A stretch of 64,000 nt of DNA, taken from the NCBI GenBank assembly GCA_963728825.1, contig CAVSLA010000003.1, forward strand, positions 208,361 through 272,360, given 5' to 3'. Below are positions 1 to 64,000 of the stretch, one piece after another. Within the stretch, counting starts at the first letter, position 1. Each line of letters opens with the position of its first letter. Under the pieces are notes generated by a model. That model was given only the letters and a program-made list of their open reading frames with translations, had not been told where the DNA came from and made no database searches. The DNA is from an uncultured Acidobacteriota bacterium (lineage in GTDB: Bacteria > Acidobacteriota > Vicinamibacteria > Vicinamibacterales > CAVVIG01). A program made the translations under genes and the position numbers.

Positions 1-2
1 CC

Positions 3-200
3 TACGTCTTCTTCACGACCGCCGGCCGGGCCCTGGTCGCCGTCAGCCGCGTCCACCCGTCTCGGTTCCTGATCGTGTTCGGCTTTCTGATGATGATCGT
101 CGCGATCCTGAGGTGGCACCGCCTGCGTACCTGGGGCCGCTTCCCGCTGATGTTCGACGACGACCCGCCGGAATTCGCGCAACCGATTCAGCTGCGGTAG
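3..200 (+). CDS. C-terminal fragment of a membrane protein (start lies outside the window)
   Basis: The frame is open from the window edge to TAG at 198-200. It contains the hydrophobic segment RFLIVFGFLMMIVAILRW and has GC-rich third codon positions. Confidence 0.4.
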   Translation, partial: YVFFTTAGRALVAVSRVHPSRFLIVFGFLMMIVAILRWHRLRTWGRFPLMFDDDPPEFAQPIQLR

Positions 201-216
201 CTCGCCATCGCCGACT

Positions 217-597
217 TCAGATCTCTACTCCTTCGATCTCGTCGTCCGCGACATCCACGACGACGCTGTGCAGGTCGACCCGGAACCACTCACGGAACAT
301 CTTCAGGCTGCGCTGCTGCGGCCAGGCACTCTCGTCCTCCGTCCAGGCGGACAGCTGGGATTCGAAGAGCACCGTATAGTTATCCTCAACCCACACGAGC
401 AGATCCTCCTCTTCGACACCCTCGGGCAGCAGGTACGCGGATCCGTACGGCCTGGCACGCGGAACAGTGATGTTCACCGCCGCACCTCCGCCCGTCGACT
501 CCTTCAACGGCGCAAACGCCGCATCCCGGGCGCGCGTCCACTCGAGATAAGGCTGCGCACCCACGACGGTGATGGCCGTGCGATTGATGAGTCGCAT
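217..597 (-). CDS. hypothetical protein, 126 aa
   Basis: ORF-track ORF with balanced acidic composition (WVEDNYTVLFESQLSAWTEDESAW), unlike the Arg/Pro-rich antisense frames. I recognise no motif. Confidence 0.55.
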   Translation of the reverse strand: MRLINRTAITVVGAQPYLEWTRARDAAFAPLKESTGGGAAVNITVPRARPYGSAYLLPEGVEEEDLLVWVEDNYTVLFESQLSAWTEDESAWPQQRSLKMFREWFRVDLHSVVVDVADDEIEGVEI

Positions 598-606
598 GAG
601 GAAGCT

Positions 607-1842
607 CTATGGCGTCGGCAGCAACGCGCCGCCGACGTCCGGTGCGGCGGTGCGCGCCGGCAGGGCAACGAACCAGCAGCCGAAGCCGAGGGCCACGACA
701 ATGCCGGCCAGCATGTAGAACATGAAGTCATACGAGCCGGTTCGCTCCAGCGACGCGGCCAGCAGGAGTGGCCCGATCCCGGACGCGAGCACCGTCATCA
801 TCTGCGCGGCGCCCTGGATGCGGCCGAGATGCGCGCGGCCGAACACCTCGCTCCACACGGAAAAGAACACGACCGTCACGATGCCGCCCGAGGCGCCCAT
901 CGTGATCGCATACAACATCACGTGTCCTTGCGTGCGCACCTGGGGCAGAAGCAGCAGCGCTCCGGCCAGCGCCGCCATTCCGACGCCCATCACCCGCTGG
1001 ATCGGCCACCAGGTGGCCAGCCAGCCTCCTCCGAAATTGGCGACGAGCCCGACCATGGCGCTGACGGCGAGCACCAGATAGTAGGTGGATGCATCGAAGC
1101 CGCGGATCTCGAGGATCGATTGATTGAACAGCGCGATGCCCGAGTAGACCAGGCCGAACACGGCGCTGGCCAGTGCAAACATCCAGAACGCCGGGCTCTG
1201 CATCGCATCCCAGATCGTCACGTCGGACGGCTGCGACGCGAGCCGCTCCGGGTCGGCGGCGATCTGACTGCTGTCCCGGGCCAACAGCCACGCCAGCGGC
1301 GCCGCGGCCAACAGGGCCACCCCGACGACCAACCAGGCACTGCGCCAGCCGGCCTGCAGCACCAGCTGGCCGACGACTGGAAACGCGATCACGAACCCGA
1401 TGCCGACGATCAGCGCGTAGATCCCCATCGCCAGGTTCAGGCGGCGTGCGAACCACTTGCCGACGATCGCCAGGCTGACGACTGACAATGCGCTCTGCCC
1501 GAAGCCGCGCGTCAGCGTGACGGCGACGATCAGTGCAAGCCAGCCCGACGCCTGGCTCATGGCCATCACCGTCGCCCCGAGCGCCGCGAGCAGCCCGGTG
1601 AGAACGAAGCGCGCGCCCCATCGGTCGGTCAGCCGCCCGACGGGCAGGCAGAACAACGATCCGATGAGCGTCGCCCAGAGATTGATGGTGGCGTAGTCGG
1701 TGCGGTCGAGTGAGAGATCCGCAATGACCGGCTCGGTGACCAGACCCAGCCCCTGGGTGCGGCCAGGAAGCGTCGCCACCATCGCCGTGGCGGCCACCGC
1801 CAGGTTGATCCACCCGTAATAGAATCGCCGCGGACCGTCCAT
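607..1842 (-). CDS. MFS transporter
   Basis: 411 aa with about 12 hydrophobic helices. It has an MFS loop 2-3 type motif, PVGRLTDRWGARF. Confidence 0.85.
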   Translation of the reverse strand: MDGPRRFYYGWINLAVAATAMVATLPGRTQGLGLVTEPVIADLSLDRTDYATINLWATLIGSLFCLPVGRLTDRWGARFVLTGLLAALGATVMAMSQASGWLALIVAVTLTRGFGQSALSVVSLAIVGKWFARRLNLAMGIYALIVGIGFVIAFPVVGQLVLQAGWRSAWLVVGVALLAAAPLAWLLARDSSQIAADPERLASQPSDVTIWDAMQSPAFWMFALASAVFGLVYSGIALFNQSILEIRGFDASTYYLVLAVSAMVGLVANFGGGWLATWWPIQRVMGVGMAALAGALLLLPQVRTQGHVMLYAITMGASGGIVTVVFFSVWSEVFGRAHLGRIQGAAQMMTVLASGIGPLLLAASLERTGSYDFMFYMLAGIVVALGFGCWFVALPARTAAPDVGGALLPTP

Positions 1843-1893
1843 CCGCGGCGATTCTACCCTGTCGGTCAGCTCCTCAGCACCTCAGCTTCTGTT

Positions 1894-3105
1894 TCAGCTC
1901 CGTGCCTGGACCTTGAGGTTGTTGACGACCTTGGCAACGCCTTCGGTGTCCTCCGCGATGACCTCGGCGGCATGTTTGGCCGCGTCCGACGGAACCGACC
2001 CATTCAAGGTCACGACACCGTTTTTCGTGTCGACATCGACCTTGCGCGACTTGATCTCGTCGTGGATGAAGTACTTCGACTGCACCTTCATCGTGATCCA
2101 CGCATCGTCGACCTTCAAGCCGACCTCGGTGCGCGGGCTGGCGTCGGTTCGTGAGTTGCTCGTGCCGCGATCGACGACCAGGTTGTCGTGCACCATCTCG
2201 ACCCCGTCGGTCGAACGGGCGATCGACAGCGCGTGCTGACGCTCTCCTTCGCTCTGCACCGGCCCCTTCAAGGTCACCATGCCGTCTTTCGTCTCCACGT
2301 TGATGTTTCGCGCGCGCACGTCGTCGTCCACAAAGTACTTCGATTGGATCTTCATCGTGATCCAGCCGTCCTCGATTTTGTCGGCCGCGCTGCGCGCAGC
2401 CTCCCGCACCTCGTCTCTCGCCTCGCGGGCGTCACCTTTGACTGCAGTCGAGTCTTTGATGGCTCCACTGGTGGCCACGGCCTCGCGAATCCTGAGGCCT
2501 TCATTCACACGGGTGACACCCTCCGTAGCGCGGGCGATCCGCACGGCTTCAGTGCGATCGCTCTCAGAATCAACCGTTCCGGTCAGCGTCACGACGCCAG
2601 CCGGAGAAGTATCGACGTCGATGCGCCACGGCTTCAGTTCGGGATTGAGGTAATACTGCGACTGGATCTTCGAGGTAATCCAGCCGGGGGTCCGGTCGCT
2701 GTCGCGCCGGAGCGTCGTGTTATCGGGTGCGTGATGCTGCTGCGCATCCGGCTTCGGGTCGACCACCGGACGCACGACCAGTTTATTGTTCACCCGCGAC
2801 ACGCCGCTGACGTCGCGCGCAATCTGCTCGGCAGCCTGCCGCTCCGAATCGCGGTCGACCGTCCCCTCGAGCGTGACAACGCCCTGGTTGGTGTCGACAT
2901 CCACACGATGGCCTTTTACATCCGGAGACACGAAATACTTCGATTGAATCTGCGTCGTGATCAGCGCGTCGCTCTGGCGAGCGGAACCGGCTGTGCTCGT
3001 GGTATCCGGATTTGGCGAGATGTTGTCGACCTGCGGCGTGTTGTCACACCCCACAAGCGCGAGCGTTGTCAGCGCCGCAGCGCAGCCGTAGGCTCGTAAT
3101 CTCAT
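1894..3105 (-). CDS. BON-domain lipoprotein (four BON repeats)
   Basis: Lipobox LALVGC. There are four repeats of the pattern xIDVDTxxGVVTLxGTVxSxxxRxxAxxIARxxxGVxxVxNxL. GGGAGG lies 5 nt upstream of the ATG at 3105, while the ORF is open to 3126. Confidence 0.85.
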   Translation of the reverse strand: MRLRAYGCAAALTTLALVGCDNTPQVDNISPNPDTTSTAGSARQSDALITTQIQSKYFVSPDVKGHRVDVDTNQGVVTLEGTVDRDSERQAAEQIARDVSGVSRVNNKLVVRPVVDPKPDAQQHHAPDNTTLRRDSDRTPGWITSKIQSQYYLNPELKPWRIDVDTSPAGVVTLTGTVDSESDRTEAVRIARATEGVTRVNEGLRIREAVATSGAIKDSTAVKGDAREARDEVREAARSAADKIEDGWITMKIQSKYFVDDDVRARNINVETKDGMVTLKGPVQSEGERQHALSIARSTDGVEMVHDNLVVDRGTSNSRTDASPRTEVGLKVDDAWITMKVQSKYFIHDEIKSRKVDVDTKNGVVTLNGSVPSDAAKHAAEVIAEDTEGVAKVVNNLKVQARS

Positions 3106-3238
3106 GTGTCCTCCCAATGCCCGCATGAGATGTGCAAAACAGCCGCCGGGGCGGCGGCTGAGATAACGGTCGAGCCCGGCAACTCAACATTTCTTCCAGT
3201 TCGCACGCATCCTGCAATGACGTCAGGCGGACAGAACA

Positions 3239-3460
3239 ATGGCGCATTGGGTCTTGAGAGGACAAATGGCCGAGCATCGTGACGACGGGCGGACGAAGCA
3301 GGAAAAGGGCTACGACGAAGCCGCACGTGGCGGCCCGGGGATGCCGAGCACGAGCGTCGGCACGAACCCGGACCAGCACCCGGATGGCGAGGACCGCTTC
3401 GACCGCGAGGCGCGCGAGGCTGCCCACGACGTTCGGCGCCGGGAGTCGTCGGCCGAGTAG
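3239..3460 (+). CDS. small hydrophilic hypothetical protein (likely starts at the second ATG, 3266)
   Basis: GC3-rich codons and a charged, low-complexity product (EHRDDGRTKQEKGYDEAARGG). No recognisable motif. Confidence 0.35.
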   Translation: MAHWVLRGQMAEHRDDGRTKQEKGYDEAARGGPGMPSTSVGTNPDQHPDGEDRFDREAREAAHDVRRRESSAE

Positions 3461-3513
3461 TGTTGTCCGGGCTGTCGGAGTGATGGCACGCCGCCAGGCC
3501 GGCGCGTCTGGGG

Positions 3514-3807
3514 TTAGTGTCCGCCGAATACCACGTAGCCGCGTTTACGCAGGCTGTCGGCGAGGATTCCTTCCATTTCCTTGGCCCTGGCATACGGCAT
3601 CGGGTTGAGGTGTGCGTACAGTTTCGGCACGAGCCTGGCCCCGCACTTTCTGACGATGCGTGCCGCCTTGATGCCGTTGCGGTGGTTCTCGAAGCGTCGT
3701 TCTGGGGACAAGCCCGTCATGCCCACGTAATAACCCGCCTTGCCGTCCCCTTTCGGGTTGCGGAGATACACGACGTACACCGAATGATGTCCCCGCTTTC
3801 CAGCCAC
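3514..3807 (-). CDS. GIY-YIG-like small protein, start uncertain
   Basis: SVYVVYL..GYYVGMTG..RFENHRNG resembles the N-terminal GIY-YIG pattern. The ORF is open to ATG 3912, but that start would overlap the divergent gene at 3911, so the in-frame GTG at 3807 was chosen. Confidence 0.45.
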   Translation of the reverse strand: MAGKRGHHSVYVVYLRNPKGDGKAGYYVGMTGLSPERRFENHRNGIKAARIVRKCGARLVPKLYAHLNPMPYARAKEMEGILADSLRKRGYVVFGGH

Positions 3808-3910
3808 GCGTAAGTTGTCGGCAGAAAGTGTTCCCCGATTTAGCGTCCTTGATAGAATCCGTTCGACTCTGAGCAGCCTGGTCACCGCAGTCTGAGCGCA
3901 GGAGAACAGC

Positions 3911-5131
3911 ATGAGACGGAATTTTCTCGTGGCGGCCGCGTTCCTCGTCCTGATCGCCGGCCTTGGTGCGGCTCAGGCGATTCTCGCCAGCATCGCGCTC
4001 GCGCAGAGCAAGACCTCGGTCCAGGCGCCGCGCTTCGAGGTCGATCCATTCTGGCCAAAACCGCTGCCGAACAAGTGGCTGTTCGGCAACACCATCGGCC
4101 TCTACGTAGACGACCAGGATAGCGTCTGGATCGTCCACCGTGGCGCCACGAATCTCGACGACAACGAGCGCGGTCTGGAACTGAAGATCTCGGACTGCTG
4201 CCAGGCCGCGCCGCCGGTCGTCGTCTTCGACCGGCCGGGCAACGTGGTGCGCCATTGGGGCGGGCCGGGACAAGGCTACGACTGGCCCTCATCGAATCAC
4301 GGGATTTTCGTCGACCACACCGGCAATGTGTGGATCGGCGGCAACGGCCCTGGCGATTCGCACGTGGTGAAGTTCACGCGCGACGGCAAGTTCGTCGCAC
4401 AGTACGGCAAGCCGAACGTGCGCGTGAGCGGCAAGAACAAAGAAGGCCAGCCGACCTACGCCAGGGGCAGCAAGGATCCGGACAACTTCGGCCGCGTCGC
4501 CAAGATCTTCGTCGACGGCAAGGCCAACGAAGCGTACCTGGCCGACGGCTATTTCAATCGCCGCGTCGCCGTGCTCGACGCGTCCACCGGAAAAATGAAG
4601 CGGTTCTGGGGCGCCTACGGCAAGCCGCCTGACGATGCGGTGGAGCTTGGCGCTTACGATCCGGCCGCCCCGCCGCGCCCGCAGTTCGGCAATCCGGTCC
4701 ACTGCGCCGATCTGGCCAACGACGGCCTGCTCTATGTCTGCGACCGGCAGAGCGATCGCATCCAGGTCTTCAAAGCGGACGGCACCTTCGTCCGCGAGGG
4801 GTTCATCGCCAGGAACACCAAGGGCTCCGGATCGGTCTGGGACATCGCGTTCTCGCGCGACCCGCAGCAGCGCTACCTGTACGTCGCCGACGGCCAGAAC
4901 AATCGCGTCTACATCGTCCAGCGCGACAACCTGCAGGTGCTGACCAGCTTTGGCACCGGCGGCCGGATGCCCGGACAGTTCTTTGGCGTCCACAGTATCG
5001 CGGTCGACTCGCAGGGGAACATCTACACGACGGAAACCTACGAGGGGAAGCGCGTCCAGAAGTTCGTCAACAAGGGCATGGCGCCGGTGACGCAGGAACA
5101 CCAGCTCACGGTGTGGCCGACGACCAAGTGA
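3911..5131 (+). CDS. secreted NHL-repeat beta-propeller, peptidyl-alpha-hydroxyglycine alpha-amidating lyase (PAL)-like
   Basis: Signal peptide, with AGGAGA upstream of the ATG. Five blocks match my recollection of rat PAL: VWIVHRG; NHGIFVDHTGNVW; ADGYFNRRVAV; NPVHCADL..VCDRQSDRIQVFKADGTFVRE; GVHSIAVDSQGNIY. The His/Tyr/His/Arg/His positions are retained. Confidence 0.8.
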   Translation: MRRNFLVAAAFLVLIAGLGAAQAILASIALAQSKTSVQAPRFEVDPFWPKPLPNKWLFGNTIGLYVDDQDSVWIVHRGATNLDDNERGLELKISDCCQAAPPVVVFDRPGNVVRHWGGPGQGYDWPSSNHGIFVDHTGNVWIGGNGPGDSHVVKFTRDGKFVAQYGKPNVRVSGKNKEGQPTYARGSKDPDNFGRVAKIFVDGKANEAYLADGYFNRRVAVLDASTGKMKRFWGAYGKPPDDAVELGAYDPAAPPRPQFGNPVHCADLANDGLLYVCDRQSDRIQVFKADGTFVREGFIARNTKGSGSVWDIAFSRDPQQRYLYVADGQNNRVYIVQRDNLQVLTSFGTGGRMPGQFFGVHSIAVDSQGNIYTTETYEGKRVQKFVNKGMAPVTQEHQLTVWPTTK

Positions 5132-5168
5132 CCCACGTGCGACGACGGGCCGCGGCTAGAATACCGCC

Positions 5169-7106
5169 GTGGTTGCGTTCACCCCATATGTAACTCCCGA
5201 AAGGGAGCTGCCCGAATCGACCGTCAAAGCGTACGTACCGGGCATCCTCTTCGGCATCATTTTCGGTGCGGCCAACGCCTACCTTGGCCTCCGCGCCGGC
5301 CTGACGATCTCAACATCCATCCCGATCGCCGTCATGACGGTCGCTGTCTACAAAGTGCTGGCGGCAGCTGGCCAGCGCGGCAACATCCTCGAAGCCAACA
5401 TGTCACAGGCGATCGGCTCTGCGTCGAGCTCGGTCGCCAGCGGCGTCATCTTCACGATCCCGGCGCTGTTTCTCTGGAACCTCGATCCGACGGTCCTGCA
5501 GATGACGCTGCTGGCCCTGGGCGGCGGTCTGCTCGGCGTGCTGTTCATGATTCCGTTGCGCCGGCTGCTGATCGAAAGGGAGCACGGCGCGCTGCCCTAT
5601 CCGGAAGGAACGGCGTGCGCCGAAGTCCTCATTGCCAGCGAGGCCGGCGGCGCGCGGTCGCAGGGCGTGTTCGCGGGGCTCGGCGTCGGCGCGCTGTTCA
5701 AAACGCTGGCCGGCGGTGCCCAGGTGTTTCCTGACGGGTTCGAAACGCACGTGCCGCTGCTGAACAAGGGACAGATCGGCAGCGAGATCTCAGCGGCGCT
5801 GTTCGGCGTCGGCTACATCCTGGGGCCGAGGGTCGGCACGGTGATGGTGAGCGGCGGCCTGCTCTCGTCGCTCGTGATCATTCCGATCATTGCCACCTGG
5901 GGCGAGGCGCGGACCACGCCGTTCTTTCCCGAGACGTCGCTGACCATCGCCGAGATGAGCGCCAGTCAGATCTGGTCGCGTTACGTCCGTTATATCGGCG
6001 CCGGCGCGGTGGCCACGGCCGGTATCATCACCCTGATTCGCAGCATCCCGACGATGCTCGAGAGTTTCCGGATGGGCGCCGAGCAGATGCGGGCCCGCGG
6101 CGGCGGACACCAGGCGGCGCCGCGGACGTCGCGCGATCTGCCGTTCAGCGTGACCATCGTCGGAGCGATCGGCGTGTTCCTGATGCTGGCGCTCGTGCCA
6201 CAGGCGTTCGGTGCGCTCGACAGCATCGTTCATCGTTCGGTGGCGGCGCTCTGCGTCGTCATCTTTGCGTTCTTCTTCGTCACCGTCTCGGCGCGGATTG
6301 TCGGTCTGGTCGGCGTGACGTCGAACCCCACCAGCGGCATGACGATCGCCTCGCTGCTCGGCACCTCGGCGGTCTTTCTCGCCATGGGCTGGACCGGCGA
6401 CGCGGGAAAGATGGGGGCGCTGACGGTCGGTACCGTCGTCGCGATTGCCGCGTCGATCGCCGGAGACATGTCGCAGGACCTGAAGACCGGCTATCTGGTG
6501 GGCGGCACGCCGGATCGCATCCAGATTGGCGAGCTCGTCGGGATTCTGACGTCGGCCGTCTTCGTCTGCCTCACGGTCGTCCTGCTCGACCGCGCCTACG
6601 GCTTCGGCACGGCGGAGCTGCCCGCGCCGCAGGCGACGTTGATGAAGCTGGTCATCGAGGGAGTGCTCGACAACCTGCTGCCGTGGACGCTGGTCGCCAT
6701 CGGCATCGGCATTTCGCTGATCGCGCTGACGCTTCGGCTGCCGGTCCTGGCGTTCGCGGTCGGCGTCTATCTCCCGGTTGCGACGATGGTGCCGATCTTC
6801 CTGGGCAGCATGCTTCGGCTGCTGGCGGAGCGTCGGGCGACCAGCAGCGACGATAAGGCCGCGCGTATCGAACGGGGCACGCTGCTCGGCTCAGGCCTGG
6901 TCGCCGGCGAGGGGCTGGTCGGCGTCGCAATCGCCGGAGTCGCATTTTTTCTCGGGCGTGCGCCGGCCGGGCTGGGCTCCGAGTGGGCTGGCTGGGCGGC
7001 GCAGTGGATTTCGCTCGCCGCCTTCGCATTGCTGGCGATCTGGTTCTGGCGGTCGATCACCGCTCGGGACTCGGGACTTGCGGCCGGGGATTCGCGGAGG
7101 GTCTGA
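5169..7106 (+). CDS. OPT-family oligopeptide transporter
   Basis: 645 aa (GTG start) with many TM helices. The N-terminal pattern RELPESTVKAYVPGILFGIIFGAANAYLGLRAGLT is typical of bacterial OPT proteins. Confidence 0.85.
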   Translation: MVAFTPYVTPERELPESTVKAYVPGILFGIIFGAANAYLGLRAGLTISTSIPIAVMTVAVYKVLAAAGQRGNILEANMSQAIGSASSSVASGVIFTIPALFLWNLDPTVLQMTLLALGGGLLGVLFMIPLRRLLIEREHGALPYPEGTACAEVLIASEAGGARSQGVFAGLGVGALFKTLAGGAQVFPDGFETHVPLLNKGQIGSEISAALFGVGYILGPRVGTVMVSGGLLSSLVIIPIIATWGEARTTPFFPETSLTIAEMSASQIWSRYVRYIGAGAVATAGIITLIRSIPTMLESFRMGAEQMRARGGGHQAAPRTSRDLPFSVTIVGAIGVFLMLALVPQAFGALDSIVHRSVAALCVVIFAFFFVTVSARIVGLVGVTSNPTSGMTIASLLGTSAVFLAMGWTGDAGKMGALTVGTVVAIAASIAGDMSQDLKTGYLVGGTPDRIQIGELVGILTSAVFVCLTVVLLDRAYGFGTAELPAPQATLMKLVIEGVLDNLLPWTLVAIGIGISLIALTLRLPVLAFAVGVYLPVATMVPIFLGSMLRLLAERRATSSDDKAARIERGTLLGSGLVAGEGLVGVAIAGVAFFLGRAPAGLGSEWAGWAAQWISLAAFALLAIWFWRSITARDSGLAAGDSRRV

Positions 7107-7246
7107 GCTGAACGGCTCGAGGCTGGCCTCTTTCGCGTCGAGATCGCCGGCGCGGCGGTCGGCAACGGATACCTGTTCGGAGGCCATTGCCACTACCACA
7201 TCGCGTGGCGGGAAACGCTGCGACGAATCAGCGCTGAGGCCGGTAC

Positions 7247-7313
7247 GTAGGGCGCACCTCTTAGGTGCGCCGGTATTGTCGGGTGTTCGTAGGGCGCACC
7301 TCTCAGGTGCGCC
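7247..7313. repeat. two tandem REP-like palindromes (GTAGGGCGCACCT-loop-AGGTGCGCC)
   Basis: The copies are at 7247-7271 and 7289-7313, with 9-bp stems and 3-nt loops. They lie in a convergent intergenic gap. Confidence 0.75.
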
Positions 7314-7320
7314 ACAGTCG

Positions 7321-8250
7321 CTACTGCGTCGGGCCGCCTTTCACATTCACCCTGACGATCGCTGAGGTCGAGCAGCACTGACCGCTGCCGCCTTCACCGG
7401 CGCCCTCGATCGCGTTGACGCGCAGCCAGTATTCGCCGGGCGCTGCGAACGTCGCGGTGGTCGTGACCGTTTCGCCGGCGGCGTTGGTCACCGGCAGTGA
7501 CTCGTTGGCGATCTTCACCGCCCCCGCGCCGCGATACTTGTCCCACCGAAGGTTCGCGGCGGCCGGCGGGCCGCCTCGACCCCGGCCCCGCGCGCCATCC
7601 GCATCGTCGGAACCGCGGCCCCGGCCGCGACCGCCGCCGCGCTGCGGATTCGGATCGAGCACGATCGTGTTGCCCTTGTCCATCAGCCACGTCGACAGCG
7701 TCAGCGGCTGACCGACCGCCGCGGCCATCGTCGCGTAGGTGCCCTTCGACGGGCCGGTGTGCTCCACGCCGTCCCCGATCTTGATGACCGGCGGCGTGTT
7801 GCCGGTGCCGGTGTTCAGCAACGGCTCGACGAAGTACGGCGGGTTCAGCCACGCGCTCACCGACTGCGTGATGCCGTTCGCGGTCAGCGTCCACGTGATC
7901 TTTTTCTGCCCGAAGTCCTTCGGCACCGTGATCGTGAACATCCGGTTGTTGCGCTCCGGCAGGAAGTGCGTCGGCTGTCCCTGATCCGCGTTGCCCGGCT
8001 CGATGCGGTTGTTCGGTCCGACCGGGATGTCGAAGGATTGCTTCGAATTGCGGTTGTGATACCCGAAGAGGATCGACGAGGTGCCGTCCGGATTCGTGTA
8101 CCAACCCTCGAGGTACGGGAAAACCGCCTCGCCCTTGCTGCCGAGCGGCTCGAGCGGCAGCTGCCCGGCCTGTCCGGCGGACAACACGACCCAACTGGCA
8201 AGCGCGATCATTCCCGTCAGACCTGCCACCGCAGACCTCGACGCGCGCAT
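7321..8250 (-). CDS. secreted protein of unknown function, partner of the heme/PHM-like gene (paralog of 56699-57736)
   Basis: AGGAGG precedes the ATG at 8250 (the ORF is open to GTG 8265), and there is a signal peptide. Blocks shared with the paralog: LPLEPLG..GEAV, LFGYxNRN, DIPxGPNNxxEP, GQPTHFL, WKNPPY/WLNPPY. It also has an RG/G-rich tract and a C-terminal PGEYxxxV.A..G..G....QCC.TSA.VRV.VK. Confidence 0.8.
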   Translation of the reverse strand: MRASRSAVAGLTGMIALASWVVLSAGQAGQLPLEPLGSKGEAVFPYLEGWYTNPDGTSSILFGYHNRNSKQSFDIPVGPNNRIEPGNADQGQPTHFLPERNNRMFTITVPKDFGQKKITWTLTANGITQSVSAWLNPPYFVEPLLNTGTGNTPPVIKIGDGVEHTGPSKGTYATMAAAVGQPLTLSTWLMDKGNTIVLDPNPQRGGGRGRGRGSDDADGARGRGRGGPPAAANLRWDKYRGAGAVKIANESLPVTNAAGETVTTTATFAAPGEYWLRVNAIEGAGEGGSGQCCSTSAIVRVNVKGGPTQ

Positions 8251-8320
8251 CGGATCCTCCTGCACTGATCAGAGCGAAAAAGCCAGTCACCACCCAAACG
8301 GTTGATGACTGGCGGAGGAC

Positions 8321-8362
8321 TATCGACTGGCGACTATCGACTATCGACTGTCGACTGACGAC
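8321..8362. repeat. tandem heptamer array (TNNCGAC x6)
   Basis: The units are tatcgac tggcgac tatcgac tatcgac tgtcgac tgacgac. The array is preceded by the hairpin ccagtca(8283-8289)/tgactgg(8305-8311). Confidence 0.85.
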
Positions 8363-8366
8363 TGAA

Positions 8367-9716
8367 TTACTGCTGCTGTTGCGTATTTCTCGCCTCGCGC
8401 GCCTTCCTGGCGGCGAGCTCCGCTTCGTAGTCCGCATCGGACATGTAGGTCACGTTGACCCAGGCGTGGGCCATCTCGTCGACCGTCCGGCCGCCGCCGC
8501 CGACCCAGGTATTCGGCTCGGGGTTCGACTTCTTGGCGCTCGTGTTGTCGTGCCACGCGGTGATCTTGAGGATCGTCCCTTTCGGCAGGACCGGCGCTGC
8601 TTCGTCGGTATAGACGTACGAGTTATGCCAGTTGAAGTTGAAGTCGGCCACGTGGCTGAGGATCTGCGTCTGGCCGTTCGGCAGAATCGCTTCCATCGAC
8701 ATCGCTTTGCCGCGCAGGTGCATGTGCGGCTGGAAGCTCTCGACGCGGCCCGCGCGCCGCATCACGAAGAACCCCTGCGTCGCCTTGACGCTGTTGGCTG
8801 GAATGTCGATGCCATCGGTGCCCATCAGATGCAGCGTCTGGCGGTACTTCGGTTCCTGGCCTTTGGGATAGAAGTAGATGCCGAGTTCCGCCGTATCGGT
8901 GATGTCCTCGCCAACCGAGGAGTAGTGGATGTCCCAGACGATCCGCGAGCCGGCGCGCATCAGCTTGCCGGTATTCGGCCGCATGATCTCGCCCTGCTTG
9001 CCGACCGCCCATTCCATGAATGTGCCGGTGTTGGCGAAGTCGCCCAGATCGAACGCGGCGGGACCGCTCTGCTGCTGCTGATCCGGCTCCGGCTCCTCCT
9101 GCTGGAGCCGCGCGATTGCATGATGCGTGACCTCGCGTCCCTTCACCGTGGAGGGACGAATCTCGATCGCACGCACCCAGCGATCTTCGGTGAGGCCGGT
9201 CTCGACGACCGGACGCCACCAGGCATCGTTGGCCCGCGCCTTTTGCGTCCAGGGCGTCGACTTGATCACCAGGTCGGGCGCGCCGCCGAACAGCTCGGCG
9301 AAGTTCCATTTGGACTCGTCGGGCCACTGCACCGGCGGCGGCATGTCGGCCGGGTTGCCGCGCGGCGCGCCGCCATCGACCCAGCGACCGATCGTTGCGA
9401 TCTGCTCGTCGCTGAGCGACCGGTCGTTCTTGAATTCCTGAATGCCGACGGTTTTGTCGATATGCCACGGCGGCATCTGGCGCGTTTCGACGCGCTGCTT
9501 GATCGAACGCACCCACGGGCGGACGGCCTCGAAGGTGACGAGCGACATCGGCGCAATCGAACCCGGCCGATGGCACGCCTCGCACTTGGCCTGGAAGATG
9601 GGAGCGATGTCTTTCGTGAAGGTGGGTACGGCGTGCGTCTGCGCTGCCACGACGGCGGGCGTCGCGAACGCGAAAGCCGCGACAACGACCAGAACGAGCG
9701 TCCCTCTGCTGCGCAC
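8367..9716 (-). CDS. secreted c-type heme domain fused to a PHM/DBH-like copper monooxygenase domain
   Basis: GTG start with AAGGAG upstream, and a signal peptide. Heme motif CEACH (45-49) plus MPPWH. Copper-ligand pattern: THH(198-199), WDIH(264)Y, PH(331)MH(333)LRGK, GGGGRTVDEM(415)AHAW. The order and spacing match rat PHM as I recall it. Confidence 0.8.
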   Translation of the reverse strand: MRSRGTLVLVVVAAFAFATPAVVAAQTHAVPTFTKDIAPIFQAKCEACHRPGSIAPMSLVTFEAVRPWVRSIKQRVETRQMPPWHIDKTVGIQEFKNDRSLSDEQIATIGRWVDGGAPRGNPADMPPPVQWPDESKWNFAELFGGAPDLVIKSTPWTQKARANDAWWRPVVETGLTEDRWVRAIEIRPSTVKGREVTHHAIARLQQEEPEPDQQQQSGPAAFDLGDFANTGTFMEWAVGKQGEIMRPNTGKLMRAGSRIVWDIHYSSVGEDITDTAELGIYFYPKGQEPKYRQTLHLMGTDGIDIPANSVKATQGFFVMRRAGRVESFQPHMHLRGKAMSMEAILPNGQTQILSHVADFNFNWHNSYVYTDEAAPVLPKGTILKITAWHDNTSAKKSNPEPNTWVGGGGRTVDEMAHAWVNVTYMSDADYEAELAARKAREARNTQQQQ

Positions 9717-9935
9717 GTGGAACTCCTTTCCAAACTCACCGAGTCCCCAGGGTCCGCCTGATTAAGGGTAAAGGTAGCACCAGGGCCAGCATCCGCCAAC
9801 TTTTTTCACGACTTGTCCGGCGCGCCGAAGCGCTCCGCGCGAAGGCGGTCCGGGCTCGGGATGGCTGCAGGCGCTCCATCTGGTTTCAAGCCCCGGCAGA
9901 CATATCCTCTACATTGCGGATGATATCCCGGTCTG

Positions 9936-10352
9936 GTGTACGCTAACGTTCTGGCTGATCAACCGGAGATTGTCGAGCAGGCCGGCGCCGTCGCGATACG
10001 TGGCAGCGGACCGGAGACTGAAGTGCTGATCATCCGTGCCAAAAAGGATCCCCGGCACTGGGTCTTTCCGAAAGGCCACATCGAGAAAGGCGAACGTCCC
10101 GCCGAAGCCGCGCTCCGCGAATTGCGCGAGGAAGCCGGCGTGGACGGAGAGATCGGCCGGGTTCTCGGCACGTCGACGTTCAAGTCAGGCCACGAGCACG
10201 TGCGGGTAGCGTACTTCCTCGTCAGATTCACGCGAACGGTCCCGCCAGCTGAATCGCGCGAGCTGCAGTGGCAATCGGTCAGCGAGGCCCGCCGGCTCCT
10301 GACCTTCGAGGATGCGCGGCAGCTGCTCGACGAGGTGGCGCGGGACGTGTGA
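9936..10352 (+). CDS. NUDIX hydrolase
   Basis: Nudix box GHIEKGERPAEAALRELREEAGV. Confidence 0.85.
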   Translation: MYANVLADQPEIVEQAGAVAIRGSGPETEVLIIRAKKDPRHWVFPKGHIEKGERPAEAALRELREEAGVDGEIGRVLGTSTFKSGHEHVRVAYFLVRFTRTVPPAESRELQWQSVSEARRLLTFEDARQLLDEVARDV

Positions 10353-10359
10353 GGGAGGT

Positions 10360-11250
10360 ATGAAGACGGCCGAATTCCTCGTCGAGCCGCTTCTCATCGG
10401 CTACGCCGTGCTGGTCACGGCGGCGATGCTCGCCATGGGCGATCCGGGGCCGTGGCTCCCCACCAATACCAGCGGCGAAATTGCCACGCTGGCCGTGTTC
10501 GCGTACTTCGTGGGCGTCGTCTTCGATCGCGTGGCCGATACGATCCTCGGCCCGCTCGAGCAGCACTACCGCCTGCAGTTCGCGCTGAGGCATCTGCGCC
10601 AGCCTCACCACATCCCCACGGCAGCGGCCGACGATCCCTTTCCGAAGGACGCGTATCAGGTCCGTGTGATGCAGAACGAGCAAGCCTGGGCGCATGCATC
10701 GTACCTCCGCTCACGCATCCGGCTGGTGCGCGCGCTGGTGGTCCTCACGCCGGCACTCGGCGTGGCCAGTGCGGTGTACGCCGTGGCCAATCCGCGTGAT
10801 GAAGCCATCAGGTGGATGGGGTCAGCAGGCGTGGTCGTCGCCTATGCGGTGGTCGGCATGCGGGCAGCCCGTCGGCCCGATCGCGTGACGGTCGCCGCCG
10901 CAGACGCCAAAGCATCAGGCTACGATCCGCCGCGAACGGCCGGCCTGAGCGATCCCGTGATCCGGCGTTGGTACACCGACCGGTTCGGCGACAACCTGCC
11001 GCTCTACGATTTGGTGATCCGCGCCGAGCCCGCACACCGCATCGCGCTTCTACTTGCGGGCATCGCGGGCCTGATCGCCCTCGTCGGCGGCAGCCTGGCG
11101 TTCGCGCTGCTGATTCCGATCGCCACGATTCTGCTGCTATCGGTATTGACCTTCTGCTGGTGGCGCATCACCGAAACGTTTTTCACCTTCCTGCGGAATT
11201 ACAACCTGCACAGCGTCACAGCCGCGCCCATGGGTAGTCAGGTCGTCTGA
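10360..11250 (+). CDS. hypothetical integral membrane protein
   Basis: GGGAGG precedes the ATG at 10360 (the ORF is open from 10312). The product has several hydrophobic helices and no recognisable motif. Confidence 0.55.
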   Translation: MKTAEFLVEPLLIGYAVLVTAAMLAMGDPGPWLPTNTSGEIATLAVFAYFVGVVFDRVADTILGPLEQHYRLQFALRHLRQPHHIPTAAADDPFPKDAYQVRVMQNEQAWAHASYLRSRIRLVRALVVLTPALGVASAVYAVANPRDEAIRWMGSAGVVVAYAVVGMRAARRPDRVTVAAADAKASGYDPPRTAGLSDPVIRRWYTDRFGDNLPLYDLVIRAEPAHRIALLLAGIAGLIALVGGSLAFALLIPIATILLLSVLTFCWWRITETFFTFLRNYNLHSVTAAPMGSQVV

Positions 11251-11639
11251 CGCCGGGGCGCGTCGGCCGAACGGATGGCCGAGACGCCGATCCAGACACC
11301 GGCCGCTTCCAGAATCACGAGCAGCGCTGCCGTCGCCTGGAACGGGAGTCGCCAGCCGTCCGCGGTGATGCGCGAGACGTGGTCCGGGCTCTCGATGACG
11401 AAATGGTTCACCACTCCGAATACCAATGCTCCGGCCATGGTCAGCGTCAGCAGTTCCGCCCCGAACCGCCGATGGGTGCGCATCATCCACAAGGCGACGA
11501 GCGGACCGATGAGGATGACGACCCACACGAACGCGTTCTGCAGCGCGGACAACGGCACCTGTGCTCCCGAGTGCGCGGCCCCATGGACCAGGTTGACCAT
11601 CAGATGCGCGATGACAATTCCTGTCGCCTGACCAACCAT
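11238..11639 (-). CDS. hypothetical small membrane protein
   Basis: 133 aa with four hydrophobic segments and several His residues (HLMVNLVHGAAH). Confidence 0.55.
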   Translation of the reverse strand: MVGQATGIVIAHLMVNLVHGAAHSGAQVPLSALQNAFVWVVILIGPLVALWMMRTHRRFGAELLTLTMAGALVFGVVNHFVIESPDHVSRITADGWRLPFQATAALLVILEAAGVWIGVSAIRSADAPRRQTT

Positions 11640-11738
11640 GGCTATGCTCCCTCGTCACCATGACGAGCATGCCCCGCTGTTTGTGACACCATCTGCTCCG
11701 GCACCACTGACAATATCCGACCGCGGTCCGACACATGT

Positions 11739-11782
11739 CTGACACCGCTCTGACACCGCTCTGACACCGCTCTGACACCGCT
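11739..11782. repeat. 4 perfect tandem copies of CTGACACCGCT (11 bp)
   Basis: Read directly from the sequence. Degenerate TGACA-containing copies continue to about 11875. Confidence 0.9.
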
Positions 11783-11880
11783 TCGACAGCTCTCTTATAC
11801 CTCTCCGACCGCGCTCTGACAGCGCTCCGGCCGCGGTTTGACACCGATTCGATGTCGGTCTGACACCTATCTGACCGGAC

Positions 11881-11886
11881 TATACT
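11881..11886 (+). promoter_or_regulatory. candidate -10 hexamer TATACT placed for a leaderless transcript of the 11893 gene
   Basis: TATACT ends 6 nt before the A of ATG 11893. A CTGACA -35-like hexamer lies at 11860-11865, giving a short 15-nt spacer. No Shine-Dalgarno sequence is visible. Confidence 0.3.
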
Positions 11887-11892
11887 CGCGGA

Positions 11893-12423
11893 ATGCGGCT
11901 CATGATAACCGTCTCGATCCTCACGCTGACCGCTACGCTGGCGTTCGCCGAATCTGCCGGCGGCCTGCGCTGGACCATGCCGGGCGGCTGGAAGGCCGAG
12001 CCCGAGCGGCCGATGCGCGCGGCGACGTATACGGTGCCCGCCGCGCAGGGCGACAAGGAACCGGGCGAATGCGCGGTGTTTTTCTTCGGGCGTGGCCAGG
12101 GCGGCAGCGTGCAGGACAACATCGACCGGTGGCGCGGACAGATCGTCGGCGCCGACGGCAAACCAGCGGTCGCCAAGATCGACAAGGGCCAGGCGCGCGG
12201 CTTGACGCTGACGCGCATCGACTCATCGGGCAGCTACACCGGTATGGGTGGACCAATGGCAACCAGCGCCCGCGCGGTGCCCGGTTATCGGCTGCTGGGC
12301 GCGGTCGTCGAAGGACCTGGCGGCAACAACGTGTTCGTCAAGTTCACCGGCCCCGTCAGGACGGTCGCCGCCAACCAGAAGCAGTTCGAACTGCTCCTTT
12401 CTTCGTTCCAGGTGGACAAATGA
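11893..12423 (+). CDS. secreted hypothetical protein
   Basis: Signal peptide MRLMITVSILTLTATLAFA. Coding-like composition. Confidence 0.65.
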   Translation: MRLMITVSILTLTATLAFAESAGGLRWTMPGGWKAEPERPMRAATYTVPAAQGDKEPGECAVFFFGRGQGGSVQDNIDRWRGQIVGADGKPAVAKIDKGQARGLTLTRIDSSGSYTGMGGPMATSARAVPGYRLLGAVVEGPGGNNVFVKFTGPVRTVAANQKQFELLLSSFQVDK

Positions 12424-12725
12424 TGGGTGACGACGCTCCGAAGTCTGCATATGAGCTCGCGATGGAGCGGCTGCGGAAGAAAGACGCAGACGAGGGCGTC
12501 ACCGTCGTGCCGCTCACCGACGAACAGCGCACCCAGATCGCCGAAGTCAGGAACTTCTACGAAGCCAAGATCGCCGAGCAGACAGTGCTGCATCAGTCGG
12601 CGATGCGCAGGAGCCTGGACCCCGCCGAGCTCGAGACGCTCGAGCAGCACCACCGGCGCGAGCTCGAACACCTCAACTCGGCGCGTGATGCGAAGATCGA
12701 GAAGATTCGACGTGGGGAAAAGTAG
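12420..12725 (+). CDS. hypothetical charged/coiled-coil protein, 101 aa
   Basis: The ATG at 12420 overlaps the upstream stop (ATGA). The real part is only the last third of track ORF 11838-12725. Confidence 0.55.
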   Translation: MMGDDAPKSAYELAMERLRKKDADEGVTVVPLTDEQRTQIAEVRNFYEAKIAEQTVLHQSAMRRSLDPAELETLEQHHRRELEHLNSARDAKIEKIRRGEK

Positions 12726-12728
12726 CCC

Positions 12729-13463
12729 ATGCGCATCGCGGTCGTCTCCGATATCCACGGCAACCTGACCGCGCTCGATGCGGTCGTCGCCGACCTCAAG
12801 ACGGTCGCTCCCGACCTCATCGTCCAGGGCGGCGACCTGTGCAGCGGCTCGCGGTCAGCCGACGTGGTCGATCGCATCCGCGAGCTGGGGTGGCCGGGGG
12901 TGTACGGCAACGCCGAAGAGATGCTGTGGGATCCGACCAAGGCCGACGACTACCTCGTTGCCGCCGGCCTCCATTCGATACGCGGAATCATCGCCAGACA
13001 GATCGCGTTCACGATCGCCGAACTCGGACCCGAACGCATCTCCTGGTTGCGCACGCTGCCAATCGCCTGGAGTGCACATGATTTGGCGGTGGTTCATGCG
13101 AATCCCGGCGACGCGTGGGCGATCTCAGCGGCTGATCGCTCGGACGACGAGCTGACGCACATCTACGGTCCGCTGGGAGCCGGGCGTGTCGTCTATGGGC
13201 ACATCCATGTGCCGTTCGTCCGGCGTCTGTCCGGATTCACCCTGGCCAACTCCGGGTGCTTGAGCATGTCGTACGACGGCGATCCGCGAGCCGGCTACGC
13301 AGTCGTCGACGACAAGGGGATCGCAATCCGGCGGGTGGAGTACGACGTCGAGCGTGAAGCGCGAGCGCTCCTCGCGTCCGGCCTGCCGTGCGCGGAATGG
13401 ATGGTCGAGATGCTGCGCAAGGCGGCCTACCTACCGCCTCGGGAGTTAGGAATTAGGAGTTAG
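12729..13463 (+). CDS. metallophosphoesterase
   Basis: Motif series VSDIHGN, GGDL, GNAE, VHANPG, GHIHVPF. Confidence 0.85.
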   Translation: MRIAVVSDIHGNLTALDAVVADLKTVAPDLIVQGGDLCSGSRSADVVDRIRELGWPGVYGNAEEMLWDPTKADDYLVAAGLHSIRGIIARQIAFTIAELGPERISWLRTLPIAWSAHDLAVVHANPGDAWAISAADRSDDELTHIYGPLGAGRVVYGHIHVPFVRRLSGFTLANSGCLSMSYDGDPRAGYAVVDDKGIAIRRVEYDVEREARALLASGLPCAEWMVEMLRKAAYLPPRELGIRS

Positions 13464-13469
13464 GAATTA
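13442..13469. repeat. tandem 14-mer (ggagtta ggaatta) x2
   Basis: Read directly. It spans the stop codon of the metallophosphoesterase gene. Confidence 0.8.
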
Positions 13470-13476
13470 CAGGGTT

Positions 13477-14739
13477 CTATTCGTAGTGTAGGGCTTGGAC
13501 GGGATCCAGGCTGGCGGCTTTCATCGCCGGATACACTCCAGACACCAGGCCGACCACCACCGACACCAGAAACGCCAGCAGTACCGAGGCGGTCGTCACG
13601 ATCGTCGACCAGCCGGCAAAGCCGGCGATGAGACGCGACATCACGACACCGAGCGCCAGCCCGATTGCGCCGCCGGCCACCGCGATCAGCGTCGTCTCCA
13701 GCACGAACTGCCGGATGATGTCCACTCGCGTCGCGCCGATGGCGCGCCGCAGGCCGATCTCGGGCGTGCGCTCCATCACACTCGCCAGCATGATGTTCAT
13801 GATGCCGATGCCGCCGACCAGCAGCGAGATCGAGGCCAGCGCCACCATCACGATGTCGAAGATGCGTTTGGTGCGCTGCTGCTCGGCAAGCAGCTCGGCG
13901 GGAACGACCAGTGTGTAGTCCGACGCGCCGCGGTGACTGGTCTCGAGAATGCCGCGCGCGATCGCCGATGCGGTGCCGATGTCCGCTTCGTTGGTGATCC
14001 GCACGAAGATACCGTCGATCTCGTCGCGGACGCCCGAGTAGTTGTCCTCGAGGCGGAGCATCGCCGCCGTCGTCGGCACGTAGATCATGTTGTTGCGATC
14101 CTGCGCCGGCAGGCCGCCGACCTCGCCCTGCGCCACGGCCTGCGGTCCGACGACGCCGATGACCTCGAACCACTGCTCGTTGACCTTTACGAAGCGGCCG
14201 AGTGGATCGGCTTCCCCGAACAGCCGCCAGCGCACGGCTTCGCCCAGCACGCAGACCGCCGCCGCGTGCGCCGCTTCATCGTCGGTGTAGAAGCGCCCCT
14301 CCGTCACGCGCAAGCCGGCAATCTCGCGATAGTTCGGTTGGACGCCGTAGACCACCGGCAGCTCGGTGTCGGGCTTGGGGACGACGCGGCTCGGCGTGAA
14401 TCGCTTTCGCGGCGTCACCATCTCCACGCCCGGAATCGCCGCCTCGATCGCCCGCAGATCCCGGAACGTGAGCCCGGGCGACTGCTGGCGCAGCTTCTGA
14501 TTGGCCTGGAAATCCGTCGTCTCACGCGCCTCGACGATGATGTTGCGGACGCCGAGATCCTGGATGAACGCCATCACCTGCTGCTGCGCCCCGGCGCCGA
14601 TCGACAGCATCGAGAGCACGGCCGCAACTCCGAAGATCATGCCGAGCATCGTCAGCAAGGTCCGCAGCTTGTGGACCAGGAGGTTGTCGACGCTGCGGCG
14701 CAGCTCCGGCCCCCACAGCCCCCGCGACATGTCTCTCAC
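13477..14739 (-). CDS. MacB/FtsX-type ABC transporter permease (no ATPase gene in the operon)
   Basis: N-terminal TM helix, a large periplasmic domain, and a C-terminal 3-TM FtsX-like block. Confidence 0.85.
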   Translation of the reverse strand: MRDMSRGLWGPELRRSVDNLLVHKLRTLLTMLGMIFGVAAVLSMLSIGAGAQQQVMAFIQDLGVRNIIVEARETTDFQANQKLRQQSPGLTFRDLRAIEAAIPGVEMVTPRKRFTPSRVVPKPDTELPVVYGVQPNYREIAGLRVTEGRFYTDDEAAHAAAVCVLGEAVRWRLFGEADPLGRFVKVNEQWFEVIGVVGPQAVAQGEVGGLPAQDRNNMIYVPTTAAMLRLEDNYSGVRDEIDGIFVRITNEADIGTASAIARGILETSHRGASDYTLVVPAELLAEQQRTKRIFDIVMVALASISLLVGGIGIMNIMLASVMERTPEIGLRRAIGATRVDIIRQFVLETTLIAVAGGAIGLALGVVMSRLIAGFAGWSTIVTTASVLLAFLVSVVVGLVSGVYPAMKAASLDPVQALHYE

Positions 14740-16013
14740 GAGGCGCCTCGCGGCGACGACGGTGCGGGTTTGCCGCCGACCGCGGTATTGGGGTTGAGGA
14801 GCGCCACTTCAGCGTCCGGTTCGAGCCCTTCGATGACGGCAGCGGACTCGGTGAACGCGACCACTTTGACCTGGCGTGCCTCGAATCCGGCGGCCGTCTG
14901 CACGTAGACCGAGCGGTTGCCCGCCACTTCGAAGACCGCGGAGCGCGGCACGGTGAGCGCCTCGTCGAACGTCGGACCGGAAATCGCCAGCGCGGCGCTG
15001 ACCCCCGGACGGATGCGCGATGTATCGCCGGCCACGTCGATGGCGATGTCGAACCGGCGCTGGGCGCTGCCTTCGAACATCTGGCGCGAAGCGACGCCGC
15101 TCACCGAGCGGACCGACCCCTGCAGCTCGGCTCCCGGCAGCGCGTCGACCGAGACCCGCACCGACTGTCCGGCGCTGATGGTGGCGCGATCGTATTCGGC
15201 CAGCTTGGCGGTCAGCTCGACCCGCGAGGTGTCGATGAGATCGGCAATCAGCTGCCCGGGATTCGCGGTGTCGCCGACCCGATATTCAGGCATCACCGCG
15301 CCGGAGAAGATGATGCCGCCGAACGCCATGGTGTTCATCCGCAACGTGACGAACCCGTCAAACGGGGCACGCATCTGCAGGTTCTCGATGTTCTTGCGCG
15401 CCACGTCCACAGCGACCTGCGCCTTGAGCCGGCGCGCCTGCAGCACCGCTCTGGAGGCAACCGCCGCCTGACGCCGGCTCTTCACGTCCACTTCGAGTTG
15501 GGCCAGCCGCTGGCGAGCTTCGTCGAACAGAAGCTTGTGCTGCGCGCCGAGAATGGCGCCGACCAGCTCGTTCGTGCTGGCGTCCAGTTCAGCACGGCGG
15601 GCGTCGAAGCGCGCTTTCAGCAGCGCGACTTCGTCTTCCGCGCCCTGGGCGGCGACCTCGGCCTCGGCCTTGGCGATCTCCTGGTCGGCAAGCTGCAAAT
15701 CGAACGACGCCTGCTCGAGTGCGAACTCCTGTTCGGATGGATCGAACTCGACGACGACCTCTCCGGCTTTGACAGCGCTGCCCGACGCCGCGAGGCTGAC
15801 GATGGTGAGCGAGCTGCCGGCCGGCGGCACGATCAGCTGCGCCGAACGCATCGCGCGCAGCTCACCGTTGGCGTGTACCGTCACCTGCACGGAACGGCGC
15901 TGCACGCGCGCGGTCGGAATGTCCTGGCTCTCGGGTCCGACGTTGGCCCAGGTCACCACCACCCCGAGCGCGGTCAGAACGGCGAGGACGGCAAACATCG
16001 TCCACCGTTTCAT
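14736..16013 (-). CDS. HlyD/MacA-family periplasmic adaptor
   Basis: Starts at MKRWTMFAVLAVLT inside the 841-aa track ORF. It has a lipoyl-like hairpin (AVKAGEVVVEFD), a long coiled coil and a beta-barrel C-terminus. There are ATGA overlaps at both ends. Confidence 0.85.
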   Translation of the reverse strand: MKRWTMFAVLAVLTALGVVVTWANVGPESQDIPTARVQRRSVQVTVHANGELRAMRSAQLIVPPAGSSLTIVSLAASGSAVKAGEVVVEFDPSEQEFALEQASFDLQLADQEIAKAEAEVAAQGAEDEVALLKARFDARRAELDASTNELVGAILGAQHKLLFDEARQRLAQLEVDVKSRRQAAVASRAVLQARRLKAQVAVDVARKNIENLQMRAPFDGFVTLRMNTMAFGGIIFSGAVMPEYRVGDTANPGQLIADLIDTSRVELTAKLAEYDRATISAGQSVRVSVDALPGAELQGSVRSVSGVASRQMFEGSAQRRFDIAIDVAGDTSRIRPGVSAALAISGPTFDEALTVPRSAVFEVAGNRSVYVQTAAGFEARQVKVVAFTESAAVIEGLEPDAEVALLNPNTAVGGKPAPSSPRGAS

Positions 16014-17261
16014 TGCGGCTCCCCGCTGGTGAGATCGCGCAGCGAAATGCGTTCGCCTTCGCTCACCCCCGACTGAATGGCCACCTGATCGCGACCGCGC
16101 CGCAGCACGGTCACGGTACGCGGCGAAGCCGAACCGCCCGCCACCACGTACACGACCGTACCGCTGCCCGCCTGGAATACCGACGCGGCCGGCACCATGA
16201 TGACGTCGTTGATCCGGTTCATCTCGATTCGCGCCGACGCGCTCATGCCGGTTCGCAGGCGCGGATCGGCGTCCTCGATGGCGATGACCGCATCGAAGTT
16301 GCGGGCCGGCGGAAATGACGAGAAGTCGGGGCGGGCCATCATGCCGATGCTGGCGATGCGCGCCTTCAGCTCTCGATCGGGAACGGCATCGACGCGGACC
16401 AGTACCGGCGGCGCCGCTCTGGACCCGCGCCCGATCGGCTTCGTCGAGTCGGCTGGTCATCTGGACGGACGTCAGGTCGGGCAACTCCACGATTGGCGCG
16501 CCGAAGAACACGCGATCGCCGCGCTTGAACTCCGGCGGCGAGCCGGCCATCGGCCCGCCCGCGCGAAAATTCGGCAGCAGCGCGATGGTGCCGGCCGCCG
16601 GCGCGCGCAGCGTGAGCGACTCCATCGTGCGCTCGGCTTCGGCGAGATCGAATTCCGCCTTGTCGCGCTTCTGGCGGGCGAGCGCGACGTCCGCCGCGGC
16701 GACCAGCTGCTCTCCGTCGACCTTGCGCGTGACCGCCGCCACCTGCAACTCCGCGTTCGCGAGGAGCAGCGCCCGCTTCTCCGCCTCGACGCGCGGAACC
16801 AGCTCCGCGCCCGCCACATCAAGTCGAGCACGCTCGAGCGCGGATCGCGCCTGTGCCAGCTCGGTGTCCGCCGCCTGGGTCCTGCGCCGCGCCTCGGTTT
16901 CGACTTTCGCGATCTCCGCCTCCGCCTGCTTCACCTCGGAGCGACGCTGCTCGATGGCACGCAGTTGAGTCGTCGGATCGAACTCCACCACGACATCACC
17001 GGGTGCGACGGTTGCGCCGTTGGCCGCCAGCCCGACGATCTGCATGTCGGTCCCCGACGAGGGGGCGGTCAACACGATCGAGCGAACCGGCCGGATCTCG
17101 CCGCGCACCTGGAGGTAGTCGACGAACACGCCCCTCTGGACGACCGCGGTCGGGATCGCCCCGAGGCGGCCACGCGACCAGCGCGGCGCGGCCAGCACCA
17201 CTGCGGCCACCGCGCCGACGATCGTGGTGACGAGCATGAGCCTGGCGACCGTTCGGTTCAT
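16010..17261 (-). pseudogene. HlyD/MacA-family adaptor with one frameshift (or assembly error)
   Basis: The N-terminal 280 aa are in the frame of ORF 14736-17261. The C-terminus (..PVLVRVDAVPDRELKARIASIGMMARPDFSS..GEPQ) is in the frame of ORF 16010-16342. The switch lies inside the GC run at 16406-16418. Confidence 0.65.
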
Positions 17262-18151
17262 GGCAGTCCCCGCGCAATCTCGACGGCGGCCGCCAGATCA
17301 GGCAGGAGGTGCGGGTCGTTCTCTTCGATGCTGAACACGGCGACGAATGTTCTGACCCGGTTCGACATCATGCTGGTGGTGGCAATCGGTGAGAGGTGTT
17401 CGAGCCGCGCCTTGAATTGACGTGATGGATAGGAGTCGAGCGTGATGGTCGCCGCCTGCCCCGCCGCCAACCCGTGAATGTCGGCCTGGTTGATGTTCAC
17501 GCGGACCCGCATCGCCGACGGATCGACGACGTCCAGGATTGGCGTGCCTGGCCGCACCTCCTCGCCTTCGCGGACTTCGGCCATGTTCCCGGTCCGAAAC
17601 ACGCTTCTCAACACGACCAATCCGTCGATCGGGGCGACGATCTTCATCTTTTCAGCGTTGCCCTGCGCGTGCTTCCAGGCGTTGTCCGCACGCTGCTGCT
17701 GAATCTGCAGGATGCGCAGGTCGGCAGCCTCCACCTGCTGACGGAGCGCGAACGTCTTCGTCAGCTGCTGCAGACGCGCCGTCGCTTCCTCCAGCGTCTG
17801 CACGTTCTTCTCGGCGGCGATCGATCCCACGTTCTCGTTGCCGATCACCCCGAGCTTGGCGATCGCGACGTCGTTCGCCGCTTGTTTGAGCTGGCTCTCC
17901 CTGAGCGCCTGGGCTGTCAGATGCTCGCCGCGCCGCTTCTTCACCTGTTCAGTGATGTCGCGTGATTCGGCCTCCCGATCGCGGGCCGCTTTCAGCTGAT
18001 TCGTTCGATCGAACTCGACCAGCAGGTCGCCTTTCTTGACGAGGGTGCCCGCTGCGGCGAGCCGGACCACGATGAGCTGGTTCTGGACAGGGCCGGGGCC
18101 GGGTCCCGCTCCTCCGGTCAACCGCGGCGTCGAAACGGTGTGGCTCCGCAC
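17258..18151 (-). CDS. HlyD/MacA-family adaptor, third tandem paralog, 5-prime end apparently disrupted
   Basis: Same architecture (TLVKKGDLLVEFD, coiled coil). A matching signal peptide (MTVRPRNPACLVGLLALSLCLLA, 18327 downward) is in another frame. The homologous segment TVRLHGVVEPVRS is preceded by an in-frame TGA at 18191-18193. Confidence 0.65.
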   Translation of the reverse strand: MRSHTVSTPRLTGGAGPGPGPVQNQLIVVRLAAAGTLVKKGDLLVEFDRTNQLKAARDREAESRDITEQVKKRRGEHLTAQALRESQLKQAANDVAIAKLGVIGNENVGSIAAEKNVQTLEEATARLQQLTKTFALRQQVEAADLRILQIQQQRADNAWKHAQGNAEKMKIVAPIDGLVVLRSVFRTGNMAEVREGEEVRPGTPILDVVDPSAMRVRVNINQADIHGLAAGQAATITLDSYPSRQFKARLEHLSPIATTSMMSNRVRTFVAVFSIEENDPHLLPDLAAAVEIARGLP

Positions 18152-18346
18152 CGGCTCGACGACGCCGTGAAGCCGGACCGTCCGTGTGTCTCATTGGGAC
18201 TTGGCGTGTCGGGCGACGACCGGGCCAACATCGGCCCGGATTGCCCGGACATGGGTGAGGCAAGAAGGCAGAGCGAGAGCGCAAGGAGTCCGACGAGGCA
18301 AGCGGGGTTGCGCGGCCGAACGGTCATGCGTTCCGACTGCCGATAT

Positions 18347-18377
18347 TAGACGCCCATTCGGGCACAATGGACGTCTA
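18347..18377. promoter_or_regulatory. 12-bp-arm palindrome upstream of the adaptor/permease operon
   Basis: tagacgcccatt-cgggcac-aatggacgtcta, with one mismatch. It lies 20 nt upstream of the ATG at 18327. Confidence 0.3.
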
Positions 18378-18456
18378 TCTGCGGCGGTTTTTCGGGATTT
18401 GACGGCGGTTTTTTCGCAGGGCGGCGCCACCACGTGCGACGGGGGCACACGACTGG

Positions 18457-18744
18457 CTAGCGGATCGGTCTCCTCCGCGTCGGCGTCGGCTGCTCTCGAA
18501 GCTGCTTGATGCGCCCCATCAGCCCCTCGTGAAGGAACTGGATCCGCGAGAGCATCTGCTGGTTCTGGCCGAGCAGCTCGCTCCGCAGTGCAGAAACTTC
18601 CACTCTCAACTCGGCGAGCAGTTGCAGAATCTGCCGGTCGACACCCTCATCCCGCACGGCCTCGGTCACCAGGCCGTGCGGCGGCCCCTCGCCTGCCGGC
18701 GCCGCATTTTCAGGCCTGCCATCGGTTTCCATGAACACATGCAC
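18457..18744 (-). CDS. small coiled-coil hypothetical protein
   Basis: 95-aa ORF with an alternative ATG at 18732. Heptad-like segment LQLLAELRVEVSALRSELLGQNQQMLSRIQFLHEGLMGRIKQL. Confidence 0.45.
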   Translation of the reverse strand: MHVFMETDGRPENAAPAGEGPPHGLVTEAVRDEGVDRQILQLLAELRVEVSALRSELLGQNQQMLSRIQFLHEGLMGRIKQLREQPTPTRRRPIR

Positions 18745-18837
18745 TCCGCTTTCGCCGCGGAACGCCCGAAATCAGCTTCGGTTCGTTTCCGCGGGCCGAC
18801 CACACGACTGCGAAGCCTGTGCCGCCGGAGGAGTCCG

Positions 18838-20112
18838 TCAGGGTTTGCCGCCAATCGCGAACAACGTGTTCTGGCCTCTCAGGTAGATCTCGCCGTCGAT
18901 GATCGCCGGCGTCGCGATGAAGGTCTGGTCCTTCAGCGTGTTGGTCGCCAGGACCTCGAACTTCGGCCCCATGCGGACGACCACGACATCATCCGTTTCC
19001 GTCGCGAGGTAGAGCTTGCCGTTTGCGCCGACCGGAGACGCCTTGAACTGGTACGGCTTCGGCAATCGCTGCTGCAGGTAGTGCGGATTCCCTGTCTTGA
19101 CGTCGAGAGCTGAGAGCATGCCCGAATCGGTGAGCATGTAGAGGATGCCGTCGTGCAGGACCGGCGACGGCGTGTAGGAGTTGCCGCGCTGGTTTTCCCA
19201 GACGATTGCATCAGTGGCGGTGAGGTCGCCAGTGCGTCCGAGCCGGATGGCCATCAAGTTGGGGTTGCGATAGCCGCTCATCACGATGACCAGTCCGTCC
19301 GCGGCGACCGGCTGCGGAATCGTGTTCTGTCCCAGGCCGCGCGCCCACCAGATCCGCTTGCCGGTTTCGAGATCGTAGCCGACGCTCTCGCGGGTGGCAG
19401 ACACGATCACCTGTTTGCGCCCGTTGACGGTCGTCACATAGGGACCCGACCAGTTGGTGTTTCCCTGACGCGGCGTGCGCCAGCGCTCTTTGCCGGTCAC
19501 CTTGTCGAGCGCCACCAGGAACGACTCGCCTTCGTGATCCAGGACCACCAGCAGCGTGCCGTCCTCGAGCCAGGTCCACGCGCCTTCCCCGAACGTCATG
19601 AACATGCGGAGCGGACCGAAGTCCTTCTGCCAGACCGGCTGCCCATCGAGCGTGTAGGCGTAAAGACCACGCGATCCGAAGAACGCGTAGACATGCTTGC
19701 CGTCGGTGATCGGCGAGTTCGAGGCGAAGCTGCCGTAGGTCGAATGCGCCAGTTCGTGGGGTGTCTCGGTCTTCGCAACATGCCCCCAGAGGAGCTTGCC
19801 GCTCTTGCGATCGTAGCTCTGGACGACAAACCGATGTTCAACGAGCCGCGCTTTCGCCGCGGCCGCATCGGTCGGCACCGCCGTCGTCAGAAAGATCCGA
19901 TCACCCCAGACCACCGGGGAGGAAAATCCCCGACCGGGGATGTTGGCTTTCCAGCGAATCCCTTCGGTGTCGCTCCAACGCAGGGGCGCATCGCCGCGCG
20001 CCATGCCGGTCGCATCCGCTCCGCGCCAGTAGGCCCAATCGCCGTCCGCCGCGATGACGAATACGTTTAAAAGGATGAATATCGCGAAGCTCGACGTGAT
20101 GAATCGTCTCAT
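18838..20112 (-). CDS. PQQ-like (BamB-like) beta-propeller repeat protein, secreted
   Basis: Likely start is MRRFITSSFAIFILLNVFVIA at 20112 (the ORF is open to 20352). It has repeated propeller blades with W/G patterns (DGDWAYWRG, VVWGDRIFL, LLWGH). Confidence 0.8.
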   Translation of the reverse strand: MRRFITSSFAIFILLNVFVIAADGDWAYWRGADATGMARGDAPLRWSDTEGIRWKANIPGRGFSSPVVWGDRIFLTTAVPTDAAAAKARLVEHRFVVQSYDRKSGKLLWGHVAKTETPHELAHSTYGSFASNSPITDGKHVYAFFGSRGLYAYTLDGQPVWQKDFGPLRMFMTFGEGAWTWLEDGTLLVVLDHEGESFLVALDKVTGKERWRTPRQGNTNWSGPYVTTVNGRKQVIVSATRESVGYDLETGKRIWWARGLGQNTIPQPVAADGLVIVMSGYRNPNLMAIRLGRTGDLTATDAIVWENQRGNSYTPSPVLHDGILYMLTDSGMLSALDVKTGNPHYLQQRLPKPYQFKASPVGANGKLYLATETDDVVVVRMGPKFEVLATNTLKDQTFIATPAIIDGEIYLRGQNTLFAIGGKP

Positions 20113-20224
20113 GCGGCGTACCGTACCACAGCCGGTCGTCGGTGGAGGCACCGGGTCATCTGAACCCCGCGCTGCCCCGCAATCTCCGCTAAAATGAGCT
20201 GCACCACGGCTCTCGCCGGATGGC

Positions 20225-22715
20225 ATGACGAACTCTGTCACCGTTCTCATCGCAGGCTGGCTGATCGCCCTTGTCGCGCTGTCGCCACAGGTGCAGGCAG
20301 CCCGACCGCAGCAGGGTGTATCTTCGGCATCCTCCCAGCAGGCGCTGCTCAATCGCTACTGTGTCTCCTGCCACAACGAGCGGCTGAAGACCGCTGAACT
20401 CGTGTTGAGTGAGGGCGTCGATAGCCCGGGCGCGGACGCGGCGCGGTGGGAGAAGGTAATCCGCAAGCTGCGCGCCGGCGTCATGCCGCCGCCAGGACTT
20501 CCCCGACCCGACGCCGCAGCCTACGCGTCGTTCACATCGGCACTCGAGCAGGCGCTCGATCGCGCGGCGGCCGCGCAGCCGAACCCGGGACGCAAGGCGC
20601 CGTTTCATCGCCTCAACCGCGCGGAGTATCAGAACGCGGTCCGCGATCTGCTCGGGGTCGACGTCGACGTCTCGGCGCTCCTGCCCGGAGACGATGCGAG
20701 CTACGGGTTTGACAACATCGCGGGCGTGCTGCGCATGTCGCCGACGCTGATGGAACGCTACCTGGGTGCGGCGCAGAAGATCAGCCGCCTCGCCGTGGGC
20801 GTGGCACCGCCGATACCGAGCGTTGAGACCGTCCAGCTCCGCGAGGACCTGCGGCAGGACGACCAGGTGGCCGGGTTGCCGCCGGGCACGCGAGGCGGGA
20901 CGCTGATTCCCTACACGTTTCCGTTGGATGCGGAGTACGTGATTCAGGTGCGACTGTCACGCCGCGGCGCGAGCGGCGGCGAGGACATTGACATCCCGCC
21001 GTTCGCCGAGACGCACCAGCTCGAGGTCAGCATCGATGGCGAGCGCCTCGGCCTGTTCACCCTCGAAGGGCTGGCGCAGGGTGGAGGCCGTGGGATGCGC
21101 GCGGCCTCGGGATCGCGCAGCACGCTGGACGCCAACTGGAATGTGCGCGTGCCGGTCAAGGCTGGACCGCGCCAGGTGGCCGTGACTTTCCTGAGGAAGT
21201 CGTCCGCCTCGCCCGAAACCGCGCGACTGCCGTTTCTCCGTCCATACGCCGGCGCCGGCGGGGACACGCGCGTGCAGCCCTACCTGAGCACGGTCACGAT
21301 CAGCGGGCCCTATTCGCCGACCGGGCCGGGCCGGACGCCGAGCCGTGAACGCATCTTCACGTGCTATCCGGCGCAAGCGGCGGACCTGCAGGTCCGCACG
21401 AATACGTCCACCGCCTGCGCGCGTACCGATCCTGAAGACTCTCGCTCGCCGCGCCTATCGTCGTCCCGCCACGGACGACGACGTGGAGCGCCTGATGGCG
21501 TTCTACGAGGAAGGGCATGCCGACGCAGGTTTCGATGCCGGCATCCAGCGAGCGCTCGAGCGGCTGCTCGTCAGCCCGCAGTTTCTGTTCCGGATCGAGC
21601 GCGATCCGGCGGGCGTCGCACCGAACGCGTCGTACCGCGTCGGCGACGTCGAGCTTGCGTCGCGCCTGTCGTTCTTCCTCTGGAGCAGCATCCCGGACGA
21701 CGAGTTGCTCGTTCTCGCGACCGCGAACAAGCTGGGCCAACCGCAGGTACTCGAGGCGCAGGTGCGGCGCATGCTGGCCGACAAGCGATCGCGTGCGCTC
21801 ATCGAGAACTTCGCCGGCCAGTGGCTGTATCTGAGAAATCTCGATGGCCTGCAGCCGGACGTCGACCTCTTCCCCGACTTCGACGACACGTTGCGCCAGT
21901 CGTTCAGGCAGGAAACCGAGCTGGTGGTGGAGAGCGTGCTGCGCGAAGATCGGAGCGTCCTCGATCTCCTGAACGCCGATTACACCTTCGTGAACGAGCG
22001 GCTGGCGCGACACTACGGCATCCCGAACATCAGAGGCAGCGATTTCCGCCGCGTCGCGGTGTCCGACGAGAACCGCCGCGGCCTGCTCGGTCAGGGCAGC
22101 ATTCTGGCGGTGACCGCGTATCCGCATCGTACTTCTCCCGTGCTGCGCGGCAAGTGGGTGCTCGAGAACCTGCTCGGCACGCCGCCTCCCCCGCCGCCGC
22201 CGAACGTGCCGAGCCTGGACGAAAGCGCGCCGTCGACGCGAGTACCGTCGATGCGCGAGCGGATGGCGCAGCACCGCGCGAACGCCACCTGCGCGAGCTG
22301 CCACCAGATGATGGACCCGCCCGGGCTGGCGCTCGAGAACTTCGATGCCGTCGGCCGCTGGCGCGATCGAGATCAGGCGTTCGAGCCGATCGACAACTCA
22401 GGCGTCCTTCCGGACGGCACGACATTCGAAGGGGCGGCGGGTCTGCGGCGCGTGCTCCTGGCGCAATCGGATCTGTTCATCTCCACGCTGACCGAGAAGC
22501 TCATGACCTACGCGCTCGGCCGCGGCGTGGAGTATTACGACATGCCGGCGGTGCGCGCGATCATGCGCGACGCCGCCAGACACGACAACAAGCTCTCGTC
22601 GATTGTCCTGGGCATCGTCTCGAGCCAGCCGTTCCAGAATCGCAGGGCGGACCTCTCAGGTCCACCAGCAGACCGTAGGGCGGACCTGTTAGGTCCGCCA
22701 GGAGACCAACGATGA
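20225..22715 (+). pseudogene. DUF1587/DUF1592/DUF1595/DUF1588/DUF1585-type protein with N-terminal CXXCH, one frameshift (or assembly error)
   Basis: Motifs: CVSCH heme motif, FHRLNRAEYQNAVRDLLGVD, YGFDNIA, LARRAYRRP, GQWLYLRNL, CASCHQMMDPPGLALENFDAVGRWR. The frame changes between 21419 and 21429, from track ORF 20225-22678 to ORF 21345-22715. Confidence 0.7.
22642..22699. repeat. two REP-like palindromes (GGCGGACCT-loop-AGGTCC[AG]CC) inside the 3-prime end of the DUF1592-type ORF
   Basis: The copies are at 22642-22666 and 22675-22699. They translate as ADLSGPP and ADLLGPP. Confidence 0.75.
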
Positions 22716-24064
22716 GTTTCGTCACGACGAAATCCCTGCCGCGGCGGACCCTGCTTCGGGGGATGGGCGCAGCGCTGGCTCTCCCGTTTCTGGACGCGAT
22801 GGTGCCGGCGCTGGTCGGCGCCGAGCCCAAGCCGGCGCGTCGGCTCGGGTTCGTCTACATGCCGAACGGCGTCGCGAAGAATCACGAGTGGGACCGCTGG
22901 ACGCCGGCCGGGGTCGGCGCGGCATTCGAGTTCTCGCCGATCCTGGCGCCGATGGCGCCGCTGCGCGATCGTCTCGTCGTCATCAGCGGCCTGAGTCAGA
23001 TGGAAGCGAATGCCGCCGGCGACGGCAACGGCGATCACACGCGCGGGACCGCGACGTGGCTGAGCGGCGTCAGGCCCAAGTGGACCGAGGGCGCCGACGT
23101 CCAGGCCGCGACCACGGTCGACCAGATTGCGGCGACGCGGCTCGGCGCCGACACGCCGCTGCCGTCGATCGAAGTCGGCATCGACTCCAACTACCGCATG
23201 GGCAGCTGCGAGAACGGCTACAGCTGCGTCTACATGAACACCCTTGCCTGGCGGACACCGACCACGCCGCTGCCGGTCGAGAACAACCCGCGCGTGCTGT
23301 TCGAACGCCTGTTCGGCGAGGGAGGCACCACCGCACAGCGTGTGCGGCAGATGCGGAAGAACCGCAGCATTCTCGACTCGGTACTGAGCGAGATCGCCGA
23401 TCTGCAGCGCACGCTCGGCGCCGGCGACCGCGCCACCGTCGGCGACTACGTCGAGTCGGTGCGCGAGGTCGAGCGACGCATCCAGCGTGCCGAGTCGCAG
23501 AGCGATCAAGGCGCGCTGCCCGATCTCGATCGGCCGCTGGGCGTGCCCGATCGTTTCGACGAACACGTCCGTCTGATGTTCGACCTCCAACTGCTGGCGT
23601 TTCGCGCCGACCTGACCCGCGTCAGCACCTTCATGCTGGGGCGCGAGGTCAATTCGCGAATCTTCCCGGAGATTGGCATCACCGAGCCGCACCACGGCCT
23701 CTCGCACCACGGGAATCGCCAGGAACCCTTCGAGAAGTACGCCAAGATCAACACCTACTTCACGCAGCTCGCGGCCGACTTCTTCGAGAAGCTGCGGTCG
23801 ACGCCGGAAGGCGACGCCAATCTTCTCGACAATTCCTTGTTCCTGTTCGGCGGCGCGCTTGGCAACGGCAACGAGCACGCGCATCACGATCTCCCGGTCG
23901 TCGTGCTGGGCGGCGGCGACCGGCTCAAAGGCGGCCGTCACCTCGTCGTGCCGCCTCGGACGCCGATGACGAACCTGCTCCTGTCGCTGCTCGACAAGAT
24001 CGACCATCCGCTGGACAACCTCGGCGACAGCACCGGCACCTTGAATCTGCTCGCAGGAGTGTGA
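22712..24064 (+). CDS. DUF1552 domain protein with Tat-type signal
   Basis: The N-terminus LPRRTLLRGMGAALALPFLDAM is typical of the family. ATGA overlap with the upstream gene. Confidence 0.85.
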   Translation: MSFVTTKSLPRRTLLRGMGAALALPFLDAMVPALVGAEPKPARRLGFVYMPNGVAKNHEWDRWTPAGVGAAFEFSPILAPMAPLRDRLVVISGLSQMEANAAGDGNGDHTRGTATWLSGVRPKWTEGADVQAATTVDQIAATRLGADTPLPSIEVGIDSNYRMGSCENGYSCVYMNTLAWRTPTTPLPVENNPRVLFERLFGEGGTTAQRVRQMRKNRSILDSVLSEIADLQRTLGAGDRATVGDYVESVREVERRIQRAESQSDQGALPDLDRPLGVPDRFDEHVRLMFDLQLLAFRADLTRVSTFMLGREVNSRIFPEIGITEPHHGLSHHGNRQEPFEKYAKINTYFTQLAADFFEKLRSTPEGDANLLDNSLFLFGGALGNGNEHAHHDLPVVVLGGGDRLKGGRHLVVPPRTPMTNLLLSLLDKIDHPLDNLGDSTGTLNLLAGV

Positions 24065-25494
24065 TGCGCCGCTGCTGTTCGTTCTTGACCGCGCTTCTCC
24101 TGACGACGCCGCTGACGGCGTCTGCCGCGGACGCGCGTCTCTCCGACCTCATCCGCACCGCCGACTTGACCGCGATCCGCGCCGCGCTGCCAGGCGCCGA
24201 CGTCAACGGCGCGGACGCCGACGGCTCGACGCCGCTGCACTGGGCCGTCCAGCGCGACGACGAGAGGATCGTGGAGCTGCTGATCCGGGCGGGCGCGAAC
24301 GTCACGGCCGCCAACCGCTACCAGGTGACGCCACTCACCGTCGCGTGCACCAATGGCAACGCGACCATCGTCAGTCTCCTCCTCCAGGCCGGCGCCGACC
24401 CGAATGCTGCCGCCGCCGACGGCGAGACGGCGCTGATGACCGCAGCGCGGACGGGCAAGGTGGATGTGGTCGGCGCGCTCATTGCACGAGGCGCGAACGT
24501 CAACGCCAAGGAAGGCTGGCGCGGGCAGACTGCTCTGATGTGGGCGGCGATCGAGAATAATGCCGCCGCAGCGCAGGCGCTCATCGAAGGCGGCGCCGAC
24601 CTCGCCGCCCGCTCGCAGGGCGGCTTCACCGCACTCCTCTTCGCGTCACGCGGCGGTCATGTCGACACCGCGCGCGTCCTGGTCGCCGCCGGCGCGAAGG
24701 TCGACGAGAAGCTGCCGGACGGCACCAGCCCGCTGGTGCTTGCGACGATCAACGCTCACTACGAGCTTGCGTCCTGGCTGCTCGACCACGGCGCCGATGC
24801 CAATGCCGCCGAGCAGGGCTGGACGGCGCTTCATCAGCTGGCGTGGACGCGCCGACCGAACAAGGGTTTCGCGAACCCGGGTCCGGTGTCGACCGGGTCG
24901 ATCGACAGCCTCGAGCTCGTCGAGATCCTCGTGAAGCACGGCGCCGACGTCAACGCGCGTCAGACGAAAGAGCCGCGCGACGGCTACCGCAACATGCTCG
25001 ATCGGACCGGCGCCACGCCGTTCCTGCTCGCCGCCAAATCGGCAGACGTCGACCTGATGCGGGCGCTCCTGGCGCAGGGCGCCGACCCGCTGCTGCCGAC
25101 GAAGGACAACAGCACGCCGCTGATGGTCGCCGCCGGCGTTGGGATCTGGAACGTGGGCGAAAACCCCGGCACCAACGACGAGGCGCTCGAGGCGGTGAAG
25201 CTGATTTTTGGGCTGGGCGGGGTCGTCACCGCAGCGAACGACAACGGCTACACGGCGCTCCACGGCGCCGCGCACCGCGGCGCCAACGACCTCGTCACCT
25301 GGCTCGTCGAGAAGGGGGCAAGTCTCGATGCAAAGCTGACCAAGCCAGGAGGCGGTTCCGAAGGAACCGGCGGATGGCGGGCCGGCTGGACGCCACTGAC
25401 CATCGCCGAGGGTGTCTTCTACGCCGCCGCCTTCAAGGCGCATCCTGAGACCGCGGCTCTCCTTCGACAGCTCATGAAAGCGCCGTCTCCGTAG
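24064..25494 (+). CDS. secreted ankyrin-repeat protein
   Basis: The ATG overlaps the upstream TGA (TGATG). Signal peptide, then at least 10 repeats of G.TPLH.A...G....V..LL..GA..N. Only the last 476 codons of track ORF 22888-25494 are real. Confidence 0.85.
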   Translation: MRRCCSFLTALLLTTPLTASAADARLSDLIRTADLTAIRAALPGADVNGADADGSTPLHWAVQRDDERIVELLIRAGANVTAANRYQVTPLTVACTNGNATIVSLLLQAGADPNAAAADGETALMTAARTGKVDVVGALIARGANVNAKEGWRGQTALMWAAIENNAAAAQALIEGGADLAARSQGGFTALLFASRGGHVDTARVLVAAGAKVDEKLPDGTSPLVLATINAHYELASWLLDHGADANAAEQGWTALHQLAWTRRPNKGFANPGPVSTGSIDSLELVEILVKHGADVNARQTKEPRDGYRNMLDRTGATPFLLAAKSADVDLMRALLAQGADPLLPTKDNSTPLMVAAGVGIWNVGENPGTNDEALEAVKLIFGLGGVVTAANDNGYTALHGAAHRGANDLVTWLVEKGASLDAKLTKPGGGSEGTGGWRAGWTPLTIAEGVFYAAAFKAHPETAALLRQLMKAPSP

Positions 25495-25507
25495 CCCGTC
25501 GTGTGCG

Positions 25508-27130
25508 CTACGTCCACTCTTTGCGGCGAATCCAAATCCCGTCCGCCGCTCGAATGGCCAGCGCACCGATGGTCGACGTCGGGTTCACGCCGGCCGACGT
25601 CGTAAACGAGCTGCCATCGACGACGAACAGATTGGGAACGTCGTGGGCCTGATGCCACGCGTCGACGACGGAGGTCTTCGGGTCGCTGCCCATGCGCGCG
25701 GTGCCCATGTAGTGCGCAAAGTTCATCACCCTGCCTGAATCAAGGACGCGCGACGCGCCGGCTGCCTCGAGGACCTGTCGCGCAGCGGCGGCGCCATGGG
25801 CGAGCATCTGGACCGTGTTGTCGCCCGCCCGGTACGTGACGCGCGGCGCTGGTATGGCGTTCGAGTCCTTCGAGTCGGCATCGAGCTCGACACGGTTCAC
25901 GTCCTCGGGGAGATCCTCGGCCATCACCGCAATCCCCACGCTGTGGCCGAACCGCCGCGCCATCTCCTCGTGATGCCCACGTCCCCAGGGCACCGGCTCG
26001 CTGTCGCCCCACGCAACGCTGGCCGGTCCAAACGGGCGGTAGACCATCAGCGAGTAGCCCCGCACGAAGCCGCGTCCCCGATCGGTCTCGTAGAACTGCT
26101 GGCTGAAAAAGGGATTGCCGGTGAATGTTTCCGTCTCGAACGGCTCATCGAAGATGCCTTCGACGTAGCGGCTCGGATGGTTCATGAAATGTTTGCCGAC
26201 GTTGCCGGTCGAATTTGCCAGCCCGTCGGGAAACCGCTTCGATTTCGAGGCGAGCAACAGCCGCGGCGTGCCGATGCCGTTGCAGCACACGACGACGACC
26301 CGCGCGCGCTGCTGCTGCAGATTGCCGCGGCGGTCGAAGTACAGGACGCCGCTCACGCGGCCGTCGTCACCGACGGTGATCTCCCGGACCCGCGCCCAGG
26401 TCGTCAGCCTCGCACCCGCCTTCAGCGCTTTCGGCCAGTAGACGACGTCGGCCGACGCTTTGGCCTGGAGCGGGCAGCCGAAGTTACAGCGGCCGCGATT
26501 GTCGCAGCCGATGCGCCCGTCGTAATTGCGCGAAATGATCGCGTTGTCGGACGGCCACCAGTGCCACCCGAGCTTCTCGAAGCCGCGCACCAGCGCCTCG
26601 CCCGACCGGCCGAGTGGCAGGGGTGGGGTGGGGCGCGGCGCCCTGAGGGGATTGGCCGGGTCGCCGGCGATGCCCGACACGCCGATCATCCTATCGTTGA
26701 TGTCGTAGAAGGGTTCGAGGTCCGTATACGAGATCGGCCAGTCGTCGGCCACGGCATCGAGGCGGCGGACAGCGAAGTCGGACGGATGGAACCGCGGGAA
26801 ATGTCCTTCCCAATGCACCGTGCTGCCGCCCACACCATTCCACATGACGATGTAGGTGGGGCCGGTGCCGGCGGTTGTCACCGGGTAGTCCTCACGGCGC
26901 TTGCGGTCGTTCGGGAACAGGGCGTAGCGGCCGCGTTTCAGCGACGCCTCGAAGTCATGACGCTCGGAGGCGAAGTCGCCCGGGCGCAGCCAGTCCCCCT
27001 GCTCGAGGCACAGCACCGACGCGCCCTGCGAGGCAAGGCGCCAGGTCAGCGCCGCGCCGGCCGCGCCGGATCCGATCACGACGACGTCGACGCGGTCTCG
27101 CGCTGCCTGCGGGGTCGCCTGCAGGCTCAT
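25508..27130 (-). CDS. GMC-family FAD oxidoreductase
   Basis: N-terminal VDVVVIGSGAAGAALT dinucleotide fold. 540 aa, with C-terminal GMC-type blocks (HYMGTARMG). Confidence 0.85.
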   Translation of the reverse strand: MSLQATPQAARDRVDVVVIGSGAAGAALTWRLASQGASVLCLEQGDWLRPGDFASERHDFEASLKRGRYALFPNDRKRREDYPVTTAGTGPTYIVMWNGVGGSTVHWEGHFPRFHPSDFAVRRLDAVADDWPISYTDLEPFYDINDRMIGVSGIAGDPANPLRAPRPTPPLPLGRSGEALVRGFEKLGWHWWPSDNAIISRNYDGRIGCDNRGRCNFGCPLQAKASADVVYWPKALKAGARLTTWARVREITVGDDGRVSGVLYFDRRGNLQQQRARVVVVCCNGIGTPRLLLASKSKRFPDGLANSTGNVGKHFMNHPSRYVEGIFDEPFETETFTGNPFFSQQFYETDRGRGFVRGYSLMVYRPFGPASVAWGDSEPVPWGRGHHEEMARRFGHSVGIAVMAEDLPEDVNRVELDADSKDSNAIPAPRVTYRAGDNTVQMLAHGAAAARQVLEAAGASRVLDSGRVMNFAHYMGTARMGSDPKTSVVDAWHQAHDVPNLFVVDGSSFTTSAGVNPTSTIGALAIRAADGIWIRRKEWT

Positions 27131-27696
27131 GACTTGATCTCGCGGTAGAGCGGCGCCATCTTGCGCACGCGTGCCAGCTGCTGTTCGTCGAAGGTTTCGA
27201 CGGCCGCGCTGCGTCGACGGCCCGCGCGGAAGTTGTACCCGATCAGGCTCATCACTCGCGGCTGCGTGTAATAGGCCTCATAGACCAGATCGCGCAGCGC
27301 CAAGAAGAACCCGGCCGGCGAATCGGTCTTCTCGACGTGGGCGATGACCTCGACCTGGAGATCGGCCATCAGCATGTCGAAGCGCGCCGCATGCGTCGCA
27401 CCGGAGTGCGCGTCGAGCGCGCGGAGGCCCTCCAGAAACAGCGCGCCCAGCTTGGCGTCCTGGCTGGCAATCCGCTCGATATAGGCCACTGTCCCGACGG
27501 CGGATGCCGCCGGCATCCGATCCTGTGCCGGAATGATGACGTCCGCCGCCGCGCGGAGCGTCCGCCGTTCGGCGGTCTGGAGGCGCGCCCACGGCTGGGC
27601 GATCGCGTCGAGCGGTTTGAGCTGAATCAGCTGCGAGACGACGGCGAGCCGGATCGAGCCGCCGACAAAGCGCCGGCGGCTCACCTTTTTTGGCAT
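27127..27696 (-). CDS. gluconate 2-dehydrogenase subunit 3-like small subunit with Tat signal
   Basis: Starts MPKKVSRRRFVGGS at 27696 (the track ORF is over-extended to 27807). 4-nt overlap with the GMC gene. Confidence 0.75.
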   Translation of the reverse strand: MPKKVSRRRFVGGSIRLAVVSQLIQLKPLDAIAQPWARLQTAERRTLRAAADVIIPAQDRMPAASAVGTVAYIERIASQDAKLGALFLEGLRALDAHSGATHAARFDMLMADLQVEVIAHVEKTDSPAGFFLALRDLVYEAYYTQPRVMSLIGYNFRAGRRRSAAVETFDEQQLARVRKMAPLYREIKS

Positions 27697-27697
27697 C

Positions 27698-27746
27698 GTA
27701 AGGGTTGGCGGACCTACGCTTGGCGGACTTGAGAGGTCCGCCTTAC
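27698..27746. repeat. REP-like palindrome unit(s)
   Basis: gtaagg..ggcggacct..ggcggact-tgag-aggtccgcc-ttac. It fills the intergenic gap. Confidence 0.7.
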
Positions 27747-28645
27747 TTCTTGAGGGTTTCCTCGAACCACGCCACCAACGCGGCCTGCGCCTTCTCCGCA
27801 TCGGCATCGCGGAAGCCGTGACCCGCCCCGGGCACTGTGATGAACTTCGACGTGATCCTGGCCTCCTGCATTGCCGCGTACATCTTCTCGCTGTGACTGA
27901 TGTTCACGGTCGTGTCCTTGTCGCCGTGGATGAGCAGCGTCGGCGGATCGTCCGGGGTGACGAACAGGATCGGCGAGATGTCCGCGGCTTTCTCCTTCTC
28001 GAAATTCAGTGCCGGGAATCGCTGTTCCGGCGTCGCCAGCATCGGGCCGCGCGCCATCGTGCGGAGGTCGACCGGCGGAAAATACGCGACCACCGACTGG
28101 ACGCGATTGCTTTCGCGCATGAAGGGCTCCTCAGCCGACGGATCGCCGGCGTCGGACGCCATCCCGAGCACGAGCGACAGATGCCCGCCGGCGCTTCCGC
28201 CATGGACGCCGAGGCGGTTCGGATCGACCCCCCACTGCTTCGCATTGTGGCGGACGAACCGCACGGCCCGCCGGACGTCCGACACCGCGTCAGGCACCTG
28301 ATAGCGCGGGCTGCTGCCATGTCGCACGACCACCACCGTAAAGCCTTTGTCGAGCAGGAACTGGAAACGGGTGGCCGTCTGCTGGGGTGGCGTCCAGCGC
28401 GACACCCACCCACCGCTCACCATGTACAGAATGGCTGCACCGTTGGCGTTCGTCTTCGGCTTCAGGACGTCGAGCGTCATCGCCATGCCGTCCTTGTGGC
28501 CGTACACGAGGTCGGGAACAATCTCGACTTCGGCGGCCGACGCCACGCTGACGAACACTCCCGAGACCGCGAGCGCCGCGACGCCTGTCATCACCGCGCG
28601 ACGGACACCACGAATCAGCCCTTTGGTATCAGTCCTCATTCCCAT
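27743..28645 (-). CDS. secreted alpha/beta hydrolase (esterase/peptidase type)
   Basis: Signal peptide. Nucleophile elbow HGGSAGGH, with later D and H (IHGDKD, GAGHGF). Confidence 0.8.
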   Translation of the reverse strand: MGMRTDTKGLIRGVRRAVMTGVAALAVSGVFVSVASAAEVEIVPDLVYGHKDGMAMTLDVLKPKTNANGAAILYMVSGGWVSRWTPPQQTATRFQFLLDKGFTVVVVRHGSSPRYQVPDAVSDVRRAVRFVRHNAKQWGVDPNRLGVHGGSAGGHLSLVLGMASDAGDPSAEEPFMRESNRVQSVVAYFPPVDLRTMARGPMLATPEQRFPALNFEKEKAADISPILFVTPDDPPTLLIHGDKDTTVNISHSEKMYAAMQEARITSKFITVPGAGHGFRDADAEKAQAALVAWFEETLKK

Positions 28646-28776
28646 CCTCCTCGATTACTATCTACGCCAGCGCAGGGTGGATTGTATCCTGTCGGGGGAC
28701 CGGCTTCGCGGCTCTGGGCTTTAGCCTAAAGCCCAGGCCTGAAGCCTCACAACTCAAGCTTTGAAGAGAGGCTCCA

Positions 28777-30045
28777 ATGCATCGATCGAGAATCATCGTG
28801 GCCTCGGGCCTGCTGGGACTCGCGTGTGTCTGGTCGGTCGCGTCCCTCAGCGCGGTGCCGACGACCAGTCGCCCGGAGGAGGTCGGGCTCTCCTCGGACC
28901 GGCTGAAGCGGATTCAGTCGACGATTCAGCGGCACATGGAGGAGGGCGACATCTCCGGGGCCGTGACGCTGGTCGCGCGCAACGGGCGCGTCGCGCATCT
29001 CCAGGCGCACGGCTACATGGATCTCGAGGCGAAGCGGCCGATGGCGCCGAATGCCGTCTTCCGGATCATGTCGATGACGAAGCCGGTGGTCGGCGCCGCC
29101 ATCCTGATGATGATGGAAGAGGGCAAGCTCCGGCTGTCCGACCCCGTCTCGCGCTACATCCCCGAATACAAGTCATTGAAGGTCGCGGTCGAGACGCCCC
29201 GCCCGGCCGGACCGGGTGCGGCGGCGGGCGATCCGACGTTCTACATGGTGCCGGCAAGCCGCGAAATCACGATCCGCGACCTGCTCACGCACACATCGGG
29301 CCTGGTCAGCGGCGGGATCAGCGCCAGCGAGGCCGGGAAGATCGACCGGGCGCGGACAGACACCCTCGCCACGTACCTGCCGAAGCTCGGTTCCGTACCG
29401 CTCGCCTTCCAACCGGGCACGCGCTGGGCCTATAGTCCCGGCGCCGGCTTCGACGCACTCGGCCGCATCGTCGAGGTCGCGTCCAGCCAGCCGTTCGATC
29501 GGTTCCTGCGAGAGCGGATCTTTCAGCCGCTCGGGATGAACGATACCTACTTCGTCGGCACGGCAGACCGCGCGCCGCGGGTCCCGCTGGTGTACCAGCG
29601 ATCGGCCAAGGGGCTGACGGCACAGCCGGCTCCCACGCAGCCGCCGAGCGGCACGTATTTCGGCGGTGGCGGCGGCCTGGTGAGCACGGCGGAGGATTAC
29701 GTCCGGTTCGCACAGATGCTGTTGAACGGCGGGCAGCTCGAAGGCAAACGGCTGCTTGGCCGCTGGACGGTCGATTTGATGCGGTCGGTCCACGTACCGG
29801 ACACATTCACGGGCCGCCAGCCTGGACGAGCGTTTGGTCTGAGCGTGCAGGTCGTCACCGATCCGGTCGCTGCCGGCTACAGCGTGTCGCCGGGCAGCTT
29901 CGGCTGGATCGGCGCGTGGGGTACCCACTCGTGGATCGATCCAAAGGAAAAAATTGTCGGCATCATGATGGTGCAGACCTCGAACCCGAACCGACAGGTC
30001 GATCGTGACTACGAGACCGCCGTGATGCAGGCGATCGTGGAGTGA
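28777..30045 (+). CDS. serine hydrolase, beta-lactamase/transpeptidase-like family
   Basis: Signal peptide. SxxK motif in FRIMSMTKPVV. Confidence 0.85.
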   Translation: MHRSRIIVASGLLGLACVWSVASLSAVPTTSRPEEVGLSSDRLKRIQSTIQRHMEEGDISGAVTLVARNGRVAHLQAHGYMDLEAKRPMAPNAVFRIMSMTKPVVGAAILMMMEEGKLRLSDPVSRYIPEYKSLKVAVETPRPAGPGAAAGDPTFYMVPASREITIRDLLTHTSGLVSGGISASEAGKIDRARTDTLATYLPKLGSVPLAFQPGTRWAYSPGAGFDALGRIVEVASSQPFDRFLRERIFQPLGMNDTYFVGTADRAPRVPLVYQRSAKGLTAQPAPTQPPSGTYFGGGGGLVSTAEDYVRFAQMLLNGGQLEGKRLLGRWTVDLMRSVHVPDTFTGRQPGRAFGLSVQVVTDPVAAGYSVSPGSFGWIGAWGTHSWIDPKEKIVGIMMVQTSNPNRQVDRDYETAVMQAIVE

Positions 30046-30121
30046 TGGGAAGTAGGCTTCAGGCTGGAAGGCTGATGCGATGAAATTCCGTGCGGATGCG
30101 CTCAGCTGAGGCCTTCGTCAG

Positions 30122-30334
30122 GTGACGACTGTGCAGGGAGTCCGTCGTCGGGCGCACCCGCAACTGCAGCAAACAGCAATCTGCCGCCCTGCAGCCTCAA
30201 GTGATCGACCCGTCGATACCGGCACATCCCTGTTTACCGCGGTACAGGAACAGCTCGGACTCCGGTTGGAATCGCAAAGAGGCCCGGTCGATGTGCTCGT
30301 CATCGATCGCGTCGACCGCCCCACCGCCAACTAA
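30122..30334 (+). pseudogene. remnant of the C-terminus of a TIGR03435-type protein
   Basis: The tail SLFTAVQEQLGLRLESQRGPVDVLVIDRVDRPTAN matches the conserved C-terminal signature of that family as I recall it. No upstream body is present. Confidence 0.5.
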
Positions 30335-30600
30335 ACGCCGATTCTGTCGATGACTTCTTCGTGCAAGACGCGCATCTCCGTCCTCGTCTCTTCGTTCAAT
30401 GCGCGAATCTCTGTCTTCGTCTCATCAACGTGTCTCGCTCCATCCAGCCTCCTGAGACGCGCGTTGCCGGTTCGAAACGCCCGCCGCCAGACGAGTGAGC
30501 GAGAGACATGCCGGAATTAACGCTCTTGCACGAATTCATGCCGGCGGACGACGACGCTAGCATCGTCGGACCGATGTGGCAAGCAACCTATACTCACGCC

Positions 30601-31899
30601 ATGCTGAACATTCAACCGACACAGACGCTGATACTGTCGGTCCTCCTAGTCGCGGTGTTTCAACATCACGGGCCGATCGCCCAGGCGCAACCGCAGGTGC
30701 GTGACGTTGGGAACGGCATCCACGCCGCCATCGGCGCTGAGATGGGCACGGCGGTGCAGATTCCGCAAAGCAACACCTTCATGGTCGTCACCCGCGACGG
30801 CAACGTGATCATCGACACCAGCGGCGGCGCGGTGGCGAAGGCTCATCGTCAGGCGCTGACGGCGATCAGCGCCGCGCCGACGCGCGCGATCGTGCTGACC
30901 CACGCGCATGGCGATCACACCGGCGGATTGCCGCTGTGGATGGAGGCCCAGACACAGCTCGTCGCGCACCAGGCGCGCGTCGAATTCCTCGCAGTGCTTT
31001 CCCGACTGAACGGCTACTTCGCCCGGTCGAACGCCGCACAGTTCGGCGGAGGCGCGGCAGTGACGACGGCTGTCCCACCGGCAGCGGGTGCGAAACCGGC
31101 TGCCCCGATTCAGCCGACCGTCCTGACCGGCGACAAGCACTCCTTCACTATCGGGGGCGTGGCGTTCGACGTGCTGCACACACCAGGCGAGACGCCGGAT
31201 CATGTGACGGTGTGGATTCCGCAGTTCAAGACCGCGTTCGTCGGCGACAACTACTACGGCTCGTTTCCGAACCTCTACACGCTGCGCGGCACGCAACCGC
31301 GCTGGGCGATGGACTACGTCAACTCGCTGAACACAGTCCTCGCGCTGGAGCCGGAGCTGGTGTTGCCGAGCCACGGTCAACCGATTGTCGGCGCCGCCGA
31401 AGTCCGCCGCGTCCTGACCCGCTACCGGGACGCGATTCTTTACGTCCACGATCAGACGGTCGCGGGGATGAACGCGGGCAAGGACGTGCTGGCGCTGATG
31501 CGCGAGATCGCTCTTCCCCCGGCGTTGGACATCGGCGAAACCTACGGAAAGATCAGCTGGTCGGTCCGCGGCATCTACGAAGGCTACGTCGGCTGGTTCG
31601 ACGGCAACCCGTCGACGATGTTCGGGCCGCCCAGCCAGGCGTACCCGGAAATGGTGCGGCTGGCGGGTGGACCGGAGTCGGTCGCCCGTCGCGCCGGCGA
31701 GCTTGCGGCGACCGATGCGCTGCTCGCCCTCTACCTCACCGACATGGTGCTGGCGGTCGATCGGACGAACCGGGTCGCGCTGAACGCGCGGATCGCCGCG
31801 CTGCAGGCACTCGAAAAACGATCCACAAACAGCAACGAGCGCGGGTGGCTGGCCGCTGGCATTCGACAGTCCCAGGCGACGCTTGACGCAATTCGTTGA
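30601..31899 (+). CDS. secreted MBL-fold metallo-hydrolase, alkyl-sulfatase-like
   Basis: THAHGDHTGG motif. The signal peptide begins at ATG 30601 (the ORF is open from 30508). The C-terminal helical region resembles sulfatase dimerisation domains. Confidence 0.75.
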   Translation: MLNIQPTQTLILSVLLVAVFQHHGPIAQAQPQVRDVGNGIHAAIGAEMGTAVQIPQSNTFMVVTRDGNVIIDTSGGAVAKAHRQALTAISAAPTRAIVLTHAHGDHTGGLPLWMEAQTQLVAHQARVEFLAVLSRLNGYFARSNAAQFGGGAAVTTAVPPAAGAKPAAPIQPTVLTGDKHSFTIGGVAFDVLHTPGETPDHVTVWIPQFKTAFVGDNYYGSFPNLYTLRGTQPRWAMDYVNSLNTVLALEPELVLPSHGQPIVGAAEVRRVLTRYRDAILYVHDQTVAGMNAGKDVLALMREIALPPALDIGETYGKISWSVRGIYEGYVGWFDGNPSTMFGPPSQAYPEMVRLAGGPESVARRAGELAATDALLALYLTDMVLAVDRTNRVALNARIAALQALEKRSTNSNERGWLAAGIRQSQATLDAIR

Positions 31900-32015
31900 T
31901 TGTTGGCGAGCCTGACAGGCCGGCGCACCTACCCGCCCGGCTCGCCGCTGCTGGTCGACCGCAGCGTTTTCAGACATTTGTGCCGGAACTAATTCGCCGC
32001 TAAAATTCCGGCACG

Positions 32016-32180
32016 ATGCCCTGGACGTGTCCGGCCTGCAGCCTGGCCATCCATCACAGTGAGTCCGAGCCTTCACCGCGCACCGGCGTGGTGTATCGCT
32101 GCCACATCTGTCGGCTCGAGCTGATTCTGGATCCCGTCACCAACAAGCTGGTCCTCGCGCCGATGCGCGACCGCCAATAG
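32016..32180 (+). CDS. 54-aa zinc-ribbon-like peptide (not in the ORF track)
   Basis: Own translation: MPWTCPACSLAIHHSESEPSPRTGVVYRCHICRLELILDPVTNKLVLAPMRDRQ. Two CxxC pairs and GC3-rich codons. Confidence 0.4.
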   Translation: MPWTCPACSLAIHHSESEPSPRTGVVYRCHICRLELILDPVTNKLVLAPMRDRQ

Positions 32181-32215
32181 AATTCATAATTGTAAATTTA
32201 CAATTGTAAATTCCC

Positions 32216-32572
32216 CTAGCGCCACTCCGGATCGTAGCCGCGCCGCCGGAGCTGCTGCTCCACCCTGATGCTCAGCGAGAACAGGGCCATCACCTGCACG
32301 AGCGCGATGATCGCGTAGATGGCGTACCTGGTAAACGCCGACGGATCCGGCCAGCACGTGAAGCCGCCCTCGAGGCACGCCTGCACGTGACGATCGAGCT
32401 CGACATGCTCGCGCATGATGAGAGCGATTGCCGAGGCGAAGATCACGAAGCTCCCGGCGAGGCTGCCAAGGATTGGCTGGTTCACGCGCCACATCGGATA
32501 CGCCATCACCAGGCCGGCCAGAGCTGGCGCGAGGGCGCCGACACCGATCCAGAACCAGCTCAGGGTGGCCAA
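32216..32572 (-). CDS. hypothetical membrane protein
   Basis: 118 aa with three or four hydrophobic helices. Confidence 0.6.
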   Translation of the reverse strand: MATLSWFWIGVGALAPALAGLVMAYPMWRVNQPILGSLAGSFVIFASAIALIMREHVELDRHVQACLEGGFTCWPDPSAFTRYAIYAIIALVQVMALFSLSIRVEQQLRRRGYDPEWR

Positions 32573-32575
32573 TGC

Positions 32576-33262
32576 TCACGCGTCCGCGCCGACCGGCCCG
32601 ACCGCCAGCCGATTGATGTCTTGTGCATAGAGGACGCGCTTGGGATACCCGGAGGCGGCCGCCTGAATCAGCGCTCGACCGAGGGCAGCGGTGGTGGTGG
32701 TGGCGTTCGGCAGAACCCGGCGCACCAGCGGATAAAGAGGGGCGACCATCGAATACACTGCCTGGACCCAGGCCGTCCGGGATCTGACGCCGCCAACCGG
32801 CTGGATGTAGCCCGGCCGGAACATGTACGAGGCCCGGAACGGCAGCGCCAACAGCGCGTTTTCAGTCCTGCCCTTCACACGCGCCCACATCGTCCGACCC
32901 TGTCCCGTGCTGTCGGTGCCCACACCTGACACATAGCAGAACGTCATTCTGGGATTGGCTTCGACCAGCGCTCGCGCCGCGGCCAAAGTGAGATCGTAGG
33001 TCAGGTGCGTGTACGCCGGTTCGCTCATGCCGATCGACGACACGCCCAGGCAGAAGAAGCAGGCATCGCACTGCGCGAAGCCGGCGCCGCAGTCGTCGTA
33101 ATGGAAGAAGTCGTCGCGCCGCACCTCGCGGATCTTCGGATGAATACGACCGATGGGCGATCGCGTGATGGCCACGACCGATCGCACGCGCTCGTCGTCG
33201 AGACACTCGTCAAGCGCTCCCGCGCCGACCATCCCGGTCGCCCCGAAAAGGACGACGTTCAT
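32576..33262 (-). CDS. NAD(P)H-binding (atypical SDR/epimerase-like) protein
   Basis: Starts MNVVLFGATGMVG at 33262. Track ORF 32576-34186 is over-extended through the upstream gene in another frame. Confidence 0.8.
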   Translation of the reverse strand: MNVVLFGATGMVGAGALDECLDDERVRSVVAITRSPIGRIHPKIREVRRDDFFHYDDCGAGFAQCDACFFCLGVSSIGMSEPAYTHLTYDLTLAAARALVEANPRMTFCYVSGVGTDSTGQGRTMWARVKGRTENALLALPFRASYMFRPGYIQPVGGVRSRTAWVQAVYSMVAPLYPLVRRVLPNATTTTAALGRALIQAAASGYPKRVLYAQDINRLAVGPVGADA

Positions 33263-34110
33263 CGCTGGTGGTCGATGCCGTCGAAGACATCGCGCAGTGG
33301 CCACCGTGGAACCGGGCCGCGCGTCGCGCCGAGCGCGAACACCTCCTGCTCCATGATCGGCGCAAACGCGTCGAGACGGCGCGCCTGTTCGGGCGGCGGA
33401 TCGCGCAGCATCTCGAGCGAGACACCGAAGGCGGCTTGATGCGCGGCGAAAGCCGCGAGCTTGCGATCCATGAGCGGACGCGCGTCGAACGCGACGGCGA
33501 CCATCTCGTTGCTGACGGCGAAGACCTCCGGGTCGAGGCCATCGACGATACCCCAGCCCTGCGTCCTGACGGCGTGCTCGCGGAAGACGTCCACGGCGAA
33601 CGTGCTGTAGAAGAGCCGCTCCGGCGCAGCGTCCGCCGGAGCGATCGCGCCGCTCGAGTAGAACGCGGCAGTCGCCGCGCGGTGCACCGCGATGTGATCG
33701 GGATGGTAGTAGCCGCCGTGGGGATCGAACGTGACGATGACCTGCGGCTTGACGTCGCGGATGACGTCGAGGATCGCGGCCTCGACCTCCAGCATGTCGG
33801 CGTTGACCAGCGCCCGCGGATCGTCGCGGCGCAGGCGCTCCTTCCTCGCCGAGTCGTGGAAGCCAAGGAAACGTGGTTCCTGGAACCCGAGGATCTCGCA
33901 CGACCGACGAAGCTCTCCCGCGCGATGCTCGCCCAGATCCGCGACCGGGCCGACTGATGGATGCGGCTTCCCCGCTTCCCCCTTGGTCGCGCACGCCAGT
34001 GTGACCTGCACGCCACCGTCGGCCAGATGGGCGAGCATCCCGCCGCCGTGGAACAGCTCGTCGTCCGGGTGGGCGTAAACGGCGAGGATTGAGGCGCGGC
34101 GTCCGAGCAT
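33259..34110 (-). CDS. PIG-L/LmbE-family deacetylase
   Basis: ILAVYAHPDDELFHGGG and HPDH motifs. ATGA overlap with the downstream gene. Confidence 0.85.
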   Translation of the reverse strand: MLGRRASILAVYAHPDDELFHGGGMLAHLADGGVQVTLACATKGEAGKPHPSVGPVADLGEHRAGELRRSCEILGFQEPRFLGFHDSARKERLRRDDPRALVNADMLEVEAAILDVIRDVKPQVIVTFDPHGGYYHPDHIAVHRAATAAFYSSGAIAPADAAPERLFYSTFAVDVFREHAVRTQGWGIVDGLDPEVFAVSNEMVAVAFDARPLMDRKLAAFAAHQAAFGVSLEMLRDPPPEQARRLDAFAPIMEQEVFALGATRGPVPRWPLRDVFDGIDHQR

Positions 34111-34245
34111 GACGCGAGTCTAGAGCATTCCAGGCGCGCTTTTTGGGCGGGTCAAGGCTTTTCGGACGTCGTGAGCCCCTTTTCATCCCGTTGACGCGTC
34201 TAGCGGCTGAGTGTGGGCCGTGTTCACCGCCCCCAAGGAGACGAC

Positions 34246-34431
34246 ATGAATCGGTTTGGGATATGGATACCTGCGGTGGTTGCAGTGGCTTTTGCGGTCG
34301 CGATGTTCGCGTGGCCCCTGCTGGCGCAGCAGCCCGTCGCTCCGGACCGACCGGTCCCTGGTCTCGAGGTTCGACATCCGGACCGTTGGTCCCTGGAGTC
34401 TCGGTCTCCTGTGCTCACCATCGCACAGTGA
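34246..34431 (+). CDS. 61-aa secreted/membrane peptide
   Basis: AAGGAG lies 6 nt upstream of the ATG at 34246. Signal-like MNRFGIWIPAVVAVAFAVAMFAWPLLAQQ. Confidence 0.45.
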   Translation: MNRFGIWIPAVVAVAFAVAMFAWPLLAQQPVAPDRPVPGLEVRHPDRWSLESRSPVLTIAQ

Positions 34432-34460
34432 CACGTGAGGGTACTGGGTGCTGGGCAAAC

Positions 34461-35999
34461 CTACCGGCCAGCGTCCGGGCGCTGGCGGACGATCCGTTCG
34501 GCGGATGCGCTGAGGACGTACTTCGGGTTGCGGTCGTCGTAGTACGGGGCAAACAGAATTTCGGTCATGCGCCGCTCATCACGAGTTGCGGCGGGGTCGT
34601 TCGGGTAGCCGGCGATCAACACCACCGTCGGATCCAGGCTTTCCGGGTGCGGCTCGATTCGGAACGAGAAGTCCGGCTCCGAGCGGTGGGCATCGACGAA
34701 CGAAATCACCCGTGTCACGTAGAGCGACTGGTAGCGGTTGGTGCGGCCGACCTCACGGGCGGTTCTGATGGTACCCGTCGCGTGGATGAACGCGAACGCG
34801 ACGAGCACCGCCATCAACACCGCCGTTCTGCGGCCGGACAGCCGATCGAAATCGACCAGCGCATAAACGAGCGGCATCAGGAGAACCGCCGGCAGGTAGG
34901 CGTAATAGGTGATCGCGGACACTTCGTCGGACGAGCGGCCAAATGCGATGAGCGCCGCATACGTCAGCAGCCCGGTCAACAGCAGCACCGCAAGCGGGCT
35001 GACGCGTCGCAGCCGTTCCGATGACGTCGAAAAGCCTGTCGCGACGACTCCCAGCACGACAACGGCGAGGTTCGCCATCTGCAAAGGATCGCTCCACGAG
35101 AACGCGAAGCTTTTGCCGAACCGTTCGTACGGAACCGACGTCAGCTGCAGCGCCGCGGGCAGTGCCAGCTCCAGGGTCCAGACGGTCAGGACGCGGCCGG
35201 CCCCGATCAGGACGCTGCCGGCATTCGCCGCCTCGAAGAGGGCCTGACCGTCTGCGCGATCGACATAGCCGAGGCGAGGCGCACGCAGAGCGTGCGCCGC
35301 ATACAGCGCGGAGAACACGATCACCGGCACGAGCACGGCGATGAGGCGGCGCCATGATGGCCGCGTGGGCTGCCTGACGTGCAGGATCGCGGCGCCAGCA
35401 GCGGCAATCGGCACCATGGCCTCGTAGGAGAGCGCCGCGAGCGTCAATGCAGCGGCGTAACCGACGTAGGTATCCCGGGACAGCTGACCGTCCAGCAATC
35501 TGACGAACGACCGCAGGCCAATGGCCAGAAACAAACACGCCAGCAGATAGCCGCCCAGATGATTCCAGAGCACGAGCTCCATCGGCGGTTTGAGGACGAG
35601 AAACAACACCGCCGTCGGCAGGGCGAGCAGCGAGGGACGGATCGCCAGGAGCAGCCGCAGGATCGCGACAGCAACGGCCCAATGGATGGCGACGTTCGCC
35701 ACGTTCCACCACCAGTGATGGTACGTGAACAGACGATTGGCGATGGCGAGCCAGATGAACAGCACGGGCCGGAACAGCAGGTCGTCGCCCTTCCAATAGA
35801 CCCGGGAGAGCGCGTAGTCGACATGACGGAGACCGGCCGCCAGCGACTGTTCCCCGCCGACTTCAGCGAAGTAGGTCAGCTGATCGGCGGCAAACACGCG
35901 GTCGAGCGCCGGACCGTAGACCGCATAAGCCATCACCAGAAGCATGACGCTCCCGATCCGCCAGTCCAGGAGCGCGTTGCGAACCGCCGTCAATCGCAT
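34461..35999 (-). CDS. polytopic membrane protein (glycosyltransferase-39/ArnT-like topology), function unknown
   Basis: 512 aa with at least 10 hydrophobic helices followed by a soluble C-terminal domain. Confidence 0.7.
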   Translation of the reverse strand: MRLTAVRNALLDWRIGSVMLLVMAYAVYGPALDRVFAADQLTYFAEVGGEQSLAAGLRHVDYALSRVYWKGDDLLFRPVLFIWLAIANRLFTYHHWWWNVANVAIHWAVAVAILRLLLAIRPSLLALPTAVLFLVLKPPMELVLWNHLGGYLLACLFLAIGLRSFVRLLDGQLSRDTYVGYAAALTLAALSYEAMVPIAAAGAAILHVRQPTRPSWRRLIAVLVPVIVFSALYAAHALRAPRLGYVDRADGQALFEAANAGSVLIGAGRVLTVWTLELALPAALQLTSVPYERFGKSFAFSWSDPLQMANLAVVVLGVVATGFSTSSERLRRVSPLAVLLLTGLLTYAALIAFGRSSDEVSAITYYAYLPAVLLMPLVYALVDFDRLSGRRTAVLMAVLVAFAFIHATGTIRTAREVGRTNRYQSLYVTRVISFVDAHRSEPDFSFRIEPHPESLDPTVVLIAGYPNDPAATRDERRMTEILFAPYYDDRNPKYVLSASAERIVRQRPDAGR

Positions 36000-36041
36000 C
36001 TCACGTCTCGAATTCCGAAAGTGCTCCGTGAATCGTACAGC

Positions 36042-36107
36042 GGCTTCACCCCACGGTGCTTTCGGCTTCGCCGCAGAGTGCTAGGGGCTTCGCCGCAGGG
36101 TGCTGGG
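36042..36107. repeat. three tandem 22-bp units (ggcttcgccgcagRgtgctNgg)
   Basis: The units start at 36042 (degenerate), 36064 and 36086. They lie in the divergent region between 35999(-) and 36292(+). Confidence 0.75.
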
Positions 36108-36291
36108 ATTCGACGAGCACGCGGCGACCTCAGTCGTCCAGCACATTGCGTGATTCAGCCAGCACCCTGCGCAACTCAGTAAGCACTTCCATCGAAGCCG
36201 CCCGTGTGGCTGAGGTTCGATCTTGCTTGTGGTCGCACCGGCCGAGGCGTAGAGTCGGCTTGTCGGCACGTCGGCTCATGAGGAGGTTGCG

Positions 36292-36441
36292 ATGGCGAAC
36301 GGGACCAAGTGCGCGCATCCGGCCTGTGATTGCACTGTCGAGAAGGGCGGCGAGTGGGGCAAGTACTGCAGCGAATACTGTAAGAGAAAGGGCGACCAGA
36401 TCGAGCTGCGCTGCGAATGTCGGCATCCGGGGTGCCATTGA
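36292..36441 (+). CDS. SmtA/BmtA-like bacterial metallothionein, 49 aa (not in the ORF track)
   Basis: AGGAGG lies 5 nt upstream. Own translation: MANGTKCAHPACDCTVEKGGEWGKYCSEYCKRKGDQIELRCECRHPGCH. The pattern KCA.P.C.C.V......G.YCSE.C......C.H.GC parallels Synechococcus SmtA as I recall it. Confidence 0.65.
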   Translation: MANGTKCAHPACDCTVEKGGEWGKYCSEYCKRKGDQIELRCECRHPGCH

Positions 36442-36543
36442 GCACCTGGCGACCCTGAAGACAGCGCCCGTCACGCGACCATTGCAGCTTTTGAAGTGCC
36501 GGCCGATCTGTCCGGCTGGCATGGGTCGTGCTGATGAGGCAGC

Positions 36544-38106
36544 GTGCGTCGCCGTTGGCGCTGGCTCATCGGTTCGGCAATAGCCGCGTTTGTGATCATC
36601 GTCGCGATTGTTGCGGCGGCGCGCATTCCGTTCTCGTCCGAAATCCTCAGCGAGCGGGTCACCGAAACTCTCGCCGATCGACTGAATGCCGAAGTCGAGC
36701 TCGGCGGGCTGACGCTGCGGGCCTTTCCGACGCTCCACGCCATCGGCACCGACCTCACCATCCGTCACAAGGGTCGCCGCGACGTCCCACCCCTTATCTC
36801 CGTGAAATCGTTCACCGTCGACGCGAGCCTGATGAGCGCGTGGCGCCGGCGCGTCGACCGGGTGCGGCTGGACGGCCTCGAAATCCAAATCCCTCCCGGC
36901 GAAAACCAGGACGATGGTCCGGACCCGATCGGCATCACGGGCACGCATCTGGTCAAGGGACGGCAGGTGGTCGTGGATGAACTCGTTGCCGACGAAGCGA
37001 AGCTGATCATCATTCCGCGCAACCGGGAGAAGCAGCATCGCACGTGGGTGATGCACAAGTTGCGCGTCCGGAACGTCAGCGTCAACACCGAGATGCCGTT
37101 CGAGACCTCGCTGACCAACGCCGTCCCGCCGGGAGAAATCGTCACGGAAGGCTTCTTTGGTCCATGGCACCGCGACGACCCGGGCCACACGCCGGTCCAC
37201 GGCACGTTCACCTTTGAAAACGCCGACCTCAGCGTGTTCAAGGGGATCTCGGGAACGCTCGCATCGAAAGGCAACTATACGGGGCGGCTCGAAACGATCC
37301 GCGCGCAGGGTGACACGGATGTGCCGAATTTCAAGGTGGATGTCGGCGGCCATGAGGTGGCGTTGCATGCGACCTATGATGCGGTGATCGATGGCACCAA
37401 CGGCGACACGCGGCTGGACAAAGTCGACGCGAAGTTCCTCAACACGTCGGTCAGTGCGACCGGCGGCGTCTACGACGTCAAGGGCGCACAAGGCCGCGAA
37501 GTGGCGCTCGCCGTCGTCATCGATCAGGGTCGGCTGGAAGACGTGATGCGGCTGGCGATCAACACCAGCCGACCGCCGATGACCGGAGCGCTGCGCCTCA
37601 AGGCCAAGTTCGTGATCCCGCCCGGCGACGAGGACGTCGTCGACAAGCTGGAGCTCGACGGGACGTTCGCCATCGATGGCGGGCGGTTCACGAACGCCGG
37701 CGTGCAGCAGAAGATCAACGACATGAGCCGCCGGGCGAGCGGCAACGTCAGCAAGGCGAAGGCCCAGCCGATCGCCCCGGGAGTCGCCTCGGATTTCCGG
37801 GGGCGCTTCACGCTGAATGACGCCGTGCTGCGGCTGCCGACGCTGGTGTTCGATATTCCCGGCGCCGCGGTGCGCCTCGGCGGCTCCTACTCGCTCCGGC
37901 GCGAGGCGATCAACTTCAGCGGCAATCTCTACATGGATGCCAAGGTCTCCCAGACAGTGACCGGCTGGAAGTCGATGCTCCTCAAGATCGCCGACCCGCT
38001 GTTCCGCGAGAAGGGTCAGACGGTCGTACCGGTGAAAATCACCGGCACCCGCGACGCGCCGGCCTTCGGGATGGACGTCGGACGGATTTTCAAGAAGGGC
38101 GATTAA
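36544..38106 (+). CDS. AsmA-like/DUF748-like envelope protein
   Basis: N-terminal anchor RRRWRWLIGSAIAAFVIIVAIV. Repetitive beta-rich body and a C-terminal block (LRLPTLVFDIPGAAVRLGGSY) typical of the AsmA family. Confidence 0.7.
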   Translation: MRRRWRWLIGSAIAAFVIIVAIVAAARIPFSSEILSERVTETLADRLNAEVELGGLTLRAFPTLHAIGTDLTIRHKGRRDVPPLISVKSFTVDASLMSAWRRRVDRVRLDGLEIQIPPGENQDDGPDPIGITGTHLVKGRQVVVDELVADEAKLIIIPRNREKQHRTWVMHKLRVRNVSVNTEMPFETSLTNAVPPGEIVTEGFFGPWHRDDPGHTPVHGTFTFENADLSVFKGISGTLASKGNYTGRLETIRAQGDTDVPNFKVDVGGHEVALHATYDAVIDGTNGDTRLDKVDAKFLNTSVSATGGVYDVKGAQGREVALAVVIDQGRLEDVMRLAINTSRPPMTGALRLKAKFVIPPGDEDVVDKLELDGTFAIDGGRFTNAGVQQKINDMSRRASGNVSKAKAQPIAPGVASDFRGRFTLNDAVLRLPTLVFDIPGAAVRLGGSYSLRREAINFSGNLYMDAKVSQTVTGWKSMLLKIADPLFREKGQTVVPVKITGTRDAPAFGMDVGRIFKKGD

Positions 38107-38109
38107 CGC

Positions 38110-38727
38110 CTACGAGCCGCCGCCCGGTCCACACCCGCCGCAGGCGCCGTCGATGTCGATCTCGGGGTCGGGCGACGCCTTGAGTCCTTTGTAGTAAACG
38201 AGATACTTGTGGTCAATTTTGTTGGGCGCCTTCATCTGATCGGCGTGCACGCGGCCATCGATGTAGGTCTTTCCGGGCTTCGGCTTGAGAACGTCCAAGG
38301 CCGCCTCGCTCTCCTGAACGCCATCGGCCATGATCGGGTCGTCAAAGCGCAGCTCGACGTCGGCAAAGTTGAGAAACGGGCACGGGTTGTAGAGATCGTT
38401 CTGGATGTGCCACCTCAGTTTGTGTTTGCGTTTGACCTGCCGCATCCGGTAGGTCGTCGCCGTCCCGACGCACGCCGCGGTCACCGTCGTGTCGTGATTG
38501 TCGTTGGCGGTCATGACGATCAGGTTGTTTCGGTGCGGCGGATCGCCGTCAACCGCGTTGGCTCCTTCAATCGCAATGTTGACCGGGGAAGTCGGCGTTG
38601 GCTGCCCCGTTTGCCCGACTGGGGTCGGGTTGGATTCGCTTCCTCCCGGGTCGCACCCCAGCAGCGCCGCCGACAGGATGCTGCAGATGACCAGTCGCTT
38701 CACGTTGGCTCCTTTCGCCGCCGTCAT
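38110..38727 (-). CDS. lipoprotein of unknown function
   Basis: Lipobox LLGC. 4-nt overlap with the kinase gene. C-terminal GACGGCGPGGGS. Confidence 0.65.
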   Translation of the reverse strand: MTAAKGANVKRLVICSILSAALLGCDPGGSESNPTPVGQTGQPTPTSPVNIAIEGANAVDGDPPHRNNLIVMTANDNHDTTVTAACVGTATTYRMRQVKRKHKLRWHIQNDLYNPCPFLNFADVELRFDDPIMADGVQESEAALDVLKPKPGKTYIDGRVHADQMKAPNKIDHKYLVYYKGLKASPDPEIDIDGACGGCGPGGGS

Positions 38728-41537
38728 TTCGAGGCGGTCAATGCCTTGAATTCGGGTGTCAATCGCAGAGGCGCCAGATCCGGATCGTCGCGCACCACGT
38801 CGACCGGGTATCCTTTCGTCACCGCTTCAGCGAGTGCTACTAGCGCGCTCTTCGTATCGCCGTGCAGCGCCAACACGGCGGCGCGGCGAAACAGCACTTC
38901 GGGCAGCGGGTTGATGACGAGCGCCCGCTCGATGTGCCGCTCGGCGTCGGCGCGGCGACCCACCTTGGCCTCGTAGACAGCGAGCTGCGCCATCGTGCGC
39001 GCATCGTTCGGATTCACCGCCAGCGCATCTTCCGCGAGTCGGACCGCCGTCTCGTATTCAGCCCGCGCCTCGCGCTCCCGTCCGAGCTGCAGGTAGACAT
39101 CGCCGAGGTTCCTCCGGTAGAGCGCACGGCGCGGAAAGAGCTGGACCGCTTCGGAAAAGGCCCGTGCGGCGTCCTCGAATCGGCCCTCCGCGTAGTCCAT
39201 CGTCCCGATGTTGGAATAGACGGCCGCCCGCACGCCTTCGTCGGGGGCGACCTGGAGCGCCCGCTCGTAGTTCCGGCGCGCCTGCTGATAATCGCCGAGC
39301 ACCTGGTAGGTCGTGCCGAGGCGCTGGAACGCCTGAGCGGACTCGGGGCGGAGCTCTGTCACGCGCGTGAAGGCGCCGACCGCTTCCTGCAAACGTCCGG
39401 TCCGATAGTAGAAGAGCCCCAGCAGGTCGTGGTTCAACCAGTACTGCGGCCGATCGTCGACCGCTCGCCGAAACTGTTCGAGCGCCTCGTCGTACCGTCC
39501 CTCGCTTTCGAAAATCGAGCCGAGCCGCCGCCGGGCCTCGTCGTTGGTCGGCTCGTCGTCGAGCACTCGACGCAGCTCCGCCATCGCCGAGACGTTCCTA
39601 CCGGTGGAGCGATAGACATTCGCCAGCGACAATCGCACCTGGGTTTGCGCCGGGTCGATCTCGAGAGCCCGGCTCACCGAGTCGCCGGCGCGCGTCATCC
39701 ATTCCTTGTCGTTGGTCGCGCTGTACTTTCTCACGTAGGCGGCGCCCATCCCCGCGTGCGGCAGTGCGAAATTCGCGTCCAACGCGATCGCCCGCTGGAA
39801 GCTGACAATCGCCTGGTCCACGCTCGCGACGTCTGTTCGCTCCAGCAGCGCAACTCCGCGCCAATACGCCTCGAGCGCCTCCTGGCTGCTGGTCAGCGAT
39901 CGAGCGAGCTGCCGCCGTTCGGCGCCGCTGACGGCGACACGCAGCACTTCGACGAGCCGATCGGCGAGCTGGCGTTCGACGGTCAGCAGGTCTGACATTG
40001 CCGCTTCCGATTCGACGGCCACGGCAATCGTCCCATCGTCGCGAATCACTTTGGCGTCGACGCGCAGCCGATCGCCCACCCGCTGCAGGCTGCCCTGCAC
40101 CAGGAGACTCACGCCGAGCTCGCGCGCCAGCCGAGAGGGTTCAGTGGTGCGCCGTGCGGAATCACGAGCGGTCTCGCGTGAGACGACAGACACCGACGAG
40201 AGCCGCGACAGGCTCGTCGTCAACGCGTCGGCGATGCCGATGCCGATGTAATCGTTCGCCGGATCTCCGGTGAGATTCGCCAGAGGGAGCACGGCGATGA
40301 TCGGACGCGACGGGGGCGTGACCGTCGCGCCAGGCACGCCCCAGCGAGCGATGCCGACAACAGCCGCCATCGCTGCCACGCTCGCGGCCACCACCCAGAT
40401 CGCGACGCGGGACAGCCTCGGACGCTGCGGCGTGACACGCCCTGACGGGGTGAGACCGCTGCGCAGCCGCTCGAGCTCGGACTTGAGCGTGGCGGCTGAT
40501 GCCGGTCGGTCGGCCGGGTCGGTCGCCAGACACTTTGCAATCACATCTGATACCGCAACCGGCACTGACGCATCGACGTCAATCACGTTTGGCGCCGGCT
40601 GCGTGAGACGACGAAGCGCAGCGGCCAGCAGGGCGTCGCTGGCAAAGGGACGGCGGCCGGTTACGAGCTCGTAGAGGATGACGCCGAGACTGTAGATGTC
40701 GGCGCGATGGTCGCTCGTGCGTCCCAGCAGCTGCTCGGGCGCCATGTAGGCGGGCGTGCCGAAAATCTGCCCGGGACGCGTCGCTACCGACTCTCGCGTC
40801 TCGGACCGCGCCGACGGAGGGTCGCTGGCCAACACTTTCGCCAGCCCGAAGTCGAGCACTTTGGCGCGGCCCTCCGGCGTCAGCATCACGTTGCCGGGTT
40901 TGAGGTCGCGATGCACCACGCCGTTGGCATGCGCCGCCGCGAGCGCGTCGGCGATCTGGATGCCGACGTCGAGCGCGTCGCTCACCGGCAGCGCACCGCG
41001 CTCCACTCGATCGGCGAGCGTTTCGCCGGGCACGCGCTCCATCACGATGAACGGCACGCCCTCGTGCATGCCGATGTCGTACACGGCGAGGATGTTGGGA
41101 TGATTCAGAGCGGCGGCCGCGCGCGCCTCGCGCTCGAGACGCTTCAGTCGTTCGGGATGTGCGGCCAGCGTCGCCGGAACGACCTTGATCGCGACGTCGC
41201 GCTTCAGCCGCGGGTCGTACGCCGCATAGACTTCGCCCATTCCGCCGGCGCCGAGCAGGGCACGTACTTCATACGACCCGAGCTGACGTCCGACGAGCCG
41301 TCCCGGTGCGGCGCCCTCGGGAAGCGTGACGGGCGGCAACACCGCGTCCGAGTCGTCGTAGCGCAACAGCGATTCGACCTCGGCGCGCAGGCTTTCGTCC
41401 CCGGCGCATGCCGACTCGAGGAACGTGCCCCGGTCCTTCGCATCGCGGTCGAGCGCCGCATGGTAGAGGCCGGAGATGCGGCGCCAGCGTTCGTCCCCTG
41501 CGCCAGTTGTCACGGCATGACCTACTTGAAGCGCCAC
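38724..41537 (-). CDS. Ser/Thr protein kinase with TM segment, periplasmic domain and TPR repeats
   Basis: Kinase motifs GAGGMGEVY, AIKV, HRDLKPGN, DFGLAK and APE, followed by a TM helix and multiple TPR units. Confidence 0.9.
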   Translation of the reverse strand: MALQVGHAVTTGAGDERWRRISGLYHAALDRDAKDRGTFLESACAGDESLRAEVESLLRYDDSDAVLPPVTLPEGAAPGRLVGRQLGSYEVRALLGAGGMGEVYAAYDPRLKRDVAIKVVPATLAAHPERLKRLEREARAAAALNHPNILAVYDIGMHEGVPFIVMERVPGETLADRVERGALPVSDALDVGIQIADALAAAHANGVVHRDLKPGNVMLTPEGRAKVLDFGLAKVLASDPPSARSETRESVATRPGQIFGTPAYMAPEQLLGRTSDHRADIYSLGVILYELVTGRRPFASDALLAAALRRLTQPAPNVIDVDASVPVAVSDVIAKCLATDPADRPASAATLKSELERLRSGLTPSGRVTPQRPRLSRVAIWVVAASVAAMAAVVGIARWGVPGATVTPPSRPIIAVLPLANLTGDPANDYIGIGIADALTTSLSRLSSVSVVSRETARDSARRTTEPSRLARELGVSLLVQGSLQRVGDRLRVDAKVIRDDGTIAVAVESEAAMSDLLTVERQLADRLVEVLRVAVSGAERRQLARSLTSSQEALEAYWRGVALLERTDVASVDQAIVSFQRAIALDANFALPHAGMGAAYVRKYSATNDKEWMTRAGDSVSRALEIDPAQTQVRLSLANVYRSTGRNVSAMAELRRVLDDEPTNDEARRRLGSIFESEGRYDEALEQFRRAVDDRPQYWLNHDLLGLFYYRTGRLQEAVGAFTRVTELRPESAQAFQRLGTTYQVLGDYQQARRNYERALQVAPDEGVRAAVYSNIGTMDYAEGRFEDAARAFSEAVQLFPRRALYRRNLGDVYLQLGREREARAEYETAVRLAEDALAVNPNDARTMAQLAVYEAKVGRRADAERHIERALVINPLPEVLFRRAAVLALHGDTKSALVALAEAVTKGYPVDVVRDDPDLAPLRLTPEFKALTASK

Positions 41538-42328
41538 GTAATGAGCTCAATCCCGTACGCGGCGCCGTCGTTTCCCCCCGCCGGTCGCGCGACGCTCGCC
41601 ACCACCCGGATGACGCGCTCGCCGTAGGGCTTCTCCATGCCGGGCTGAAGCGTGTCCTTGAAGCCGGGGCCGTCGACCTCTATCGACAGGGCATCGTTCA
41701 GCGGAATCCCAAGTGACTGCGTGGCCGTCAGCATGCCGCCGGACAGCAGCGGAGCCTTGAGCGTGACGCGCTCGCGACCGGTTCGAACCAGCGACGCAAT
41801 CTCGACGCCAGCCGGAGTGCGTACGGCGATGAACTGCTCGCGCTCGATCCGCCCGGGCCGCCACCTGAGTTGGACGTCGACGGCTTCCTTCTGACTGACG
41901 CCCAGAGGCTTGCCGCCGACCTTCGCCACGATGGCCAGCTGCCGTTTCGGCGCGAGCTGCAGGAGGATTCGCTCCCCGTTTCCGTCCACCTGCACGACCA
42001 GCGCCTTCCCCGCGAACTCGGAGCCCCCCGCCCCCAGATCGCTCACGATCCGGATCGTGCTCATCACCTTCGACGGGATGGCGCCGGGTTGAGGCTTCTG
42101 TTGCGGCGCCGGCGACAAGGGGGGGACCGGCCCGGACGGCTGAAGCGCGGCGAGCCGCTCGACTGCGGCAGCGGCGTGCGGCGACGACGCGGCGCGCCAC
42201 AGCTGTTCCTGTTCAGGATTGCCCGTCAATGCCGCTGCCCGTTCCACTGGATCGGGAGCCCACAGACGCCACGCGAGCGCTCCGGCGGCCCCGACGACGA
42301 TCAGCGCGAGCAACACTTTTCGCAGCAT
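41522..42328 (-). CDS. membrane-anchored hypothetical protein
   Basis: N-terminal anchor MLRKVLLALIVVGAAGALAW. It overlaps the kinase start by 16 nt. No recognisable motif. Confidence 0.6.
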   Translation of the reverse strand: MLRKVLLALIVVGAAGALAWRLWAPDPVERAAALTGNPEQEQLWRAASSPHAAAAVERLAALQPSGPVPPLSPAPQQKPQPGAIPSKVMSTIRIVSDLGAGGSEFAGKALVVQVDGNGERILLQLAPKRQLAIVAKVGGKPLGVSQKEAVDVQLRWRPGRIEREQFIAVRTPAGVEIASLVRTGRERVTLKAPLLSGGMLTATQSLGIPLNDALSIEVDGPGFKDTLQPGMEKPYGERVIRVVASVARPAGGNDGAAYGIELITWRFK

Positions 42329-42332
42329 GTGA

Positions 42333-44042
42333 TCAAGGCAACAGCGGGTTGTCCAGCGTGCCGTTCAGCTTCGGGCCATCGAATCGCAGCGCCGGCCAGT
42401 TCGCGAAATCATCGATCGTGTCCGTCTTGACGGTGTTGTTGTTCGCATCGACGCTGAACGCGGTCGAGAGGGCTGGCGTCCCGTCGCCCGGCGTGCCGTC
42501 CTCATTCCAGTCGACCTCCTGTTGACACACGCCCTTTTTCTCGTCGAGGGAATAGTTGTTCTCGACAACAGGACTGGCGACTCCAGCTGAATACCCGACA
42601 ATGATGTTGATGCTTGCGGGCAGATCGAGCATCGGCTCGGTTTCGTTGGCTTTGGCGTAGTAGAACGGCAGACAGGTGACCCACCAACGGCGCTCGGTGA
42701 GCGTCGAATCGGTCCTGAGCACCCAGGTGTAGGACATCACGCTCCAGTAGTTCGGGTTGTACTTCTCGTCGTCCGAGCCGCCGTGCTTCTGCGCAAGGTT
42801 GTGGCCCAGCTCGTGCGCCAGGATTTCCGCTCGGGATCGTTCGGAGTTGTAGACCGGGTCGTCCCCGATGCCGATGATGACATCGTCGGCGGGCTCATGC
42901 TTCGTGCCCTCCGGCATGTCGCTCTTGCCGGTGTCGCCGAGCGCTTCGTGTTTGGCCCAGATCACATAGTGATACATGTCGCCGAGCGCCTTGTGGTCGA
43001 AAAACTTGTTCTTGAGCTGCGAGAACGTGGCGGTTTCGCTTCCACAATCGGGATCGTTCGTCACCGGCTTCAGGTTCGCATCGAAGATGACCGTGTCGAC
43101 GCTGCAGACGCTGCCAACCGCAAACACCAGATTGATGCCGTTCTCGGCCAACGGATTGAGAAACGGCGCGGATTCAAACATGGTGCGCACCGCGTCGAGC
43201 GTTCCCGGCTGGCTGGCGGTCGTGTCGGCCGGTGGGTAAATCACATCGTCCATCACGTCGAGCTCGACGAAGATGTCCCGGCGGTACGGATCGGTATCGT
43301 TGACGCCGTCACCGTCGGCGTCGTGTCCGGCCTGCTCCCATGCGTCGGTGAGTGAGTCGCCGTCGCTGTCCATCACAGTCGACGCATCGGGCACGACGAA
43401 CGTCGCCGGCGTCGGGCTGATCTTGTTGTCAGGATTTCTGACGATGATCGACAGCTCGTCCCCGGGTGTGCGTGGTCCCGGCATTGCCACGACCGCTATA
43501 TAGTGGTGAATCGGGTACGCGAGGGCGTCCTCGGGCACGCCGAACAGATTGTTCTTGATGCCTTTGTGAGCGAACGTCGGCACTTGGGCACCGTTCACCT
43601 CGACGACCGCGCCGACCTCGAGGTTTGCTCCTTGCACATACAGCGCAAAGTTCGTCTGACCGCCATCGAACTGAGTGAAGAGCGGCATCACGTGATCGAT
43701 GCGGGGATATTCAAGCCGCAGGGCAGGCACCGGGTCGACCTTGAAGTCGACCGCCTTCGTTTGTCCTCCCCAGAACCCGAGCTTCACGGGGTGATTACCC
43801 GGCTCCGCATCGGCCGGGATCGAGATCCATGGCCCGTGCATGCTGACAGGAATGGTCCGTTCGTCGGGTTCACCGGCGTCCCAGATGACGCTCCCGACGC
43901 CCTGTTTGGCGACGATCAGGCGGACCAGCGACCGCGCAGGAGCATGGGGCGGCTCGAACGCCGTAAATTCGGGGTCGCTACAGGCTGCCGCCGGCAGCAC
44001 GGCGAGCCACGCGAGGAGCGAGCGGAGCCGCAGGAAGCGCAT
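42333..44042 (-). CDS. secreted zinc metalloprotease lipoprotein with Ca-binding (thrombospondin type-3-like) Asp-rich motifs
   Basis: Lipobox PAAAC. HELGHNLAQKHGG (HExxHxxxxxH). DSDGDSLTD and DADGDGVND motifs. Confidence 0.8.
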   Translation of the reverse strand: MRFLRLRSLLAWLAVLPAAACSDPEFTAFEPPHAPARSLVRLIVAKQGVGSVIWDAGEPDERTIPVSMHGPWISIPADAEPGNHPVKLGFWGGQTKAVDFKVDPVPALRLEYPRIDHVMPLFTQFDGGQTNFALYVQGANLEVGAVVEVNGAQVPTFAHKGIKNNLFGVPEDALAYPIHHYIAVVAMPGPRTPGDELSIIVRNPDNKISPTPATFVVPDASTVMDSDGDSLTDAWEQAGHDADGDGVNDTDPYRRDIFVELDVMDDVIYPPADTTASQPGTLDAVRTMFESAPFLNPLAENGINLVFAVGSVCSVDTVIFDANLKPVTNDPDCGSETATFSQLKNKFFDHKALGDMYHYVIWAKHEALGDTGKSDMPEGTKHEPADDVIIGIGDDPVYNSERSRAEILAHELGHNLAQKHGGSDDEKYNPNYWSVMSYTWVLRTDSTLTERRWWVTCLPFYYAKANETEPMLDLPASINIIVGYSAGVASPVVENNYSLDEKKGVCQQEVDWNEDGTPGDGTPALSTAFSVDANNNTVKTDTIDDFANWPALRFDGPKLNGTLDNPLLP

Positions 44043-44063
44043 ATGCCGGGGAGTGCGGCTATT

Positions 44064-44969
44064 CTACGGCAAAAGGACGGGCCTGATTTCGAACACTATC
44101 GGCCACCGTTTCCCGGTCACGAACAAGCGCTTTCGCAAGGGGTCGTAGGCAATCCCATTCAAGACCGCTCCCGAGTTCGGATCTGGCGGGGGCATCAGGA
44201 GGGCGGCCAGACCAGTCAGGTCGATCCAGCGCTTCACGTGACCCGATTCCGGATCGATGACCGCAACGCGCTCGGTCTGCCAGACATTCGCATAGACCTC
44301 GCCGTCGACGTATTCGAGCTCATTGAGAAAAGTGACCTCTTTGCCGGCATCGGTCACCCGCACCCGCCCGGTCTCGACGAAGGTCTCGGGATCGATGAAG
44401 CGGAGCCAGGCTCTCCCGTCGCTGAGAATGAGCCGACGACCGTCGTGCGTGAGTCCCCACCCCTCGTTTTCGTAGGTGAACGTCGCCTGAGGCTCGAGTT
44501 TCTCGACGTCGTAGATCACGCCGACGTTGACGCCGAACTTCCGGCCGAGCTCCGGCAGCGCGACGGCAGGATCGCCCATTTTCCTCAACGCTGACGGAAT
44601 CGAGACCTCGGTGCGGATCGGGGTCAGCTGCAGGATGCGCCCGCGCCACTCGGTGAGTCCTTCCCCGAACGCGCGATCGTCCAACGCGCGACGCAGCACA
44701 ACCTCGCCGCTGTCGAGACGGACCTTGCGGATCGTGGAGTGTCCGGTCGGACCCGTGCTCTCGTAGAGGAAGCCGTCGAGGTAGATCAGCCCCTGTGTGA
44801 ATGCGGTTGGATCGTGAGGGAACTCTCGGACGACTTCGGATCCGTAGATCGGTGCTGCGGTCGGTGACGGTTCGTCGAACGACGGCGTCGGTGCCGGCAC
44901 AGTTGCCACGTAAACGATGACGGCCGCTCCGAAGACCACCAACGCGAACAGCCACGGCACGCGGCGCAT
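44064..44969 (-). CDS. glutaminyl-peptide cyclotransferase (plant/bacterial beta-propeller type)
   Basis: FTQGLIYLDGFLYESTG, EGWGLTHDG and the C-terminal NGIAYDP..LFVTGKRWP pattern are typical of this family. Confidence 0.8.
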   Translation of the reverse strand: MRRVPWLFALVVFGAAVIVYVATVPAPTPSFDEPSPTAAPIYGSEVVREFPHDPTAFTQGLIYLDGFLYESTGPTGHSTIRKVRLDSGEVVLRRALDDRAFGEGLTEWRGRILQLTPIRTEVSIPSALRKMGDPAVALPELGRKFGVNVGVIYDVEKLEPQATFTYENEGWGLTHDGRRLILSDGRAWLRFIDPETFVETGRVRVTDAGKEVTFLNELEYVDGEVYANVWQTERVAVIDPESGHVKRWIDLTGLAALLMPPPDPNSGAVLNGIAYDPLRKRLFVTGKRWPIVFEIRPVLLP

Positions 44970-44970
44970 C

Positions 44971-46053
44971 TCAACACCCGCGAGCGTAATACCAGACGTT
45001 CAGCGCGCCCGACGGCGCGTGCACCGGGATCCAGCCACGTGCGCGCACCTTGGGAGGCTCGATCGATGCGCACTCCGACTGGTTGACGATTTCCACTTCC
45101 GCCCAAAGAGCGTCGCTGACCGTTCGGAGGCCCAGGACACGCACGTCCCGGCTCTCCGGTCCAAATGCACGCGTCGCGAGCCGTGACGATTCGGCTTCGC
45201 TGGCAACCGCGCGAAAACGCCAGACCGGCGACGCCTGCAGCCAGGCACGCTTCGCGCCCCGCCAATTGTCGGCATTCGCCAGGCCGACCTGAAACCAGCC
45301 GGGCCGGCTGTCGAAGACGACGACCTGCGGCGGGCTCTGGTGCGTGTTCTGGAACGCCGCATCGGCGCGGTTGGTCTCGAAGTGGGTCACGATTGGCGTC
45401 AGCGTGCTTGGCTGTTCGAAGGCCGGCAGCATGATGCCGGTTTCGAGCGACAGCACACGCGTCCCATCCGGGCCGCGACTCGACCCCATGCCGGTTGGAC
45501 GATATCTTTGCCGAATCTCCTCCTCGTCGTCGCCAGGCTGCAGCACGATGCGAAGTGTCTGAAGGTTCGGCTCGAGATAACCGGCAAGGCGTCGCTCGGG
45601 ATCGGCCGGGACGTTCACGCGTTCGGTGCTGGCCGGAGCCCTCGTCAACACGCCGTCCCACGCATCGGTCAGATAGGTGAGCCTGTCACGGAGCAACATG
45701 TCGAGCGAATGGAACTCACCGGCGTCGGCCGCGGCCATCCAGCCGGCGATGCCGCCACTGGTCTTGACCAGGCTCCAGTCACCATCGCGGCCGTGAACCA
45801 TCGCGCCCAGCTCTTCGTAGGTGTATTCCACCGTGGCGAGCTCTTCTGCCCGAACGATCGTGGCGACGACCGGGGCATCTGATGTGGGACGAGCGCGGAG
45901 CGGAATGCGGATACCTTCAGGCTTGAGCGGCTCGCCGTCGGCCGTGTACGCCTTCAGCAGCCGCGGAACCTCGACTACACCGATGATGTTCGGGGCATCG
46001 GGCTCCGGAGCGGCCAGCAGCGCGAGTGCGACGAACGCCGCCCTGGCGGACAT
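44971..46053 (-). CDS. secreted hypothetical protein
   Basis: Signal peptide. 1-nt gap to the cyclotransferase gene. No recognisable motif. Confidence 0.65.
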   Translation of the reverse strand: MSARAAFVALALLAAPEPDAPNIIGVVEVPRLLKAYTADGEPLKPEGIRIPLRARPTSDAPVVATIVRAEELATVEYTYEELGAMVHGRDGDWSLVKTSGGIAGWMAAADAGEFHSLDMLLRDRLTYLTDAWDGVLTRAPASTERVNVPADPERRLAGYLEPNLQTLRIVLQPGDDEEEIRQRYRPTGMGSSRGPDGTRVLSLETGIMLPAFEQPSTLTPIVTHFETNRADAAFQNTHQSPPQVVVFDSRPGWFQVGLANADNWRGAKRAWLQASPVWRFRAVASEAESSRLATRAFGPESRDVRVLGLRTVSDALWAEVEIVNQSECASIEPPKVRARGWIPVHAPSGALNVWYYARGC

Positions 46054-46136
46054 CGATCAAGGATAGCAAACGGCCCGGCCGATACCCGGAGTGTGAAACC
46101 GCGCAACCAGGTGTAAGGCGTAATCTGGCGGACCTA

Positions 46137-47147
46137 GAGCGTTTTCCCCTTGTACGTCAGTACGGCTGCCATGGTACCTCTGTCGCGGAGGTGTCATGGC
46201 GCCGTATTCGATGGACTTGCGGAAGCGTGTCGCGAAGGCGTGGGATGCGGGCCTGGATGCCGACGCGGTTGCCGCCAAATACGAGGTCAGCCGCGCGTGG
46301 GTTCATCGCCTGATCCAACGGCGGCGCGAGACCGGGTCGCTCGCGCCTCGGAAGCAAATCAAATTTCGCCACCGCGTTCTCACGGCGCGCCAAGAAGAGC
46401 GCTTGGCGGCGCTGATCGTCGCGCGGCCTGATGCCACGCTGACCGAGTTGCGCGCCGCCGTGCCGACGTCGGCGGCGCTGAGCACGTTGTGGCGGACGAT
46501 CGCGCGTTTGGGATTCACGCTCAAAAAAAACGGTACACGCCGACGAGCAGCGCCGGCCTGACGTCGCCGCCGCGCGGCGGCAGTGGCAGGCGTGGCAGCC
46601 GCTCCGCCACATGCCGCAGTATGTGTTTCTCGATGAATGCGGCGTCGCGACGGACCTGCTGCGGCGGTACGGCCGGAGTCTGCGTGGCAGGCGTCTGCAT
46701 GATCACACGCCCGGCAGCCACTGGGACACCCACACCGTTGTCGCGGCGCTCCGCCTCGATGGCCTCGGCGCCGCCGCGGTCTTCGATGGGCCGATCGACC
46801 AGGTAACGTTCCTCGCGTACGTCGAGCAAGTCCTGGTGCCGACGTTGCGGGCGGGCGATGTGGTCGTGCTCGACAACCTCCCGGTCCACAAACAACCCGC
46901 GGTGCGCGCGGCGATCGAGGCGGTCGGCGCCCAGCTCCGCTTTCTGCCGCCGTACAGCCCAGACTTCAATCCGATCGAATTGGCGTTCGCGAAACTCAAG
47001 GCGTTCATCCGGGCGGCGCGCCCTCGGACCTTTGACCACGTCTGTGATCTGATTGCGGCCGCGCTCGGCCTGTTCACTCCCACCGAGTGTCGAAACTTCC
47101 TCCGGCACTGCGGGTATCGGGTTTCTACAGCGGTGTGAAAAACGCTC
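46137..47147 (+). mobile_element. IS630-family insertion sequence
   Basis: Terminal repeats GAGCGTTTT.. (46137) and ..AAAACGCTC (47147). TA is duplicated at 46135-46136 and 48148-47149 should read 47148-47149. DDE transposase inside. Confidence 0.85.
46196..47138 (+). CDS. IS630-family transposase, two frames joined at an A8 run
   Basis: The frame of ORF 46196-46561 (HTH part) continues as [29 protein letters not shown] in the frame of ORF 46611-47138 if one A of the run at 46523-46530 is skipped. DE motifs: [16 protein letters not shown]. Confidence 0.8.
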
Positions 47148-47160
47148 TAAGAGGTCCGCC

Positions 47161-47757
47161 CTACGTTCGGTTGGGATTCGCTACGGTCGGTTCGTACTGA
47201 CGCAGCCAGCGGCGTGCGTCGCGGAAGTTCGGACAGGCTTCGGCGACCAGCTTCCAGAATGTCCGCGAGTGATCCATCCGCTTCAGGTGCATCAGCTCGT
47301 GGATCAACACGTAGTCGCGCACCCAGTCCGGCATCGTCACGAGGCGCCAGTTCAGGCAGATGTGTCCGGCGCGTGAGCAGGAACCCCAGCGCCAGCGCTG
47401 GTTGCGGACGCTGATCCGCGACACCGTCAGGCCATGAACGGCCGCGAGCTCCCGCAGGCGGAGCGGCAGCTCGTGTTTCGCGCCCCGCCACAACGCGCGC
47501 GCAATGTCCGGCGGCAGATGTTCACGTGCCTTCGCCTGATCCGCAGTCCAACGTGCGAGCTGATTGTCGATCCACGCGCGCTGCGAGTCGGCAAAGCGCT
47601 CCGCTTCGCGCTTCGATCCCCAACGCGGGATGGTGACGCGGACGCCGCCGTCGCGGGTGACACGCACGATGTAGCGACGGGCTTTGGGGTGACGGACGAA
47701 CAGGATGGCCGGCGGGGAGACGTCAGCTGGCGAATGCGGGAACAACGACAGCTGCAT
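47161..47757 (-). CDS. YgjP-like (DUF45/SprT-like) metallopeptidase
   Basis: Starts MQLSLF at 47757. HELMHL motif and NWRL block. Confidence 0.8.
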   Translation of the reverse strand: MQLSLFPHSPADVSPPAILFVRHPKARRYIVRVTRDGGVRVTIPRWGSKREAERFADSQRAWIDNQLARWTADQAKAREHLPPDIARALWRGAKHELPLRLRELAAVHGLTVSRISVRNQRWRWGSCSRAGHICLNWRLVTMPDWVRDYVLIHELMHLKRMDHSRTFWKLVAEACPNFRDARRWLRQYEPTVANPNRT

Positions 47758-47759
47758 CG

Positions 47760-48545
47760 CTAGTCCGTCGCCAGCGCGCGAGCGGAGCGGAGCCAGAGGC
47801 CGCCGTCGAGAACGAGCGTCACGCCGGTGATCATCGACGCAGCGTCTGAACACAGGAACACGGCAGCGGCAGCGACCTCGTCGATGCGCGCCATCCGGCC
47901 GAGCGGGCAATGCTCCTGAATCAGCTTCTGCGACGCCGGCGTGGTGAGCCGTGCGACACCCTCGGTGCCTTCCACCGGGCCAGGGGCCAGGCCGTTGACG
48001 CGGATCTTCTCCGGTCCCCATTCGACCGCCAGCGTCCGGGTGAGTGAATCGATGCCGGCTTTCGCCGCCGCGGCATGCGACTGCCCCACCGTTCCGAGAA
48101 GTTGCAGCGTCGCGCTGATGTTGAGGATCGCTCCGCCCTGTTTTTTCAGCACCGGGAAGGCCGCTCGCGAGACATTGAACGTGCCTTTGAGATCGATGTC
48201 CACCACGGTGCCGAAGCCGTTCGGCGACAGCTTGTCGGCCATGCAGATGAAGTTGCCAGCCGCGCCGTTCACGAGGATGTCGAGGCGGTCGAAGCGGTCG
48301 ACCGTGCGCGCGACGACGGCGTCGACGTCAGCGGGCACGCGGACGTCACCGGCCACCGCCAGCGACCGGACGCCGACGCGCTCGATTTCGGCCGCAGTCG
48401 GCGCCAGGTGCTCGGCCTTCCGGCTGGTAATCGCCACATCGCACCCGGCCTCGGCCAGCGCCAGCGCGATGCCCCGGCAGATGCCGGTCCCGCCGCCGGT
48501 CACCAACGCCGCCTTGCCACTCAATAGACGATCCGCAAAAAACAT
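47760..48545 (-). CDS. SDR-family oxidoreductase
   Basis: TGGGTGICRG dinucleotide motif and NGAAGNF. 261 aa. Confidence 0.85.
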   Translation of the reverse strand: MFFADRLLSGKAALVTGGGTGICRGIALALAEAGCDVAITSRKAEHLAPTAAEIERVGVRSLAVAGDVRVPADVDAVVARTVDRFDRLDILVNGAAGNFICMADKLSPNGFGTVVDIDLKGTFNVSRAAFPVLKKQGGAILNISATLQLLGTVGQSHAAAAKAGIDSLTRTLAVEWGPEKIRVNGLAPGPVEGTEGVARLTTPASQKLIQEHCPLGRMARIDEVAAAAVFLCSDAASMITGVTLVLDGGLWLRSARALATD

Positions 48546-48557
48546 TGGTCCTTTCCC

Positions 48558-48582
48558 GGCGACCCTACGAGGGTCGCCCTAC
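48558..48582. repeat. REP-like palindrome variant GGCGACCCT-acg-AGGGTCGCC-CTAC
   Basis: Read directly. Intergenic. Confidence 0.7.
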
Positions 48583-48592
48583 GTACGCCCCG

Positions 48593-50101
48593 CTACCAGA
48601 ATCCCACCAGCTTCCACCACGCGAACCCGATCGTCGTCCAGATGACGATGTTCACGACCGACATCGCGAAGCCAACCCGCCACCAGTCGCGCTGCGAGAC
48701 GTAGCCTTCGGCAAACACGATCGGCGCCGTCGTCGTCCCGTAGTGCGTGAGGCCGGCCGTGAGGTTGGCCATGCAGGCCAGCGAATAGACGGCCAGCGTC
48801 GGCGGCGTGCCGAGACCGATCAGCATGACGACGAACGGCGGAAACATCGACAGCATGTGCGCCGTAATGCTCGCGAACGCGTAGTGCGCGTAGAAGTAGA
48901 GCACGATGGTCATGAGCAGAACCGGGAACCAGTTGATCCCGGTGAACCACCCGCCCACATAGCCGGCCAATGCCGCCGTCGATCCGGTCCGGTTCAGCAC
49001 GTCGCCCATCGTCAGCAGTCCGCCGTACCAGACGAAGACGTCCCACGCGTTCTTCTCGGCCAGGGCATCGCTCCAGGTCATCGCGTCGGCGGCCAGCAGC
49101 ACCGCCAGACCCAGAAATGCGACGAGGGTGACGTCGAGCGAGAAGCCAATCAGCCGCGTGTGCCACTGCGACGTGACCCACAGCAGCACGATGCCGCAGA
49201 ACACGCCCAGCACGGTGCGCTCGCGGCTGCTCATCGGGCCCATCCGCTCGAGCTCGCTGCGAGCGTAGGCTGCCGCACCCGGCGTATGCGTGATCTCAGG
49301 TTTGAGCATGCGGTAGACACCCCACGGCACGACCAGACACGAGACGAGGCCCGGCAGCAAGCCGGCCAGCAGCCAACTGGTCCAGGTGATCGTCACCTGT
49401 GCGTACTGCGCCGCCAGCCCGACGGCGAGCACGTTGCTCGCCTGGCCAGTGAGAAACATCGCACAGGCGATGGCGCTGCCCTGGTAGAGACCGGCCATCA
49501 GGAACGTTCCCAGACGGCGCGCGGTCGCTCCCGGATGTGAGTCGTAGAGCTCGGCGATGCTGCGGGTGATTGGCAGCACGATGCCGCCGCTGCGCGCCGT
49601 GATCGACGGAATCCCCGACGCCAAGGTGACGTCGGTCATCACCAGCGAATAGGACACGCCGAGCGAGGTGGTGCCGAACCGCCGCACGAACAGCAGCGCA
49701 ATGCGCCGCGCCAGCCCGGACTCCCGCAGCACCCTCGAGATCATCATGGCGGCGAGCACGAGCCAGACCGACGGCGCCGCAAATCCGGTGAGCGCCTCGG
49801 CCATCGGCATCCGGCCGATCAGCACGAACATCATCAGCCCGATCAGCACGATGACGGCGCCCGGCATCGGCTGCAGCATCAGGCCGGCAATGGTCGCCAG
49901 AAAGATGCCGGTGATCCGCCAGTTCGCCGGCGTCACCGATTCGGGGCGGGGAAAGACGTGGGCGACCAGCAGATAGATGACAACCAGCGCCGCGAACCCT
50001 GCGATGCGACGGCTACGCCCGGATGGTGAGGACGGGTTGACGACCGCGGGGCTAGGGGCGGTGGAGATTTGGGCGGCCACGGACCGCGAGGAGTGTAGCA
50101 C
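48593..50101 (-). CDS. DASS/SLC13-type anion:sodium symporter
   Basis: 502 aa, polytopic, with an internal repeat and blocks typical of divalent anion symporters (recognised by overall pattern only). Confidence 0.75.
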   Translation of the reverse strand: MLHSSRSVAAQISTAPSPAVVNPSSPSGRSRRIAGFAALVVIYLLVAHVFPRPESVTPANWRITGIFLATIAGLMLQPMPGAVIVLIGLMMFVLIGRMPMAEALTGFAAPSVWLVLAAMMISRVLRESGLARRIALLFVRRFGTTSLGVSYSLVMTDVTLASGIPSITARSGGIVLPITRSIAELYDSHPGATARRLGTFLMAGLYQGSAIACAMFLTGQASNVLAVGLAAQYAQVTITWTSWLLAGLLPGLVSCLVVPWGVYRMLKPEITHTPGAAAYARSELERMGPMSSRERTVLGVFCGIVLLWVTSQWHTRLIGFSLDVTLVAFLGLAVLLAADAMTWSDALAEKNAWDVFVWYGGLLTMGDVLNRTGSTAALAGYVGGWFTGINWFPVLLMTIVLYFYAHYAFASITAHMLSMFPPFVVMLIGLGTPPTLAVYSLACMANLTAGLTHYGTTTAPIVFAEGYVSQRDWWRVGFAMSVVNIVIWTTIGFAWWKLVGFW

Positions 50102-50118
50102 CCATTTTTCTTGAATCC

Positions 50119-51415
50119 TTAAGCGGGCTCGGTCTCTGGTTCCACGGGATCGGTGAAGGGCAATCCGTCGGTGAGCTCGCGCGCCTGCAACATGCGCGGA
50201 ACGCGATCGATCGGTTCGAGCGCCTTGATTTCTTCCGTGCCGGCGGTCGCCTGGAGCTCCTTGAAGCGGCGCGCCTTCACCAGGACGTTGCCCTCGAGCG
50301 ATCCGACCGCCTGGTTATAGGCTTCGAGCGAAGATTTGAGCCGCGCGCCGAGCGTGTCGAAGTGGCCGCCGAGGACGCGGACCGCGTCGTACAGACCACG
50401 GCCCAGCTCGCTGATTTTTCGCGCGTTCTCCTCCATCGCCTCCTGCTGCCAGCCGTAGGCGACCGCGCGGAGCAGCGCAATCAAGCGTCGTCGGACTCGC
50501 CGGGATGACCCGCAGCTCGACGCCGAACTCGATGAGCGACGGATCCTGCTCGAGCGCGGCGCTGAAGAACATCTCGCCCGGCAGGAACATCACGACGAAC
50601 TCCGGGCTGGACGGAATGTGCGCGGCGTAATCCTTCGAGGCGAGCTGCGTCAGATGCGTGCGCACCTGCCGTGCGTGATCGCGCAGCAGCGCCTGCCGCG
50701 TGCGTCTCGTCCTGCGCTTCGAGCGCCTTGAGGTACGCGTCGAGCGGAACCTTGGCGTCGACCACGACGTGTTTGCCGCCGGGCAGATTGATGATGACAT
50801 CGGGCCGCATCCGGCGGTCGCCGTTGGTGCTGGTCAGGGTGTGCTGCTCGTCGAAGTCGCAATGCTCGATCATGCCCGCCAGCTCGACGACGCGTTTGAG
50901 CTGGAGCTCTCCCCAGCGGCCGCGCACGCCGGGACGCTTCAGCGCATCGATCAACCGCGCCGTTTCGCTGCGCAGATCGCGTCCCATGGTGTCGAGGGCG
51001 CTCAGCCGCTGCATGAGGGCCGAGCTCGCCCTCGATGCGGCGCCGCTCCGAGTCTTTGAGCTCGCGGTCGACCTGTTCGATCACCTTGGTGAGTGGCGAC
51101 AACCAGATCGTCGATGGCCTTCTTCCGCGCGTCGATATCGGCGGTCGCCTCGGTGCGCGCTTCGCGCAGCCGCGACTCGGCCAGTGCAAAAACGCCTGGT
51201 TGTTCGACTTGCAGCGCCTCGGCCGACATCGACTGAAACGCCTCGCGCATCCGCGCTTCGGCCTCGGCGTAGGTCTTGAGCCGCTCGGCATGCACCGCGC
51301 GCTCTTTCGCAAGTTCGGAGTGGAGTCGGTTGACGGAAGACCGACCAAGAAGCCAGCCCGCCACGGCAGCGGCGGCAATGGCAAACGTGACGAGAGCGAG
51401 GAATGAGAGGGTCAA
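50119..51415 (-). pseudogene. rmuC: rmuC (DNA recombination protein) broken by four frameshifts
   Basis: A continuous RmuC-like sequence can be read only by switching frames near 51100, 51028, 50695 and 50487. These correspond to track ORFs 51002-51415, 50650-51384, 50481-51014, 50315-50800 and 50119-50484. Confidence 0.7.
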
Positions 51416-51505
51416 ATTAGATGTGTCCCGTCCTGCGTGACCAGTGAGCGCAGCGAGTGACGGTGGGGACAGTATCGCATGCGATTCAAGCCAGGCCTGG
51501 CAAAT

Positions 51506-52013
51506 TCAGCGCGAGACGACGAACGGCAACCAGGCCTCGGGCAGCTGCAGCGACGACATTGCGTGAATCGGCGATCGCCCGGCGTCGCGACTGCGAGCCC
51601 TGAGGCGATCCGCTCGAGCGCATGGCGCGCGGCGATTTGTGCGTGGCGCCGCCGGTCGACAAAACGAGCCGCGCCGACGTTCACGCGGCACGAACCGTTG
51701 CGCGCTCGGCGCGAAGACGTTCGAGACGCGCGCGGTTGATCGGCTCGAACGGCAGCGAGTCCTGGAACCGCGCTTCGGAGGCGGTGTTGAGATGGCGCGC
51801 CGCCTGGAGCGCGCGCTCGCGCGCGAGGTCGACGCGGTAGCACTCGAAACACAACGGCGGGGCCGGCGTGTCGCGCGGCGATCGCTTCGGCGCCTGAGCT
51901 GGCCGCTGCCCGCGCGGCGAGCGCGGAGGCGCTCGCGGCAGGACGGGCACATGACCTTGGGCTTCGACCTTCCAGCTCGCCGCCTGGGAACGTAACCCAT
52001 TCTCCTTCAGCAC
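51506..52013 (-). pseudogene. hypothetical gene upstream of rmuC, apparently frame-disrupted
   Basis: Plausible peptide segments lie in three frames (PLCFECYRVDLARERALQAARHL.. / NVGAARFVDRRRHAQIAARHALERIASGL / ..SPIHAMSSLQLPEAWLPFVVSR). The boundaries are uncertain. Confidence 0.3.
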
Positions 52014-52092
52014 TTCCGCGTCCTACGACGATAGTCTGGTGCCTGAACATGCAGCCAGTGTAGGCGAGGGGTGTGACAGGGGGGTCAATCCC

Positions 52093-52224
52093 AGGGCTAA
52101 GGGCTAAGGGCTAAGGGCTCAGGGCTTAGGGCTCAGGGCTTAGGGCTCAGGGCTTAGGGCTTAGGGCTCAGGGCTTAGGGCTCAGGGCTGGGGCTCAGGG
52201 CTTAGGGCTCAGGGCCCAGGGCTG
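52093..52224. repeat. about 19 tandem heptamers AGGGCTN (G-tract array)
   Basis: Read directly. There is one 6-nt unit at 52191-52196. The stop codon of the MetE-like gene (52195-52197) lies inside the array. Confidence 0.9.
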
Positions 52225-53387
52225 GCTGCGAAGAATGGCGGCGGCTTCGGCCATCGCCGCAATCTTCTTTCCGGCTACGTCAGCGGTGTTCATGGCGCGG
52301 CTCGTGAACGTGGCGAAGCCGCAGTCAGGGTTCAGGAACAGCCTTTCGGCGGGGACGTGCTCGAGGACGGTGCCGACCCGGTGGACAATCGCCAGCGGCG
52401 ATTCGACCTCCGCGATCCGCGGGATTCACGACGCCGAGGCCGAACGACTTGCCGTTGACGGGCACGAACTGGCCGGCGCGCGGGGTCGCGTACTCGAGCA
52501 CCAGCTGATCGACGTGCATCTGCTCGAAGTAGCGGCGCCAGCGGATGATACGAGCCCGTGAGCAGCGTCGACTCGTCCTGGCTCCAGTTGCCGCGGCACA
52601 CGTGAAGACCGACGATCGATCGCTGATCGTTCGTCGGTCACTCGACGATCGGCTCGACGACGCGGTTGATCAGCGAGACGGCGAAGGCCAGCTCCTCTGC
52701 CGGGTCCTTGCGCGCGGCGAGCGCGGCGCACATGAAGGTTCGGGTCCGGCCCTGGGTGAACACCAGCTCGGTCAGCACCGGCTCGTCGAGCTGGATGAAG
52801 ACGCGCCGGCGGTCGTGGAGCTCGGCGACTTCCTCGCGCAGCAGCTCGACGACGGCCTCGCCGAGATCCTCCTTGGTGGGATAGGTCTCGCCGCGACACC
52901 TCCTTGACCCACATCGCGCGGGTCAGCAGGTAGGGTCCGGGCAGCGTCACCTTGATCGGACGGTCGGTGTGGCGCCGCAGGAACTCGAAGTCGTCCACTG
53001 CGAGCGGTTCGCGCCGTCGTATCTCGCCGACACAAGTCGGATTGCGAATCGAAAACGCCGGCACGTCGAGCGTCGCCAGCAGCCGGCCGAACCCTTCCTT
53101 GTCCTCGACGACGTCGAGCATCTCGGCAAGCGTCATCAGCTCGCACGCCCTGGAGCTTGTCGGCGACGAACGAATAGAAATTGTCACGACGCTGTTCCCC
53201 GTCGGTGACCAGATCGGCGCCCGCTGCCTCCTGCGCGCGCAACGCGGCGAGCGCCGCCCGATCGGCGACGCGGTCGAATTCGCGCCGGCCAGATCGCCTG
53301 CCGATACTTCAGCGCGAAGGCCCGCAGCAGCTCGGGCGGTCGCGGCCAGCTGCCGACTGTCGTGACCGGAAAGAGCGGCAGCGTCAT
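52195..53387 (-). pseudogene. cobalamin-independent methionine synthase (MetE C-terminal domain)-like gene with at least six frameshifts and one in-frame TGA
   Basis: The sequence reads MTLPLFPVTTVGSWPRPPELL .. ADLVTDGEQRRDNFYSFV .. PIKVTLPGPYLL .. VFIQLDEPVL .. LHVCRGNW .. VDQLVLEY .. LFLNPDCGF only by changing frame near 53300, 53280, 53150, 52905, 52550 and 52425. The TGA is at 52638-52640. Confidence 0.7.
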
Positions 53388-54206
53388 CAAGCGGTGCGCT
53401 CGAAGAACCCTGACTCGCGGGTGGCATCGCCGAGCGCGGCATAACCGGTGGTTCGGCCGGGCAGCCACGCCTTGAGCCCCTCGAGGTCCATCATTTCGCG
53501 ATGCGCCGGGTTGTCGTAGCGCATCCGGAACAGGACGTCGGTCCACTTCGCGGCGCGCTCCGCCGCAAAGTTGTCGAGAATCGTGAAATTGCAGTGGTCG
53601 AACGGCGCGGTCGTCGTCAGAACCTGAAACTGGCTCGGATCGATGGTGCCATCCGCCGACCAGGCGTCCCAATTGAGATCCAGGATGGCGGTTGCCTCGG
53701 TTTCACCACTCTCCAGCGAGCGCAGCGCCTCCCTCTCTCCCCCGATGTGGTCGCCATGCTTGCCGACCAGCAGATCGTGACGCCGGACGCCGTAATCGCG
53801 GCCGGGCACCAGCCCCAGCCCGCGCAGGTGCTGAATCGGCAGGAGCGTTGCCTGCGGCGAGTCGATCGCGCCGGTCGCGAGCATCCGGCCGCGCAGGTCC
53901 TCGACCGCGTTGACCGCACCGTTGCGCCGCACCACGATGTGCGACACCCGGTCGCGGTCGGTGTCGCGCATCGCGATCGCCCGGCAGCGGCCATCGAGCC
54001 GACGCTGGGCGTCGACCCAGGCCAGCGGCGAGTTCCAGGCGATGTCGATGTGGCCGTCGACCAGCGCCGACACCTGCAGCTCGTAGTTGGTGTAGAACAC
54101 GCAGTCGATCGGACAGCCCTCGACCGCGAAAAAGCCTCTTGATGATGTCCCAGATGATCGACACCTTGGGATCGTAGATGACCGCGCCGACCAGAATCGG
54201 TTTCAT
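53387..54206 (-). pseudogene. PhnD/SsuA-like periplasmic-binding-fold protein with one frameshift
   Basis: MKPILVGAVIYDPKVSIIWDIIKR continues as FFAVEGCPIDCVFYTNYELQ in the frame of ORF 53387-54100. The switch is at the A5 run at 54129-54133. Confidence 0.65.
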
Positions 54207-54658
54207 GGAATCACTCGGAGATTGATCGTGACGGAAGCACAGCGGCTCAGGGTGTTGTAAAGCGGGGATCGCACCAGCGTGGTGCGCCAGGCGTGGTCGA
54301 GCGCGGCATCATCGCAGTCGGCGCTGACGTAGACGGTGCCGTCGATCCTGCTGAAACCCGCGTGGCCGTGTTCGCCGACGACGCCGAGCTGGACGAGGAT
54401 GTTGTCGAGTCGACCGTTCAGCGCGATTTCGACCGCGTGCAGCTGGAGCCCTTCGGACGCCGCTGCCCGTTCCAGTCCGCAGACCAGATCGCCGCCCAGC
54501 GCCCCGAGCGCGTATTCAATCGCGCTCGGATAGGGATCGACGTCGCGCAGGCTGGCCTGCGAGCCGACGTCGAACGACTGCCCTCGCGCATAGGCGCGCG
54601 TGACCCGGGTGGCCGTCCGTTGCACGCGGACCGGGAAGACGTGGTCGGTGTCAGGCAT
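54203..54658 (-). CDS. OsmC-like protein
   Basis: Starts MPDTDHVFPV at 54658 (the track ORF is over-extended into the repeat). Size and pattern (SAIEYALGALGGDLVCGL) resemble the OsmC/Ohr fold. ATGA overlap with the next gene. Confidence 0.5.
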   Translation of the reverse strand: MPDTDHVFPVRVQRTATRVTRAYARGQSFDVGSQASLRDVDPYPSAIEYALGALGGDLVCGLERAAASEGLQLHAVEIALNGRLDNILVQLGVVGEHGHAGFSRIDGTVYVSADCDDAALDHAWRTTLVRSPLYNTLSRCASVTINLRVIP

Positions 54659-54666
54659 ACATTCGA

Positions 54667-54797
54667 ATGGCAAATGGCAAATTGCAGATTGCAGATTGCA
54701 GATCGCAATCGCAGATTGCAGAAGTGATGGCGCGTGCGACCTGCTGTTCCGCCGCCCCACCTCTGCAATTTGCAATTTGCAATTTGCCATTTGCAAT
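54667..54797. repeat. inverted pair of heptamer arrays (35-nt arms, 32/35 complementary)
   Basis: The left arm atggcaaatggcaaattgcagattgcagattgcag (54667-54701) is complementary to the right arm ctgcaatttgcaatttgcaatttgccatttgcaat (54763-54797). A 61-nt centre contains further heptamers. Confidence 0.85.
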
Positions 54798-55939
54798 CAG
54801 AATAGGGGCAAGCCCGTCAAGGCGCGTCCGACGAACTCGCGCAGGTGATCGGCGGTCGGCGCCATCACCCAGCCGGCGCGGGCGTCGCGGAAAAAGCGCT
54901 CGAGATCCAGGTGCCGTGAAAACGCCGCCCCGCCGCAGGCTTTCATCGCGAGGTCGGTAACCTCCACCGCCGCCTCGATCGACGCGAGCCGCGTCTGCAG
55001 CACGAACAGCGGCGCTTCCGCCGCGCCGCGCTCGATGACCGTCAGCGTTCGTTCGAGCAGCGCCGCCGCCTGTTCGGTACGGACGCTCATGTCGGCCAGG
55101 CGGGCCCGCAGGGTCGGCAGATCGCGCAGCGCGGTCCCGGTGTGCTCGAACGCGCCAGCCTGGAGATGCGCCGCGGTGGCCGCCAGTGCGGCGCGGCACA
55201 AACCGTTGGCCATTGCCGCGCTGCCGACGCTGAACCACGGCAGGATGACCTGCAGCATCATCGCCGCCCCTTCGCCCTGCGGCGTGATCAGGTCCTCGCC
55301 CGCCACGGTGGCGCTCTGAATGGATACCGGCGCCGAATCGTTGCCGCGCAGGCCGAGACCGTCGAACGGTTTCTGCACGCGAACCGCCCCGTCCAGCCGT
55401 CGAAGCAGGAACAGCGTCGACTCGAGCGGCGAGGCGGCCGCCGGCTGCTGCGCGCTCGTCACATACGAGTGCGCATGGCCCGCCGAGGTCACCCACGACT
55501 TCTCCGCCGACACGCTCAGATGCCCATTCGACTGGACCAGGCGCGAGACCGGTGCCCAGAACTGCGAGCGCGATCCCTTTTCAGAAAGCGCGAGCGTTGT
55601 CAGATGACGTCCGGCGGCGATCTCGTGCAGCAGATCGTCTTTCCCGCGGAAGCTGGTCGACGCGGCAATCGCCTGGGCGGCGCTGACGTGCATCACGAAC
55701 ACCATCGCCGTCGAGCTGCAGCCGCCGGCGAGAGTCTCGGCCACCGCGGCAAATTCGCGCAGGCCTTTGCCGCCGCCGCCGAACTCGGCCGGCACACACA
55801 TGCCGAACAGCTCAGGGCCGAGCGCGGCGACGCTTTCGCTTGGAAAGCGGCCGTTGCTGTCGACGTCGCGGGCGTGCTCTTTCAGGATGCCGGCAGCAAG
55901 TGCGGCGGCGCGTTGTTCAAGTGTCTGGCTAGTGGACAT
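54797..55939 (-). CDS. acyl-CoA dehydrogenase family protein
   Basis: GAGGAGG precedes the ATG at 55939 (the ORF is open to 56059). 380 aa with ACAD-like blocks (recognised by overall pattern). Confidence 0.8.
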   Translation of the reverse strand: MSTSQTLEQRAAALAAGILKEHARDVDSNGRFPSESVAALGPELFGMCVPAEFGGGGKGLREFAAVAETLAGGCSSTAMVFVMHVSAAQAIAASTSFRGKDDLLHEIAAGRHLTTLALSEKGSRSQFWAPVSRLVQSNGHLSVSAEKSWVTSAGHAHSYVTSAQQPAAASPLESTLFLLRRLDGAVRVQKPFDGLGLRGNDSAPVSIQSATVAGEDLITPQGEGAAMMLQVILPWFSVGSAAMANGLCRAALAATAAHLQAGAFEHTGTALRDLPTLRARLADMSVRTEQAAALLERTLTVIERGAAEAPLFVLQTRLASIEAAVEVTDLAMKACGGAAFSRHLDLERFFRDARAGWVMAPTADHLREFVGRALTGLPLF

Positions 55940-56100
55940 CAGGACTCCTCCTCGGTACAGAAAAACCGGGTGCGCTGAATTGGGGATCAGCGAAAGAGGA
56001 GGAGAACGATGTCGTTCGGCGTTCGTCGTTCGGCGCACAGCCGTCGAACGACGAACCATCCAATTGCGGAGCGAAACGACGAACGATCTGGAACTGCGGG

Positions 56101-56646
56101 CTACTTCGGGAGCTGTTTGATGCCCAGCGCCTTCAGCTTGTTCGCGAGGTCCGCGCCGGCCGTGCCGGCGGCGACCGCTTTGTCGATATCGAGAATCTTG
56201 CCGTCCGGCCCGATGTAGAAGGTCCAGCGGCGCGCCAGACCCGTGGGCCCGAGCACGCCGTACTTCGTGGCCACTTCCTTCGACGGATCGCTCAACAGCG
56301 GAAAGTCCGCGCTTTCCTTTTCCGCGAACGCCTTGTTCTCCTCCGGCTTGTCGACGCTGATCATGAAATACGCGACGTCGAAACCGCGAATCACCGGGCC
56401 GTTGTCACGCAACGACCTGCATTCGGCGGTTCAACCAGCGGTGAACGCCTTCGGAAACCAGGCGAGGACAATCGCCTTTCCCTTCAACCCCGCGAGCGAA
56501 TACGTTTTGCCATCGGTGCCCGGCAGATTGAAATCCGGGGCGGCATCGCCCGCCTTCAGCTCCTGTGCCAGCGCGGGCTTGGCCGACAGCAGGCCGCCGG
56601 CAATGGTGACTGCCAGCGACAACATGCGAAGTGCTTGTTTCATCAC
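56101..56646 (-). CDS. secreted BCP-type peroxiredoxin with in-frame TGA at the peroxidatic Cys position (Sec candidate or nonsense mutation)
   Basis: Track ORFs 56431-56646 and 56101-56412 are in the same frame. The junction reads WFPKAFTAG-TGA-TAECRSLRD, compared with E. coli BCP ..TPGCTVQACGLRD. Confidence 0.7.
56397..56417 (-). other. candidate bacterial SECIS-like hairpin
   Basis: On the mRNA: ggucguug-cguga-caacggcc, an 8-bp stem (one G-U pair) starting 13 nt after the UGA. Confidence 0.35.
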
Positions 56647-56670
56647 GACTACCCCTTCCTGGCGACGCGC

Positions 56671-56696
56671 GGCGGGTCCAAAAGGACCCGCCCTAC
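56671..56696. repeat. REP-like palindrome variant GGCGGGTCC-aaaa-GGACCCGCC-CTAC
   Basis: Read directly. Intergenic. Confidence 0.7.
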
Positions 56697-56698
56697 AT

Positions 56699-57736
56699 CT
56701 ACTTCACGGTGACTCGTACTCGGGCGCTGGTCCAGCAGCACTGATCGCCGCCGCCGCCCGGACCCGACTGATCGTTGGCCGTGACGAGAATCGCGTACTC
56801 GCCCGGCTGGCTGAATGTGGCTTGCGTCGTCGCGCGCATCACGAGCTTCGCGTCGCGCTTGTTGAACAGCAACGACCGCTCCTCGGAGAACTTGATATCG
56901 GCGGGGCCACGATACCTCTGCCACAGGATCGTGACGTCACCGCGCGGCTCGTTACCGCGCCCGCCGCCACCACCACCACCACCGCCGCCCCCTCCGCCGC
57001 CACCGCGCCCGCCACGTCCGCCGGCAGCAGCGCCAGCCGCCGCCGGATCGCCGCCACGGCCGCCGCGGCCGCCGGCGTCGGCAGTCGTCGTCGCGGGGGG
57101 AGGAGCGCCGCGCCCTTCTGGTTCATCGGACGGCTTGTCGGTGACCCACAGGTTCAGCGCCAGCGGCTGATTCACGGTGGCGGTCAGTGTCTGGGACCAT
57201 CCGGTCACCGGACCCTGCAGCGCCGGACCGGTCTCGGTGAAACGCATCACCGGCGTCTCGTTGCCGTTCGCCGTGTTCTGATAAAAGTCGATCCAGTACG
57301 GAGGGTTTTTCCAGCCGGTGACCTGCGTCTTCTGACCGTTGGCGTTGATCGTCCACGTGTAGCGCTTGTTGCCGAAATCCTTCGGCACCTCGATCGCGAA
57401 CACTCCGTACTGCCGGCGCGACAGGAAATGCGTCGGCTGGCCGAGGTCCGGTCCGTTCGGCTCCAGCGTGTTATTAGGGCCAATCGGAATATCGAGAATC
57501 TGATCCTGGTTCCGGTTGTAGTAGCCGAAGAGGAGAACTTCCTTGCCGTCCTTGGTGGGACCCCATCCTTCGAAGGCCGCGTAGACAGCCTCGCCGCGAA
57601 CGCCGAGCGGCTCGAGCGGCAACGGCGCCGGCGACTGGGGTGGCTGCTGCGCCTGACCCGCACCGACGATGACCCAACTTCCGAGAGCACCCACTACCGC
57701 CAGGGCCGCGATCGCGGACCGAGACGCCGCCTGCAT
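56699..57736 (-). CDS. secreted partner protein, paralog of 7321-8250, with (G)16-containing RGG tract
   Basis: GGAGG upstream and a signal peptide. It shares blocks with the paralog and has the same C-terminal PGEYAILVTANDQSGPGGGGDQCCWTSARVRVTVK. Confidence 0.8.
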   Translation of the reverse strand: MQAASRSAIAALAVVGALGSWVIVGAGQAQQPPQSPAPLPLEPLGVRGEAVYAAFEGWGPTKDGKEVLLFGYYNRNQDQILDIPIGPNNTLEPNGPDLGQPTHFLSRRQYGVFAIEVPKDFGNKRYTWTINANGQKTQVTGWKNPPYWIDFYQNTANGNETPVMRFTETGPALQGPVTGWSQTLTATVNQPLALNLWVTDKPSDEPEGRGAPPPATTTADAGGRGGRGGDPAAAGAAAGGRGGRGGGGGGGGGGGGGGGRGNEPRGDVTILWQRYRGPADIKFSEERSLLFNKRDAKLVMRATTQATFSQPGEYAILVTANDQSGPGGGGDQCCWTSARVRVTVK

Positions 57737-57783
57737 TGCCTACCTCCGTATCCCCTGTGATGTGTGGTGGAGACGTACACAAT

Positions 57784-57838
57784 CAGTCGCCAGCCGCCAG
57801 TCACAATTTCGTGACTGAGGACTGGCGACTGGCTGGAC
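57784..57838. repeat. heptamer-periodic hairpin (cagtcgc cagccgc cagtcac / gtgactg aggactg gcgactg)
   Basis: 21-nt arms with 17/21 complementary and a 6-nt loop. It sits between the two genes of module copy 2. Confidence 0.8.
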
Positions 57839-57845
57839 AAATGAT

Positions 57846-57914
57846 GCCGGGCCTTTGAGGCCCGGCCTTAACCCTACCTGCGTGCAGCCGTCAGGCCCAA
57901 GAGGCCCGACCTAC
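57846..57914. repeat. two REP-like palindromes (GCCGGGCCT-ttg-AGGCCCGGC; GTCAGGCC-caaga-GGCCCGAC-CTAC)
   Basis: Read directly. The second overlaps the stop codon at 57911-57913. Confidence 0.65.
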
Positions 57915-59269
57915 TGCTGTTGCTGCTGTTGCTGCGTGTTGCGCTGCGTCTTCTGACGACGGGCTTCGACTTCCGCCTCGAAGTCCTTGTCTTCCAGGTA
58001 GGTCACGTTGACCCACGCGTGCGCCATCTCGTCCACCGTGCGGTCGCCGTAGCCGACCCAGACGTTCGGATCCGGGTTGGCCTTGTTGGCCGCGGTGTTG
58101 TCGTGCCACGCCGTGACCTTGATGATCGTCCCCTTCGGGAAGAGCGGCGCGGCGTCCTCGGTGAACTGATACATGTTGTGCCAGTTGAAGTTGAAGTCGG
58201 CAACGTGGCTGATGACCTGCGTCTGGCCGGTCGGCAGAATCGCTTCCATCGCCATCGCCTTGCCGCGCAGGTGCATATGCGGCTGATAGCTTTCGATGCG
58301 CCCGTTCTGCCGGAGCACGAAGAAGCCCTGGGTCATCTTGACCTGGTTTGGCGGAATGTCGACGCCGCCCGCGTTGGTGCCGCCCATCAGATGGAGCACC
58401 TGGCGGAACTTCGGCTCCTGGCCCTTCGGGTAGAAGTAGACGCCGAGCTCGGCCTGATCGGTGATGTCCTCGCCGCCATTGGAGTAGTGGATGTCCCAGA
58501 TGATCCTCGCGCCGGCCTTCATCAGCTTGCCGCTGCCCGGCCGCATGATCTCGCCCTGCTTGCCGACGGCCCATTCCATGAAGGTGCCGGCGATCGGACG
58601 GCCGTCCGGATCGAGGTTCTGCGCGAGCGGGTCGTTCTCATCCTGCTGGAGGCGCGCGATCGCGTGATGCGTAATCTTGCGGCCCTTCACCGAGCCGGGA
58701 CGAATCTCGATGGCGCGGACCCAGCGGTCTTCGGTGAGGCCGCTGTCGACCGACGGCTTCCACCACGCGTCATTCTGTCCGGCCTTGTGCGTCCACGGTG
58801 TGGACTTGACGATGAGATCGGGCTCGGTCTGACCGAACATCGCCGCGAAGTTCCAGCTCTGATCGTCGGGCCACTGCTTCGGCGCCGGCATGTCCTTCAC
58901 GTCGCCCTTCGGCGCGCCCTGATCGACCCAGCGGGCGATCGTTTCGATCTGATCGTCGTTCAGCGAGCGATCGTTGGCGAACTGCTGAATACCAACGGTC
59001 TTGTCGAGGTGCCACGGCGGCATCTGACGGGCGGTGACCCGCGTCTTGATCGAGCGCGCCCACGGACGCGACTCTTCATAACTGACAAGGGACATCGGCG
59101 CGATCGAATTCGTCCGATGGCACGCTTCGCATTTTTCCTGGAAAATCGGAGCAATGTCCTTAGTGAACGTCGGCTTCGCGACCGGCTCAGCTGCGGCCGG
59201 CGCAGCAACGACAGCGGCAAACGCCGCAGCCATCGTCGCAACCCCCAAGGCCCTCGTCATTCCTCTCAT
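57911..59269 (-). CDS. secreted c-type heme / PHM-like copper monooxygenase fusion, paralog of 8367-9716
   Basis: CEACH, MPPWH, ITHHAI, WDIHY, PHMHLRGK and RTVDEMAHAW are all retained. By eye about three quarters of positions are identical to copy 1. Confidence 0.8.
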   Translation of the reverse strand: MRGMTRALGVATMAAAFAAVVAAPAAAEPVAKPTFTKDIAPIFQEKCEACHRTNSIAPMSLVSYEESRPWARSIKTRVTARQMPPWHLDKTVGIQQFANDRSLNDDQIETIARWVDQGAPKGDVKDMPAPKQWPDDQSWNFAAMFGQTEPDLIVKSTPWTHKAGQNDAWWKPSVDSGLTEDRWVRAIEIRPGSVKGRKITHHAIARLQQDENDPLAQNLDPDGRPIAGTFMEWAVGKQGEIMRPGSGKLMKAGARIIWDIHYSNGGEDITDQAELGVYFYPKGQEPKFRQVLHLMGGTNAGGVDIPPNQVKMTQGFFVLRQNGRIESYQPHMHLRGKAMAMEAILPTGQTQVISHVADFNFNWHNMYQFTEDAAPLFPKGTIIKVTAWHDNTAANKANPDPNVWVGYGDRTVDEMAHAWVNVTYLEDKDFEAEVEARRQKTQRNTQQQQQQQ

Positions 59270-59288
59270 CGCGGTCTCCTTTTTGCCC

Positions 59289-59300
59289 TATCTCGAGATA
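59289..59300. promoter_or_regulatory. perfect 12-bp palindrome TATCTCGAGATA upstream of PHM-like copy 2
   Basis: It lies 20-31 nt upstream of the ATG at 59269. An A/T-rich context in a GC-rich genome. Confidence 0.25.
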
Positions 59301-59394
59301 AAAACTATCAGCACCTTAGCATCGCAAGCCCCCGCAGTCCAGTGACTTTCGTGGAATTCGGGTACCACGATTACGACGGCCCGCGGGGGGCTGT

Positions 59395-60810
59395 TTACAT
59401 CGTTGCAACCGCGCCTGAGCCTGATGGGCGAAAGAAAGAAGAAAGTGCCTTTGTCAACTCCACCAGAAGGCTTTCCCCGTCCTGCCTCAACATCGTCCCG
59501 AACTGACGCGACAACGACTCCAACACACGCTGAATCTCTGCGGCAGCCGGCTGATCGGGCCGGCGCGGCAGGCCGTTCTCATCGAGGACCACGGGATGCA
59601 GCCGGACCGTCCGCAAGCCGTCGGGCTCGAAGGTCAGCACCGCAAGCACCGATCCCCTGGCGGCACCGGAATCGGACGCTGCCGGCGGGCCCGGGGCGTC
59701 CCGCGACGAGGTCGCACCGAGGGCCAGCGTGTACAGATCGGTGCCGGCGTCGAACCCGGCACGGACGCCCGAAGAAGTCTGATAGATGAAATTGCCGACG
59801 CTGTAGAAAATGACGCCGCCGTTGTACACCTCGATGCCACGCAGTCGGTGCGGGCCATGGCCGACGATCGCATGTGCCCCGGCATCAATTGCGCGGCGCG
59901 CAAACCGCCGCAGGAATTCCGCCGGCTCGGGACTCGCGTTGGTCGGCTCGTGGCTGTGTACCGAGACGATGACGACTTCCGCTTCTGCACGAGCAGCCTT
60001 GACCTGATCGAGAATTTCCCGCTCGTCGCGTTCGTCGACGAGAAAATCGACGACCGTCCGATCGCCTTTCTTGATGGTCGTCCCGAACAGCGAGAGCTCA
60101 GTGCCTGCGGCCCCGTCACGGGTCACCGGGCCGGCAACAGGGTTCAATACAGACGCGGCGTCCCTGAGCGTGTCGAACGTCTTTGCGTCGACGGTCACGT
60201 CTGCGGCATAACGCAGCGGATTCAGGCCCGGCCGTCCCTGGATATCACCGCGTGAGGCGCTGGCGCGGGAACCCGGCGACGACGAGGTGGCGACGGCAAT
60301 GATGCTGATGCGCCCTCCGACGTGAAGCGGTGCGCGGGCCGCGGCGAGGTCGGGGCCGGTCCCCACGTGCAGCAGGCCGGTCGCGTCGAGCACCCGCCGC
60401 GTCGCCATCAGCCCCTCGACGCCGTAGTCGGTCGCATGGTCGTTGGCCAACGAGACGACGTCGATGCCAAGCGCCCGCAGCGCGGTGACGTCGCGCGGCC
60501 GCGCAAACGGCCAGACGGCGGCGTCGTCCGCGGGCGGGGCTTGCTCGAGGACGTTCATGTCCAGGTTGGCGAACGCGAGGGTGGCGGTCGACACGATGTC
60601 GCGGACTGCCGTAAATGCCGCATCGCGCGACTCGACCGGCCGCGTCAGCACGGTATCGCCGGCCACGGCTATCGTGATTGGGCCGGTAGCTGGAACCTCC
60701 ACAGGAGCGGTAACGCGGTCGCCGCAGGCCGCGGTCGCTAACACGATGCAGAAGCTGAGGAACTTAAAAATTGAGAAGCTGAGGATCTGAGGAATTGAGG
60801 ATTGTTCCAC
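59395..60810 (-). CDS. CapA-family (PGA_cap metallophosphatase-like) protein
   Basis: ITIAVAGDTVL, SLANDHATDYG and SVHSHE blocks. The N-terminal signal/lipobox region is encoded by heptamer-repeat DNA. Confidence 0.75.
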   Translation of the reverse strand: MEQSSIPQILSFSIFKFLSFCIVLATAACGDRVTAPVEVPATGPITIAVAGDTVLTRPVESRDAAFTAVRDIVSTATLAFANLDMNVLEQAPPADDAAVWPFARPRDVTALRALGIDVVSLANDHATDYGVEGLMATRRVLDATGLLHVGTGPDLAAARAPLHVGGRISIIAVATSSSPGSRASASRGDIQGRPGLNPLRYAADVTVDAKTFDTLRDAASVLNPVAGPVTRDGAAGTELSLFGTTIKKGDRTVVDFLVDERDEREILDQVKAARAEAEVVIVSVHSHEPTNASPEPAEFLRRFARRAIDAGAHAIVGHGPHRLRGIEVYNGGVIFYSVGNFIYQTSSGVRAGFDAGTDLYTLALGATSSRDAPGPPAASDSGAARGSVLAVLTFEPDGLRTVRLHPVVLDENGLPRRPDQPAAAEIQRVLESLSRQFGTMLRQDGESLLVELTKALSSFFRPSGSGAVATM

Positions 60811-60836
60811 AGGTCCTCAGTTCCTCAGGTCCCCAG

Positions 60837-61865
60837 CTACTGTCCAGACAGGTAGGGTTTCAGCGACGCGAAGCGGAACTCGATCTCGTCGATCGCATCC
60901 GGCGGCAAGGTGACCTGGTTGATCTTCGGCGGCTGGCCTGCGACCAGTGCGCCGGCGCGGGTGACCGTCGTCTTGAAGATGCCGCGCTTTTTCATGACGT
61001 ACAGGCTGGTGCCGGGCACCTGTTCGTCGAGATTCCGCATCAGCAGGAACTTGCTGTAGGCATCGCGCAGTTCCTCGCCTCGGCCGCGCGTATGCAGATC
61101 CCACATCCGCGCCATCAGGTCGGCGTACATCGCGTTGCCGGTGATCACGCCGTCCAGGCCGAGGCGCATCTCGTACAGCCAGCCGACACCGAAACTGGCG
61201 CCGAACACGCCGCGCATCGGCGGCCGCTGCCGGACTTCCTCGCGCATGCGATCGAGGACCGGCACGCTTTCCTCTTTGACGTAGCCGCAGTTCGAGAACT
61301 CGCGGGCGAGCTCGACGATCATCTCGACCGGCGGGACGAGGTTGCGCGCGCCGCCGCTGGTCTGCAGGATGACCGGCCGCCGCGCCCGCCCGGCGAGCGC
61401 GCGGAAATAACTGCGGTAGTCGTCGAGCGAGGTGGCACTGGTCGGCGGCATCGCGATGACCGCATCCGGCGCCAGCGCTTCGGCCCGATCGGTGAACTCG
61501 AGCATCTCGGCGGTGTCGCGGCCCTGGACTCCGAGCACCAGCGCGGTCTTCCGGCCCTGGACCGCCTTGGCCAGCACTTCCATGCCGCGCAGCCGCTCGT
61601 CCCTGGTCAGCGTCGCCACGGCGCTCGATCCCTGGGGCCAGACCACACCCTGGCAGCCGCCGCGATCGACGAATGCCACTTCACGCGCGAGATCCTCCCA
61701 GTCCACCATGCCGTTCGCCGTGAACGGGGTATGAAGGATCATGAAGGCGCCGCGCAGCGGTTTGCCGGCGGCTTCGGCCGCGCCGCCCTTCAAATGGGCG
61801 GCCACCGCCGTGGCGGCCATGGTGGCGAGGAATTCGCGACGGGACGTCAGCAGAGACATCGTCAT
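60837..61865 (-). CDS. dihydrodipicolinate synthase/N-acetylneuraminate lyase family protein with Tat-like N-terminus
   Basis: SRREFLATMAATAVAA followed by a DapA-like TIM barrel pattern (GVVWPQGSS, TLTRDER, YVKEES). Confidence 0.75.
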   Translation of the reverse strand: MTMSLLTSRREFLATMAATAVAAHLKGGAAEAAGKPLRGAFMILHTPFTANGMVDWEDLAREVAFVDRGGCQGVVWPQGSSAVATLTRDERLRGMEVLAKAVQGRKTALVLGVQGRDTAEMLEFTDRAEALAPDAVIAMPPTSATSLDDYRSYFRALAGRARRPVILQTSGGARNLVPPVEMIVELAREFSNCGYVKEESVPVLDRMREEVRQRPPMRGVFGASFGVGWLYEMRLGLDGVITGNAMYADLMARMWDLHTRGRGEELRDAYSKFLLMRNLDEQVPGTSLYVMKKRGIFKTTVTRAGALVAGQPPKINQVTLPPDAIDEIEFRFASLKPYLSGQ

Positions 61866-61984
61866 TGGGAATTTACAATGGGAAATTTACAATGACGGAT
61901 CATGGGTTCGCCGGATTGGCTCGTTCGACGATCTTTGTCCGACATTTTGCATCGTAAATTCCCAATTGTAAATTTTCCGATCCG

Positions 61985-64000
61985 CTAGAACCCGAGACGC
62001 GCCCCGAACTGGAACTGCCGTGGGAAGCCGCCGCCTCGGAGCGCAGTCGGCACCAGGAAAGTGCCTGACACCCGCCGATCGCCGCTCGGGTTGTTGAAAT
62101 TGGCCCGATCGGTGAGGTTGAAGATCTCGCCGTAGATATCGATCGTCCGTCCCCGAATCGGCTGCACGCGGTAGCTCAGACGGACGTCGACCTGAGCGAA
62201 GTCGGGACCGATCGCGCCGCCGACGCCGCCTTTGTTTTCCACCGTCATCGCATTCTGTCCGGTTCCGGAATAGGTCCCGGCCGGCAGCGGCTCCTGGAAA
62301 TTGCCGTTGCGATCGGGATCGGTCGTGCTGTCGGTGAGCGTGAACGGAGTCCCACTCATCACCCGCATGATCGCCGAGGCGTTCAACCCGGTAATCCACG
62401 GCATCTCGACCCGCCCGCTCAATGACAGCACGTGCCGGCGAGCATTGGGACCCCAGACCAGATTCCGCTGGTCGAGCACCTGGAAGGCCGCCGAGCCGGT
62501 ATTTGCCCGGCCATGGGCGAGCGCGTACGAGACCCTGGCGCCCCAGTAATTGGAGAACCGCTTTTCGAGCTGCACCGTGAGGCCGTCGTACTCTGACTCG
62601 CCGATGAACTCGCTGATGAGCACGCTGCTGGCGAACGGCGAAAGGCCCATCTGCGCCGCGAGCCCGGTGATGTCCACCCGTACCGGAGTCGATGTCCGAC
62701 TCGTCGTCGGCCGCAGGTTGGGATTGAGGTTGTAGCTAATCGGCTGCTGCCGGTTCGAGATGTGCACGTAGTCGGCCCCGAACGAGAACTGCTGCCCCAG
62801 CTGCCGCTCGTAGCCGATCGACACCTGGTGCTGCTTCGGCAGCACGCGGTCCGGCGTATCGAGATTTACCGTCGCGGTGTTTCGCGAAAGCGACCCGGCG
62901 GGAACGAGCCGGTTGATCAGGTCGCGATTCAGCACCGGCCCGTTCACCAGCAGCGGATCGGTCGGGAACCGGCCATTGTCAGGTCCCGGATCGACACCGT
63001 TCACCGGGAACTGCGCGATGAACGAGTCGCTGAACACGGCATTCAGCAGGAAGTTCTCGAAACGATCGATCCATTGCTTCTCGTAGAACATCCCGTAGCC
63101 GCCGCGGATCACCGCCCGGCCGCCGATGTTGTAGGCGAAACCGACGCGCGGCTGGAGGTTGTTCCGGTCGACCGGGTAGTCGTTCGGATCGGCAAAAAAC
63201 GGATTCCAGGTGTTCCGGAGCGGCGAGACGTGCACGTCGTAGCGCAGGCCGAGGCTCAACGTGAGATTGGAGGTGGCCTGCCACTTGTCCTGGCCGTAGA
63301 GGCCGATCGAATGGGTCCGCGTCAGCAGGTGCGCCGGCGCCGGCACCCTAATCCGCAGTCGCTCGGGATACGTGAACGGATTCGCTGGATCGAAGTCCAG
63401 GTCGGTACTGAAGTCGAAGGCGCCGTTCGTATATCGCTGGTCATGGCGCAGGTGCTCGCCGAGTTGATACTGCGCTCCGATCTTCAGATCGTGGCTGCCG
63501 CCTCGTCCCGGGATGAACCAGGAGAACGTGTTGTCGAAGCCATAAACCTGCATCGTACGGACGTCGGCGTACTCGTTGCCGGCCTGATCGTAAAAGCTGT
63601 TGAACTGGAGCATCGGCGGCGCCTGCGTGTAGTCCTTGGTCTCGTGGTACAGCGCCGATCCGCGATCCGGACTCTCGTAGACGTACGACGCGCGCATCGT
63701 GTTCAGTTTCCGGCTGCCGATCACCCAGTTGTAGGTCCCGACCATCGTCTTGTCGTTGTCGATCTCGGTATAGAGGGTGTCTTTCGTCCCGTCGCCAAGC
63801 ACCTGGTTGCGGTTCGGCTGGTGATCCCACAACACGCGGACCGAATAGTTGTGGTTGCTGTTCAGCTGCTGATCGACGCGGCCCATGTAGTTGTAGAAAT
63901 TCGTCTCCTGGACCGCCGTAAAGTTCTTGTCGGGCCTCGTGTTGTAGACGCGCGTCCGGCCTTCGTTGAGCCCCTGCCGCTCGAAGCTGAAGAAGAAATG
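61985..64000 (-). CDS. TonB-dependent receptor, C-terminal 671 codons (N-terminus outside the window)
   Basis: The frame is open to the window edge. Beta-barrel repeats and a terminal ..FQFGARLGF. Confidence 0.85.
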   Translation of the reverse strand, partial: HFFFSFERQGLNEGRTRVYNTRPDKNFTAVQETNFYNYMGRVDQQLNSNHNYSVRVLWDHQPNRNQVLGDGTKDTLYTEIDNDKTMVGTYNWVIGSRKLNTMRASYVYESPDRGSALYHETKDYTQAPPMLQFNSFYDQAGNEYADVRTMQVYGFDNTFSWFIPGRGGSHDLKIGAQYQLGEHLRHDQRYTNGAFDFSTDLDFDPANPFTYPERLRIRVPAPAHLLTRTHSIGLYGQDKWQATSNLTLSLGLRYDVHVSPLRNTWNPFFADPNDYPVDRNNLQPRVGFAYNIGGRAVIRGGYGMFYEKQWIDRFENFLLNAVFSDSFIAQFPVNGVDPGPDNGRFPTDPLLVNGPVLNRDLINRLVPAGSLSRNTATVNLDTPDRVLPKQHQVSIGYERQLGQQFSFGADYVHISNRQQPISYNLNPNLRPTTSRTSTPVRVDITGLAAQMGLSPFASSVLISEFIGESEYDGLTVQLEKRFSNYWGARVSYALAHGRANTGSAAFQVLDQRNLVWGPNARRHVLSLSGRVEMPWITGLNASAIMRVMSGTPFTLTDSTTDPDRNGNFQEPLPAGTYSGTGQNAMTVENKGGVGGAIGPDFAQVDVRLSYRVQPIRGRTIDIYGEIFNLTDRANFNNPSGDRRVSGTFLVPTALRGGGFPRQFQFGARLGF

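Follow-up and report, generated by a model that had tools for sequence, protein, structure and literature searches.

A cytochrome c–PHM/DBH-like protein and an exported beta-sandwich partner encoded as a conserved gene pair in an uncultured Acidobacteriota bacterium

Two copies of a gene pair

The stretch of DNA analysed here, 64 kb of a contig from an uncultured Acidobacteriota bacterium (the window), twice carries a gene for a predicted cytochrome c–PHM/DBH-like copper monooxygenase (MO) followed by a gene for an exported partner protein (Table 1). This arrangement had been proposed in an earlier interpretation of the letters alone (the sequence-only reading), and all four open reading frames were recovered where it had placed them. 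The partner1 start codon (ATG, 8250) is preceded at 5 nt by AGGAGGA.

Table 1. Coordinates of the two gene pairs and their features within the window (tilde, approximate residue numbers).
Feature	Position	Strand	Description and basis
MO1	8367..9716	(-)	449 aa; MO2 paralog with the same motifs; Q4 tail
MO1-partner1 spacer	8251..8366	(-)	Structured, z=-5.1; hairpin followed by a T5 run; tandem CAGTCNN heptads
partner1	7321..8250	(-)	309 aa; divergent partner2 paralog; CCST for CCWT; extra GGPTQ tail
MO2	57911..59269	(-)	452 aa; predicted exported cytochrome c–PHM/DBH-like copper monooxygenase; ORF, AF2 model, Foldseek
MO2 heme-c attachment motif CEACH (C47-H51)	59117..59131	(-)	Invariant in alignment A2
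MO2 PHM/DBH-like catalytic core (~140-425)	57995..58852	(-)	Putative; Foldseek and invariant candidate ligands
MO2 poly-Gln tail (Q446-Q452)	57914..57934	(-)	Sequence; one sub-clade only
MO2-partner2 spacer	57737..57910	(-)	Three stem-loops; CAGTCNN heptad repeats; MFE -85.2 kcal/mol, z=-7.9
partner2	56699..57736	(-)	345 aa; exported two-domain beta-sandwich protein; ORF, alignment A1, AF2 model, weak PKD matches
partner2 Arg/Gly-rich low-complexity insertion (~205-261)	56954..57124	(-)	pLDDT <50; most family members lack it or carry a variable version
partner2 vicinal Cys and Trp (C333-C334-W335)	56732..56740	(-)	Invariant in A1; sole Cys of the mature protein

The two MO proteins had been judged by eye to be about three quarters identical; their paralogy is upheld, while the figure is slightly lower, at 69% over 451 aa (E=0), or 71% over well-aligned columns. 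Identity between the partners is 51% over the first 198 aa, which hold the N-domains (E=1e-63), 43% over the last 76 aa and 48% over conserved columns. At the DNA level the copies are alike over 1.2 kb of the MO genes (78%) and 0.4 kb of the partner genes (67%). No DNA similarity extends beyond the genes into the flanks, and no second copies of the flanking proteins occur in the window. Each copy is nearer to orthologs from other genomes than to its own paralog, in line with the earlier view that this is not a recent segmental duplication; for copy 1, a single locus (L057) supplies the closest ortholog of both genes. MO and partner have been co-inherited and duplicated together, as a whole unit, in what was an old event.

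Both copies have structured spacers between the genes, strongly so in copy 2. The stem-loops of the longer one include a terminator-like GC hairpin (57866-57846), and structured, terminator-like spacers often lie 3' of the MO gene in operons where MO precedes the partner. No Rfam family was detected anywhere in the window.

The MO protein and its partner

MO2 comprises a signal peptide (residues ~1-27) with an AAA-EP cleavage site, a heme-c domain (~30-125), a core of two jelly rolls presumed to bind copper, a C-terminal helix and the poly-Gln tail. In a set of 231 relatives spanning separate, fused and TPR-type proteins, the two Cys and the His of the CxxCH motif are each kept in 229-230 sequences and a downstream Met (Met83) is invariant, so that MO displays the features of a class I c-type cytochrome: CxxCH, a distal Met and a signal peptide. 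Pfam Cytochrome_CBB3 matches weakly and below threshold (19 bits; cut-off 27).

The relationship to PHM and DBH emerges from structure prediction. The AF2 models, built for single proteins, are of moderate confidence (mean pLDDT 68-69; MO2, 68), and the two-jelly-roll core of PHM/DBH is both the best and the sole specific structural match: the best 30 PDB matches in Foldseek are all PHM or human DBH (4zel), with E-values from 4e-11 to 6e-9, headed for MO2 by the PHM structure 5wm0 (E=3.8e-11, TM(target) 0.54). The presumed ligands of CuH (H201, H202, H261) and of CuM (H331, H333, M415) form the patterns HH...H and HxH...M, and each is invariant in 229-231 of the 231 relatives. They were mapped onto PHM by motif, spacing and fold rather than by residue-level structural alignment. 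Their spacing in MO2 (59/70/82 residues) is similar to the 64/70/70 of rat PHM, and their contexts (THHA, DIHY, PHMHLRGK, DEM) resemble those in PHM (VHHM, VHYG, VHTHHLGK, DEM). Like PHM and DBH, MO is predicted to be extracytoplasmic. The invariant heme motif with its downstream Met, the Foldseek matches and the conserved ligand patterns together bear out the heme/PHM-like assignment of the sequence-only reading.

Direct sequence comparison recovers little of this resemblance. MO falls below the thresholds of the Pfam family profiles (PF01082/PF03712); Cu2_monoox_C is matched in MO1 only, by residues 326-420, which span the HxH...M stretch (12.8 bits; cut-off 23). Searches against PDB sequences with phmmer and with a profile gave nothing significant leading to PHM, and hhalign of alignment A2 and of the 231-sequence profile against a PHM sequence was non-significant or mis-registered; the link to PHM therefore rests on fold and motifs. 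There are also clear departures. MO is bacterial and carries an N-terminal domain predicted to bind heme c covalently, as opposed to the ascorbate, cytochrome b561 or DOMON associated with PHM/DBH, and the disulfides of PHM are absent, the heme CxxC providing the only Cys in the protein. At positions equivalent by motif to R240, N316 and Y318, the carboxylate and backbone anchors of PHM, MO has Q329 (229/231), either H or Q at residue 417, and W419 (208/231). Since the carboxylate-binding residues appear to be replaced, the substrate is probably not a C-terminal (peptidyl-)glycine.

The MO family exceeds 8000 clusters at 90% identity. In a sister subfamily, a C-terminal TPR domain stands in place of the partner, which suggests interchangeable recognition modules. 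The best reading of these models and motifs is that MO is an exported enzyme of PHM/DBH fold with a predicted heme and copper content.

Partner2 consists of a signal peptide, an N-domain (~46-150) and a PKD-like domain (~160-200 plus 265-345) that a disordered loop rich in Arg and Gly splits in two; its AF2 model is all-beta, with two beta-sandwiches. The sequence-only reading recognised no family for this protein, and profile and structure searches agree. Comparison with Pfam returned no family, only sub-threshold PKD matches (19/36 members, best E=3.5e-4); NCBIfam returned nothing; PDB sequences gave low-complexity matches to Gly-rich linkers; and Foldseek gave generic tandem-Ig matches (TM ~0.2) and no enzyme. 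We propose that the N-domain is a new domain and that the C-domain may be weakly PKD-like. Partner representatives number 1758 at E <1e-10.

Most invariant partner residues lie in the N-domain, where they include the polar E56, N74, R75, N76, N89, E92 and Q100, rather than in the loop with the paired Cys; neither His nor Met is invariant in the partner alignments. The loop itself is well kept, as CCW(T/S) in 111/118 partners and as CCF or CCL in a few homologs. Partner1 is atypical: besides its CCST and extra tail, it has no Asp before QCC, it is a clustering singleton, and it shares at most 53% identity with any other partner.

The partner features read by eye, namely the sequence blocks, the Arg/Gly tract and the C-terminal PGEY...QCC...V.VK segment, were all found, as were the poly-Gln ends of the MO proteins (NTQQQQ in MO1, NTQQQQQQQ in MO2). 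They hold for both copies in the window, although the Arg/Gly tract and poly-Gln tail are confined to one sub-clade and are not traits of the families at large. Arg/Gly loop and poly-Gln tail correlate weakly (rho 0.33), and phylogeny confounds the relation.

MO and partner as a probable working unit

Genomes and metagenomes together gave 146 informative loci, and at 145 of these the partner homolog has a co-oriented MO gene beside it, whichever of the two comes first. Among 80 genome loci, 78 have room for a neighbour; MO is immediately upstream on the same strand at 76, downstream at one and absent at one, where no MO occurs within 6 kb (L048). A further 80 metagenome loci, holding more distant partner homologs, were collected with the narrower partner alignment A4, the broad A3 being too diverse as a query. 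All 68 informative loci among them have an adjacent, co-oriented MO, upstream in 40 and downstream in 28. Partner homologs lacking an adjacent MO, which the sequence-only reading had named as telling against a coupling if common, thus amount to one of these informative loci.

The two proteins are also found joined. Full-length partner-MO fusions of 680-700 aa make up at least 120 separate clusters at 90% identity. They come from many contigs, and each has a single signal peptide, at the N-terminus, and a short linker. Pairwise distances within the MO and partner families correlate (r=0.80). The idea of a conserved module with functional coupling is strongly supported by the adjacency (77/78 genome and 68/68 metagenome loci) and by these fusions; because the pair is strictly conserved and in some lineages fused, MO and partner almost certainly work as one unit. 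MO-partner read-through frames at two loci (L062, L051) are a separate matter: we reject them as fusions and attribute them to frameshifts where these long-read MAGs pass through the CAG run that encodes poly-Gln, because the partner there still has a start codon and a signal peptide to itself.

No third gene is conserved with the pair, the best-kept other neighbour occurring in at most 17/80 loci. Recurrent neighbours (an ABC-2 transporter, RmuC, a DapA-like protein) reflect sub-clade synteny. The neighbourhood survey showed no other conserved copper-handling genes, and no pathway genes are conserved near the 80 loci. A secreted peroxiredoxin-like gene follows copy 2.

Proposed function and alternatives

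We consider it an even call that the pair constitutes a single heme-copper monooxygenase of two subunits, exported to the periplasm or secreted, in which the partner is non-catalytic. MO would be exported by Sec and carry a covalent heme c, with Met83 as the likely sixth ligand, in a domain tethered to a core of PHM/DBH type that holds two mononuclear copper sites. A soluble cytochrome or the respiratory chain would deliver electrons to the heme, from which they would pass to CuH and then to CuM; there O2 would be activated and the substrate hydroxylated at a C-H bond. With electrons entering in this way, the cytochrome would replace ascorbate or cytochrome b561 as reductant. Precedents for this electron supply are lytic polysaccharide monooxygenases (LPMOs) served by the cytochrome domain of cellobiose dehydrogenase and the cytochrome-c-tethered copper nitrite reductase (tethered CuNiR), in both of which a heme gives single electrons to a mononuclear catalytic copper; their folds are unrelated to that of MO, and they use a histidine brace or a cupredoxin site as opposed to the PHM-type His3 plus His2Met. 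The partner, a tandem beta-sandwich, would bind MO and serve most likely in substrate recognition, targeting or scaffolding, its vicinal-Cys/Trp loop being a probable functional hot spot; Ig, PKD or CBM accessory modules likewise accompany extracellular oxidative enzymes in LPMO-type systems. A binding or structural role is favoured by the all-beta model, the PKD-like matches, the lack of invariant His or Met, the N-domain repeats seen in one protein and the TPR domain of the sister subfamily. Against it, the invariant polar residues of the N-domain could mark an active site, and the two invariant adjacent Cys have no explanation under a pure scaffold model.

PHM/DBH-type enzymes are known almost exclusively from eukaryotes, with ascorbate as their electron source, and the literature that could be searched held no account of the partner or of a PHM-like enzyme fused to cytochrome c in bacteria. 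The MO family would accordingly represent a very large bacterial branch of this type, in which a tethered c-type cytochrome stands in for ascorbate and a new protein family is the obligate companion. As a tractable bacterial system whose one-electron donor is defined, it may help in studying how electrons cover the long distance from CuH to CuM. The extracellular oxidative chemistry of Acidobacteriota is poorly understood, and our results point to an oxidative activity found widely, and in several copies, among members from soil, groundwater and the sea. Two large groups of 'hypothetical proteins' gain a testable joint annotation.

Other roles for the partner deserve weighing, and the paired Cys bear on two of them. 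It is unlikely, though worth entertaining, that the partner is the protein substrate of MO, a hydrogen being abstracted at the PHM-type CuM site from a residue of the Cys-Cys-Trp loop, which would be oxidised to give a metal site, a crosslink or a cofactor derived from Cys or Trp. The functional product would then be the partner, once matured, rather than MO, and the system would be a copper-dependent counterpart of MauG/MbnH-type maturation. MbnH/MbnP and MauG/pre-MADH do share the layout of a periplasmic heme oxidising enzyme with a small beta-rich partner, strictly one-to-one in MbnH/MbnP; in known enzyme-substrate pairs of this layout the modified partner residue is Trp, and MbnH converts a Trp of MbnP to kynurenine, forming a Cu site (PMC11951088). 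The likeness is one of layout only, MO being a mono-heme, two-copper protein of PHM fold rather than a diheme peroxidase, and the partner differing from MbnP in fold and in having CCWT instead of WxW. That the partner's sole Cys are adjacent, beside a Trp and near-universal suits a substrate, as do the peptide substrates of PHM itself and the TPR repeats of the sister subfamily, which are typically protein or peptide binders. However, keeping a 430-aa enzyme fused for good to a substrate that it turns over once, as in the fused clusters, would be uneconomical, though conceivable; the Trp is missing from partner1 and from the CCF and CCL homologs; a terminator-like spacer after the MO gene would keep partner levels from exceeding those of the enzyme; and the invariant residues are concentrated away from the loop. 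The same Cys-Cys beside Trp could bind Cu(I), reminiscent of CusF with its cation-pi arrangement, and a dedicated copper chaperone or metallation factor, loading CuH and CuM in the periplasm through the vicinal Cys, would also account for the strict pairing and occasional fusion. Periplasmic copper chaperones, CopC, PCuAC and CusF among them, usually fold as Ig-like beta-sandwiches, as the partner is predicted to do. We nevertheless regard this role as very improbable: such chaperones normally use Met/His motifs, whereas the only conserved potential ligands of the partner are two adjacent Cys, which would probably pair as a vicinal disulfide where conditions are oxidising; a chaperone would have no need of so large and highly conserved an N-domain; and copper-handling genes are not conserved nearby.

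The N-domain, with its dense invariant polar set (E, N, R, N, N, E, D, Q, T, R), might instead belong to a second enzyme acting on the hydroxylated product of MO, as PAL does after PHM. The bifunctional PAM is a fair analogue in that PHM and PAL are fused in vertebrates and encoded by separate genes in insects, just as MO and its partner are separate or fused by lineage. PAL, though, is a six-bladed Zn/Ca beta-propeller lyase, while the partner is tandem Ig-like and has no metal-binding His triad; its model matches no enzyme, and the sevenfold repetition of the N-domain signature in one surface-type protein, a singleton, is typical of binding or structural modules. We therefore hold a second enzyme to be decidedly unlikely. 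Slimmer still is the chance that MO is no oxygenase but a copper reductase or oxidase, coupled to cytochrome c, that uses a small oxidant such as O2, superoxide, H2O2 or nitrite, with the partner as an accessory subunit. The order heme c, electron-transfer Cu, catalytic Cu follows the same logic as tethered CuNiR (PMC13324648), and the lack of conserved pathway genes and the peroxiredoxin-like gene after copy 2 are compatible with such a role; but that gene is present in just 2/80 loci, and MO shares its fold and its ligands (His3 plus His2Met) with PHM/DBH monooxygenases and differs in both from cupredoxin-type reductases. The two-subunit monooxygenase remains our preferred reading.

The partner and its N-domain also occur in three further architectures, each a singleton cluster and to be taken as anecdotal. 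In P0340 the N-domain is joined to a CuM domain, P0261 combines a partner with a bicupin, and the surface-type protein P0380 has DUF11 alongside its seven tandem N-domain repeats.

Two linked copies and their relatives

Each module joins the gene for an exported cytochrome c and PHM/DBH-like copper monooxygenase (MO) to that for a two-domain beta-sandwich protein (the partner), in that order and on the minus strand, across a non-coding spacer of 174 nt in copy 2 and 116 nt in copy 1. The four open reading frames proposed in the sequence-only reading were recovered where it had placed them, as were the poly-Gln tails, partner motifs, Arg/Gly tract and C-terminal QCC segment it described. Protein alignment gave 69% identity for MO1 and MO2 (E=0), and for the partners 51% in the N-terminal 198 residues (E=1e-63) and 43% in the C-terminal 76. 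Likeness at the DNA level is confined to coding regions (78% for MO, 67% for part of the partner), and no third copy of either gene was found within the 64-kb window.

Features of the two modules, their surroundings and related loci
Feature	Sequence	Position	Strand	Remarks
MO2	window	57911-59269	-	ORF, 452 aa
partner2	window	56699-57736	-	ORF, 345 aa
MO1	window	8367-9716	-	ORF, 449 aa
partner1	window	7321-8250	-	ORF, 309 aa
MO-partner spacer, copy 2	window	57737-57910	-	strongly structured RNA, z=-7.9
MO-partner spacer, copy 1	window	8251-8366	-	strongly structured RNA, z=-5.1
AhpC/TSA peroxiredoxin gene	window	56101-56643	-	signal peptide; starts 55 nt past partner2 stop
NUDIX hydrolase gene	window	9936-10352	+	adjoins MO end of copy 1
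NUDIX hydrolase gene	L081	10212-10631		adjoins MO end of fused gene
NUDIX hydrolase gene	L082	2934-3353		adjoins MO end of fused gene
TPR-type MO paralog	L070	92-2002
TPR-type MO paralog	L074	10510-12855
TPR-type MO paralog	L075	about 7500-9590
TPR-type MO paralog	L077	10898-12759
MO paralog, another C-terminal extension (not TPR)	L068	6967-8820	-

Linkage of the two genes was assessed in the best 80 matches of a scan in which each species was represented by a single genome, corresponding to 80 loci almost all from Acidobacteriota (Vicinamibacterales, Terriglobia, Bryobacterales). Of the 78 loci with enough flanking sequence to show it, 76 have MO immediately upstream of the partner, on the same strand; one of the remaining two has the reverse order and one lacks MO. 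A metagenome scan, started from partner homologs that share only about 35% identity with those of the window, contributed 80 more loci as its best 80 matches. Twelve were uninformative, the contig end cutting the relevant side, and all 68 others carry an adjacent, co-oriented MO (40 upstream, 28 downstream). The conserved two-gene module first proposed from the sequence thus stands, as partner homologs are not commonly found without MO, which is adjacent in 77/78 genome and 68/68 metagenome loci. There is no third conserved neighbour, the commonest gene reaching at most 17 of 80 loci. Pairwise distances of MO and partner are correlated (r=0.80), with the partner evolving faster (mean distance 0.47 vs 0.33).

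The nearest relative of MO2 occurs at locus L003 (79% identity) and that of MO1 at L057 (77%), which also holds the closest relative of partner1; in this comparison the two copies share 71%. Since each MO is closer to outside orthologs than to its paralog, and several MAGs of the genome scan likewise carry two modules, the pair evidently underwent an ancient duplication as a whole, after which both copies were kept. This bears out the view that no recent segmental duplication is involved, as do the flanking genes, which differ between the copies.

At eight loci (L008, L014, L018, L026, L031, L041, L050, L055) the otherwise Acidobacteriota-restricted module is present, at 45-53% partner identity, in MAG records whose titles name Bifidobacterium, Bifidobacteriaceae, Acidimicrobiia or Cyanobacteriota; these records have probably been mislabelled or mis-binned.

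In a deep sister clade, partner and MO form one polypeptide with a single, N-terminal signal peptide, after which come the partner, a linker of 10-30 residues, cytochrome c and the PHM-like core. Fusions of 680-700 aa that cover the full query fall into at least 120 separate clusters at 90% identity; they derive from numerous independent contigs and sources, NCBI Vicinamibacterales MAGs among them. Their MO and partner domains are about 45% and 32% identical to the window proteins and keep all motifs. NUDIX hydrolase genes adjoin the MO end both of copy 1 and of two fused genes, which may be a remnant of synteny shared by the fusion clade and the locus of the unfused copy 1. Apparent fusions in two long-read MAGs (L062 and L051, both at about 5850-6000) were rejected as frameshift artefacts, the CAG run encoding poly-Gln being read out of frame to give artificial read-through ORFs. 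Such frameshifts call for caution in automated annotation of this family.

Predicted folds and conserved residues

Sequence libraries offer little on MO: Pfam registered a c-type cytochrome weakly and Cu2_monoox_C faintly, and sequence searches of NCBIfam and the PDB found no relatives. An AlphaFold2 model built with 20 homologs as input (mean pLDDT 68, moderate confidence) was more telling, its 29 best Foldseek matches in the PDB all being PHM structures (best E=3.8e-11, TM-target about 0.55), followed by human dopamine beta-hydroxylase and, beyond it, only generic jelly-roll capsid proteins. The sequence has a signal peptide of the Sec type, the heme-attachment motif CEACH, a conserved Met in MPPW, and the motifs THHA, DIHY, QPHMHLRGK and VDEM, spaced by 59/70/82 residues. 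This spacing parallels that of the rat PHM ligands H107, H108 and H172 (CuH) and H242, H244 and M314 (CuM), spaced 64/70/70; motif, spacing and fold together would map the two presumed copper sites onto MO.

Conservation was judged from an alignment of 231 sequences: three distant paralogs, 117 fusions and, from both locus sets, the unfused MOs. The heme residues (Cys, Cys, His and Met) and the six candidate copper ligands are each kept in 229-231 of these, and the heme pair are the only cysteines of MO. The positions that bind the peptide C-terminal carboxylate and backbone in PHM are occupied by Q, by H or Q, and by W. As these anchoring positions differ, we file MO as a predicted PHM/DBH-fold copper monooxygenase and not as a peptidylglycine hydroxylase.

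Distant paralogs, about 27% identical, share the heme and copper motifs and add a C-terminal TPR-repeat domain. They and the L068 paralog are each found only a few kb from an MO-partner pair, which makes for clusters of several cytochrome-c-PHM-like paralogs.

Partner homologs number more than 1100 at 90% clustering, every one named 'hypothetical', and 3186 representatives at E<1e-3 (437 at E<1e-30) in a 50%-identity library. The sequence-only reading had recognised no family, and profile searches of Pfam and NCBIfam and sequence searches of the PDB likewise returned no relative. The AlphaFold2 model (mean pLDDT 69, moderate confidence) is all-beta with two sandwiches: in partner2, an N-domain at about residues 46-150 and a second domain formed by 160-200 and 265-345, into which the Arg/Gly-rich stretch 205-261 is set as a disordered loop. 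Foldseek matched it only to generic tandem Ig-like proteins (TM about 0.2), and 19 of 36 diverse members gave sub-threshold PKD matches for the C-terminal domain.

Members only about 35% identical still share the N-domain signature (EGW, GYxNxN, PxGxxN, QPxxF) and, in the C-terminal part, CCW(T/S), a motif carried by 111 of 118 partners. The two adjacent cysteines are the sole ones of the mature protein, and no invariant His or Met was found in the family alignment, which reaches down to about 35% identity. Partner1 is an outlier, with CCST, one Asp missing and an extra tail. The Arg/Gly loop and the poly-Gln tail of MO are limited to the sub-clade of the window's proteins.

Two metagenome proteins, each a singleton cluster, place partner domains in other settings. 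P0380 (ENA, 983 aa) has seven tandem repeats of the N-domain core (FGYxNxN ... PVGxxNR ... DRGQPTxF) ahead of a DUF11 domain, so the N-domain also occurs in repeated form in a surface-type protein that has no MO domain. P0261 (JGI, 558 aa) is a full-length partner with CCWT and two C-terminal cupin domains.

A proposed two-subunit enzyme and its alternatives

MO and partner very probably act together in one extracytoplasmic compartment. Their most likely arrangement, to which we give an even chance, is a two-subunit enzyme. Heme c would take up respiratory-chain electrons one at a time and reduce CuH, which would pass them to CuM, where O2 would be activated for C-H hydroxylation; an alternative to which we attach little probability is that MO is a reductase or oxidase and not an oxygenase. 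The partner would be a non-catalytic recognition or scaffold subunit, a role supported by its modelled Ig/PKD-like architecture, its lack of metal-ligand residues and the seven N-domain copies of the singleton P0380. A further point in favour of this role is the sister MO subfamily with TPR repeats, which suggests exchangeable recognition modules.

The invariant vicinal cysteines are not accounted for by the scaffold model. They figure in two alternatives. The partner might be a protein substrate of MO, modified at the CCW loop, by analogy with MbnH/MbnP, a precedent for a heme enzyme modifying a dedicated partner protein (PMC11951088); we regard this as unlikely, though the strongest of the competing accounts. 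That it is a copper chaperone working through the Cys pair seems improbable, no more favoured than the reductase or oxidase reading. A role as a second enzyme, analogous to PAL, is somewhat less plausible than one as substrate.

For the two-subunit enzyme, PHM and DBH provide the catalytic fold and the predicted copper sites. New relative to both are the bacterial setting, a tethered c-type cytochrome as the presumed electron entry, the lack of PHM's substrate-anchoring residues, and an obligate partner whose family is undescribed and whose N-domain is new. No description of the module was found in Pfam (2025), NCBIfam (June 2026), the PDB or the full-text literature searched.

Intercistronic RNA and a neighbouring redoxin

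Both window spacers contain CAGTCNN repeats at heptad spacing. All four matches to CAGTCNNCAGTC in the 64-kb window fall in them (0.11 expected), as do its only clusters of at least three CAGTC. Spacers of 138 other loci lack the motif, which is thus specific to this genome and may co-regulate the paralogous modules. Across loci L001-L162, the first 110 nt past the stop of the upstream gene were folded and compared with shuffles; z<-3 was reached by 35% of MO-first spacers, 0.7% of intragenic controls and 0% of partner-first operons. This suggests a frequent intercistronic hairpin in MO-first operons, acting as attenuator or mRNA stabiliser.

The peroxiredoxin gene downstream of partner2 is an occasional neighbour, a redoxin homolog adjoining the module in only 2 of 80 loci. 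It has an in-frame TGA at 56433-56431 that takes the very place of the peroxidatic Cys (WFPKAFTAG-TGA-TAEC), and a hairpin directly 3' of it (-25.4 kcal/mol, z=-1.95); no tRNA genes were found in the 64-kb window. With the TGA read as Cys, the 180-aa product matches PF00578 (E=2.5e-32, profile positions 2-122 of 124), and the gene is a candidate selenocysteine enzyme, or else a pseudogene.
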